Shown here: positions 1 to 64,000 of the stretch, piece by piece
Layout: each line of letters begins with the position of its first letter
How positions within the stretch are numbered: position 1 is the first letter of the stretch
From: Podarcis erhardii
Lineage: Eukaryota
DNA length: 64,000 bases
NCBI GenBank assembly: GCA_964252035.1
Contig: OZ176200.1
Direction: 5' to 3' (one strand)
The notes under the pieces: generated by a model
What the model saw: only the letters and a program-made list of their open reading frames with translations
Told to the model about the DNA's origin: nothing
Databases searched by the model: none
Made by a program: the position numbers and the translations under genes

Positions 1-2119
1 ACTAAGATTCTGCTGAATGAAGTGTACCTACCTAGATCCACTGCAAATCTGCAGACGATGAAAGCTCATCCTTAGGACTAACGTGTTACACTTTGCCTCA
101 AGTTAACCTAAGCACCCCCTCATCAATACTGTTAGCATCTAATCCACTGCTTTAATGCAGGCGTTTGCTGTCTTTTTTTTTTCTTTTAAGGTATCCTTAT
201 TTCTAGAGATGACAACATCTTTTCTTTGGTGTGGGCTGCCGTTAGTAATTCAAAAACTAGTTCCGCTAGCAATGATATTGCTCCCTTGTAAGTTTTTGTG
301 TTGAGTATCTGCTGAGATTGTCATTTTTTTAATTTTTTTTTTAAAAAAACTACCTTCATTTTTAATTGCAACAGCTACCCCATTCCCTTACTGCCTTTCT
401 TGAGTGGCTTGCGGCTGTGAAGATGCGTCATATCAATTACAGCTCCCTTATTAGCTAAAATCTGTTAGAAGCATCCTGCAGCACAAGCCATTAAAAACTA
501 AAAAGCACAAAGGAAGTAAATTATTCAGAGATTTGGGCAAGTATGAATAATGATTGTTTATTCACAATAGATGCCAATTATTTTGGTACCTTTGCATCCT
601 ATCTTTCTCTACATGCAGGGCCAGCTCTAGAGGGTGGTAAGATGGGGCATTTGCAAAGGTCCCTAGACCTGCAGAGGAGCTACTGCTCAATAGCACTACT
701 GTTTCCATTCTGTACTGGAGACCAGCTGCAGCCTAGCAGAATTCTCAATTGGCATGTCCTGATTCTTCCAGGCTATAGGGGCTCACTGAGGGCACCATGT
801 TTGAGGTCTCCCCAAATCCACAACACTTAGGGTGCTATGTCGGAGGGGGCCCACCCTCTCTCTCTCTTTCTCTCTCTCTCATTCATGCTAGAGATAAACA
901 ATCACTATCTATGCAAGAGAATCAGGGGTTGACACTGTCATTGTGAAGGTCCCCTGAAAACCCTCGGAGGGCTCTGACCTTGCTTGTCCTCTTCCTTGCT
1001 GCCTATTCATCTAGGAAGTTCTCCTGGTGCCACTATTGTCATCCTTTTGGATGCTTTTATTCTTCCAGGCATTTGGGACTTAATATCAGGGCTTTTCCCC
1101 CCAGCGGGAACTCCCTGAAACTCAGTTCCGGCACCTCTCAGGTGAGCACAATTGCCATTGTAAGAGAACAAAGGAAGCGTTCGTGGTGAGTTCAGGCATC
1201 TCTTTTTCTACAAAAACAGCACTGAATATTAATGCATTTTGTGGCCATTCTGATAGGATCTAGGTTTCATCCTGTTATTAGAAAGGGGAATATATTTTTG
1301 TAATTGATTGTGGATGAACATTTTTACAGTGTTGGACTCTCTCATGTCCAGTGTAGGGCTAAGTAACTATCCCATCTGTGCAATGATTTTCATGTGCACA
1401 ACGAGACTTCCCACCCTCCTCCCCTAAATCTGTTCTGTGGGTCCCCACAACCCTCCGGAGCAGATTTAGAGAGGGTGCTGGGTACATTGTCCAATTATAA
1501 ATTACTGTGCAGAGGTGGCAGTTGCTTTGCACTACAGTGGATGCAAGTCATTGTTTTAAATTGATATGTTTGCTATATATTGAATTTTCTTTTTGTGTTT
1601 TATTACCGTTACAAGTAGTAGTAGTAATAATAATTTTATTATTTGTATCAAAAGTTCTTCAGAGGTAGATAAGGACAAATGGAATTAATAAAAATAGACA
1701 CAAGGAGAAGGACCATCAGTCTCAATGCATCTTGCCTTCTCCCATAGGGAGCGATGCATATTGGGCTCAGAACAACAGGGCAACAGCAGGAATGATCTTT
1801 TCCCTGACACTTTTAAATATATTTGCTCACCAAAATTCAGATGCACCATCTAATGAGATGTTAGCAATGCTATAGTAGCAGGCAGGCAGGTTATAGGAAG
1901 AAACAAGGAAGTGGTAGACGTTCATTCTGTGATGAAGAACAAGTGAAACTGGGAGCTCAACAGCAGCTTCGCTACAGCTTTCCTGGAAAGGCTTCATAAG
2001 CTGAGCTGAAACAACGCATTGCTCCCCACATTCTCTTTATGTAGTGTGAAAATAAGAATAATAATACAAAAGGTAGAATTGTATACCAAACCAACCAAAC
2101 TAAATATGACTTCTATATA

Positions 2120-2369
2120 CTGTGGTACCCTGGAAGTTGAACAGAATCCATTCTGGAAGTCCATTTGACTTCCAAAATGTTCAAAAACCAAGGCGTGGCT
2201 TCTGATTGGCTGCAGGAAGCTCCTGCAGCCAATCAGAAGCCACAGAAGTTGTGTTGGACGTTTGGGTTCCAAAGAACATTTGAAAACTGGAACAATCACT
2301 TTTGGTTTTCAATCATTCAGGAGCCAAAACGTTCGACTCCCAAGGCATTTGAATACCAAGTTACAACTG
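2120..2369. mobile_element. Tc1/mariner-pogo (Tigger-like) MITE
   Basis: TA|ctgtggtaccctgg ... ccaagttacaactg|TA, degenerate TIRs and TA target; perfect internal 23-bp-arm palindrome at 2195-2243. Confidence 0.8.
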
Positions 2370-2404
2370 TATAGTATTTTTTACGTGTTTCTGTTATATA
2401 TAGA

Positions 2405-2454
2405 CATTGCAGGGGTTGAACTAGATGACCCTTGGGGTCCCTCCCAACTGTACA
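2405..2454 (+). mobile_element. CR1 LINE 3' tail fragment
   Basis: cattgcaggggttgaactagatgacccttggggtccctcccaactgtac matches the CR1 tail also seen at 63.8 kb. Confidence 0.7.
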
Positions 2455-4889
2455 AAAAAGAAGAAGAAAGGATTGAAGAAAGCTTAAAATGAGCACACTG
2501 CTACACTACATGCTGAAACTGCAATATGGGCCATGTGTAGGCTCATTCATTTGTGGTTTCTGAACCATTAAATACGTTATTGACCAGTTTAGTTGAGTTG
2601 TATAAGGATCTCTGTACGTTCTCCCTCTTCGGTGAAATTATAAACCAGAAGCAATTTTGTGCTGCCATGTTAATAATGTTTCTGCAATTATTGTCAGCAC
2701 ATGAGTATATATAGCACACAAAAAGGCAATTGATCGCTGGATAAAGGTGAATAAGGGGTCTCTTAAGCCTCCAGGATATGACAGGAAAGGAAGGAGCTGA
2801 CCAGCATCCAGGCTGAGCCTCTATGTGGCAACATACACCAGAGAGGAGAGGTTTCCTTCTGATCCTCACCTAAACCCCACTCCAATAGCTTTTTGGCTCA
2901 GCCAGTTGGCTGGGGAAGGGTACATGCATCATGGCACGACCACCATCGCACAAGTGAGGCATCTTCACTCAGTGGTGCTGTGCACAGCAGCCAGGAGTGC
3001 ATCAATGGGGGGGGGGAGGTGAAAGTGTGAGCAGATCCTGCAATCGGGCAGCACCCTGCACACATGCATTACTAAATTATATAAAGTAAATCAGAGGTGG
3101 AAGTAAGCCAAGGGAAATCTATGAAATGTAGTTAGGGGTGCCAGAACATGATCATATCACTTTTGGGTGGAAAAAGATTTGAGTAGGCATGGGGCCTATC
3201 CTTTGCCACCGAACCCATCTGTTGTGATTTGCAAATGACCTTGCATCAGAGGAAGGGGGGGGGGGAGAGGCAGGAACAAACCTGAGAAAGGAGCACAGCA
3301 GAATAGCAATGGGAGGGGACCACATCAAAAAAGTGCAAGCCAATAGTTAATTTGTTCTTAGAGTTCGAAAACTGCTAGTAGGTGCAGGAGCAAGGGTCAC
3401 TCAGGGTGACCTGAGCAGCCTTGGTCCTGTCCAGAGAGACCTGGTTGCAAACTGGGCTCACAAAGGAAGGGATTGCTTGGCAAGTGGGTGGAGCCAAGGA
3501 AGTTTCCTTCAGCCTGGGGCTTTTAGCAAGGCTAGCATGTTCAGTATATGCTAACCTGCAGTACTATTTTCATTCTGTTAGATGCATAGGCACTGTCTCC
3601 TTGGGGCTGAGGCAGTTTCAGCCCCTTGGCTCCTCATGTCCTCACATGCACAACGTCCGGACATTCATATCAGGCACCCTCACCTAGAAAAGATGACACC
3701 TCTAGTTAGAAGCCTTGCTCAGCTCGCTGTCTGACTAGCTAACTATGTTTGGTACACTTATTTGCAGCAGCTTCACTGCTCCAGTTTTGTTCTGCCTACC
3801 TGTTTATAACTCAAGTAAAGTTTGCCAAGCTCCTTCCTTTCTGGATTCAGCCTGCTTTATTTAGCCACTTCTGCTCCCAAGGGAAAGCTGCGGCTATCAT
3901 GTCTCCTATGGTGGAAAGTAAAGATATCTAAATATTCCCCAGATTGTGTCCTGGCAACCCTAAAGGAAACCTTTCATCTAAGAAGATTTGGTCCAATGGA
4001 TAAAACGAAGGGGAGCGCTTACCCTCCCCCCCCCCCAAAGTAGCAAAAATATATTTGAAAGTAAATTACTAATGCCATTATGAGGTAAGCACTGTATGTG
4101 ATTTGCCAAATGGTAACAGCAGAGATAGGTACTCAAGGCCTTCTCCAGTGCAATTTAGGAGGTCAGAAATAAGCCACAATGCTGTATTAGGCATGTGTAT
4201 TATTTGGGCGGGTTTTGCTGGCAGCCTAGATTTTTGCATTTTCCAGGTGAGTTATGCAGAGACTGAACTGAGTATGTTCAGAAAATGAGCTGGGCATCAT
4301 TTCTGCATTAGTCTGATAACTATACAAACAGATCCAGATGCCCACTTTTCATCTCATGCTGGAGGCATGCCTCATTGGTTGATCATTGCATGAAAAACAA
4401 AGATAAGCATTAACTATAATTGCAGAGAGGTGTTTACTCTGCTACAATTAAGGGGCTGTCACTGTTTCTATTAACCTTTATGTTGTTTGCATTTTCCATT
4501 TGCTCCATCTGCATGGAATAGATGAGAAAGTAGATGAGAAAAATATCCACCACCTAAGGCTGCAATCTGAAATATACTTACTAAGGAGGAAACCTTACTG
4601 AACGTGGGGCAGGAAAGTTACTTCCAAGTAAGCAAGCAAGTGTATCCCAGAGGGTCTCTTGTCTTGTTGAACCAGAACGAAATACAAGCTGCAAGTAGTT
4701 ATTTTATAATATTGTGTTTTAACAGTATTTTATAATTTTATGTTTGCGAGCCACCCAGAGAGCAATATTAATGGGTGACTTTATATTAACAAATTAAATA
4801 TCATTGTATTGATTATTATTTATTTATTTCATTCATGATCCGCTTTCCATGCAGCATCCCGAAGCAACTGACAATAGCAATTACATATA

Positions 4890-5303
4890 CAGTGGTGCCC
4901 CGCAAGACGAATGCCTCGCAAGACGGAAAACCCGCTAGACGAAAGGGTTTTCCGTTTTGGAGGTGCTTCGCAAAACAAATTTCCTATGGGCTTGCTTCGC
5001 AAGACGAAAATGTCTTGCGAGTTCCTGCGGGGTTTTTTCTCCTCCCCCCCCTTTTTCTAAGCCGCTAAGCTGCTTATCAGCTGATCCGCTAAGCCGCTTA
5101 ACAGCTGATCCGCTAAGCCGCTTATCAGCTGATCCGCTAAGCCGCTTAACAGCTGATCCGCTAAGCCGCTTATCAGCTGATCCGCTAAGCCGCTAATAGC
5201 GCTAATCCGCTAAGCCGCTAATGGGCTTGCTTCGCAAGACGAAAAAACCGCAAGACGAAGAGACTCGCGGAACGGATTCTTTTCGTCTTGCAAGGCACCA
5301 CTG
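4890..5303. mobile_element. Young Tigger/pogo-like MITE with an internal minisatellite
   Basis: TA|cagtggtgccccgcaagacgaa ... ttcgtcttgcaaggcaccactg|TA (22-bp TIRs, 20/22 identical); repeated gcaagacga motifs; CpGs intact. Confidence 0.9.
5062..5222. repeat. 24-bp minisatellite ccgctaagccgcttaWcagctgat, five copies plus two degenerate units
   Basis: Units start at 5062, 5086, 5110, 5134 and 5158; variant units at 5182 and 5207. Confidence 0.95.
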
Positions 5304-5790
5304 TATAAAAGTGGCTAAAACAACTGCACATATAAAAACAATTGAATGAAATAAAACAATTATTAAAAACAGTTTTAAAAAGCAGGACATACATAAATTA
5401 AATTCAGACCCAGGACAGTTTCCAACTGGGATAAAGACTATAGTTGCTGAAAGAGGAATGACTTCAGCAGATGGTGAAACGACAATGGAGAACACACCTG
5501 TCTGATATGCAATGAGGAGTTTCAAAAGGGAGGTGCCACCACAGTAAAGGCCTGATTCCAGCACTGTGTGGAATGGACCTCCTGATATCTGCAAGATTCC
5601 CTCTCTTGCAGAATGCAGTGATTGGTTGGATAAGTAGGAGATAATGACAATGATAAGTAGAAGATGAAGCAGTCTTTTAGCTATCCTGGCAAGCCATATA
5701 GGGTGTTGCGTTCCAATACTAGCACTTACACTTACAGTAAGCTACACTTACTGGTAGCTAATTATTACTGTACATATTGTAGTATGGACA

Positions 5791-5977
5791 TAGGAGCCAA
5801 CTCCTAGGGGCCAAAGTCCCTTCACCGCCACCCCATAAAACATTAGAGGGGGCTAGGGCCCTAAAGCTGATGAGCATTGCCATTCAAACTGTGTGCGCAC
5901 ACTGTATCATGTGACTGATTGTGCGGGGCAGAGCTTACCTCCCCGCCCCCCATATTTTATTCAAGTTGGCACCCCTG
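5791..5977. mobile_element. Probable non-autonomous DNA transposon (short TIRs)
   Basis: aggagccaact ... agttggcacccct imperfect terminal inverted repeat; family not determined. Confidence 0.4.
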
Positions 5978-7189
5978 AGTATGAATGAGAAGTTAAATGG
6001 AACAAGTCCTTGGTTCGATTCATGGGATCTCCAGTTGAAAATATCACATAACAGTTGACGGAAACAAACTCTGCCTAAATACCTTGAAAGACAATGCTGG
6101 ACAGTGCTGGTCTGAATAGATGACTAACCTGACCTGGGTTAAGGCAGCTGTTGTATTCTGTTAAGCAGAGCCTTCTCTGCTCTTCACTTTCACACTTAAA
6201 AGGCTGCCTTCATTTTTTACTTACCTACTTTTAACCCGTCAAATCTCATGCAAACATTCTATTCAATTACTACCCATCTCTCATTTTATCTGCCACCACC
6301 ACCAGCAACTAGAGATAATCAAGAGATGGGGCATTTCTATCAGAGAGCAATATTGTGGAAGGCAAAACAAAGGTAAGCACCAAAAAATGATGTTTGCACA
6401 TACAGTACTGCCTGCATTTACGGTAATCGTTATAATATTGTTGTGCATTGATGATTTCTGAACACCTACAAACTGAAATGCGTATTTCAGAAGTGGTTAG
6501 TGGAAAGTTCCCCGCAGAAGTAGAATATCCTATCCCAAGAGAGAATTTCTCACTCTCTCTTAAAAATGAGAGGAGGTGGGGAACTGCCTGTTGTTTCTGC
6601 CTCCTATACATATTGCTACTTAGGTGCAATGACAAGAATGAACTCCTGCAGCGTTGTAATCAAAAATTCTATTTACTGTGGTGAAATGAGAGACTGATGC
6701 TACTATATCCAATGACACAATAAATCCCATCACCTCCGACTGCTTGAAAGAAAAGAAATAAGGGACGATTTATTGAGGAAAGAAAACATTTATTTTATTT
6801 TAAAAAATTGTAATAGAGTACTGGTGAAACACCACCAAGTCTCGCTGCTCTTCTTGTTACACGATATTAAACATTCAGGGTTGAGTTCTTTTAAAACTTG
6901 GAATTTGGGATCAAGTGTCTGATAAGCTGAATGATGGGTTTCCAAACCAATCACATCTCATGTGAAAAACAGTAATGGAGGGTGGGGTGAACAGCGTATG
7001 GGGAGGTCATTGTGCCATTCTAAATGCTGGTATGGGAAGGAACAGGTGGGGTTTCAGATGCTCACATGGATGGAAAGTCTAACTAGCACAGTCATGAGCC
7101 TATGTGGCGGTGATCAGCTACTTACAGGGGCTGGAACTGAACTCAGCAAGGCACTTTTGCCCATCTGGATTATCTTTTCTGTTATTGCA

Positions 7190-7372
7190 TTGATTACATA
7201 TTTCCGCCACCCTTCCTCCAAGGAGCTCAGGACAGTATACCTGGTTCTCCCCACTCCCACCAATTTCATCCTCACAACACCCTGATGAGAGTGGTCATTC
7301 AAGGGTAAGTTTTGTGATGGAGCAAGGATTAGAAACTGGTCCTAGTCCAACACTCCAGCCCTGACACCAGAG
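7190..7372 (-). mobile_element. Old Squam3-like tRNA/L2-tail SINE
   Basis: L2-type tail (ccgccacccttcctccaaggagctcagg), atcctcacaacaccctg core and a decayed head; similar to the copy at 16029. Confidence 0.55.
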
Positions 7373-8470
7373 CAGAAGCTCTTTCCTTTTTACATGTGCA
7401 ACCTCTGTGCTTGTACTCTAGTTGCCAGTTTCTGGGCAACTTCTGTATGACATCTAGAACATGCTTTCCTGGACATTAACCAGCCAAAGTTCGGCACTTG
7501 TCCTTCTGACGTCAGTGAACAAATGGTGCATCCGTTAACTCGCTTATGTTGAAATAAAGGGGATTCCACAGTGTTGAACTTTGGCTGGACAATCCTTGTG
7601 GTTTTTAGGGCAATCCAACAAGAGGTTCCTTCCAGCGCATGGCTAATACACCATTTCCTTTGAGCTGCCTTCCATAGCCTTTTCCAAGCCAACACCCAAC
7701 ACTGTCCCCCCCCCCCCCCCAGAACCCATATGTGCTATTCCACTTGCTTTCAAATTGATTTTTTTTGTGTGTGTGTGCTGTGCCAGATTGAGGGAATACA
7801 CATCACACGGCTTGAAATTAATTGAAAATGAAAGGCTTCCAGTTAAAGGCAAATTGTTTAATGAAACAAATTGTTTTAAAAAAGCATAGCTTCTGGGCTG
7901 AGACTTTAGATAACAAGTTTCAGCCCAGAGTGAAATTTTATGCCTGAGTTGTAAACCTCTGGAAGGTTTAATGGAGATTCAAACAGACTATTAATTGTAA
8001 CGGTGCCAATATATTACGGAGAACAAGAAGTGTTTTTTTTGTTTGTTTGTTTTAAAGCATTTAAGAGAAGCAACTTCAATTCTTCATGGCTATTTTATAG
8101 GGGCTGATATTTTCCCCTGGTGCTTCTGTGTATGCATAAATGAGATAAAATGTACTAATATTAGCATAATCATTATTAGCCGATTTCTGCCATATGTACT
8201 TATGCAAAACTAAGTGGCTACACACCCATCCTGGCCTGCCATTTATAAGTCTTTCCCCCTCCATCTCAAGCACATTTCAACTGCATGGGAAAAGCGAGTG
8301 TGTGTATCTAGCAGCATACTGTCTCATCAGTCTTACAGATACAGGGTGCGTTTAATGACTGGAGGCATTCAAACATGGGCGGGACTGCCATCTGTCAAGG
8401 ATTGTGTCCTGCACTGAGCCAGGGGAGCGAGTTGGACTGGCGTTTCTTTCAGATCCTTTTCAACTCTCAA

Positions 8471-8632
8471 CACATCCACACCATGCATTAAAAGCACATG
8501 GTTTCCCCCTAAAGAATTTTGGGAACTCTAGTTTGCAGCTCACAAAGCTACATTTCCCACCACCCATTACAAGCTGCAGCTCTCAGGATTCTTTGGGGAA
8601 GCCACTTGCCTTAAATATACAGTGTAGACGCA
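8471..8632. mobile_element. Palindromic MITE (same family as 14942-15133)
   Basis: aaagcacatggtttccccctaaagaattttggga ... tctcaggattctttggggaagccacttgcctt inverted arms. Confidence 0.55.
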
Positions 8633-9549
8633 ATTCCACGTTGGTAGAGCAGAACTTATTGTAGGGCTCAGATATGGAGCACAGTAAACAAGAGTGCTCC
8701 TGAGGAGATGCAGAGTGCATTTTCATTATCACTTATTAACTACCAAGTCCCTACACTCCAAGGATTGCGGGGAGAAGAGCATTCAGACTGGATGGGCGCT
8801 GGTTTTTCCGGACAAATCTTTTGCTGCATGTATTAATATCCTACTTTGAAAGCATGAGAAGTGATGCTACTTCAGGTTTGGTGGCGTGCTTAGAAAGTTT
8901 GAAAACAAATACTTCTTCCTGTTTGAGCAATGTGTTTCCATTACTGTGTGGAGAAGATTCTATTAGCAGGGTTATAAATTCTCAGATCATACAATCCATT
9001 CAAAAGCTTCTCTTTAAGGTATTGGGATCTATTCTTTTTCTATGACATATTGAAAATCTCATGTGCAATTTGTCTTATGAATGTGACCCTGAAAGATGCC
9101 TGCTTACATTTTTCAAACAAAGCGAATAACACGGCCTTAGCTTTTCCTTTTTACCCCCACTGTGAAGCTAAGAGCATTTTCTTTATATAGTTTTAATGTT
9201 TGCCAAGCTATGATTATAATTGCTCGTTCTGTTACATAGCTGTGAGCTATGTCATAACAGAACAGCAACGCAATACTAAAGCCTGCATAACTTTAATACT
9301 TCTGTTATCAATTCAGTGCTACTATAGATAACCCTTATTTTAGTCAGGCACATAGTTACTAGGGTTGGGCCAAACCACACCATGCTTCCGGGATATCAGC
9401 AATTATGGCATCTTGTGAATGGACAGATTTGCCATTTGGCTAGTCATGTAAAATGGCTAGCAAGATCTGCCACCAAGTTTGATTTCCACATAGATTAGTT
9501 CACGTTCTCTACAAGAATGAGTGAAGAGCTGGTTGCGACAAGCCTTTCC

Positions 9550-9768
9550 GAAGAAGAAGAAGAAGAGTCTGGATTTGATATCCCGCTTTATCACTATCCG
9601 AAGGAGTCTCAAAGCGGCTAACATTCTCCTTTCCCTTCCTCCCTGACAACAAACACTCTGTGAGGTGAGTAGGGCTGAGAGACTTCAGAGAAGTGTGACT
9701 AGCCCAAGGTCACCGGGTTCACCAGATTACGAGTCTACCGCTCTTAACCACTAAACCACACTGGCTCT
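9550..9768 (-). mobile_element. Young Squam3-type SINE with (TTC)n tail; internal deletion over the B-box region
   Basis: Reverse strand: agagccagtgtggtttagtggttaagagcggtagactcgtaatctggtgaacccggtgaccttgggctagtcacac ... gcgggatatcaaatccagactcttcttcttc. Confidence 0.85.
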
Positions 9769-10475
9769 GCATTAGACAGATAAACCTAATGTGGTACATT
9801 GTCTGGCTACTGTCAGATCAAGTGGTTTTTAGCACTGGCCAGCAATGAATGGCTTCTTGGGTCTTATGTCTCAGTGAGCCTGGACATGCAAAGATGTTGC
9901 TGCTTATCTAGATGCGATTGTGTCTGACATCAGAGTAAACCTGGCAGGGACCAAACCTTGGAGGAAGATTACATTGCCTGTGTAGAAATTGTTTGAATGG
10001 TTCCAGATCTATTGAAATGATAGCCAGCCATATTTTTGTGGCTCCAAACAACCCTTATGGATGCACTCTCACAACCAGCCCATTTGTAATGAACACAATT
10101 AATGAGGAGTCATACCGAAGGAATAATATTTTAATTTTTTAAGAGAGAGAAAAATATTAATTTCAGAAGCGCACTCAGCTACTACTTATAAAAGCTTTAA
10201 AACTAGTTCTCCTAATTTGTTTTCCAGGATGGAGGTATTTCTTCTTTTGATCACTGCTTGGATGAAACCTACATATCAAATCAGAAGTTTTCTATCAAGC
10301 ACAGTTTGGATTAACAAAACATTTTCTTTCTTTCATGTTAACAGTTTTTAGTTTCATTTCTGTAAGTGTCACTGGCAGTTATGTTTCTCAAAATACATTG
10401 CAACTGAAGTGTTTGTAATTGCAGCAGCACTGTAAAGACAGGCCTGTCATCAGCACCTCGCATCCCTGGAGAACT

Positions 10476-10627
10476 TAGAATCATGGAATTGCAGAGTTGG
10501 AAGGGACCCAGAGGGTCATCTAGCCCAACCCCTTGCAATGCAGGAATTCTGCCCACAGCTGAGCCTGGGTGGGCTCGAACCACCAACCTTCAGGTTAACA
10601 GCCAGATGCACTGACCCACTGCGCTCC
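10476..10627 (-). mobile_element. tRNA-Asn-derived SINE with a CR1 3' tail
   Basis: Reverse-strand head ggctgttaacctgaaggttggtggttcgagcccacccagg resembles vertebrate tRNA-Asn(GTT); it is joined to the CR1 tail attcctgcattgcaaggggttgggctagatgaccc ... ccatgattcta. Confidence 0.8.
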
Positions 10628-11973
10628 TGAACCCTTAAAAATGCTTTCCCCCAGCCTTGTATCCTGAGCAGCATCTGGAGGTTGGGTCTGGGCTCCACAT
10701 TAACTTCCCATAATGCCCCCAAACAATGCTACATAAGAGGTATTGGGCTAAATGAAAATGGTGTCCAGGCCCAGCTGACTGGCAGTAAGCCTCCAGGGAA
10801 CAAGGGTTGTTCACCAGAGACCACTTTGCCTATGAGCCCTCTTAAACCTGTATATGGATCCTTCAAACCACCTTATCCACACATCTCCCTTAAAACTATC
10901 ACTATTCTCTTAGACCTGTTCCTGAAATTTGTCTGTGGTGATGGGGTTTGCACATTTTTTAATTTAATATTGCCTGAATATGCGCACAGTTCACACCTAA
11001 CTGCTATGAGGGCTAGGCTATGGGCAACAGTTTCAGATGCACTAGGATAAAGCCAGGACTTGAGGACAAAGCATAAATCAAGAGATGCTGAGAAGCAAGC
11101 TGGGAACAAAGGAAACAGGAATACCCAGGAGATAAGGGAGGCCTTGTTGATCAAGGCAGGCTTCACTGGAACAGGAAGCTCTCTTATCCTTCTTCTCCAG
11201 AAGGATATAAAGACCACTGTGGGTAGGTGGGCTCAGCCCAGGCCCTGAGGCTACTAAACTGCCTTTACAGCTGCTGCAATACACAGTACGGTGCGTCACC
11301 TCATTGGGCAGGTATAGGTGTAATAGTTTCCGGTTTGAGCCACAGAGGCTCTGGATGGGTTGTATGTGTGAAGAGCCTATTCTCACTTTGTCTGGAGGTT
11401 CAGTGATCTGGGTTCAAGGCAGTGGGAATGCAGAGAGTGAAGCAGGGCCAGCCAGCATAATCTTACTACTCCAGTCAGTCAGTGAGAACAGGGCTGTACG
11501 TATGTGCATATCTGTGTACAACTTTGTTAGCCAGAGCACAAAGACAGCAGTGTAGTGTTGAACACATTTTGCCAATCTTTGGTGGTTTGGTAGCATTTCC
11601 TGCCTGGCTATTTACACCTGCTCCGCCCTGGCTAGAGCTGCGTTACAGGTGCAATTTTCATATATTCAGAATATGAATCAGGCAGTTCTGTTGAGTCAAT
11701 AGGAGAATTATCAAGTACTGCTGCCTCAAGAGCTCCTCAAGAGCCCAGCTGTGAGTTCAACTTTAGAAGGTGGCCAAAACTATAGTTTTTACTGACATCT
11801 GGTGAAGGACATAGAAACCTGGGAAAAGTCACTGGAATGGGTTCACATTCTAAGGTCCTGTAAAAAGCTTATACAACATCATATTTTTCAACATTGTAAC
11901 ATCCTTGTTAATTCCATTGTAATTTGTTTGGGGGCTTCTTCATTCAGTTTGACTTATTAAATACCCAATCTTT

Positions 11974-11976
<3 letters not shown>

Positions 11977-12014
<38 letters not shown>
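11977..12014. repeat. (GT)19 microsatellite
   Basis: Read directly from the sequence. Confidence 0.98.
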
Positions 12015-12016
<2 letters not shown>

Positions 12017-12057
12017 CAGAACAACAATGCATGTGTGTGCAAACCAGTTTTCAGCTG

Positions 12058-12150
12058 GTAGAGTCAGAAGGGATTGTAAGGGTCATTCCACCTGAAATGC
12101 AGGAATCGCAACAAAAGAATCCATACCTGATGGCTGGATAGGCAATCCTG
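12058..12150 (-). mobile_element. Decayed CR1 3' fragment
   Basis: agagtcagaagggattgtaagggtcatt ... aatgcaggaatcgcaac resembles the reverse complement of the CR1 tail. Confidence 0.45.
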
Positions 12151-14368
12151 GATAGGCAATCCTAATTCACATCTTAGGCTCAAACTATGCTTCACATTTT
12201 TAAGTTCTGACAAACTGACGCCCAAAAGCGCAGATGGCATAAGATTTTTTTTATTGCTTTTAGGCAGATGTTACTCTTTCTCCCAAAAAGAAAGATATAT
12301 ACTGTATATGTTAGGGTTGTGTGTGGCCCCCTCTGATCTGGGGCCCAAACCAGGACTTCCAGCCACTTTTGCCCTCTCATTTTTGGTGAATAGCAGCAAT
12401 GCATGGCTTTGAGAAGCCAGGTAAGCAATGTTGCCCTCTACAACCACCCTGCCAGCTGCTACTGCACATGCAAGATAAAGTGGGCTTAATTGTTAAGAAG
12501 AATACATACAAGCCGTCCCTACTCCCCCCCCCCCGACTCGCATTCAAGAAGATCCAGTGCTTTATTATTGCAGGTTTCTTCCCTTCCTCCACATCAGCAC
12601 TGTTCATGGAAGCTTTCAAAACATTATATTCTCATTATTTATGCCTGTGATTAAAACGCACTTGACATTACTGGAGCACTACAAGATTGAAAGCATGCTG
12701 TATAAATTTTCCCCAACTAATTAGCATTAGGAGCATTCAGGAGGTTTGGTGACACACTTGAGAGAAAAATAACTAAAATGAAATCTTCATCTAGTTACAC
12801 TCTTGCAGAGCTGTCTTGTGGTGGTGGTGGTAAATCTGTGATGGAGCTAACATCACTTCTGAAGCTCTGCCAGCTCACTATGGCCAGGATGGAAGAGAGC
12901 TGAGTTCTGTTCTTCCTTCTTTCTTTCCCCGCCTCCTTCCATTGTAGTTAAAGGGAGAGATTGAACTAAGCCAAATACACGTGTTTGTCGCTATTACTTC
13001 TTACTGTATGTTTGTCTTTCATACAGAATGAAACAGAATAAAACTGAATAAAAATAAAGTGCTTTTCTTAAATGTGTATAAGGACTCAGCTATACAGCTG
13101 CAAATAAAACGTTTTAAGTGTGTTTTAAGTGCAATATCCAATGTGACACTAGATGTGATGGTGAGCCTTATGGAAAATTCAATGTATTTTTAAAAAAGCT
13201 TTTTTAAAAAAAGCATTTTCAGAACATTTATACATATGTAGATTCCACCCAAGTCTGCCTAATGAAATTCCTTCCTTCCCATTAGGGAGGCTGTTCTAAA
13301 AATGCCCACCTCAGGATTTCACAGATGGCCAATGAAAGTGGATTTATGAAACCTTCAATGTTTTTGTAGAAGAAATATGCTCTAGTAATTCCAGATTCAA
13401 AACCAGCCTGCAGAGAGCCCCTCTGGAGCTCAGTAAAACCCTGTGAGAAATTCTTTGGTGAATATTTTTTATGTCACATCATTTCAAGGAAGCTTTCCTT
13501 ATAAGTTTCCAGCTCATCCCAACTTTATTGTTAGTCATGGAAATTAAACTATTCAGTTTTATATTGAATAATCAATACTTTAAATTACTCCTTCCTCCTC
13601 TTGAGCTTTGAATAGTTTCAAATTATGATTATTATTTTTTTAAAAAACCTCTCTCACAGGAAATAGCATCGACTCTTAGTGGGAACCGAAGGAATTGGAA
13701 TCTGAAGGGATACTTTCCTAAAAGTTATGCTCATTAGCAGACACAGCTTATACAAAAGGTCTGCTGAATCAGATGTGGAAAGTGCCACAATGGAAACAGG
13801 ATGTCAGCAGCTACAAATGAAAGCCTGTACAGGCACCGAACCTATGAAGCTCCTTCAAGTTTAGTGTGGTTTATATGTATTCCTTATCCATTTGGCAGGG
13901 TTCCTCCCTCCCCCCACCTCCCATAGCTCAGATATGATAATTTATTGCATCTGTTCCTTGCCAAAAGAAAACCAGGCCAGTCCATACAAGTCCACATGGC
14001 AAGTGGCCTGTGTAACAGTCCCTTCCTCTCCCAATTTGCAGGCCCTGCCTCTTAGGGCTGAAATTTTCAGCGGTTCAGGGAATCAATGGTGTCAAATGTG
14101 CCCCGGAACTTCTTTGTCTTATAATTGCACCCCATAAACTGCATACTGTGAGTTTGCTGTTCAGCAATCCCATGTTTCTCATTGGTTTTGAGATAGTAGA
14201 TGAAGCTAGTGTCTTCATGGTCACCACAATAAAATAAAGGTGATTCCAGATAACCTGTTTATTGAACATTTGTCCTGATTTGTTTGCTGGGAGGTTAAAT
14301 GGCATTGTGTTAAAGCAAATGTTATCATGCAACTTTCCAATGCATCTACCCATCACTTTCCTTATTGC

Positions 14369-14392
14369 AATAATAATAATAATAATAATAAT
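14369..14392. repeat. (AAT)8 microsatellite
   Basis: Read directly from the sequence. Confidence 0.95.
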
Positions 14393-14941
14393 ATCCAATA
14401 TTTTGGCGAAGTGGGCATGTTTTGCAAGACATCCCAACTATTATTGTGCAATATGAATTTGCCAGCATGTCACTGAATTCCACTCGGAAACAGCAACAGC
14501 CTGGAAGTGTCCTAAATGCCTCCTCTAATAACGGCAAACTGCTTATGTTGATAAGGGCTACAAATCTGTTATTTGAAAGCTGGTGGAGCTGTTGAAATAA
14601 CGAGTCTTTGCTTCAGCTTTATTTTGATGAGGAAAGGAATCTAGAAATTGGTTAAAGAATCCTCAAGGATTAGAAATTAAAAGAACAGTGTTAAACCATG
14701 TTACTGATTTGAGGAAGGAAGCAGAGGGAAACGGTCAAAAAAACTGTGTGGTTTCCCAAAAGTGCGAAAAACAAGAAGCCATAAATGAAAGGAAGAATGA
14801 GTCATACGTTAATCACTGGAGATAGAATTCCTAAAGTAAGTGTGTAACAAGAGTAGTGAAGAAGTGTCTCAAGAGTAGCTTGCAACCTGAGAAAGATACA
14901 TGCAGCAAAACGCATTCAAAACAGTTTCAGTGCCGTTTTTA

Positions 14942-15133
14942 GGGTTTATATATACTACACCATAAAAGCACATTCAAAGCACATTCTGGCCCTCAAAGAA
15001 TTCTGGGCACACCAGTATATGAAGGGTTGCTGGGAATTCTAACTCTGTGAGGGATAAACTACAGTGCCCAGAATTATTTGAGGAGAAAATTGTGCTTCAA
15101 ATATGTTTTAAGGGTATAGTGTGTATGGGCACC
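14942..15133. mobile_element. Palindromic MITE
   Basis: tacaccataaaagcacattcaaagcacatt ... aattgtgcttcaaatatgttttaagggtatagtgtgta inverted arms with an inner caaagaattctgggcac/gtgcccagaattatttg pair. Confidence 0.6.
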
Positions 15134-15188
15134 TGCTTTCAACAGTCCAAAAGTACAATATTTTCTTTAGAGCCTGAAAGCGTGATTA

Positions 15189-15335
15189 CAGTGGTACCTC
15201 GTGTTATGGACCGGATCTGTTCCGGATCAGCAACTCGAAGTGCTGCATCTGCGCAGGTGCGAGTGACAAAACCTGGAAGTAACCCGTAACGTGAAAAGAC
15301 GCAACAAAAAGTGGATTCAACACAACGTATGACTT
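15189..15335. mobile_element. Tigger-like MITE
   Basis: TA|cagtggtacctcg start; degenerate cgtatgactt|TA end. Confidence 0.6.
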
Positions 15336-15354
15336 TATAAGCCTGCTGAACTTT

Positions 15355-15955
15355 CCAAACGATGATTTGGCCCCCGAGTCTGGTTCACAAGCTCCAGCTG
15401 GTACAGAATGCTGCAGTCAGATTGCTGATGGAAGCTTCTGGTCGAGAACATGTGACATCACTGTCAAAGCATTTCCATGGGCTGCCCATCTACTACCAAG
15501 CCAGGTTCAATGTATTTTCATTAATTTACAAGAGCCCTGAGCAACTTAGGTCCAGGAAAACTCAGGGATTGCCTGAACCTTTCTATGTCATCTCTATCAC
15601 CCTTGAGATAACCTGTAGGAGCGTCTCTGGTCTTTCTCCAGTTGGGGTGACTCCTTTGATGACTAGGAGAAACAGAGCTTTTAGTGTTCTTGACCCAGTC
15701 CTGTGGGGCATCCGGCCAAGAGAGATTCAGCAGGCCTCTTCTGTGCCAACTTTTAAACACCGCCTCACAACTTTTCTATTCTGGGCAGGGAATTAGAGTA
15801 TACCACACACAATGGCCTATTGGTGTTTGTTTTCAATTCTTTTGCTTTTAACTTTTTATTATTTTACTGCATGTTTTTATGTTTATATATTGCTGTAGAC
15901 CGCTGTGATATATTTCTAATGATACAGGTGCATGTAAATATTTTTATAATTAATG
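15355..15955 (+). mobile_element. L2 LINE 3' fragment (ORF2 C-terminus and tail)
   Basis: ORF 15362-15796 contains KLQLVQNAAVRLL..REHVT..HGLPI..ARF, the L2 ORF2 end motif; an AT-rich L2 tail follows. Confidence 0.85.
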
Positions 15956-16028
15956 TGAAATACTTTTGCTTCTAGAAAATAAGCTGCCCCACCCTGAAAA
16001 CTCACGTTAGACACTCTTCGCTCTAATA

Positions 16029-16260
16029 GAGAGCCAATGTAGTGTCGGGGTTAGAGTCCTGGACTAGAGCTTGGGAGGAGCAGGAATAAATCTCCTCGGC
16101 CAGAAAGCTCACTGGGTGAGCTTGGGCCAGTCGCTGTCTCTCAGCCTATCCTACCTCACAAGGTTGTGATTAGGATAAAATGGGGAAAGGGGAGAATTAT
16201 ATATGCCACTGTGAACTCCTTGGAAGAAAGGTGGAATGGAAATGTGTTTATTATTATTTA
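16029..16260 (+). mobile_element. Old Squam3-like SINE
   Basis: gagagccaatgtagtgtcggggttagagt head, gctcactgggtgagcttgggccagtc ... ctacctcacaaggttgtg core and an L2-type tail. Confidence 0.7.
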
Positions 16261-19193
16261 AAATGCATCCTCTTGATGTTAAATACAACTTCTTGCAGCA
16301 TAAACCTGTCTTGAGATTTCAGACTGATGGGGGTCCTTTTCACAGAAATATGCACCTGAATGTACACTGGACAGTTTGTGAGATCTGTTCCTCACCCCAG
16401 GCCCTATCACAATTAAGGTTTTGTGCTGCAATCCTTGTATTTTTCTCTCAGGTTATCCTACAGCGCCCTTCACCTTAGCTATTTCCCTGGGATTCCTCCT
16501 CCACCCTCACTTCTCCCAGACTTCCCCACCAACGATTCACCCGTTCTTACTACCCTGTGTCTTGGTCATTTCCCCCTAACACTGCACAGTCCTAACTTCA
16601 TTCGAATCTCACGCATATGGTGTTTTCTTCCTTCTTCTGTTTAGCATTTGTCATGGGGTAATGGAGTGTGAAGGTGCGCAGGTGTCTATGCGATACGGCT
16701 CAAAAAGAAAAAGAAGAAATAAAGCTCATAGTCCTGAGAGGAGGAAGCACCTGCGGAGAGGAAATGCATCAAGAGGAAACTGACAGTCAAACCAAAGCAA
16801 AAGAAAATGGGAAGAAGGAAAGCTCAAGGGTGTTACTGCAGACATAAACAAAGTGCCAGGGAAATTCCCCCAACCCACCCCGCTCGCCTTCTTTTTGCTG
16901 GTCTCATATTGTGGTTGGAGGAGCAGCCAGAGCAGCCTTAACTGAAGTCACATGAACACTTATTGGGTAAGTAATGTGTCTTAAGTGATTACTTTGAATT
17001 GCCTCTCTTTAACTGGTGTTGCTTCCTTACTTGGTGGGCCATTGTTTAGATAATGTGGCTGTAAGTAATAAGTAACTCTCACTGTGTGCAATGGGGTTTA
17101 CTCCCTGGTTTGTGTTTACAATTACAGCCTTCAGAGTTTGTGCCATATTTTCAGAGAGCCCAGGCATGGTGAACAGTGAGCACTTAGAGAACCCCTGAAA
17201 TTGACCAGGGATGCTCACATGAAAGGACTGCTGCTTCAGTAGCCAAGCCTTGACTACAGCAGCAGTAGAGGAAGAGTTGCACCACAATCCATTTAACCAG
17301 CAGAAAAGGCAGCTGCAGAGAGTGCCTGTGGCAGATGACCCTTCCTCCGAAAAGCAAAGTGTGGTCAAAATTAAAAGGTTCAGGAACCCAGACCAGACCA
17401 AATTTCATAAAATCATACATAAACTTTACTAAAAAAATCTCTACAAAAGTGAAAAACTCCAAATAATTACACAGATTAAAATAACTCAGAAGGTAAGAAA
17501 ACAACAAACACTAATTAATCCAGCTAAATAACACAAAAACTTACACTTAAATCTCAGTAGGCTGAGCAGCGGAAAAAGATGCTGTCAAAAGCCCAAATAG
17601 ATGCTGGGTGGCTGGCTGCCGAGAGCTCCCACCAATCCAGGTTATATGGGAACTTAGACCACGTGTGTTCACCACTTCCACCCAATTTCCTTGTGACACC
17701 GGCCTTGAAGTCTTAACAGGAGACTGTTGTATGTGATCTCTTTATTTCTGAGGTTCTAACCCATTCCCATAAACCAGTCTTAAAGGGGTGGTATCAGCTA
17801 GGTAGTGTCTGTGGTATCACTTGAATTCTGAAATCCTTGCCTTGCCTCATCTTTGACCTACTTTGTCCTGCCTTCCTTTGCCTGCCCAAACGTGAACTCT
17901 TACCTTGGGTCAGAATCCCTTTGCTGCAGAAGCAGTGGTTCAAAGCAGAAGAACCCCATGCTGCTGCCTATGAAGCTCAGGCCTAAGATGTGCTACAATT
18001 CTCTTGCTTTCATGACAAGTTAGGAACCCAGACGGAACTTATTCGCTGCTGTTTTCTTTCTACAAAGTTTACATTTCTCTTTTGTAAATTATGCATTTTA
18101 CAGCAAACTCCTTCTCTGGCTCCCCATTTCACACAGTATTCAGCTCCACAACCCAGCGTTTCATGTCCTATGCAAACAAATACCCTTAAACTCATGTAAA
18201 TGCAGGGGAAGGAGAAAATATCATTAACTTACGAAAGCATGGAAAATTGTTTGTGCTTGCAAGACAAAATAGTAATGCCTGTATAAAGCTTGGAAGCTCT
18301 TGAGTCCTGTATCCTATCATTTTTGAATGACTACAAAGGGAAGAACATGACAAGGATGTTTCTGCAACCCCCACCCCAGAAGTGATCAGACACGGCATTC
18401 AGTTAGGAAAGTGGAAAGCTCATCTATAACTCTGGAGGGATATTGTTGCATGCCACTCCAATCTCCAAGCGGTGTTCCAGGCACCCAGGGTTTGTGTTTC
18501 CTTTGAGAATGTAATATATGGTTTATTTACACACACATATATAACTTGAGCCTGCAGTGGAGGGGTTCACAGCATTAACACCCCCAAAGGGTCTTGTTTC
18601 TCCCATAGCCACAGCCTTGGGTTAAAAAAGAAATCAGTCATTGCTCTCTCTCTTTGCCTGGCCAGCCTGCAGCTTTTCTTCCAGCTTCTGGCTCACATAA
18701 CTCAACTCTCCACTCTGGTCTTTTGTCTTTCTAGCTGAGAAACAGTTGAGGGAGGGAGGTCCACACATTTGACATCTGGCACAGAGCCACTTCCTTTGTT
18801 ACCTTAAAGACCCATACCTAGCAGGCTGGCCTGGCTATTCCAGAAATTGATCTAGGAATTAGAATAGGGATGGGGGGTAGGCTGTATGCCCCAAATTCAT
18901 AACAATGTCTTCAAAAAGCATATTTAGATATTCAACTAAAATAAAACAACTTTTTAGTTGTTTCTATAAAATGCATTTTTCCCCTGGAGATGAAAGGAGG
19001 GGAAAGGAATGAGAAGCTCTACTTTGGATTTTCACTGCCTTTGATACCATCTTTCATCCCATCCCCTAATACAACTGCCATTATAAAGATACTCCACCCC
19101 CATTAAAAAAAACCTATTATGCAGACACTTATGACAGATATGAAAATAATTTGTTCAAGGAAAAAGGATTCTAACCTTCTATTTCTAGGTAGC

Positions 19194-19869
19194 TTCTTTG
19201 GCGATCACTCATAGCCAAGTAAAATCGTCTTCCATGAACACGGTCTTAACAGTGAGTCTGTACGTGACTGTGGAGGCCAATTCTGGAGCCATGCATCCTT
19301 CCACAGTGGGGACATAGGTTTCCGGGCAGGAGTTGATCAAGGTGAAGGTTTGCTAAACATGCCTTCCTCTTAGCGTGTTTCTTCCTTGTGTCCTGAGTTC
19401 AAGCATCTTCAAAGTCCTTCAGTAAAGGTCTTTCTTCAGTTGGAGAACTGCAAGCCAATGTTTCCCAATTGTTGGTGTTTATCCTACTTTTTTTAGATTT
19501 ACCTTGAGAGAGTCTTTAAACCTCTTTTGTTGACCACCAGCATTACGCTTTCCATTTTTAAGTTCGGAATAGAGTAGTTGCTTTGGAAGATGATAATCAG
19601 CCATCTGAACAACACGAATAGTCCAAAATAGATGCTGAAGAATCATTGCTTTGACACTGGTGATCTTTGCTTCTTCCAGTACACTGGAATTAGTTCACCT
19701 GTCTTCCCAAGTGATGTGTAAAATTCTTCGGAGACACCGTTGATGCAACCCTTTGACCTTACCACCTTGGGTGACCCTGCTGGGAGTATGAGATTCCTGA
19801 TAGCTTCGTTCACAAGGGTCATAGGAACATGCAAGCCCACTCACCATGACAAGGTGATGATCCAGCGAG
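19194..19869 (-). mobile_element. RTE-clade LINE, internally deleted: 5' terminus (19749-19869) fused to the ORF C-terminus and 3' end (19194-19748)
   Basis: The minus strand encodes HQRCLRRILHITWEDR, LPKQLLYSELKNGKRNAGGQQKRFKDSLK and CPHCGRxxGSRIGLHSHxxTH* (stop at 19246-19248). The 5' block caccttgtcatggtgagtgggcttgc...cagggtcacccaagg resembles RTE/BovB 5' ends. Flanked by tatttctaggtagc and tatgtctccaggtagc. Confidence 0.85.
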
Positions 19870-20729
19870 TATGTCTCCAGGTAGCATGGTAGATAGGGCT
19901 GGACCAGTGAGTTGCAAGGACCAACCACTATTCTGCCTTTTGCTACCTCCCTCTGCTGGCTGCTGCTAATGGGAGTTGCACTCCCAAACATTTAAAGGGC
20001 ACCAGGTTGTCAAAGGCTGCTCTACCTGTTCTCTTTGGGTCCAGCAGGCCAGCCAGAATGAGCAGAAGCTGCCACTGCCTGTACTTGGCTGGCCTCTGCC
20101 AATCTCTGTGCAGTGCAGAACTGGGCTTGCCTAGGCTTGTATTTAACAAGGGATGGGAACAATTCTGAAAGGCTTGTCGCCAAGTAAAAACATACCTGTT
20201 CTATAGGGCCTTTGGAGGAAATGAAGTCATGCAGCCTGCCTAACACTTTTGGGTTTTATTTCTGCACAGCTGTATTTTATTAATGACTTGTTTTAAGTTT
20301 CGTATTTCAATGTAATTCTATGTTGAATGTAATTTATCTCGGAAATTGCTCCAAGATCACTATGGGCAATCATGAAGAGTGGTCTACAAATACACTCATT
20401 GCCTGGTAGCAATAGGAATTATATTTAGGTGGGTGGGCTGTTGGTAGACGAAGCATGTTTGATTTCCATGTTGGCTGTGGAGGAAGGAAGCCTGTCCCCT
20501 CTGCTCAGCCCCCCCCCCACCTGCCAGTTGGTAATGGATTTTACAAGTCTGTGCTTGCCGCTATGCTCAGTGTCCATTACCGTGCCAAAAAAAGAGAGTG
20601 AGACACTTGCATTGTATACCCTCCTTCCCTCTGCCGGCTGAGCGCTCATGGACAGCTGAGCAACGTGGGACCAAATCTGCCCTTCATGTTGCCCAGGGCA
20701 GGATAATTCTGTGATCAGCCACAGTAAAG

Positions 20730-20808
20730 GTTTGTGAAGCCTAAAAGACTAAATTTTATCATGGCCTAAAAGCATTTGTCAACTAGAGCCCAGTTCATCA
20801 GATGAACT
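20730..20808. mobile_element. Penelope-like element terminal fragment with a decayed hammerhead core
   Basis: aaagactaaattttatcatggcctaaaagcatttgtcaactagagcccagttcatcagatg; the minus strand has CTGATGA (20795-20801). Confidence 0.6.
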
Positions 20809-20831
20809 ATAAATCTCACTTGGTAGTTTGC

Positions 20832-20876
<45 letters not shown>
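20832..20876. repeat. (TAA)15 microsatellite next to the assembly gap
   Basis: Read directly from the sequence. Confidence 0.97.
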
Positions 20877-20878
<2 letters not shown>

Positions 20879-20890
20879 TATTCTCTCTGT

Positions 20891-21097
20891 NNNNNNNNNN
20901 NNNNNNNNNNNNNNNNNNNNNNNNNNNNNNNNNNNNNNNNNNNNNNNNNNNNNNNNNNNNNNNNNNNNNNNNNNNNNNNNNNNNNNNNNNNNNNNNNNNN
21001 NNNNNNNNNNNNNNNNNNNNNNNNNNNNNNNNNNNNNNNNNNNNNNNNNNNNNNNNNNNNNNNNNNNNNNNNNNNNNNNNNNNNNNNNNNNNNNNNT
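20891..21097. other. Assembly gap (207 N)
   Basis: Run of n characters. Confidence 1.
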
Positions 21098-21345
21098 TGC
21101 GCCCAAAGGCAAGTTCCTATACAGTAATATGGAACTGGGTACGGACTCATACAGGCACCTACGTTCTTCCCTGAGCAGAACCGGAGCTTCCCTTGCAAGT
21201 ACCCGGATGGAGGCGTTCGGGTCGTTTTTTTAAAAAGTAAAAATATTATAATACTTTTCTTCTTCTTCTTCAAATAAGCCCTCCTACAGAACGGCGCAGC
21301 TCTTTTTGGGGGGAGGGGGGGAACCACACGCGCCAGTGCCCCGGG

Positions 21346-21360
21346 TGCGTCATGACGTCA
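21346..21360. promoter_or_regulatory. CRE/ATF site (TGACGTCA at 21353-21360) abutting a second half-site (TGCGTCA at 21346-21352)
   Basis: Sequence tgcgtcaTGACGTCA is a perfect 8-bp CRE inside the CpG island. Confidence 0.65.
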
Positions 21361-21379
21361 CACACACGCCGCGTCGCTC

Positions 21380-21395
21380 CCGGAAGTGAGGAAGC
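21380..21395 (+). promoter_or_regulatory. Tandem ETS/GABPA sites (CCGGAAGTG plus AGGAAG)
   Basis: ccggaagtgaggaagc, 20 bp downstream of the CRE; typical of a TATA-less housekeeping promoter. Confidence 0.6.
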
Positions 21396-22655
21396 GGCGG
21401 CGGCAGCAGTAATAGCAACAAGCAGCTGCCTACGGCCGCCGCCGCCGCCTCTGTGAGGGTTTCTCTCTCTCGCTTGCTCTCTCTCCCCCCCACCCCGTTT
21501 CCCTCCCCCCTCTTTTTCTTCCCTGTGTACGGGAGCCGAGAGGGGCCCCGCGCCCGTGCGCGAAGGTGGGCCGACCGGGCTCCTCGCTCTCGCTTCCCCA
21601 CCTGAGGGGTGGCCGAGGGGGAGGCTGGTGACGGGAGGAGAGAGAGAGAGAGGGGGGGGGGAAATGCGGCTCCGCCGCCAGCAGCTCTGCCCGGACGCGA
21701 CGCTTCCGCCACAGCCCCCTCCTCCGCCGTCTCCTCCTCCCTCCTCGCCCTCTTCCCCTCACGCCGTCGTCAGCGGGGGCCACGGACTAGCGGAGCCCCC
21801 TCTTCCAGTCCCGTCAGTATGAGGCCGGCCGAGACCCCCCGCCAGCGCCGAACTCCGGTAAAAGGATCCAGGGGGGGGGGATGATTCAGTCCGGGTCGGT
21901 TATGGGGCAGCCCTTCTCTCCTCTCTGTGGGCGGGGGCTGCACTGGCACTCGGGTAACACACTTCACACACTTGGCGCGCGCTCTCTCTCTCACACATAC
22001 ACACAATATGCACACACGCACTTCTCACGGGAGGCTCCTCTTACTTCCTCCCCATGAAATTGTTACTGATGATTTCCCCCCCCACCCCAAAAAGAGAGGT
22101 TGGTGCCCAAGAGAGGGGGGTGGGGGGGGGGAGCCCTCTTCTAAGCAGGGCCTCTCGCCTTGCCAACCCCTGGGATGTTTCTGCACCTTCTTTTCCGGAT
22201 ACTTTTTTTTTTTTTAGGAAATCCCAGATGCCTTTGCATATTTATACACTTTTCTTTTATCATATGCTTTCTGGTACACACACCTATATATCAAAGCTTC
22301 CTTCTGATGCAGCACTGTCATTTTATGTCTAATTCAAACCTCTTTGGAATGTGATTCGTTGGACAAGGGCTTTCTCTACTTGCTACTCTATGAGTCTTCC
22401 TCTCAATTTCTGCCTCTGTTTATCTCTCTTTCTCTCACCCCCCACCAACCTTCTTCCTGTGGTGTTTTGCTCTCCTCTTCATGTTTGTTCAGAAACTAAA
22501 TATCAGCAGGACTTACTCCCCCTGTAAGATTGCAGCCTTAGAGGCAGGGTCAAGATGTCATTGTAGGTGTTTCGTGGCCAACTTCCGCAGGGTTTTAATT
22601 ATAGGACAGTCCTAATCATTCTGTTGAAGAAGAGGAGTTGTGAAAAATACCCGGT

Positions 22656-22728
22656 GATCTTGTGACACCTTAAAGGCTAACAAATGTGCCTTAGCATAAT
22701 CTTTTGTGGTCTGAGAACATGTGTCAGA
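22656..22728. mobile_element. Old Penelope-like terminal fragment
   Basis: gatcttgtgacaccttaaaggctaacaaat ... gcataatcttttgtgg, same motif family as 20730. Confidence 0.5.
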
Positions 22729-22828
22729 AAAATCTAGACCCCAGGTGCTGCAAGAGTCTCATTGGTTAAGGAGTTGAGGCCTACAGATCTCACAGACGAC
22801 TCCCCCCAAAATCCACACTTTGACAATG

Positions 22829-22968
22829 CCTTTATTGGGACCAACCATAATGTTACAAGTGTGACAAGTTTTTGAGTTCTCCAGAGCTTGTCATCAGGCA
22901 GGATGTTCTGTAGAACTCAAAAACGTGTCATGTTTCTGTGAAATTTTGGTTCGTCTCAAAAAAGGTAC
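22829..22968. mobile_element. Penelope-like inverted pLTR pair
   Basis: The reverse complement of the left arm (cctgatgacaagctctggagaactcaaaaacttgtcac) matches the right arm (ttctgtagaactcaaaaacgtgtcat); contains a hammerhead-like CTGATGA. Confidence 0.7.
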
Positions 22969-23559
22969 TGCCCAAATGTGGATTTTGAAGGTTTTTTCTT
23001 ATATTATTTGAAGGCATATGCTACAGTATGTCAGTCTTGAAGGTGCTTTAGGATTATTTGTTCTTTTATATCTTGCCATTCTCCATTCTTGGTACAATAT
23101 TGGCAGGTATTCTTGGATTTACCAAGGTATTTTGCTGTGAATTTTTACCCACACATTATTTCAAATCCTGACTTGTTATAAATTTAAATTCACATTGGTC
23201 TCTGGTGTTAATTTTTTGCATTTGTTTCTTTTGATGACCAGCCTTCACTTGACCATCCTGTATTTCAGATGGACATATTTAACTAGTCACTGTGTTTTGA
23301 CTATGTGTTTTTAAAGGGGAAGTCCTTTAGAATATTGCCTGATACAGTTTCCTTATCATAATTTGAGCGCATGCATCCATTTTTGAAGGAAGCTCCCCTT
23401 GAAAATGTATGCGGGCAAAGAAGACTTTTTCCCCATTTGAGGCCTTGGAGAAATCTCCAGTCTCAAAGTACAGTACTACACACACCAGCCTAGTTTATTC
23501 TTCCATAAAGTACTATTGATGTTCTTCTCAATGATATGGTAGATACACTGTTGCTCTGG

Positions 23560-23562
<3 letters not shown>

Positions 23563-23606
<44 letters not shown>
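23563..23606. repeat. (TC)22 microsatellite followed by a C-run
   Basis: Read directly from the sequence. Confidence 0.97.
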
Positions 23607-23612
<6 letters not shown>

Positions 23613-25575
23613 CCCCCCCCCCCGCTCTCTTCCACCCCCTCTCCCGCTTTCCCCTCCAGTGTGGTAATGACATTTTTCTGGTAAATAAGTGGTTAGTTGA
23701 ACAGGTCTTCCTTTGAACATGTAGGGGGGAAACTGAAAGACCAGTTCCTCACCCATTCCTGCCTTCTGTGTATGTACTAGTAATGTTACAGTTAGCCAGC
23801 TGACAATCTGTCTATGTTTTAGTTTCAGGGCCCAGTTGTTTAAAGTACTTAAATAAAAAATTGTCTGTGGTAGTTCAGCTCATAATTCTTCATTGTGCAT
23901 ATCTCAGGAATATGGGTTTTCTGAACAATGTTCTGGTGGCCTCTATTGGTTAGAATCTAATTTAGAATCTGTGACTTGTAATTTAGTAAACAAAACCCAT
24001 TATGTTAATGTTACACATGCTATACAAATGTCTTGAGGTTTTCCCCCTCGGTAACTAAAATTAGATCAATTAAAATATTTGATTAGGAATAATATATTTC
24101 CCTTATTCTGGCCTTGTTTGCATGCAGTGCTTAACCATAGTGTATGAACACTTAGCTCTTCCCTTTCTGCTGACTGTCCCCATGTAAGGGAGGAAACAAG
24201 CCTCATTCTGGCTTGTCATAATGGGCAAAGCTGGCATTTCTACCTTTGTGTTTGTTTGGAGAGAAATAGCCATGAGCACTCATTTGCACAAGCAAACACC
24301 TCTCAAGACAAGTTTGACTCTTGCTTATTTCTCTCCCTTTGTCCCAAAGACAGGAGTAGGGAAGCAAAAGCACTCATACATGTTAACCTATAGTTTATTT
24401 GTATTTGAAGCTGTGGTTTCACAGTGTTTACAAATCTGGGAATTATTTACATTTTATGGAAAGTTTTGAAGACATAAACAGATGATGTAATACTATTAGC
24501 ATGCTTAAAGAATGGTACATTGTATCTGTTTCATGAGGGACAGTCAACAACAAAAATGTTAATGGCAACTTTTGAACTTCCTAAATTGTTGTAATAATTT
24601 AGTTACTTTAAAACTGTTTTTTATAATAAATTCCCCAACCCCCATGGGTACCTCTCCACCTCACTGGCATTCCTTGCCTTTTCTCATTATCGTTCTTTTA
24701 AAAATGCTTGAATTTTTACAGAAGTCTTTTACTCTTTCAAACATTTTAAGCAGTGATCAGGAGACATTCTCTGACATTAGGCCTGCTTTGAGTTCTGTAG
24801 CTCATGCATTTAAGAATAAATGAGAGACTGAGAACAACATTTGAAATAGCCTTTTATTTCAGAGGACTGTTGACTAAATCTGTCAGAATTAAAATGATGC
24901 ATGAAATAGTTAAGATGAATGCTTGGCTTTAAATCAGTTTGGTTCCAGTGATTTCAGCAGAATTAAAGGCATGAGCCTGAAACTGCAGCTTTCTATCTGT
25001 AAAACTGGTGCACCTTCACTTGCCTACCACTGTGATGCTACTAATGAAAGTGGGATATTACAGTGCTCCAAGTAAATACAATAATTTTGAAGATAATTTG
25101 ATCCCAGAATAATATAGGAATACAAAACTGATCTGATTTTAAGAAATGTGTATCTTCTACTTATATTAAAATTCAGCTCTAACTGGTACAAAAATGAAGG
25201 GTGATATCTAACTAAGTTTTTCTTAGAGTACACCTATTGAAATTGGTATAATTCTATGGAAATTGGTAGTCTAGTGAATTCAGTGAGCACAATTTGAGTA
25301 TGACTAACACCAGATATCAACCAAACAATTTTAGTTCATTTTGCACTATTAAAGAGACTTGGTTTGTATGTGAGAGATGCTGTATGTCAGGAATCCCAAA
25401 CTTCATTTGCAGAGTCTATGTTTAACAGTACAAAATTGTACAGTGCTCAGATACACAGTGCTCACACAATACATGGATTGCATTTTGTTAAAAATATTTT
25501 CAGACCCTTTTCCTTTTTCATTGCTTTGAAGTGGACTGTTGTGTTTGCTATGTAACTCCTTGAGAGTGGAGTGGG

Positions 25576-25777
25576 TAGGGCTGGCCCAAGACATTTTGGC
25601 AACTGAGGAAAACCACACAATAGTAACCTCCTCCCCACCAGGAAAGAAGTAAATGAAGATCTACATCATGAGCAGGGGGTGGGGTGGGGATAAAGATCTA
25701 TATTGGGATCTGCTGCCCCTATGGGTCCTGCTGTCAGAGGCAGTTGCCCACCTTGCCTCATGTATGGGCCAGCTTTG
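25576..25777. mobile_element. hAT-like non-autonomous DNA transposon
   Basis: tagggctggcccaagacatttt ... ccttgcctcatgtatgggccagctttg, cagggccggccc-type TIRs. Confidence 0.55.
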
Positions 25778-26439
25778 ACTGTGGGTATGGATTTGGAATG
25801 TATTTAACCAGACATTGGATTATGTTACTGAGTAGTTTGAAGTAGTCTAATGTCAGTTTTAGCAATTATCTTTAAGCACCCCCAGTCCTAAATGCATTTT
25901 TCAGGAAACCAGTTACATTGTTCAGCTGGAACTTTAGTGCAGTTTGTTTGGAGCTTGAAACATTATTATTTATTAAATTTATATCTTGCCCTTCCTGCAG
26001 TGGAACCCAGCCCAAAGGAAAATGTGTGGCTCAAATTAATCTGTTTTGACCTTCCTCTCCTACACGGGAAATGAATTCCTATTGCTATTGGCTGCTTACA
26101 CCGCTGTAGTCATGCTGTAGTAAATGAATCACTCTTGTTTACTACAAATTATGTGTCTCCACCTTTCTGGCATGGAGGCCTGGATCTCTCAGTGGATTAT
26201 TCTAATAAATGCTTTTTATATCCACTAAGTATTTCAGATTGCATTGCATTGCTTTGTACTCTCAACATAAAGGGAAAGCTTGTGTCATTTTGGAAATAAA
26301 ATTCTCCCTCCAAAATTGGTATGTAAGTATGTAAATTCTTAGTGCATCTGCATCTGGCTTTATGTTTGTGAAGGGATTGCCAATTGCCACCTCCTAATGT
26401 AGATTGCTTAACAGGTTTGCTTTATTAACAATGTTAACC

Positions 26440-26815
26440 TTGAAGATGGTTTGGAAGCTGCAACTGACATAGAAAGCCACTACCTGTGTGTTGTCAGGGG
26501 CAATGTCAGTGAGATATGCCAAGCCGAATTCAAGGGGTTGGTACTAACATATAAAGCCCTAAACAGCTCAGGCTCTAAGTATATAAAGGGTCATGCCTCC
26601 CAGTACCAGCCAACTAGAGTTTAAGATGTGAAGTGGGGAAAGGCTTTGGTACTAGTGCCATTGATGTGTTCTTGGGGCAACCACATGAAGCAGTGCATTC
26701 TCAGTGATGGTACCCTGCTTATGGAAATTTGTCCATTTAGAAATCAGGTTGGCACCTACACTAGTTTTGTTTAGGTGTCAGGTAAAAACTTGTTTATTTC
26801 TACAGGTCTCCAGCC
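26440..26815 (+). mobile_element. Old L2 LINE 3' fragment
   Basis: gatggtttggaagctgcaactg ... ttcaaggggttggtactaacatataaagccctaaacagctcagg corresponds to the L2 KLQLVQ/FKVLVLTYKALN region. Confidence 0.65.
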
Positions 26816-26959
26816 TTATGATTGAAGACACTTGAAGTTAACACGAAAAAATCCTGAGTAAAGTATTAATCTATAAGCAAAATGGATGTTACCTGCATCA
26901 CCTGCCTAAATTGCTGTGTTATACCTGTTGCAATATATTCATTGTGTATTTGTAGTTTT

Positions 26960-27075
26960 AAATGTGATTTCTAAGATTTTCTGTTAGCATGGTTTTATTA
27001 GAAACGTTAGCCACCCTGGGAACTTTCAGAAGGAAGAACGGCATATAAGAAAACAACAACAACAACAACAATAAA
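26960..27075 (+). mobile_element. L2-type 3' tail ending in (CAA)n
   Basis: ttagccaccctgggaact ... gaagaacggcatataagaaaacaacaacaacaacaacaataaata. Confidence 0.5.
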
Positions 27076-27240
27076 TATGAACTTCTACATTTAATAAGAC
27101 ACACATAGCAGCTTAGAGATAAATTTACAGGACTATAATAAATCCAAAATTTGGTCAAAAAGGCATAGACATGTATTTCTCAAAAAATTTAGACTAAAAC
27201 CGTTTACAGCTCATATATTTATTGAAAGGTTTTTGCTATA

Positions 27241-27462
27241 CAATCATACCTTGGTTCTCAAACAGAATCCATTCTGGAAGTCTGTTTGACTTCCGAAAAC
27301 ATTCAAAAACCAAGACGTGGCTTCCTGCACTCAATTGGAAGCTGCGTTGGAGGTTCAGCTTCCAAAAAACATTTGCAAACCGGAACACTCACTTCCAGGT
27401 TTGTGGCATTTGGGAGCCAAAATGTTCAAGTCATAAGGTGTTTGAGAACCAAGGTACGACTG
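27241..27462. mobile_element. Tigger-like MITE (same family as 2120-2369)
   Basis: TA|caatcataccttggttctcaaac ... gtttgagaaccaaggtacgactg|TA; shares acagaatccattctggaagt...tttgacttcc with the 2120 copy. Confidence 0.85.
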
Positions 27463-28062
27463 TATACCGCAAAACCTGGAAGGATCAAGCATAGCAGGCG
27501 TCATTTGAAGGGAATTTATTACATGAAGGGTGGGGACTGGATCTGGCCAGCGGGCTTGATTCTTATCTATCTTAGCCCCCAAATTTGACAGATAGACAAG
27601 GCCATCCACCTGTCAGTCACCTGATGTGCCAGTGGAATTGGGTGACAGTGCTTTGAAGTCCCAAAAATCAGCTGATGGTTTGGAATTCAAAGCAAGGTGC
27701 AAAGAAAGCTCATCAAAGGAGAGACCTGCTGCTGATAAAAACTGAGTTCCCTTGTCCTCAGACTAAGTGGTGGTTCTCATGCTTGATCTGTCCAAATTAA
27801 TTCTGTATTCAGGATTACTTTTTGGTAAACTTCAAGCATCTTCAGTCATATAATTTTGGGAAGTGCACCTGTATATGCTGCACACACAGGTTTGTCCTAT
27901 TCATACTTGACATAATCTAAAAATTATAAGAAGGAAGATAATTAAGTGAATTAGCTGCTACTATGAAAATAAAACTTGATTTGCTTCTCGGTCTCATGGA
28001 GTTGGTATAAAGGTCAGATGACAGAAACCCATATAAGCTGCCTTCAGTGTTTGGGAGATAGG

Positions 28063-28064
<2 letters not shown>

Positions 28065-28092
<28 letters not shown>
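28065..28092. repeat. (AC)14 microsatellite
   Basis: Read directly from the sequence. Confidence 0.95.
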
Positions 28093-28101
<9 letters not shown>

Positions 28102-31100
28102 ACCTATCTCACCTGAGAATGATATACAAAATCCAGTTTAAAAAAATCTTGTCTAATTTGGTAGCTTGGTACTGTTATCTGCTCAGTTGCTTTGGCACTG
28201 TAGCATTTCTCTTTGTTCTGAGCACAAACCGAACTGTGGTTTGACTGCCTTGAAGAAACACTCAGGACAATGTATTCTGCACACAGCTGTTTGTTGTACG
28301 CTCATTAAAGAGAGGAGTAGGGATTGGATTGTAACCCTCCACTCTTTGTAGAAGGTCTCCAGGGCAGCATTTCTGTGAAAGAGGTAGACATTTAGAAGTG
28401 CAGTAATCCACTTGCTCTCCCTTTCCTGTATGTGTATTATGATTGCATGGATAAAAAAAGGGAATGCAAACTGCTGAGGTGAGTTTTCTGTTTGCTACAT
28501 GCAGCACTAGGAGTTCTGTGTTGTTCTGTGATAATCTCAACAGTTTTTATTGGGTTAGATCTAGACATCACCATCCACAAATGGAAGGACTTCTTCCATT
28601 CATGGAAGAGGCTGAGATCCAGCAGAGGCTGTTGCTAGAGGAGGGGATGATTTTAACTGATGCCCCTGGCTCCACTTCCTGTAATGTTTTGGAAGCCCCT
28701 CAGACCCTCACAGAACTGCTTTTATGGAAATGCAGAGGGAATGAGAAATTGGTATGAATATACCCTTCCTCCCCCCTGCAGGTAGTTTGGTTCCAACTAA
28801 TTGTGTGATCTTATGTGGCATTGTAATATAGACCTTTAACCATTGGATGAGGGGAAAAGTACTGTCATGTGACTAAAACAGTATGGCAGTGTCACTTCAT
28901 TGATCTCGGGGCTCAGTGTTATAAATGTTTTCTCAAGGTAATTTGTTTTTGGGGTTTTTTGCTTGCAAGGTTATTCCTTTGTAGTTTGGTGAGGGAATCT
29001 GCTTATTAGTACTTCATTTGTGTTGTGTAGTCCTAGTTCACTCCTACAGTTATGAGGAGTTGGAAAAGCACAGCAAACTCCACTACCCAAAGAAGGCCCC
29101 TGAGTTAAGACTGTAAGAAGCTGTGTATGTTAATTCCTAAGCACCTGTAATTTAGCAAGTGCTAAGTCGGGTGAAGCTTTTTCTAGATACTGGTATACCA
29201 TGGAAGCGCACCATATTATTTTTGTCTTCGGATGATGGATGGCAAAACGCAAATTTGCAATTAAGGTGCATGATGATATCATATTCATCTGGCTAATGGA
29301 GCAGCCTTTCTTATTTTGCCTTCCTGGATCCTAAGTTCTTGATGATGCTACAGAGTTATTTCTTACATTGACACCACTCCATAAATTCTTATTGGCCAGC
29401 TAAAATTCATTGCCAAAATGTAACTGCATAAAAGCGGTTGCTTTTCAATACTGGATCCATTCACCTGCAGTGGGGAACTATGGTTTGAATATTCACGTGC
29501 AACCTTGGGCTCCTGTGCTTCTTCTCCCTGCCCTGGATGCACCTGTTCCAGCTCTCATTTCCTGGTTTGATCAAAACATAGTTGGCTGTTGTGTCCAAAT
29601 TAGGCAAAATGTGGCCTCATCAAGTCAGAAAGTGAAAAAGGGAATTTGCCCACAGAAGGGACAGGGAAGTGCATAAGTTCAAAGCTTTGGCATGAATATT
29701 TAAATTCTAAAGTGAGAGAATTGAAGGATATGAGGAGGGTGCAAAGTGTAAGCCCAAAGTTCCAGCACAAACAGCCAAACAATTGTTTTGAATTATGTGT
29801 AAAAGGAGGTGTAAAGCCTGCTTGGTTTGGTTGTCTAGGGCCAAGGGGCTCTGGCCCCCTTTACAGTGCCATGACCAAATAACCCTTAGAGCTGGGAAAG
29901 AGGCAGGGATTGCTCTGCAGCTGCCAGGCTACTTCCCAACCACTGCTGTAGCTTCCAGTTGAGACAGCTGGGGCTCATCACACCTGCCACAGGTGGTGGT
30001 ACGCTCACCAAGGCAATAAGAATTATGCAAGACAGCTGCTAATGCTGTTTGGTTTTGGTAACTGTATAAACTTGCGTAATGATGTTTGGTGGCAGTAAAC
30101 CACTGTCTGGGGGAAAATGGTTTCAGAAAGCAAGATGAACTCTGATTATCAATTTATTTTGTGGTATGTTGATGGTGATGATGACGTATAAGCAAAAATC
30201 CTAAGAAAATAAATATGACTCAAATGTGTAGACCCATTCTTTGACAATTGACTTGAATTTGTACTAACTTCATTTGTCAGTTAGCACCTTTACGTTTTTT
30301 ACACCAAGAGATATGTCTGTGTCTCTAGAGTTCATAACCTAGCACAAATCTGAACTTGACTTACTAAAAACAATCCAACTATGATCCTCTTGGCTTTGGT
30401 AAAATCCTAAAGCTAATAAAGTAGAGCTGTTTGTGATTAATACATCTTTTGCTCATACATTTCTGAAACAGACTAAATATTTTAGTTTGATATGCAATTC
30501 ATAATGCCTTTAAATTGGATTTCATGGTCTGTATAATTATGAACAGTAACTTGCTGTAGTGTTCATGGAGTTAACTGTGTAAGATGAGGCTTGTAGACTT
30601 GGCTAGATCTCTTTATCTGTATTTAAAAAATTGATCTATTGAAGTAGAATGTAAATAAGGTTCAGAAGTTTGTACTGCTCACTCTTTCAATTAAAATAAA
30701 CATGCCTGTTCCATTTTGCATGTATAAACTTGCAGTTAACCTGTTGGAACAGCTTAACCATTAGAAGCGGGTATCATATTTCTCAAGGTATGCACATAAA
30801 AGGGTGCAGGTGGAGATCAGTGATCAATATTTAGGACTTTTAAATGATATTTCTTTTAAATGATAACATTTATTATTATTTCTATTTGTAGTGTGCTAGC
30901 CTAACAGCTAACCAGTGCCTCCCACCAAATCCAAGAATAAGTACTTGATCATCTGGTTTAGCAGAATGGGAGCGTTAAGTGGCTGCACCATCAATATTAC
31001 TCTTACATGTTGCTACTTGTGGTTATTAAATTAGATTAGTTCTGGAAATGTGCCCTTGTGATAGGTCTGGGGTGGGAGCAGATGCCCTTGGACTCTTCTC

Positions 31101-32716
31101 TCCCTTCTTGGAAATTTGGAAGGGTTCTTCTGACAGCTGCTACAAGGCACAGTGATACAGTTAAGTGCTTCCCTCCCAATTCTGTGCGTGCAGAAGACTC
31201 TACTACTGTATATCTATACCTACAGTTTCCTAATTTTAGAAGTGTGCTAGTGGTTAGTGCATTTGTTCCTAGGTTTCAGAAATAGGATAGAATATGGATG
31301 AATATCTTATAGACAGATGTTTGGCTAAAGTTGACATTTTGTAAACTAAGTTTAAGATTGTGCTATTGCTTTTATTCTTCCTTGAACCCCTCAAATTGTT
31401 CCTTGAGGGCATGAGATGCCTGGAGAAAATGTTGAGTTGAGTATATTAGAAAGGTTTGTTTTTAAGGAAGGTAGCATAATACAATATTAGTGCAAAGGTA
31501 AGAAGGAACTAATTTTAGTAGAAGTCCTGGTGATTAATATCATATGAGAAATCTGTGTGCACGCACCCCCTCGGTTTTTCAGCTACAGCTGGTCATCTTG
31601 AGCAAACTATTTTCTTGCTAACGAGACTAGATCACTTCATTGCTGAGTGACTGTATCCCAGTTTGGTTTTGCTTGTAGAACAAAAGTTTGGCCTTAATAC
31701 TAAGGAGTCTTCTTTATTATACAACTAATTACATAATTCAGCAAATGCTGCATCTTTAGCCAGAATTCTAAAACAATAAAGCTGATTCTTAATTTGTTAT
31801 TCTTTTTAAATATATTTTAAATAAAGCATTATAATTTTTTAACCATTAAATGTGTTAAAAGAAGAGCACAATATTTTATATTGGTGTTTAGCAAAATTTA
31901 GGAAACAGGATCTGGTGGTAAGATGCTAGCTGCTGTCCTAATGATACTGTTGAGTTTTATGTGCATTTCTGCATCTTTCCACCTGCATTTGTCTGCTTTA
32001 TCTTGAGCACTGAGATGTTTGCAGCTGTGGGCTTCCAGGGATGCCCATTTGATCAAACTTTACAAGTTTCTTCCTGTTCCCAGGGCACCAAATGCATTGA
32101 AGTACTTCATTGTAAACATATAAAAAGCGGATGTTATGTACCTCCTCAGATCAGATCTATCTTTAACAGCTTCCCTGTGCTGTCTTGTGAACCATGAAGG
32201 AAAGCTTGACAGTAGACAATTGTGAAGTGCTCTGACAGTTATTCATCTTAATCTTACTGTTACCTTGTCTATGTGTTTTGTGCTTCTGGTGTATATTGTC
32301 TTTGATCTTGAGTGGAGAAGACGTCAGTCATGTACAACACATAGCACAATGGGACTGCTAAGCATTAATAATGCTAGCACAAATTTAAGAATTAAGGTAA
32401 GAGACCACTAGAGGACAATTCAGCTTCATCTTTGAGGCTCTGGGCTGTTTGCTGCAAACACAAGTGGCAAGATTTATTTTTGTTTTGTGAAATGAGCAAC
32501 CCATACTGAACCTATGCTTTAGGAGTTCCACTGATTACATATCTGCAATTACTTTTTGATAACTTCTGCAAGCAGAACATTAAAAAGCATAGCCTGTAAC
32601 TACTAACAGAATTTCCATAGTGATTTTAGATGTTCGTACACATATTGCCAAAGCTTCAGTTTAAAGCTGTACTCTCTCATTCTTTCTGATAATCCACACT
32701 GTCATAAATCCACACT

Positions 32717-32927
32717 GGGCACAATCCAGCCAAAGTTAAGCACTTTTAGATCCCATTTATTTAAATGGAAGATGCTCAATGTGTACTTGAATGCTCCATA
32801 GAAATCAGTGAGATTTAAGCTGCAATCCTTTATTAGGAGCGAGATCCATGGAATGCAGTGGAACTTTCTGTTGAGTAGACATGTTTAAGAGGATGTTATA
32901 AATTGTTTAACTTGGCTGGGTTGTGCC
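32717..32927. mobile_element. MITE with roughly 25-bp TIRs
   Basis: gggcacaatccagccaaagttaagca ... tgtttaacttggctgggttgtgcct. Confidence 0.65.
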
Positions 32928-33264
32928 TATTGTATTAAGCTTTTAAAAAATATATTTCTGAAGTAGATGGCACTATTGTTTCTTCATGGGCAAGGATAGA
33001 GTAGAAATTATTTTAAAACTAAAATTATTAATGCAAAGGTTATGGTATCTATTTTGCTTGTAACACAAGCTATATGGTTTGCAGCATCATTGGTTTCCAA
33101 AATATATAAACAACTAGGAGCCAATGGGCTCAGATTCTTAAAGCACAGATATTTGTATTACTACCAAATTGAATGGCCAAAATTTTGATAATATTTGACA
33201 CTTAAAAGTTGTCAAAATATGTGCTGCTGTGTATTGTTATAAGTATTGTTGACCTTCCTTAAAA

Positions 33265-33420
33265 GAGATGGTGACTGGCCCAAAGTTACCCATTGAGCTT
33301 CATAGCTGAGTGGGGATTTGAACCCTGGTCTCCTAGGTCCTAGTTCTAAACACTACACTACACTACACTACACTACACTACACTACACTACACTACACTA
33401 CACTACACTACACTACAGAC
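33265..33420 (-). mobile_element. Squam3-like SINE 5' half with an expanded A-box region
   Basis: Minus-strand B box ggttcaaatcc (33314-33324) and core gggtaactttgggccagtcacc. Confidence 0.7.
33351..33415. repeat. (CACTA)13 pentanucleotide microsatellite
   Basis: Read directly from the sequence; perfect array. Confidence 0.97.
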
Positions 33421-35470
33421 ACTTTCTTCCAATGTATTTTGCAGTAGGGTATCCCAAGCAAAGCTATGTGTTGCATCAGGAAAAGCACACTTTTTTCCTA
33501 AGCTTCCCTGGATTGATTTTCACTTGAGAAATCACATGTCCATCTTTTTTTAGCCAAGATGTTAATTCATAAACAAAAATTAAGAAACTTGACTCTTTTA
33601 GGGAGTATTTTTATATCCCAAGGTGATTGTATATAAGGGTGAAAAAAATGTCCCAAAATAACACTACATTTGGGTTGAGTTTTGTAAGTTTTATTTGCTC
33701 TTCTTGGGATGTGTTTTGCTTGAGCTGCTTTTTATTTACAGAAAGAAAACTGTAAATGATAACTGGCTGAAACTTCCATGTAGTTGACAATAAATTAAAC
33801 TACTGTGTGGGTCTACTTTTGTGTAACTTCTATACTGAAAAGTCACCCTGAGTGGGCTACAACCCCATTTTCCGCATGGAATATTCATTTATAGGAACAG
33901 TAATGATCACAAGGCAGCATGCAGAAATAGGGCAAAGACATAGTAAGCAGAGGATAGTGTTTGAAGAAGCAGTTATAGGGCTGAGATACTGTTCATTTCA
34001 TTTCTGCCTTATTTGATTGATCAACTAACAGTTTCCACTAGATGAAGTCTAGAACACACTTGTATAAATGCCACCGAATCTTTTTATGTGGTTATCTGAT
34101 AGTAATAGCAGGAGTGGAAGCTTCTTGCTCCCCAGCCCTAGAGGAGTCATGACCTCTTCAGGGAAATTTTATCCTTTCTTCGCATTTAGCTTAGCTTTTA
34201 ATGAGCATGTGCAGGCATCTTTGAACAGTAACACAATTTAGGGCAACTTATAAATATGCCCTCAAAAGTTACCAGCCTTTTTTTACTAGTTTGGAAACAA
34301 GCTAGTATTTTGTGTTTTCATCCTGGCCACAGCGGAGGCCAACCCCTCTCCTCCAAGCTACTAGCCTCTTAGAAGGCTGTTTAAAAGATCTTCTACTAAG
34401 CACATTGGCAGAAAAGGGTTGAGGCAATTTTTCCTTCCTTTGGCAGTCTGCTCACTTGTCTTCATGGAATTTCATATCCTTATATCCATGGAATTCTGGT
34501 CTCTTATGACTACCAGGCAAGTTGTTAAATACAAGACTGGTTTAGCAGAATGGAGGAATAAATAACACTGTTGAACATCACAGTAGCCAGGTTACGAGTG
34601 CCCAGGAGCCTGAACTAACCAATCATTTTCATTTAATAAGAGGTAGACTCTCCATATTATGTAGTGTGATGTTCTATAAAGCTTCTTGGAAGGTGTGAAG
34701 TCCTAGGAGGCAGCTTTTAAATAATCAAAACAACTGGCTGTGCTCTTACTATTATTGTAAATTGGGACAGGAAGGTTATTCATGAAGAATTGGTAGTACT
34801 GGTTGGAGTGTATAGATTTTGCTTTTTTGCTTTAAGACAATAGCAAATTACCTTGCTTTCAATTTGGGATTGTGCCATGTATAGACATGGCAGCCATCCT
34901 ATAATAAAAAGTAAAGTCAATTTCACATACCAGAGCCTCTGAACTGAAGGGTACTTTTCAGTCAAGGACAGAGTAGAGAAGAACTTTTGGATAGACATAA
35001 TGCATGAATGACTTCAGGTAGAAATATCTACTCTGATTCAGCTGCTGTAAAAGCCACCTGCTTTTCAAAAGATAGTCTTCACAGAATTTCTAATTGAGAA
35101 GAATAAATTTATTCTTCTATAGCACACATATAACTTAATCAGCCTCCCACTTATTTCACCCCCCCCCCTAGAGTAATACAGGTTTACTAATGTTTAGACA
35201 ATCTCACTTTGACAGTGTCCCATCTGAAAATTGAGGGATGTCCTCTCTGGGGTACTAAAGCACAATATATCTTTCATTTACATGGGTGAAACACAAACTT
35301 TTGTTGGTCTTTGATATCTGGTCAATAGACTTGTCTTACAATTGCCCTTGATATTTTTTCAGTAATTTATCTAACGTCTACCGTAAGTAGTTAAAGTAAT
35401 ACCTTAATAGTGAGTACTTGGCTGTACTTTTTCTAAATACTAATGCATTGTTTCATCTTAATTTGTGTAG

Positions 35471-35531
35471 GAAGAATACTGACAATTGAATTGCTGCCTT
35501 TATACTGTAAAATAATTGCAATAAAGTGGGG
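35471..35531 (+). other. SPOPL: 5' UTR part of SPOPL exon 2 (61 nt)
   Basis: Pyrimidine-rich acceptor tttcatcttaatttgtgtag| at 35470; no ATG before 35532. Confidence 0.8.
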
Positions 35532-35609
35532 ATGTCAAGAGTCTCCACTCCTCCACCACCTGGAGAGATGTCCAGTGGTCCTATAGCTGAAAGCTGGTGT
35601 TACACACAG
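35532..35609 (+). CDS. SPOPL: SPOPL coding exon 2 (start codon; [26 protein letters not shown])
   Basis: ATG at 35532; the 78 nt translate to the SPOP/SPOPL N-terminus ending [11 protein letters not shown]; donor cag|gtaagc. Not in the ORF track because it is short. Confidence 0.96.
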
Positions 35610-36084
35610 GTAAGCCACATACCTGTATGTATGTGTGTGTCCAGGTTTTGTTAATGGCATGTTTAATAGTAGGACACTTTCAGATGTAGCTTCCAACAGT
35701 AATGCAATGTGATACCCAGAATTCTGGTTCCAAGTAAAAGGAATAAGAAGGCAAAAAAGGTAATATAATAAAGAGAACCAATCAGAAAATGTAAAAAATA
35801 AGGTGACGGGTGAGATCAGCAATATAATAGGCAAAAATCAAATACTGACGGTTGTATCCAGTGATTGGGAGGATTTGCAAGGGTGAGGACATCCATTGAG
35901 AAACATTCATTGTGCAAGCTTCCTTCTATTTGTGCAGCTATTGAATACAACCGAAGGTTGCTGAGATATAGGACAAATGAATTAACCACCTAAAGTCTAC
36001 AATAATTCAACCTGTGGCTCTGAAAAAGCCTGCAGTTGCTGGTGGATAACTGATCAAATAAGGGGCCCCTAAGGAATGAATAAG

Positions 36085-36439
36085 GGGACGCGGGTGGCGC
36101 TGTGGGTTAAACCACAGAGCCTAGGACTTGCCGATCAGAAGGTCAGCGGTTCGAATCCCCGCCACGGGGTGAGCTCCCGTTGCTTAGTCCCTGCTCCTGC
36201 CAACCTAGCAGTTTGAAAGCACGTCAAAGTGCAATTAGATAAATAGGTACCACTCTAGCGGGAAGGTAAACGGCGTTTCTGTGCGCTGCTCTGGTTCGCC
36301 AGAAGTGGCTTAGTCATGCTGGCCACATGACCCAGAAGCTGTACGCCAGCTCCCTCGTTCAATAAAGCGAGATGAGTGCCGCAACCCCAAAGTCATCCGT
36401 GACTGGACCTAATGGTCAGGGGTCCCTTTACCTTTACCT
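36085..36439 (+). mobile_element. Full-length Sauria SINE (Squam1, lacertid type) in SPOPL intron 2
   Basis: gggacgcgggtggcgctgtgg head, ggttcgaatcc B box, (ACCTTT)n tail; 12-bp TSD taaggaatgaat at 36070-36081 and 36440-36451. Confidence 0.95.
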
Positions 36440-36676
36440 TAAGGAATGAATCTTCCTCAAATGTCATACGTTGGTAGCTTATGGAATTCTATTCTGAAAC
36501 TGACTTATGGAATCCTATTCTGAAACAAGTGCACAATATAAGCTGCAGTGACTCCTTAATTCTATGAGATATTCCTCCCCCCAAAAAACCAGTTTAAACC
36601 AGTTGAGGTTATTTCTTCAATAACTGCTTTAAAAAAATTTAAGATGAAGAAAAGTGAATCTGGTGAATTTACGTGA

Positions 36677-36820
<144 letters not shown>

Positions 36821-37411
36821 TAGGTATTAGTCATTTGTCAGTGGCTTCTCACTTTCTTTTCTTTAAGCATACGGTCTCTTGAGAATCTGTGAATATGTCA
36901 TAAATAAAATCACATGTATGGTGGTTTATCCTCCAGTCTTAAAACTGTATTATTGTTGAAAGTGGGGCAAACTATCACTGATTTTATGCTACATTACAGA
37001 GATCTGAACAGCTAACGGTTTGAAATACTATATAGTTTGTGGCAAAATAAGGCAAGATGATGTAATGTGTTGTATTAGGGCCAGAGAGACATTGGGTTAA
37101 AATCTTCATTTGTGAGGTTACTGAGAGCAATTTGGGCAATTCGGGGGCCCAGTTTGCATGTAATACTAAGCCAAGCCAAGTTCGCGGAAGAAAGATTGCT
37201 GCAGCTTTGCTGCTCTTTCATTGCAGCTCCTGCCACAGTGCTGTGAGCAAAGCCATGGGAGCCAGGGTTAGTTGCATGACTTGCTGCCTTGTGGACTTGT
37301 CTGGAGGAAGCAAATTATGGCTCAGCTCACATTCGTGTGGCACTAGCAGGGTTCCCTATTTGTAAACTGCCCTGTGATCCTTGGATGAAGGGTGGTATAG
37401 AAATGTAATAA

Positions 37412-37912
<501 letters not shown>

Positions 37913-39442
37913 TAAAAATGCTTCAATAACAATAGGTAGTTTTCAGTTTAAGGAGTAAAAGGTCTGTCAAATCATTTATTTATTTATTTATTTATTTATT
38001 TAAAAGCTTGTAAACTCAAATTTATTCTTTTGTGTCTGTACGAGTTCAGTCACAGTGTAATGGCTTCCTCTGGTTTTGGTCAATGGTATAGTTTGGAGAA
38101 TGGTATAGTTGGCAATTCAGAGGCAATTTCAGTTATTTAAATCTAAATGAGATTTGACTGTCTTTCTTTTTGTATGCATTTCCTATTCAAACATGATTAC
38201 ATAAGCTTTTCTAATGTTTTTTGGTATATTTATTTATGATATAATTTTTCAAGTTGCCATGACAAATATCCAGCTGTTGCTTGGGGAAAACAGAACAAAG
38301 AGGGACTATTCACTGTTTGACAAGTTCTTTAAAAATAAAACCTGCTCCATAGGGTTGGGGGGGCACCTGGAGCACATGGGGTGGAGACAGAGGGGAGGAG
38401 GAATAATCCAGAATGCTTCCCTCCCCTGTTCTGCTGGTGGATACTTTCTTTCAGAAGGGGGGAATGTGGGATATTACCTTTTATCTACAAATCATGTTTG
38501 CATTTTAGCCAGCAGGGGTTAATAAGACTACCAAGTGTGTTTTGTCGTTAAAAATCAGTTGTTCTGTTTTACATATCCTGAATGAAACTGACTTCAGTTT
38601 TTCGAATCCCACTTTCTGAAGTTTAATTTTGTCCTTAATTATATCTTGCTAACGAACTATTATCACAAGCAAGAGAACAGGACCTGCCGTGCAATTTGGA
38701 CATTGTGTGTGCGTGTTCTCAGCCATACTGAAAAAGAGTATGTATTGGAGCTGGTCTTGTGTGTCACCACATCTGGAATTAAACATGTGTCCTCTAGTAT
38801 ATGATGTGGCCTTGAGTATATGATTCAATAATAGACTGGTTCAGATCCTTTTCATTATAAACTTACTGAAGAAAGTGAGGAAATCGGCTGTTGCTTAACT
38901 CTGTATCATTCAATTATGGAAAAATATATTCTGCCCTTAATGGGATAAGGTTTGTAAATTGTTCAAAGCACTAAAATGCTCCTAAAATGTAACATCAGCA
39001 GCTAATTGCAGAAAAAATCCATTGTCTTTAATGGTCCAATTGCTGCTAACATTTGTTTTTAAAAGTAATACTGCATTAACTTAGAACCAGAATAATGGGG
39101 GGTACCCTGTGCTGCCTTAGTGCTATGGGAATTTCACATCCCCACTGTAGCTCCCAGAAAATTTGTGGTAAGTGGGCGTAGAGGTGAAGTTGGAGGTTGG
39201 AATCGTGTGGGGAAGGGGGAGAGGGAGTAATAAATGGAATTATATGAACTTAGCCATCTGCAGTGTCTCTGACATCAGTGGTTCCTCTGCTTCATCTGGG
39301 CTTATGAGAGATTTTGGGGGTGATTTTTGTACTTCCAGCTGAAACGTGTGGCTGAAATTCTACTCTTGCACTAATCTCCTGTACTAAAAGGCATCTCAGA
39401 AAAGAAAGTGGTAATTCCACGAAAGTGAACACAGTAGTCAGA

Positions 39443-39507
<65 letters not shown>

Positions 39508-39600
39508 CCCACCCATTTGGCTGGGTTTCCCCAGCCACTCTGGGTGGCTTACAGCGTATATAAAACAGTAACATACCAAACATTAAAAAGAATCCCATGA
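39443..39600 (-). mobile_element. Young L2-type 3' end with a (TAT)21 tail (39443-39505)
   Basis: Minus strand: tgtaagccacccagagtggctggggaaacccagccaaatgggtgggatataataataat. Confidence 0.8.
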
Positions 39601-39944
39601 GTTAAATGCATGGGCTCTTGCCCACATGAAGTCCTTGTGTTGTGTCTCAAACCTCTTTTGACTTTCTGAAGTTATGTCTACAGTGCTTTGGGTTCTGAAT
39701 GTGAACATCATATGCAAACCTCCCCCACACCACCAAGCTTAATTTTAAAATATAGAGTTGAATCCAGATGTGCATTCAGTGACATTCCATTTGCACTTAG
39801 GAGGTGATTTGTACTGATTCTTCCTTCCCACTGCAGCCCCTGAAAACTGCACTGGAGGGCTGGAGGACCCTACAGAATGACATGGGGTGTGCTACCTGGG
39901 GATGTGGGGGAAACCTGTACTGGAACTAATTCCATCTCCAAACA

Positions 39945-40074
39945 TAGTGGTGGGGAACCTGTGGCTGTCCAGCTGGTGGTGTGTTCCAATTCCCATCAGC
40001 CCCAGCCAGCATGGCCAGGGATGATGGAAGCTGCAGTCCATTAACACCTGGAGGACCACCGCTTCCATGCCCAG
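39945..40074. mobile_element. hAT-type palindromic MITE (decayed)
   Basis: gtggggaacctgtggc ... ttcccatcagcccc ... gggatgatggaagctgcagt ... ctggaggaccac; resembles the 58298 family. Confidence 0.55.
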
Positions 40075-40225
40075 GTGTAAACAAAATGAGTCTTTCTCTC
40101 AATGAAGGTGCTAATCTGGATACAGCTCATATTTTGCATTAGTCTTTAGTACAATTGTTATCTTAATAGGTTTGATTTGGCTCTTGGATTTCACTTATTG
40201 TGTATGTATATTAAAACTGTTTTAA

Positions 40226-40432
<207 letters not shown>

Positions 40433-41551
40433 TGAATGAAGAATATTTTCAAATGTTATGTTTATCCCTCTGTGTTACAGAAATGCCCTGATAAAATGTT
40501 TTAGCATAATGGTTGTTGTTTTTTAAGTATTTGATGCAAGATTTTTCTAAAAATAATTGGGAGCCATTGAGAGAATTCCTGCTTGGCATGTAGTGAAAGG
40601 AAAGCTGTAGAATAATAAAAACTGCAGTAGTCTTGTTGGGGTGGAAGAAGGTGTAACATAAGGCAGGGTTGTGGGATCAGTTTCCTAGGTTGGTGCTCTA
40701 TGATGGTCATTGTGGAGCTACAGAGAAGCCACAGTTGGTTTGTCTTTGAGAGGAAGTGAACTCCCTCTTCCTATGATTTAAATTAATATTATGTCTGTAT
40801 TTAAATTGGCCAGTGACAACTGAAGAACAGGATTTTTATGCCCCTGACTGTCAAATGTAGGGCTGAATTTAACATACAAGTGTTAGTAAAATCTCAGTCA
40901 TCTGGACATTATTATTAGTAGTAGTAGTATACAACTCTTCATCCAAAGATTGCAAGGAAGTTCACAACATAGAAATATAAAATGAGAACACAAAATACAT
41001 AATAAAAACAAAAACAAACCAATAACCCCCCCCACCTCCTACCACAAACACATTTAAAATGGTATAGGGTGTTAATCAGCCAAAGGCGTTTTTGAAGAGG
41101 AACATTTTCGCCTTGTTCCTAAAGGTCTATAATGAAGGTGCCAGTCAAAGCTCCCTGGGGAAAGCATTCCTCAAACAGGGAGTCACTGCAGAAAAGGCCC
41201 GTTCTCATGTTGCTGCCCTTCGGACCTCCTATTGAGAAGGCACATGAAGAACGGCCTCAGATGATGATGACCTCAGGATCCAGGTTCATATGGAAAGAGG
41301 GGGTCCTTGAGGTATTCCGGTCCTAAGCCATTTAAGGCTTTATAGGTCAAAACCAGCACTTTGAATTAGGCCCAAAAAGTAAATGGCAGCCTCTGCAGTT
41401 GAGCCAGGTTTGGTGTAGTATGCTCAAACCATCTTGCCCTGGTGAGGAACCTGGCTGCCGAATTCTGCACCAGCTGAAGTTTCTGAACCATCTTCAGTGG
41501 CAGCCCTATTTCTAACCTCGAGGTTACCAGAGCATAGACAACAGTAGTTAG

Positions 41552-41731
41552 ATTCATGTAGGTAGCCATGTTGGTCTGACACAGTCTAAATAAATAGAAA
41601 AATTTTTAAAAATGTCCAGTAGCACCTTAGAGACCAACTAAGTTTGTTCTGGGTATAAGCTTTCATGTGCATGCACACCAAAGCTTCTACCCAGAACAAA
41701 CTTAGTTGGTCTTTAAGGTGCTACTGGACAT

Positions 41732-41783
<52 letters not shown>

Positions 41784-41791
41784 TTTTATTT
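41552..41791. mobile_element. Penelope-like element fragment (inverted pLTR) nested in the L2
   Basis: gtagccatgttggtctg...gtccagtagcaccttagagaccaactaagtttgttc...aagctttcatgtgcatgcacac is the squamate Penelope terminal motif; 13-bp TSD caacagtagttag at 41539-41551 and 41792-41804. Confidence 0.85.
41733..41780. repeat. (TATC)12 microsatellite
   Basis: Read directly from the sequence; lies inside the Penelope insertion. Confidence 0.97.
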
Positions 41792-44663
41792 CAACAGTAG
41801 TTAGGCTATCCCTGTCCAGATAGGGGCGCAGCTGTGCTACCAGCCAAAGCTGATGGAAGGCACTTCGGGCCACTGAGGCCACCTGAGCCTCAAGCAACAG
41901 GAAAGGATCCAGAAGTACCCCCAAGCTACATACCTGCTCCTTCAGAGGGAGGTTAACTCCAAGGCAGGCAACCTCCCAGCCTTCCAGTCTAGGGAACTGC
42001 CCACTAATAGTGCCTCAGTCTTATCAGGATTGAGCTTCAGTTTGTTGGCTCCCATCCAGTCTATGACTGAGGTAAGACAATGGTCCATCACATTCACTGC
42101 CTCACCTGCAGAGCTGTGTGTCATTAGCAGATTATTACAATGAACTCCAGACCTCTGGATAACCCCACTCAGTGGTGTCATGTAGATTTTAAATAGCATA
42201 CATAGAGGATAAAATCGAACACTGAAGAACCCCACATTGAAGGTTCCATGGGGCTGAAGAGCACTCTCCAAGCATCCCTCTCTGGAAACGTCCATCCAAG
42301 GAGGACGGGAACTACCAGAAAGCAATGTCACCCACCTCTGATTCAGACAGTTGCTCCAGAAGGATACCATGGTTGATGGTCTCAAAAGCCACTGACAGGT
42401 TGAGGAGAATTAACAGAGACACATTTCCCCTTTCTTTCTCCCGACAGAGGTCATCATACAGGGCGACCAAAGCAGTTTCTGTGCCAAAACCAGGCCTAAA
42501 CCCCGATTAAAATGGATCTGGAAAGTCAGTTTCCTACAAGAGCGCCTGGATTTAGTCTGTGACTACCTGCTCAAGAACCTTGCCCAAGAAGGGGAGACTA
42601 GCAACTCCTGGTAGTTACTTAGATTTTCTGAATTCAGGGAGAGTTTTTTGAAGGACCGCCTCGCAGGGAGGTATTGATCAAGTCCCTGCCCCAAACAGCT
42701 GTCTCCTCCCTGCTAGTTGGGGTTTTTTTACAGTCAAGAGGGGCAGGGCTCCAGAGTACAAGTGGTTACCCTGAACGATCCAAGCATCTTGTCCACATCC
42801 TTGAGCCTTCCTGATTGAAACACATCCAACACAACAGGACTGGGGATTCTTAAAAGCGATTGTAACTTTCCATATAGTGATAAGGTTTCTACAGCAACGA
42901 TCCCTTGATAGCATTAGATATTTAGAAGCAAATTTATTATGGTACCCTTCAGACTTAAGCCTGTTAACACAACATTACAAAATATTGGCAACCCCTACTA
43001 CACATGAGTGTTTAAGCAAGTGCATTTTACTTAGATTAATTGAAAAATCCAGTGGATATAGATTCTCTGGTGGAATAGATCTTTAGCCTCAGGGAGGAAT
43101 ATATGTAAATAGCTATAAATTATGCCGGAAACCTAAACAATCTTAGTAAAATCCAGTAAGACTGCTTATGATACTTAAAAATGGAAGGTTATGATCCCAG
43201 TGCACTGAATGTTAAATATACATTGGCAGGTTATCACTGCTGCCCTGGACTGATTAGTGGCTTAGGAGGATGATAGATGCTCTAACTGCTAATAAGTTTG
43301 CTTTGATCTGTGTATTTACAAGAAATGTGTACAAAAAAAAAAACTTGGCAAGATTACAACTTAATTATGTGTCATTATGCTGTGTAGGAAGAATAATTGA
43401 AATGTGGCCCCTGAGACTAAATAGTGCAAATATACTGCATCTTACTTTATTTAGATAGACAGGCTAAATTAGCTGTGTGATGAATTTGTTATGAATACAA
43501 TTATTCAGTTGGTAAGTGGATGTAACACATGTCTAGGTCTGAAGAGGATCCTTACTCCATAAAATATTTCTGGTTCAAATAGTTTTTGCTGTAGATCAAA
43601 GTAGTTTTATAAGTGAATATTGACTAAGAGGTCAGGGGTTTCTGTAAAAGATGAAATATTTTGCATTGCAGTGGTTTGACTTGGGGGGAATCAAACCTTG
43701 CCCTTTGTAGAGCAAAGCAAGTCTTGAAGCATTAGCTTTGCATATTGGCTTTGAACGCTACCCATCCATGAATTTGCTAAGGCTGATCCCGCTTGCTGGT
43801 CAAGAGTTATCATAGGAACACAGGATGTGATCCAATAGTTTCACCTTGCAAAGCCATTATTTTGTTCCCAGAGCAAGAAGGTTGGATGCTATCCATATGA
43901 CGCAGTCTTATTCCAGATCAGGCTATTTGTTGGGCATGTGTTTCACATTCTCTTCTACCTGATTTTTTTAAAAAATGTTAAAAATAAAAGCAAATAAATT
44001 GGAATTTCCAGGGATTGAACCCTAGCCCTTTTTCAGTCCTTCTCCAATGTGAACTTCAGCCAGGAGAGGTCATTTTCTACATCAGTGCCACTTCCTTCTG
44101 ACCTTGGTTGGGCCACCTGCATTCTGTGTTGTTTTATTGTTTGTTTGTTTTTAAAAACTTGCTTTATCTCTAAATGGTACTATAAAATGTTAGCTAGCAG
44201 AACCTTTTCTGACCTATGAAAGCATTCCTGAGTGTTACAAAATTTATATTCTTCTGCTTAGTTTCTAAAGATATTAGCAGTGCAAACTCTTTTCAAGTCT
44301 GCTGTATTCTTGAATCTCGCCTTCAGGGTAGGAACTATTCGGGTTGCAAGTTGGAACAGTAGTTCTGCGTGTTGCTGATTTTGTTGGTGGTGGATTTCAA
44401 AGAAATGTCCACCCCGATTTTTTATTTCTTCTGTGCTGGTTGTATAAAGAACTGTTCCAGTTGAGTGTGAGGTTTTAGGGATAGCTGCTTCTGTGCTTCA
44501 TTTTCTTCTTCCAGCTTATATTGGGATATCGGAATATCCCAACTAAAATGAATTGTCACTGCTTGAGGACTGAAGAACTATCTGTTTGTTTGTATTCTTA
44601 AATCTAGGTTAACCATAGGAGTTGTAACATTATGAAATGCATAAAATTACTGTTTTTTGCTAG

Positions 44664-44841
44664 GTGAGCGTGGTCCAAGACTCAGTGAATATATCAGGAC
44701 AGTCCAGTACAAACACACTAAAGGTACCTGAATGTCGGCTAGCAGAAGATCTAGGAAATCTCTGGGAAACAACAAGATTTACAGATTGTAGCTTTTATGT
44801 AGGTGGAGAAGAGTTCAAAGCTCATAAATCTGTTCTTGCAG
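44664..44841 (+). CDS. SPOPL: SPOPL exon 6 (linker and BTB start: [59 protein letters not shown])
   Basis: Acceptor ttttgctag|, donor g|gtacct, 178 nt; BTB motif FKAHK. Confidence 0.97.
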
Positions 44842-44926
44842 GTACCTCCTCCTTCTGTATTATAATTTGTTTGATAAAATTATTTTGACCTTGTTATGGT
44901 ACTAATGCTTTTGTCTCTTGCGACAG

Positions 44927-44982
44927 CTCGTTCACCTGTTTTTAATGCAATGTTTGAACACGAAATGGAGGAAAGCAAAAAG
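44927..44982 (+). CDS. SPOPL: SPOPL exon 7 (BTB: ARSPVFNAMFEHEMEESKK)
   Basis: Acceptor cgacag|, donor aag|gtgagt, 56 nt, after an 85-nt intron. Confidence 0.97.
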
Positions 44983-45826
44983 GTGAGTGAATGTTATCGC
45001 CATATGATTTGTAAAGGAGGGTTTTGATTTTTTACAGAAAACTGTAAGCTTTTGGTGTAGATCAAGAATGCAGTAGCTGGGTAACTGGGTTAGGTTAACT
45101 GATTTTTAAAAACCTTACAATTAGCTTAAAAGGTGATTGAGATTTTAATTGAACATTGTTTAAAATGGCAATTATTTATAGTGCAGAAAAACTATGGGCA
45201 ATAGTGCCACATTAGATGGGGCATTTTGCCTTCATGCTCTCCCGGGGTCAGGGGGTGGGCTGCATTTTTAACAAGACTAACACATGGCACAATATGGCCT
45301 AGCTGCTCCTGAAACTGTCATTGTTACCAAACAAATTGAGGGGCAAAGGATATAGTTGCAAGGATTTAATATTGAGAAGCATTCAAATAAAACTGGCATT
45401 GCCTTCAAATTGGAACTTTCCCTCAGAAATGGAAATGGAGGGAGTAATTGTATGAGAAGCATAGAATTAACATGCTTGGCCCTTAAGATTAGAAGAGCTA
45501 GGCAGATTCCATCCATTTCATCAAGTGCAGTCTTATGGTTCAGCATGCTCTAGAAACCTGTCTGAAATGTATGTAGAGACCCATGGAACTAAGATGTTAA
45601 GAGTTAAGAGTCTCCGATTTTTAACTTTTGAATAGGATTTGAATGTGCCCACCACTTAGAATAGGATTCTAAGCAACTATAGCAGGAGCTAAATATATCT
45701 TATCACATTACATCAGGACACTTTGGATATGAAATAGTAAGTTATTAGGAATTACTCAGTGTAGATGGGTTGTAATATTTTAAGTTGGAACCATGACAAG
45801 TTTTTTTTTTCTGTTTCACGTAACAG

Positions 45827-45949
45827 AATCGTGTAGAAATAAATGATGTAGACCCTGACGTTTTTAAAGAGATGATGAGGTTCATTTATACTGGGAAAGC
45901 TCCAAACCTTGACAAAATGGCCGACAGCTTGTTGGCAGCAGCAGACAAA
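45827..45949 (+). CDS. SPOPL: SPOPL exon 8 (BTB: [41 protein letters not shown])
   Basis: Acceptor taacag|, donor aaa|gtaagt, 123 nt. The donor is tandemly duplicated (see findings). Confidence 0.97.
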
Positions 45950-45981
45950 GTAAGTAATTGCAGCAGACAAAGTAAGTAATT
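45938..45981 (+). repeat. Perfect 22-bp tandem duplication of the exon 8 end and 5' splice site
   Basis: gcagcagacaaagtaagtaatt occurs twice (45938-45959 and 45960-45981). Confidence 0.97.
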
Positions 45982-46119
45982 GCCTATACAAGGGCTTTAT
46001 AGGTCATTTGAATGAAACCCAAAAAGTGTTTGTTTTGGGAGATTTTTATATAGTTAAGAAAAGCACAGTAAAGAACTGGATTATTAGCAGTAGAAATGTA
46101 TTAGAAGACATAAGATCCT

Positions 46120-46692
46120 TCTGGGTATTGTCGGCCAGAAGGTGTTAAAGAAGGACCGAACATTCTTCATGTATGCAACAACGGCAGCAAGGATACTCAT
46201 CGCAAAAAACTGGAAAACTCAAGATCTACCCACACTGGAAGAGTGGCAGATGCAACTGATGGACTATATGCAACTGGCCGAGATGACTGGCAGAATCCGT
46301 GACCTGGGAGAAGAGAAGATGGAGGAAGACTGGGAGAAATTCAAGAAGTATCTACAAAAACATTGTAATTTGGTTGAATGTTAAAAAGGATGCTAGATTA
46401 TAAAAAATTGGCCACCACTAAATTAGATTTGAAATTTGACGATAAGTGAGACTAAAGAAAATATAAAATTTTTTGGAAGAAGTGCTAGATCATATTTGAA
46501 TGTGTGGACATGAGATTGTAAACAAGTTGATAATTTGTTTGGAAAAAACTTTTAACGATGTAAATGGGAGCGGGAGACGCGAGGGAGTCCAAAGAAGTGA
46601 TGAAATTATGTCTGTGATAGAAGTAAGATTGTTTATTATTTGTGCATTTATATTTAAAAACTTTAATAAATATTTATAAAAAAAAAAAAAAA
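46120..46692 (+). mobile_element. Young 5'-truncated L1-clade LINE (ORF2 C-terminus, 3' UTR, polyA) in SPOPL intron 8, sense orientation
   Basis: Open frame ...MYATTAARILIAKNWK...PTLEEW...EDWEKFKKYL*; AATAAA at 46665-46670; polyA tail; perfect 18-bp TSD tagaagacataagatcct at 46102-46119 and 46693-46710. Confidence 0.92.
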
Positions 46693-47281
46693 TAGAAGAC
46701 ATAAGATCCTATGTAGTTTAGCTAAATGCTTCCTCTCAGGTGTTCTGGGTGTCTTTAGAGAGAGCTTGAGAAACAGCTGCCTTCGTATGCTGTTGTGCGA
46801 ATTGAATGGATTTGTTTACGAGGAGTAAATATGCAAAGACAAGTGATAGAGGACTAATTCAGGCCTATTGCCCGTTACGCTGTGTCCAGACATTATCACA
46901 GTGTCACGGATACAGAGGGTGAGCTTCAGATGCGAACCCTTAACATTTGTTTAAAGCTTGAGATGACAGCAGCAGACTTTTATAGCTAATAGTAGGCAAA
47001 TTGTATTTAAGCTGTATATATACATAGGTCCTCTTCTGCCAGAGATACAGCCACCAGGTAACATAACCAGCCGGCACAGTCCCATTCCACCTCACACAGC
47101 CACTGAATGTGTGTTTGAAGGGAGTCTGTGTATTTCCTTACATTAACACAGTTGGCAATTCTTTGAGGGGCCTATTACTTCACAGTTGCTAGAAAGTATA
47201 TACCTATTAGAAATGTCTGCTTTTTAGATTAAGGTAGGAAAGAACAAATGTGAACAACGGGCTTTCCCCCTTTTCCTTTAG

Positions 47282-47424
47282 TATGCACTGGAACGGCTAA
47301 AGATCATGTGTGAAGAAGCTCTGTGTAGTAACCTCTCAGTAGAAAATGTTGCAGACATCCTCATCCTCGCAGATTTGCACAGTGCGGAGCAGTTGAAAGC
47401 ACAAGCAATAGAGTTTATTAACAG
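47282..47424 (+). CDS. SPOPL: SPOPL exon 9 (BTB end/3-box/BACK: [47 protein letters not shown])
   Basis: Acceptor ttcctttag|, donor ag|gtatgc, 143 nt. Confidence 0.97.
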
Positions 47425-47520
47425 GTATGCAGTTGATTTCCTTCCTTTAAAAAGAATTTGCATCCCGTGAAGTGAAATCTCCTGAAAAATTAATATCTGG
47501 ATATTCTCTCATTGCCACAG

Positions 47521-47574
47521 GTGCAGTGTTCTTAGGCAACTTGGTTGTAAAGATGCGAAAAACTGGAACAGCAA
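47521..47574 (+). CDS. SPOPL: SPOPL exon 10, the 54-nt SPOPL-specific BACK insertion (RCSVLRQLGCKDAKNWNSN)
   Basis: Acceptor tgccacag|, donor aa|gtacgt. The peptide matches the recalled human SPOPL insertion RCSVLRQLGCKDGKNWNSN, which SPOP lacks, so it identifies the paralogue. Confidence 0.95.
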
Positions 47575-48801
47575 GTACGTACTGGCTACGCTTCAAAACC
47601 ATCTGTAAACAGTGTGTGGTATTTGGCACAAGTCCTGTAATCAGAGTAGACCTATCAAAGCTAATAGATGTGACTACGGGTCATTAATTGGCTATACTCT
47701 GAGTAAAACGTGGTTGAATACAACCCAATCAGTTTTTGTTGTCTTGATCTTAAATTCTATCATAGCAGAATAAACAATGTATACCAAAAACAAATAATTA
47801 GAATACCAGTATCCATATAGATTTGTTCCCAACTCTCTGTTGCAAAAGAAATGAAGCCACTTTCTGTTACCAATTATTTCCTGTATCTCCATTTTCTGTA
47901 GACTTAAGCAGAGTTGAAACTGAGACTATGGGTGGAATTCCAGGTCACACTCTTCTGATTGTTCCATCTGCGCAAGCATTTCTGCTTGCCAGATGGAGCA
48001 GTTCCTCTCTCCTTCCCCTGCCCCAAATGTGCTCTTCTCGGGGTTTTCCTCATTCCCTAGAGCAAATTTGGGGGAGGGGGGAAACCATGGGTTCTGCTGG
48101 CACACTTGAGTTAGTTGAATCCGGGCTAGCAATTCTTTCCTTGTGCATAGGGCACTGAAATTGACAGAGAATATCTTCTACTGTTCTCATACCACATGTG
48201 CAGCGTCTTAAGTCACAGAAGATATTCTTGTAATATCCATCTGAAACAGTATAGGGCCTGTGCTGAAACCTTAAACAAGCTTCCCATGTTGATCCAGGAC
48301 TTGAAGATCTGAAAGACAGCTTTTGTAGTCATGGTCAAACTTAATCATGTGATTCAGAGAAGACAATGTTGGACTGACTGCAAGTTTTTAAATTCTGCTT
48401 TGGTAGCAGGGTGGCTGGGGTGACCCAACGGGATGGGTGGGGTACAAATAATTAAAAATTTGGCTTAAAATTGAAAAACAAGTTTGCTGCAGATTCTCCA
48501 AAAGCTAGATTGTCCTTTGCAGCCAAGTGCACAATTTCTAAAACAGCTGAAAAAATTCTCCTTAATAGTACAATGCTATGCATGCTTACTCAGAAGCAAC
48601 TCCCATTGAGTTAATGGGGCTTGCTTCCAGAAAAGTATGCAGAGGATCGCAGGCACTCTTCTACTCCATGGCTTAGATATACTAGCAAGCTGATTTACCC
48701 GGGAGCATGTCCCACTGAACTTACTGTAGTAACTTCAAAGTGGACATACATAGGATTGCATTGTCTCCTGAACCTGATTCTTGTAATTCTTTTATTGACA
48801 G

Positions 48802-48946
48802 CCAAGCCACGGACATCATGGAAACGGCCGGCTGGAAGTCAATGATCCACTCCCACCCCCACTTAGTAGCTGAGGCCTTTCGAGCGTTAGCATCTGCACA
48901 GTGTCCACAGTTTGGCATTCCACGCAAACGACTAAAACAGTCATGA
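48802..48946 (+). CDS. SPOPL: SPOPL exon 11 coding part ([47 protein letters not shown])
   Basis: Acceptor ttgacag|, TGA at 48944-48946, C-terminal basic [11 protein letters not shown]; total CDS 1179 nt. Confidence 0.98.
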
Positions 48947-51900
48947 AATCTTCCATGAACTATAGAGAATATAAGACTCCTCATCCCTGTCCAGAGGGGT
49001 TTCCACAGACCATCTGCCAGAATTTGCTACCCCCTGTCCACAGAACAGAAAGCTTTTAAGAGTGGATAATAATATATGGTTTAATAATCAGCTTTAATTT
49101 AGACTGATAACTCTCCAGTTCACTGAAAGGCCTTAACGTCAGTTACTCTAGTTCATTTGTGGTTTCCTTTTTCCTTTTTCTTTTTAAATTGTGCCTCGTC
49201 TTTTTGACTCGGCTATGTAGGATTGCACTAGCTCCATAATGCAGTAATGCTGATAAATGAAGACCGTTCTTGAAAGGGATCTTCCTTTTTTAAAAAAACA
49301 AAACAGAACCCAAAATGAAGAGTATAATTTGGTCTTGTGGTAACTGGAACGTTTCAACTAGCCTCTTATTAAAAGCGCTTGAGTTGAGGGGCAGCAAGCA
49401 CTCCAGTCAAAGTACTGTATTTAGGGTGCATCTGTCTACCTTCAGAGGGTGCTGCCAGGCATGCTGTGGCAATATACTACTCTGAATATAATTTATTTTT
49501 CATTGGTTCAGGTGAGTGAGAGAAATATGCAATGTCTTGGCCCAGAAATGTATTTTGCTAGAATTTCTAAATGCTTACTCCGTGAGTGTCTCCATCAGAT
49601 GTTAAAAGAAACACACAGTAACCCTTTTCGGCCTGTGTTCCTTTACGATTTGTTGCTATTTAACATTTACATTGTACTGAACCAGAGCGAAAGCTAGTAT
49701 GGAGAGAGAACAAGTGATATATGCTGGGGAAGAAGTGGTTATTTCTCACATGGGATACATGGAAGGTCAAGGATGCATAAGAATGACCAAATGTAAATTT
49801 CAGAAATGGGCCAAATTATGGATTCTCAGTATGCACTTTTAATGTGTAACTTTTGTATGTTGTGTGGTACATATATATTTTGGTTTTGATAAATATGGTA
49901 CAGCAATTGTGGCCTAACTTTTGAAATACATTAAGATGCCCACAGCCACATGGGATTTAGTTTTGTTACTGCAAACAAGGAAAGCATGACTTTAGAGATG
50001 TTGATTCAAAGTGACTATCTCAAGTGTTCATGTTAGAATCCATTCTATTTTCACACTTTGGGCAGGCTTAGCTATGTTCCTTTAGTGTGTGTATGCACAA
50101 GCCTGTTCACACTAGTGGAAGTTGCACAGACACACACTTAACAGGAAGAATAGGAGTCTGAAACGTCAGTATTTATAAGCACTGACTTGCTGTTTTTAGT
50201 ATTTGCTATTGTACTAGCATTGTGGATGGTATTGAAATTCTGCATAATGTGAAAAGGATATAACAACCTGTAAACTGCTTGTAAAGGGCCAGTTTTTCTA
50301 TACAAACCTTCGCTTTAATGCCACCACTTCCAGTGTTTTTGCTAGCTTTGTTTACAGTTGGGAGGATTTGTCTGCAGCAGTGCACATTTGTAAACGCTTC
50401 TTGAATGATTGACAGTGAATTTTACTTTAAACCTGGTGATGTGCTAGATCTGTTGCGTGGTAAAAGTTGTATTTAACCATAGGAAAAGGGAATTGCTCTG
50501 AATTTTTAACTAAATATTTTAATTGACCCGTTTGATTCACAGGCGTACTCTATTAAGGTTTGTTTACCTTCTCAAAAAGTGCCTCCTTTCTGTTTTCAGT
50601 GAGGAGCATTGACATGTTTAAAGTTCTTGAGCATGTTTATTACTTTGAGTAAACATTTATTAAAGAACAGCTGGGGGCAAGCAGAGTGCTCCCAAGCCAG
50701 CACAGTGCTAAAATGTGAAACTTACCCACTTTCTGGCTAAACTCACTCTTTAGGGTGACTTGAATGCAGTATTTGAATTATCATCCTTCAGGCACAGTTA
50801 AAGGCCATTTTAATTGCACTCCTGGTGGTTTCAGTGGGCCTCAATATTACTCAGTGAACCAAACCAATACAGAGATGCATCATAGATTTTAACATTTATT
50901 GGCAGTTTCTCCTAATCCAAACTAAGGTCTTGTAGGTGTTTTATCAGGTAAGCTGTGTCCCTCCATTGCAGAGAAACTTCTGCTGCAGTGTAAGAAATTA
51001 TCATAATGAGCAGCCTCACAATGTGAAAGTTGCAGCTATAATATACAGAGTGACTTGACTATTTAATACCATAATTGTCCATTTCAGCTTATTCAGAAGC
51101 TGCTAGATAGAGCAATCAGATGGAAGATCTTAAGCATTTTGTTTACAAGTTTTTAAAAAGCATAATAGCACACTTTGTACCAAAAAATAATAATTAAAAC
51201 ACTGTGCTGTAAGAATTTCTACAACTCTATGAAAAGTCCACTTGTCAAATTAACAAATTTATGTCACATGGTACACTTAGCAGCCAATCATGATAACTGA
51301 TATACACGCAGGTCCCACTATGGAACACTGTTTATCTGGAATTTCAGTTATCTGTACACAAAGAATTATACCCAAACCTCACTACACAAATGGCTGATTC
51401 AGATATCTGAACAGCCAGCGTTTACCCACTTCCTTACTTGTTTGTGGTTTGCTGGTCTGCAGCAGCCATTTCAGGCAGACAGGGAGATCAGACAAATCAT
51501 GGATTAGAAATGTTCCCATAGGAAACATTGGAAACCATCAGCTTGTTATGTGAACACTTGCCTATCAAACGATTTCCTGGAAATGCATTGTGTTCTGAAA
51601 GTAGGAGCTGTGTGTATATTGTTCCATACATTTGCTATTAAAAATACACAAAAAGGGTTAAACAAATCCACATCCTGCCCCCTGCCCCCCTTTAGTGAAC
51701 CACATGCAGTGTTTTTACTCTTCCGATAGTTCTGGCAAGAACAATTTTCTCTGTCTTGTTGCAGTCTGATTATATTTCCTCTTGTTCCATATGAAAAAAA
51801 ATCCTGATTGGAACTAGACTTCTCTTTCCAGAGAAGAGATCTAAAGTCCATTAGAGGTTCTTAGTGGGAAAAGGTGAGAAAGGTGATTTTCACTTCCTTC

Positions 51901-53415
51901 CTCCTTCAGCCCCATCGCTCCATCTTCCAGCTGTCCTGCAGGGTCACCTGACCCCATAGAGCAGCTTTGGGGGGGATGCATGGAGCTAGGAGCAGGGGGA
52001 AATTGGTAGCAATCACCCCTTCCTCCACTGGAGGGCCCTGTTGATTTGGTTCAGCCCGTTGATAGCCTTGATCCTCCCCCTAGTGCTGCAGGAGAAAAGG
52101 TCTGTTTGCACATGCTTTTTATGGCTGAATGCTTGATATTTGGTGAGAATAGTAACAGTCTACTCATTGGGATTTTCAGCACAGTTACCCAAGTGCCATG
52201 TTTGGCTTGCCAACTCTGTCCCTTCAATACCCACCGGCCATCACCATCAACCCCCATCCCCCAAGGGAGCACCCTGCATGTGTTGTGTAATGGTGTGTGA
52301 GTTTTTAACAAAGATTTATTTTTCAGAAAAATATGACTCTGTTGCTGTTAAAAGTGGCAGAGGTTTCACTTAATTGAAGTATGTGACAATGTACTTCAGT
52401 AACCCATCCAGATTTCGACAGTCCATTTACTGCATGCTGAAGTATGAATGCATAGTGCCTTTTTGAAATATAATGGGATGAATTTGTTTTTGAAAATTCT
52501 TGGAAAAGGTATAGAGGAGTACTGATGTATGAGGAATACATGAATGCAGAATAGAGTGGGTATATGTACAACAGTTTGTCTATCTTCAGAAGCTACAGAT
52601 GCAAAATATTTTTCAGACGTATATTTTCTCTGTGCTCAGTAAACTCTGAATTCTAAAATGAGGTTATTGATAGAAGAAAGGCATAAGATGATTTGTGTTG
52701 GGGTTGTGTGTGTTTTTTGTTGGCATGGTTTCATTATTTAACTATGGAATTTCAATGAGTTTTTGATGACATCTGCCTTCTAAGAGTAACACAGAGTACA
52801 GTATCTGTGTTTGTCCCCTTATGAAGAGGCTGTTCCTTCAAGGTCAAGTCTAAATAATTGTGCTAGTAAAGTTCCTATAGAAATTTCGAGGTTAAACAGT
52901 GGGAGATGCTTTGTTTTTAGGCTATAACATATGATTTTTTTAAACCAATTGATGTTTGTCCCAAGTTTTAATTCTTATCGGCTGGGTTGATTGGATTTTC
53001 TTAACACTTCCTACAAACTGTTAGGTACTGGTTTGTTTTACAACACAAGTACATTGAATTGCTTGCTTCCTGCTTGCAGCAAATGGACTTCCCCTGAAAT
53101 GGACACTCATTATTTTTGTCAGTGTTTGCTGTGGTTTGCGTTAATCATACTCTGTAATCTAGTTAATCCTGGATTTTGATATGTCAGAATGAAGGTTTCT
53201 CTTTAGTTCTGTTTTAGAATCTAAACATTGGAAGGACTTTAAACCTGGGTCTTAGCTGGGAGTTATTCACATTACCTATCATGTTAAACACTTGCATCAA
53301 ACCATCCAGCCTTTTATATCCACCTGATGTTAACAGTGAAATACTTTTTGTACCTTGTTGCTGAAAATATTTTTGCATTTCAGGACATCAAGTTACAATA
53401 AAGTTGTTACTTATA
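48947..53415 (+). other. SPOPL: SPOPL 3' UTR (about 4.45 kb, end approximate)
   Basis: AT-rich, few recognisable repeats, ends at AATAAA followed by a GU-rich element. Confidence 0.6.
53397..53402 (+). terminator. Polyadenylation signal (AATAAA), probable SPOPL 3' end
   Basis: acAATAAAgttgttacttatacagaaat followed by ctgtgtaccgtgttgtctttg, a GU-rich downstream element. Confidence 0.6.
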
Positions 53416-53944
53416 CAGAAATCTTCTGTGTACCGTGTTGTCTTTGAGACACTGACTTTGCTACGTTTCCCTTGACATACAGCAACGTCAACGATGATCA
53501 CAACATTGTTCACCGTCTTGACAATTTTTTTAATCAGAAATGAATAGAAAACAGATCACTTTTTATTTACAACTTCACACACACACACTATATTGATGCT
53601 GATTTTAGAGAAGCGCATAGGCTGCCACATTGTAGAAAGTGTCATAAAGAATCATATTCAAAATTTGGAGTGGCATCTATGGGTACATCTGCACTGAGAG
53701 CTAGGGCACTGACCGCTTCCTACTGAATTTTCACTTGAAGAAACCTTTCATAGCCAATGGAAGGTTATTTCAGATCTCATTTTGGGGGTTACAGTTGGGA
53801 AGGGGAGAGTTGTGGCATGTGCGCTGCCCAGAACAATATCTCTGGTCTGTCTGGAATACCTTTTACTAACTAATTTGCCAGTTTGCAAATGTTGGAAGAT
53901 AAAAACAGCTATTTGTCATCCGTGACGTCCAGATCAGACGAATG

Positions 53945-54130
53945 TAATGAGCTCCAAAGCACATCCCATTGAAGATGACTTGGAAACTTTAGGTGGTACA
54001 AAAGGTTGCTGTCCATCTATGGAACAGAATGAGCTGGTGAGAATATATTAATATGTTTTCAAGCCACCAGCATAGGTTGCCAGTTTGGGGCCTGATTTCA
54101 AATCCTGACTTTCGATCTACCTAGAGCAGG
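53945..54130 (+). mobile_element. Old L2 fragment
   Basis: cccattgaagatgacttggaaactttaggtggtacaaaa ... cataggttgccagtt ... tttcaaatcctgactttc corresponds to a decayed KLQLVQN/HWLPV region. Confidence 0.5.
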
Positions 54131-56202
54131 GCTTTCTCTGTTGTTGCACCTGAGCTACAGAGTTCTTTCTCTAGAAAATCATGTTTTGGCTTCTTTTCCT
54201 GGCCTCTTTTTAAATACTTTGGCAGGTCTTTGGCAGAAATCACATTTGTTAACTTTGACCATTTTTACACTTGTTGGCAATGAGTTGGAGCCAGAACTGT
54301 TATCCTACAAATAGAAGGACTCTTTCTGCTAGCAGAAATGTCTTGAATCTAGCAGAAGCTCCCATGAACTGGGTGCCCCCTCAGGCAGACAGGGAAGTAA
54401 TATATGCCAGACCCCCCAACCCATTAAAGCAGATTTTTCTTTTTGGGAAGGGCAACAAGGTATTTGCAAGAGTTATTGGAATTCTGTTCTGTGCCACTCT
54501 GGATATTAGTCCTTGTATTACTAATACTTTTTCAGTATTCTTGTTTTAGTTTCACAAAAATGCAAAACGTTGAGTGATGATTTATATTGTTTTGTTTATA
54601 TCATACTCTGCAGGATCTCTAGGTATTTTCACCACACAAGTACTTTGATTGCTGACTTAAGAGATGCCTTGGCTGTTTAATTGCTTCGTTATTAAAAGCA
54701 TCTGCTCCGAACCAATAGTTTAAGAGGCAAATATTCATAACAGAACTATCTGCATTTCAAACTATTGGTTTGAAGCAGATGGTTAGCAATTTGAATTCCA
54801 GTCAGCATTTTAGCACAAAACTTTTCAGCGACGGTCATCCTGGGGTAGATGGCTTCACCCAAAGTGTAGGCAAAGGACTGAAGAGGGAAGGGAGTATTGT
54901 CAAATAATGGCTTGAAAAATAAAACTGCTCCCTTTCCAAAGCAGGCTGGGTTGTGAGGTACTGCAAAGATTGATGCCCAGTTTGGGACTGAGTCCCTTTG
55001 CTTCCCAGCAGCACTTCAGCCCATATTGTTTAGGAGGCCATATTGTTTAGAAGGTGAGTTTTTGAAAATGTATTTTTATATAACTCTGGATTTCTAGCCA
55101 TAGTTCACCAAAGGCTTATGTCACAAATCAAGCTATGTATCCAGTTTAAGGGTAATAAGTAATGTCAGTCATGCTGAATAGACATACTGAAATCTGAACT
55201 TCAATAAATGGGATAACCCCCAAAGTTTTTCTTAAAACTTCTTTGTCAATAACCTTCAACCCAGGGGGCGGGAGGGAACACTCTGGTCAGGTCTGGTTAA
55301 TTTGAAAGCAAACATTTAAGAGGCCGTAAACTGTACTATTTGTTGGAGGGTGAGGTGGGAAGTGGGTGTGGAGAGAAAAAATGCTCTCCAGTCATTTAGA
55401 TATTAATAGCAGACTCCTACTTTTGACAAGCTGACAGAATTAGAGAATTGAAACTTGATGAATCTTAATGTTTTCTGTCACGTAGCTCAATTTCCCCAAA
55501 TTATTTCTCCAATTAGTTCTAGTCTTTTGTGAAGGAATGTCTAATGATAATTAATACATTCTTTTCAATTTGCATATTCAAGCTCGAGCATGTCTAAAAC
55601 ATGCAGATTTGTTGTGAGGGCAAGTCAGAATTTCTGCAGAGGTAAAGAAACGTAAATGTACACTACACGGATGAGCCCCCCAGATTTTAAAGTACAACCT
55701 TTTCCCCTTCCTAAAGCACAGAATCTTAATTAGCATACTTTAACTAGATCCTGTTAAGTGAGCTAGACATCAGTCTCCATTTCTCTATACAGGCATCCCC
55801 CCACTTATGCGAGCTTATGTTCTGGGTGCTGCACACGTAAGTGAAATTGTGTAAAAAAAACCACACCACTAAATGCCTATTTTCCCCTGCTCTCCAGCTC
55901 TCTCCTGCTCTCCAATCCAGACCAAAATATCTAGAGTTGAAGCTCTGGGACCATCTAGAAGCTAACAGAAAGCACCTGCTGCTGCTGTGCTGCCCAGCAT
56001 GTCAGCTGTTAGGCGGGGAAGCTGAGCAGCCTAAAGAAAGTCCCGATGCAGCTCAGATTTCTTTGAGACTTCCTCTGCCCACACTGACATCCTCTTCGGG
56101 CTCCGGAGAGGGTCTCCTCACAAACCACAAGGACTCTCCAGCTCTCTCCCACCATTTCCTGGTATGATTCTATTTGTTTGTTTCTCGGCACCATGCATAA
56201 AT

Positions 56203-56289
56203 GTTGTTATTGTTGTTTAGTTGTTTAGTCGTGTCCGACTCTTTGTGACCCCATGGACCAGAGCATGCCAGGCACTCCTGTCTTCCACT
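56203..56289 (-). mobile_element. BovB (RTE) LINE 3' terminus
   Basis: Minus strand: agtggaagacaggagtgcctggcatgctctggtccatggggtcacaaagagtcggacacgactaaacaac-(aac)n. Confidence 0.88.
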
Positions 56290-56464
56290 CCCTAAAGGGA
56301 GCAGTGTTTCTTGACAAGAAGCAGAGCCAAACTTCCTCAGCCAGGCTGAGGTGACGTTCAAGCACTTTTAGAGGTATGATTAAAAGGCAACAGATTGTCA
56401 ATTACAGAGTTATGTTGTTGTCACTATTAAGGGGTGTTCTTTGAATGGATGGATGGATGGATGG

Positions 56465-56496
<32 letters not shown>

Positions 56497-58297
56497 TTTT
56501 CCTTGGGCGTTTATGATACATATTGCTACCTGGTCCCACCAGCTTCAACAATAAAAGTCTGAAACTTATCACGATGGTAGCATTTTGCCAGTATATACAT
56601 AATACTTATTTAATTATTTAAATAATTCCTTTATTTATTTATTTATAAACTCGCAAGCGGTTCACAACCTAATTTAAAGCATCAAATAAAGCTTTACAAA
56701 ATAAATATTGCATACAAAGGTCAAATATAAATGACATATTTAAAGCAGCACAGTTAACAGTAAAACAAAAATATTATCTTAAATTTAAAAGCATTGCGGG
56801 TACAATAAACTCCCCTCAAAACAGCCTCCTTCATAATAAAATAAAATAACAGTGACACAAGCTTCACCCACACTTTCCACATATAGTAGGCTTAAAATCT
56901 GCATCCCTTGTTTGCGGCTTTCACAAAGCAATTTACTCCACATCACTGTGAAAAGCTGTTTACTTGTGTCTGTGTGTGTCATCATTCTAGATGTGCAGCT
57001 ACAGGATGTGAAAAGACCATCACATGGTGATAGTCACTGTATGGGGTGAATTGACACGTGACTATATCACGCAAAACAAGCCCCAGCTTAGCAGGGCCTA
57101 GAGTGGGGAACTCCTTTCAACCTTGACCATTGGCTAAGGTGACTGAGGTTGGTGGGAATTGAGAATCCAACATCTGGAGGGCTTCAGGTTCTCCTCCTCA
57201 TTGCACCCTTGACACCTTTTCACTCTGGGCTGTGTTGAAATATTCTCAAGTGTTTGAAACAGTTTGAGAGAGTTCCTTCTTGCCACAGATATCTAATCGG
57301 CCCGTGGTACTTTGACTAGGTCTTTTGAACGGAGAAAAAACTTCTCACGCCAGATGTTGGCTTGAAGATGGATAGGCAGCTAATTTTAAAAATAAAAACT
57401 TATTCTAGAGAAATATTGGAGAGAACTTTATACTCTTGCACTGCATTTATAACACATCCTATTTAATATAGATTTATTACATTTTCTTTTTTATACGGAA
57501 GACCAAAAAAAAAAAAGAGAGAGAGAGAGAGAGAGGATATGGCTTGTGAGTGGACAGGGAAAGTAATAACTTCCATCTGCCCGAAGTGGCCTTTGATTCA
57601 GGAATCTGTGCCAACAATAGGAGTGTTATCAGCTTTATTTGGACAGACTTTGCCATTACCTGACAAAGGGAGCAATTATGAGAGCCAATGTGAGCAATTT
57701 TGCTAATGCTACCTGACTTCATGCTTCTAAACAGAGCAATAATCAAATTTATTTGTGATGTGTGTTGGGGAGAATGCAAATGGAACACTCCACTGAACAC
57801 TTGTGAACTGTAAATAGAGCATGAAATCACTTTTGCACAGTAATTCTAAAAAATCAACATTCTACCCCCCCAATCCCTCCCCCCCACTTTTTGCAATATG
57901 AGTTTTGCTGTGAGAATGTAAAATTAGGTACAGTACAATCTGTGACTGGACTAGGCATTAGGAAATGGGGTGTAAGTTTAACAAGGAGAAAAGATCAAGT
58001 AGAAAGTCCTTTTTGCACAAAAATGCCCCAGCTGTGTTCAGCATAGAAAGTTTATTGACCTTAAGTCTTATTGAAACAATGGACTAATAATGCACAAAAT
58101 AATGGACTAAATAATGACTGAGTTATCTCACTGGTTTCAGTGGGATATACGGTGACCACCTTTTCTATGGAGTGAGGTCCATGGTTTACAGACTTCAGGT
58201 TGATGGACATGCATTTTTATTTTGGTGGGAGGGATCATGCTGTGGAAGGTTGCATGTACGCACACACATAATTTTGTATCCCAAAGCTGACCTATAG

Positions 58298-58433
58298 CAG
58301 GCACCCCCAAACTCAGCCCTCTAGATGTTTTGGGACTACAATTCCCATCATCCCTGGCCACTGGTCCTGTTAGCTAGGGATGATGGGAGTTTTAGTCCCA
58401 AAACAGCTGGAGGGCCGATTTTGGGGGTGCCTG
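58298..58433. mobile_element. hAT (Charlie-type) palindromic MITE
   Basis: caggcacccccaaa...cccatcatccct and agggatgatggga...ttgggggtgcctg are long inverted arms; the 8-bp flanks acctatag and gtctacag resemble the nTCTAGAn target. Confidence 0.85.
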
Positions 58434-61400
58434 GTCTACAGCTATTTGTGTTTACAATTATGTGGCTGAAAGCCATGTTGTGTTATAAACCTTGTTATTT
58501 GGCGTTGTAAATGCAGTAGGGAGTCCTCAAACTTCTGAGTTGCCTCATTCTCCCCCCCCCCCAATGCCTCTCTCCTCTCCTCACAAGCCTCCCCCCTCCT
58601 CCATTTTTTTCTTTTCTAATAAACTAAATCAAACTAAAGGAATTCCCAGCACTCAAGAGGGGATGGGGGTAGAGAGATGGGGGGGCGAATCTTTGCAATT
58701 TCCCCAGCACTCTCCATTCACAGTGATTTGGGGGGAGGGATGTTGAAGTAAAAATAAACAGAGGTGCTCTTTGTATGAGTTGTCATTCTCTTCTGAGTTT
58801 TGGTTGTGAAAGCAGTGTGTAAGCAGTGCAATTAGACTCTTGGGGTGGCCTGCTTCTTTCCCAATCTATTCTTTGTCCTAATACACAATTTAAAAACATT
58901 GCCCTCTTCCCCTACCACACAGAGGGTACTTCCACGAAGGTGGAGGGTGGTGGTGAGAAAAAACGTTTTTTGTAACTAAGTTATCTTTTTAATAGGGAAG
59001 GTACCCAGGGGCATCTCACTCATGTTCCCATTTTTCAAACTGATAGCCCCTAAAAAGAGGGATTCTGATTTCTATTTTCCAAGAGACCAGTTGTACCTGT
59101 CTTTTGGGAAATTGTCACACTTTGCCCCCTCAGAAGAGGCAACCATGCTAGCAACTTGCATCCAATTCTGACAGAAAATTAAAAAGTTAAGGATTTCTTA
59201 TTGGAAAATTTAGCCTGAAAATTAGTGGGCTTAATCCACTTGAGGGGTTCCTTTGCCTGAAAATTTCATCCACTTGTGAAAAAAGTTGGCCATTTTTAGA
59301 CTTCACATTATTATCAGTGGGTACGAAGCAGAACTTCAGATTTAACACAGATCATATCTGGACCTCAATGTCAATTTAATTGGGATAACAGAGTGGCTCT
59401 AAAACAGATTGCTCTGCTTCCAATGGATACAAGATTAATATTTTTGTCATTGCATACCCCTAGTATATGTCTAAGCCCACCTCTCTCTCTCTGCCCCCCA
59501 TTGCTTTTATGAACTCCAGTCAAACAATATTCTCCCATCCCACTTTGTGTGATACCTTTTCTACCATGGAAAATTTTGCTGCTCTTCCGGCAGCCATCAT
59601 TAAAGCTGAATTTGGCTGGGAACATGGTCCCTTTTATTGATTGCAGTGCCTATCAAGTGTCTTTATCTCACAATTTGCTAAGTTATCCAAACCTGTATAA
59701 ATAATCAGTAGTTTGAATAGCTAATCAAGCATGATAATCACAAAGGTGCAAATGTGTGTTTGGAGGATATTTCTTTCATTTAGTGTGTTCCTTCTGTCGT
59801 GAAACGGAATGTATTTTTCCAGTACTCCGTACATTGTGCTTTCATATTCTGCAGCAGATTAAAATGTCAATCATCTTTTCCCTAGTTCATATAGTGTGTC
59901 CTCTAAGCCTCAGGGAAGGGGTGCGCATGTCTAGGTTTGCTTCTGCCCCACCAATAAAAAGAGCTGTGTGGAATGAAATATGTGTGAGGCGGCACAGCGA
60001 GATGTCAAATTTGTCCCGAAATAATGAGTTAGCGCCAAATGCTAATTAAATATTGATGAAAGTCATACTTTCAATTATCTTCATTATGGCCTGATGTTTT
60101 ATGTAGACATTAAGGGCTTGGAGTAGGAGCTCATATTGTAATTAGTTGTGCTGTACAGAAGCACAAGGTATTTTTCTTCTGGGACGAACTGAGGGCTGGG
60201 CTGAAAGCGAAGAGGCACATTTTGCAATAATGCTCAGCACTGTCAGATTTCAGCATTTGGTGGCATTTTTAAAAGTTAGTCATAGTCAGATCATTTGTAT
60301 ACCCCATTTTCCACAGATTTGTGCTCAAAGCAGTTTACAACACCTAACCGTCTAAATACAAAAATGCAATAGCTGCAATAGACAATTAAAACTGTTGCAG
60401 CACTAACAGTTCAACAATGAACAATTTTCATATATATGTATATGAAAATTAAGGGAGTATGAAGCTTACCAACAGGTCTTTTAATATCCCAATGGAGCCC
60501 TAAATCTAGTAAGAGCTTTTTATCCGTTCAGAAGGAAGACCTAGCCCAACTACCACTGCCTGATTAGGTATCTGTGGCAAGAAGGAACTCTCTCAAACTG
60601 TATTTCAAACACTTGATGATATTTCAATACAGCCCATAATATGGGTGCTTCTAGATGACCTGTTTCTTGAGCATTCCTCCTGATTTGTTTGTAGAGCCAT
60701 TTGACGATGTTGCGCCAAAGCAAGTATTAACCTACACAGTAATGTGTGCATTTCTCCATCTATTCTCAAAAAGTCCAGTTTGTTGCTCAAGAGCTCCCAG
60801 TGAACTATAATTGTGCAACCTGAAATTGCTAGCACGAGTGAATACCACCCCAAACCAGTCACAGACTGGAAGCGCCCCTTAGACTCACAAGTTTGGAACG
60901 CATTTCACCAGCGTTCTTGCGATTGTTCCCTTATGACAGTTCCTACAGCAAGAGGGAGCCGCCATTTCTCTCACTTTCTCAACCCTGACGAAAGGAGACA
61001 AAGGTACTTACCCATTTATAATGAGGCAAACCGAATACAGGGACACTTTTCTACTCATTCTTGAGCTTGGGAATGTAGCATAGCGATGTCCGCACATTCA
61101 GCACATGGCCTCCAATGGGCTGGGATAAGTATTCCCAGGAAGAACCTCCCACGGTAGTTGCCGAAGCAAGATTGTGGAGATAATGGTGACAAACAAGTAC
61201 TACAGTTATCTTTAAAAATGAAGCGGGCAAGCATTTGTCACACGTAACTCTGTTACAAAGACAATGAAACATGTGTTTAAATAGTATGCCCTACTTTGAT
61301 AGATGAGATCAAGGAGAGTTTGAAAGAAGCCACTGTATGCTCCAGGGAATCGCTGTCCCATCCTTGACAGAGGTGAGGAGGTAGGAGACACAAAAGCAAG

Positions 61401-61526
61401 CATTTTCTGTGGCAGCACCCCATTTTCAGGGAATATGTGGATTTGCCCCCATAGCTGAGTCATTGAAATGACATTTGAAGACTACTTTTTAAACTCAAGC
61501 CCTTAAGTTGACAATAGAACCAGAGT

Positions 61527-61900
61527 TGTGGTCTAAACCATTGAGCCTCTTGGGCTTGCCGATCATAAGGTCAGCGGTTCGAATCCCTGCGACGGAGTGA
61601 GCTCCCGTTGCTCTGTCCCAGCTCCTGCCAACCTAGCAGTTTGCAAGCACACCAGTTCAAGTAGATAAATAGGTACCGCTGCGGCAGGAAGGTAAATGGC
61701 ATTTCTGTGCGCCCAGGTTTCCGTCACGGAGATCTGTTGCGCCAGAAGCGGTTTAGTCATGCTGGCCACATGACCTGGAAAGCTGTCTGTGGACAAACGC
61801 CAGCTCCCTCAGCCTGAAAGTGAGATAAGCGCAGCAACCCCATAGTCACTTTTGACTGGACCTAAGTAACCAGGGGTCCTTTACCTTTACTTTTACTTTT
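61527..61900 (+). mobile_element. Sauria SINE (different subfamily from 36085; 5' end eroded)
   Basis: ttgccgatcataaggtcagcggttcgaatccc ... ctgccaacctagcagtt ... gtcatgctggccacatgac ... ggggtcctttacctttac; carries internal insertions absent from the 36085 copy. Confidence 0.92.
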
Positions 61901-63574
61901 GTTCTATTAAATACTTGTTATGATCTGAACTGTTTTAAAGGTTGTACACAATCACATCATTGCAAGGCATCCTGAGTCCTTAAGAGGGGGATGAGCGGGG
62001 TAAAAATCTTACAAATAAAGAAAAATAAAATAAACCATTTACAGAAATGGTTCCAAAATATTTCAGACAGAGCCAAGTTACTTTAAGGTCCATCCCAGGC
62101 TAAGAAGGATTTTTTAGTATGTGAAGATGCCCTGTCTGAATTAGTCCATTATGCACAGTATCAGTGATAGTGACTCTCTGTGGTTGTGACATTCTTAAGT
62201 GGAGCTGCTTTATATCACTTGGAGAATTGCGATAATTATTAGTACTGTACTACTTTTTATGCAGAACAATGAAATGCTTGAAGTGACCCTAAGAATAGAT
62301 ACAGTATGGTGCTTCTGGTTAGGTGAAAGAGAAAACGGGATTACAGAATACTACCAGCAATTCTTAGACTCTCAACAGTGAAAGCTCTGAATAGGTTGAG
62401 TGAGCGCATCTCATGATGAGTTTGGGTTTCATCCTGCCTCACGGGAGGCAAACCTCTGAAGCCCTGATCCCAAAGATTCAATGATCCTAAAAATTAAGGC
62501 AAATCAGCTGAAGGGTAATAATACAAAGTAAAAGGGAGGAGGGACTTGAGTGCCAGCTGCTGTGAGGGCAGTTTCAACACTCATAATGGTTCCTCGCCCC
62601 CTCTTCGCTGTTAAAACTCCAACTTCAGAATTCTGCCACCCCACCAGGGGGAAAGAAAGCCTCAGACTATGAGAAAGGGATCTGAATATCCAGAGGCGAA
62701 AGCAGGCGGAATTAATGATAGAATAATATTCCAAGGGCTGTTTAATTAAACCACTTTTGTTAATAATGCAGTGCAGAGGATCTGTGTTATGTAATTAAAG
62801 ATAGTACATTGGTAAATGATAACTATGCAAATCCAAGTCATAAAATTTAAATGTGATTGGTGTTAAACTTAATGCAAGAGGGAACAGAAAGCCAAGTGAA
62901 ATGAGATTCTGAGTTATTTCTTCCAACTATAAATGTTAATCAAAATTTAGCAACAGGATGTGATGAGTGTTGGTTAAATATCAAGTGTTTTAACCATAAT
63001 TTAAAATATCAACTTAGTATTAGTTTGCTTTGGTCACCATTTTCTTCCACAGAGTCATTGGCTTGCATGTTTCCTGAGAGTTTTCAACATTTTGCTGATT
63101 CCATTAATCTGGCTACCACATTTCAGGGTAATTCTCTGGCAATGAATAGTCTCAGCTATCTATATGAGGTTCTTCGCGGTGTCTTAATATGCTCCTTTTT
63201 AAAGCAGAGTGGAAAGACATTGACAAACAGCATCAGGAGCAACTTTAAAAATAAAAAATAAAGGCTCCCATCTGCACTGTGCACTGAAAGCAGTACCACA
63301 GCACTTTAAAAAGTTGCTACTTCCTCCCAGGATTTATGGGAATCTTAGTTTATTAAGGCTGCTGAAAATCATTAGGAGACCCCTATTCCCCTAACAGACC
63401 TACAATTCTCAGAGAACTGAGAAAAGGGATTGACTGTTAAACCATTCAGATTGTTCTTACTAAAAACATGCCAATGCTGCTTTTGAGTGTGAGGTTCGAT
63501 GGGGGGGAAATGCATACACAAAATGCATTGAAAATTCTGCACTGGTGCATAGAGCTTATTTTCTCCTGCTCTAG

Positions 63575-63840
63575 AGGCTAGGACCCAAAGTAATGAATTC
63601 AAGTTGTAAGAAAGGAGAGTTCAACCACCAGGAAGAGCTTTCTCACAGTGGTAGCTGTTGGACAGTGGAACGGGCTCCCTTGGAAGGTTTTACTCTCTCC
63701 TTCTTTGGAGATTTTTAAGCAGATGTTGGATGGCCATCTGTCATGGATGCTTTAGTTGAGATTCCTGCATTGCAGGGGGTTAGACTAATGACCCTTGGGA
63801 CCCTTCCAACCTTACAATTCTATGATTCTGTAGTTCTATG
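63575..63840 (+). mobile_element. CR1 LINE 3' fragment
   Basis: ORF2-end motif (SFLTVVAVGQWNGLP...FKQMLDGHLSWML*) followed by the attcctgcattgcaggggg...ttctatgattct tail. Confidence 0.88.
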
Positions 63841-63859
63841 TTTGTCTTCCTCCTTCCAC

Positions 63860-64000
63860 TATCAGGGGTCTTCCAATGAAGCTGAATGCTGGAAGGTTCA
63901 GGACAGACAGAAGGAAGTAGTTCATGCAGGGTATGCTCATGAGATGTTGGCCACCAACTTGGAGAATTAGGCAAATTCAGGGAGGACAATGCTATCAATT
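63860..64000 (+). mobile_element. Second CR1-type 3' fragment (another subfamily; runs off the window end)
   Basis: ggggtcttccaatgaagctgaatgctggaaggttcaggacagac ... tggccaccaacttgga ... ttaggcaaattcagggagga. Confidence 0.6.

What the first reader, a model, noticed from the sequence alone, without database searches (positions are those of the whole stretch)
45938..45983. Tandem duplication creates two identical 5' splice sites 22 nt apart at SPOPL exon 8
Seen: gcagcagacAAA|GTAAGTaatt is repeated perfectly, giving donors at 45950 and 45972 with identical -12 to +10 context. The first donor gives the 392-aa protein. The second adds 22 nt, shifts the frame ([17 protein letters not shown]) and stops at 47311-47313, 165 nt upstream of the last junction. 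That makes it an NMD substrate, or a MATH-partial BTB product lacking the 3-box, BACK and NLS. Established: competing nearby donors of equal strength are both used, often favouring the downstream one. Inference: this may be a natural hypomorphic SPOPL allele or a newborn unproductive-splicing switch, and because SPOPL tunes SPOP-Cul3 activity, dosage could matter.
Basis: partly seen in the sequence, partly recalled or inferred. Interest (0 to 1): 0.72.

Follow-up and report, generated by a model that had tools for sequence, protein, structure and literature searches.

The report
Duplicated splice donor in lizard SPOPL
In this wall-lizard assembly a perfect 22-base tandem duplication gives the SPOPL gene a second identical splice donor that would break the reading frame if used. 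Three related Podarcis genomes lack the duplication, the same kind of variant is already known in humans, and I could not test it against raw reads or RNA.

Summary
Window 45938-45983 is a perfect 22-bp unit in 2.1 copies. It puts identical AAA|GTAAGT donors at 45950 and 45972.

With the upstream donor, all ten coding exons encode exactly the 392-aa SPOPL shared by Podarcis muralis, P. lilfordi and P. raffonei. The downstream donor adds 22 nt, giving ...[22 protein letters not shown], with the stop at 47311-47313. That stop lies 166 exonic nt before the last junction, so the transcript should be an NMD target.

All three congeneric assemblies have a single copy of the unit, so the duplication is derived and private to this genome. 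The flanking alignment is clean, and this assembly has few small indels. Whether the duplication is real, whether it is heterozygous or fixed, and how each donor is used all remain untested.

The published record does not support a general preference for the downstream donor at 22 nt:
- F7 IVS7: only the upstream site is used.
- Globin constructs: the downstream site wins only beyond about 30 nt.
- Human SLC22A1 rs35854239: both sites are used, NMD removes the aberrant form, and the effect on expression is mild.

It is most likely a private variant that is hypomorphic at worst, and a new member of a known kind. The scan's first readers also noted 12-bp and 15-bp donor duplications elsewhere in this genome; neither was followed up.

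The parts
45827..45949 (+). SPOPL coding exon 7 (exon 8 if one non-coding first exon is counted; that exon was not verified). It encodes BTB-domain residues 239-279 of the 392-aa protein.
   Evidence: Translation [41 protein letters not shown]. Exact match to P0257 residues 239-279. Acceptor ...cgtaacag|AAT and donor AAA|gtaagt.
45938..45959 (+). Copy 1 of the 22-bp unit: the last 12 nt of the exon plus the first 10 nt of the intron. It carries the authentic (upstream) donor GT at 45950-45951.
   Evidence: TRF; sequence. This copy corresponds to the single copy in L001, L002 and L003.
45960..45981 (+). Copy 2 of the 22-bp unit, a private insertion relative to three Podarcis assemblies. It carries the second identical donor GT at 45972-45973.
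   Evidence: In the 4-way alignment it appears as a window-specific 22-bp insertion with tandem identity 22/22. It is the only private change between 45820 and 46032.
45982..45983 (+). A 2-bp 'GC' microhomology that follows the unit and equals its first two bases.
   Evidence: The single-copy state in the congeners reads TTG[GCAGCAGACAAAGTAAGTAATT]GCCTATAC.
47282..47424 (+). Next SPOPL exon ([12 protein letters not shown]...FINR). In the +22 frame it reads [10 protein letters not shown] with the premature TGA at 47311-47313.
   Evidence: exact match to P0257 residues 280-326.
47521..47575 (+). The 55-nt exon that encodes the SPOPL-specific 18-residue insertion in the BACK domain (CSVLRQLGCKDAKNWNS). 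It lies downstream of the premature stop.
   Evidence: The insertion is described in PMC10696467.
48800..48943 (+). Last coding exon (…[14 protein letters not shown]…PRKRLKQS*). Its 5' edge is the last exon junction.

Best explanation
This is a young, lineage-private 22-bp tandem duplication. It probably arose by replication slippage or microhomology-mediated repair at a 2-bp GC microhomology. It copied the last 12 nt of SPOPL coding exon 7 together with the first 10 nt of the intron.

The authentic donor (45950) and the rest of the gene are untouched and still encode the normal 392-aa SPOPL. The copy provides a second donor (45972) that is identical from -12 to +12.

At 22 nt the two sites are probably too close for two U1 snRNPs to bind at once, so they should compete for one. 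My inference is that the upstream site still produces a large share of normal mRNA. An unknown share, somewhere between about 0 and 50%, would be spliced at the downstream site. That gives a +22-nt frameshifted mRNA with a stop 166 nt before the last junction, which NMD should remove.

The net effect is a neutral to mildly hypomorphic SPOPL allele, not a regulatory device.

- **Shown:** the duplication in the assembly, its absence from three congeners, the intact gene, and the reading-frame consequences.
- **Inferred:** that it exists in the animal's DNA, donor usage, and NMD.
For: - Perfect 2.1-copy repeat.
- Single copy in the three other Podarcis assemblies, L001, L002 and L003, which carry the identical SPOPL protein.
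- The window is 1.6-2.4% diverged from each and closest to L003.
- The 22-bp insertion is the only private change between 45820 and 46032.
- Over 19 kb the window has 14 private 1-5-bp indels, against 17 in L003 and 27 in L001. It has only 3 private insertions >=6 bp, so the assembly shows no indel noise here.
- A comparable private tandem duplication exists in another assembly (136 bp, 133/136, L002:3615).
- All ten coding exons are intact with canonical splice sites and match P0257 exactly.
- The 7 variable CDS sites among the four genomes are all synonymous.
- Frame and stop position are confirmed.
- Precedents:
  - SLC22A1 rs35854239, an 8-bp donor duplication, gives 38-52% aberrant splicing in minigenes. 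In liver it gives only 0.3-0.6%, with a modest loss of expression, at allele frequency 40.6% (PMC8137991).
  - Downstream dominance appears only beyond about 30 nt separation (PMC3413131).
Against: - An assembly or consensus error is therefore not excluded, and donor usage is pure inference.
- The precedents disagree on magnitude: F7 IVS7 shows no use of downstream copies (PMC1557585), while other constructs favour downstream sites.
- The precedents are mammalian, not squamate.
- No splice-site scoring model was run. Because the 9-mers are identical, it would not separate the two sites anyway.
Confidence: 0.55

Rival explanations
1. The duplication is real but splicing-neutral. As in human F7 IVS7, the splicing machinery takes the first (upstream) of the tandem identical donors and the downstream copy stays silent, so SPOPL dosage is unaffected.
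For: In F7 IVS7, a 37-bp minisatellite starts at the exon 7 donor. Five to nine identical donors are present and only the most upstream is used. [quoted passage not shown] SPOPL protein is under strong constraint in Podarcis, with 0 amino-acid changes against 7 synonymous changes. That makes persistence of a neutral variant more likely than persistence of a damaging one.
Against: In SLC22A1, an 8-bp donor duplication does divert 38-52% of minigene transcripts. This donor (GTAAGTA, 7 contiguous pairs to U1 by inspection) is stronger than a typical pseudo-site. The spacing (22 nt) also differs from F7 (37 nt).
Confidence: 0.25
2. The duplication is an assembly or consensus artefact. The extra 22 bp is not in the animal's DNA, and the real locus is single-copy as in the other Podarcis genomes.
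For: All three other Podarcis assemblies are single-copy. No reads could be checked. First readers noted two other perfect short donor duplications in the same genome (s1-268862, s1-234792), which could hint at a systematic artefact. Neither note has been verified.
Against: The window is a different taxon (1.6-2.4% diverged), so single-copy congeners say nothing about this animal. The local alignment is clean and the assembly's small-indel load is as low as the best comparator. The 2-bp microhomology and perfect register are what slippage produces. A rough neutral expectation is 2 such duplications per window x about 10 donors x 14 permissive positions / 64 kb. That comes to about 3 donor duplications in the 682 windows read so far, which matches the number noted without invoking artefacts.
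Confidence: 0.13
3. The duplication is real and strongly damaging. The downstream (intron-proximal) donor dominates, most transcripts are frameshifted and degraded, and the allele is close to null. It would be carried heterozygously in the sequenced animal.
For: [quoted passage not shown]
Against: The proximal-site rule sets in only beyond about 30 nt separation and is complete at >=45 nt. Here the spacing is 22 nt. The closest natural analogue (8 bp, SLC22A1) keeps about half or more normal splicing.
Confidence: 0.07

Closest known systems
Human SLC22A1 (OCT1) rs35854239: 8-bp tandem duplication of the exon 7 donor (PMC8137991)
   Same: It is a small perfect tandem duplication at an exon-intron junction that creates a second identical donor. 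Use of the new donor lengthens the exon, shifts the frame and gives an early stop. The aberrant mRNA is nearly invisible in tissue (attributed to NMD), and the net effect is a mild loss of expression.
   Different: The duplicated unit is 8 bp rather than 22 bp and contains intronic bases only, whereas here 12 exonic bases are copied too. It is a common human polymorphism with measured splicing. Here population frequency and splicing are unknown, and the gene and taxon differ.
Human F7 intron 7 37-bp minisatellite that starts at the exon 7 donor (PMC1557585)
   Same: The tandem repeat's first unit spans the exon-intron boundary, so identical donors follow the authentic one.
   Different: F7 has 5-9 units of 37 bp and is an old, polymorphic, tolerated array in which only the upstream site is used. 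Here there are two units of 22 bp, apparently new, and usage is untested.
Engineered duplicated 5' splice sites in globin pre-mRNAs (Cunningham et al. 1991, as summarised in PMC3413131)
   Same: Two identical competing donors face one acceptor, and the outcome depends on their separation.
   Different: These are artificial substrates in HeLa cells or extracts. The clear rule (intron-proximal site wins) applies at separations >30-45 nt, beyond the 22 nt seen here.
Conserved unproductive-splicing (AS-NMD) switches, such as poison exons of splicing factors
   Same: An alternative splice choice leads to a premature stop and a predicted NMD substrate.
   Different: Those elements are conserved and regulated. 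This duplication is absent from three congeners and shows no sign of regulation.

Membership tests
SPOPL (speckle-type POZ protein-like) gene | MATH + BTB + BACK domain order in a protein of about 392 aa | tested here: met
   The ten exon translations match P0257 exactly and contiguously. P0257 is the 392-aa 'speckle-type POZ protein-like' of P. muralis, P. lilfordi and P. raffonei. Its precomputed Pfam hits are MATH_2, BTB and BACK_BPM_SPOP (faint).
SPOPL (speckle-type POZ protein-like) gene | An 18-residue insertion in the BACK domain that distinguishes SPOPL from SPOP | tested here: met
   Exon 47521-47575 encodes CSVLRQLGCKDAKNWNS. The insertion is described in PMC10696467.
Donor-site tandem-duplication variants (SLC22A1 rs35854239 type) | A perfect tandem duplication across the exon-intron junction that yields two identical GT donors | tested here: met
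   The sites are identical from -12 to +12.
Donor-site tandem-duplication variants (SLC22A1 rs35854239 type) | Use of the added donor shifts the frame to a premature stop more than 50-55 nt before the last junction | tested here: met
   The addition is 22 nt and the stop is at 47311-47313, 166 exonic nt before the last junction.
Donor-site tandem-duplication variants (SLC22A1 rs35854239 type) | The variant is present in the organism's DNA, and both donors are used in cells, with the aberrant form degraded | not testable with these tools
Conserved AS-NMD regulatory switch | The alternative site is conserved in related species | tested here: not met
   L001, L002 and L003 (three Podarcis assemblies) all have one copy.
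F7 IVS7-type junction minisatellite | A tandem array whose first unit spans the donor, with only the upstream site used | tested here: inconclusive
   The array geometry is met, with 2.1 units. Usage and copy-number polymorphism could not be tested.

The most novel reading that the evidence does not exclude
The duplication is fixed in this Podarcis species, and the downstream donor is used in a tissue- or condition-dependent way. That would make it a newly born unproductive-splicing valve that sets SPOPL dosage, and through it the size and activity of SPOP-Cul3 oligomers, caught within a few million years of its origin.
Probability: 0.04. Interest if true: 0.6.

Novelty: new member of a known kind. 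Interest (0 to 1): 0.28.

Why it matters
If real, this is a natural squamate example of a variant class known from human genetics: a small duplication that gives a constrained gene a second, frame-breaking donor.

It could serve as a natural test of how vertebrate spliceosomes choose between identical donors 22 nt apart. That spacing lies between the cases already measured (8, 37 and >45 nt).

SPOPL caps SPOP oligomers (PMC10696467), so a dosage change could in principle matter. Nothing here shows that it does. For users of this assembly the practical point is that the locus should be checked against reads before annotation or variant calls rely on it.

Tried and rejected
1. **Reads and RNA test.** They went only to local reading, translation, folding and alignment. 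Read laying was therefore unusable.
2. **Joined spliced model.** Exons were compared piece by piece with a database protein. A search for transcripts carrying the frameshifted tail was therefore not done.
3. **Same-species contigs.** No same-species ORFs turned up, only other taxa.
4. **RNA structure.** Folding 45880-46030 gave z = 0.33, so no structure masks either donor.
5. **Dating from copy identity.** This has no power. Even if the duplication were as old as the split from the nearest congener (0.75% lineage divergence), only about 0.3 mismatches are expected in 44 nt.
6. **Link to the nearby insertion.** The 573-bp retroelement about 140 bp downstream has its own perfect 18-bp target-site duplication, so the 22-bp repeat is not its TSD.
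7. **Literature search.** One search returned an unrelated +2dupT SERPINA1 case, which I discarded.

Full report
**Observation.** The sequence at 45938-45983 reads GCAGCAGACAAAGTAAGTAATT twice, followed by GC. Tandem Repeats Finder reports period 22, 2.1 copies, 100% matches, no indels, score 92. A perfect 22-nt tandem repeat is not a chance event in 64 kb (expectation about 4e-9). An exhaustive scan found only three perfect tandem duplications with units of 14 bp or more in the whole window: a 48-bp minisatellite at 5072, a 14-bp unit at 12134, and this one. The two GT donors are at 45950 and 45972, and their contexts are identical from -12 to +12.

**Gene and reading frames.** Ten coding exons of one gene lie on the + strand between 35532 and 48943, all with canonical splice sites. 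Every whole-codon exon piece matches P0257 exactly and contiguously. P0257 is the 392-aa 'speckle-type POZ protein-like' of Podarcis muralis, P. lilfordi and P. raffonei.

The 55-nt exon at 47521-47575 encodes the 18-residue BACK-domain insertion that distinguishes SPOPL from SPOP and makes it a cap on SPOP oligomers (PMC10696467). The duplicated junction belongs to coding exon 7 (45827-45949, NRVEIND...LLAAADK). That is exon 8 if one non-coding first exon is counted, which I did not verify.

With the upstream donor the normal protein results. With the downstream donor the exon gains 22 nt (VSNCSRQ). The junction codon is A|TA, and the next exon reads CTGTAKDHV*. The TGA is therefore at 47311-47313, with 111 + 55 = 166 exonic nt before the last junction. 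That is well beyond the 50-55 nt rule for NMD (established knowledge).

All comparisons were exon by exon.

**Is it in other genomes?** I used a stop-free stretch around a MATH exon outside the region of interest, then a returned bird SPOPL and a cluster listing. This led to P0257 and the three assemblies that encode it: L001 (GCA_964188315.1), L002 (GCA_947686815.1) and L003 (GCA_027172205.1). All three have one copy of the unit: TTG[GCAGCAGACAAAGTAAGTAATT]GCCTATAC.

The window is none of these genomes. It differs from each by about 2-2.4% in mismatches. In a four-way alignment it groups with L003, sharing 72 derived sites with it against 39 with L002 and 16 with L001. It has about 130 private substitutions in roughly 17 kb. 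The duplication is therefore derived and private to this genome's lineage. Earlier notes of this scan call the genome a wall lizard, which fits.

From then on I kept the letters of that stretch out of every search tool and used them only for local reading, translation, folding and alignment.

The indirect evidence favours a real variant:
- Between 45820 and 46032 the 22-bp insertion is the only private change.
- Over 19 kb the window has 14 private 1-5-bp indels, against 17 in L003 and 27 in L001.
- It has only three private insertions of 6 bp or more: a microsatellite, this duplication and a retroelement.
- The unit is followed by a 2-bp microhomology, as slippage products are.
- Another assembly carries its own private tandem duplication (136 bp, L002:3615).

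I put an artefact at about 13%. Fixed and heterozygous states cannot be told apart. Copy identity has no dating power, because only about 0.3 mismatches are expected even at maximal age.

**How it most likely works.** Both donors are AAA|GTAAGTA. By inspection this gives seven contiguous pairs to the U1 5' end (+1 to +7) plus -2, so both sites are strong and equal. No RNA structure distinguishes them (z = 0.33).

The literature does not support a simple 'downstream wins' rule at this spacing:
- In duplicated-globin substrates the intron-proximal site rises steeply only beyond about 30 nt and reaches about 100% at 45 nt or more. The threshold is attributed to steric interference between U1 snRNPs (PMC3413131).
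- In human F7, a 37-bp minisatellite starts at the exon 7 donor. Of five to nine identical donors, only the most upstream is used (PMC1557585).
- The closest natural analogue is SLC22A1 rs35854239, an 8-bp donor duplication with 40.6% allele frequency.
  - In liver the aberrant mRNA is 0.3-0.6%, attributed to NMD.
  - Expression drops modestly, without pharmacokinetic consequence (PMC8137991).
- A much larger junction duplication (403 bp, FGG) gives a null phenotype (PMC9052919).

From these I infer that the upstream donor still yields a large share of normal SPOPL mRNA. Some 0-50% of transcripts may be diverted to the +22 form and degraded. The allele would then be neutral to mildly hypomorphic.

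SPOPL is tightly constrained in Podarcis: there are 7 variable CDS sites among the four genomes, all synonymous. A strongly damaging version would therefore be expected to be rare and heterozygous.

**How unusual is it?** A rough neutral expectation can be made from this window. Take about 2 perfect two-copy duplications per 64 kb, about 10 coding donors, and 14 registers in which a 22-bp unit contains the 9-nt donor. That gives about 0.004 donor duplications per window, or about 3 in the 682 windows of this genome read so far. First readers have noted three: this one, a 12-bp case (s1-268862) and a 15-bp COL18A1 case (s1-234792). These notes are unverified, and the estimate assumes this window's gene density is typical. 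Even so, no enrichment needs explaining.

**Verdict.** The mechanistic premise is only partly right. The functional claims (hypomorph, switch) are untested, and the 'switch' reading is disfavoured by the absence of the duplication from three congeners. The finding is a new member of a known kind of variant and of modest interest. Its main value would be as a natural 22-nt data point for donor competition, once reads and RNA confirm it.

Noticed in passing
window 46102-46710: A 573-bp insertion (46120-46692) is private to this genome. It is flanked by a perfect 18-bp target-site duplication (tagaagacataagatcct at 46102-46119 and 46693-46710) and ends in AATAAA plus a 14-A tail. Its 5' part is an open frame ending at 46381. 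It looks like a young 5'-truncated LINE (L1-like) 3' end, in sense orientation in the SPOPL intron about 140 bp downstream of the duplication, so it places a poly(A) signal inside the intron. L001-L003 have the empty site. The element type is my inference: it lies in the stretch I kept out of search tools.
   Followed up: partly
same genome, other pieces (earlier notes s1-268862 and s1-234792): First readers noted two more perfect short tandem duplications of splice donors in this genome. One is 12 bp in an HMG-box gene and one is 15 bp in COL18A1. Neither was followed up. Together with this case, they should be checked against reads as a class.
   Followed up: no
L002:3615-3750: The GCA_947686815.1 Podarcis assembly has its own private 136-bp near-perfect tandem duplication (133/136) in the first coding intron of SPOPL.
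   Followed up: no
window 45801-45802 and 33370-33412: There are two further private length changes. One is two extra T in the polypyrimidine tract just upstream of the acceptor of the duplicated exon. The other is a 43-bp expansion of an (ACACT)n microsatellite.
   Followed up: no
window 20891-21096: A run of 206 N lies just upstream of a GC-rich stretch (about 21.2-21.9 kb) that is probably the SPOPL promoter and non-coding first exon.
   Followed up: no
proteins P0041 and P0056: Annotated SPOPL isoforms in a bird (Limosa) and a monkey (Chlorocebus) end a few residues after ...AAADK, at the same exon boundary. Truncated MATH plus partial-BTB products are therefore already predicted in other vertebrates. 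Whether they are real is unknown.
   Followed up: no
L001:6086-6464: There is a 379-bp insertion private to GCA_964188315.1 in the SPOPL intron after the MATH exon. It is probably a SINE or another repeat.
   Followed up: no
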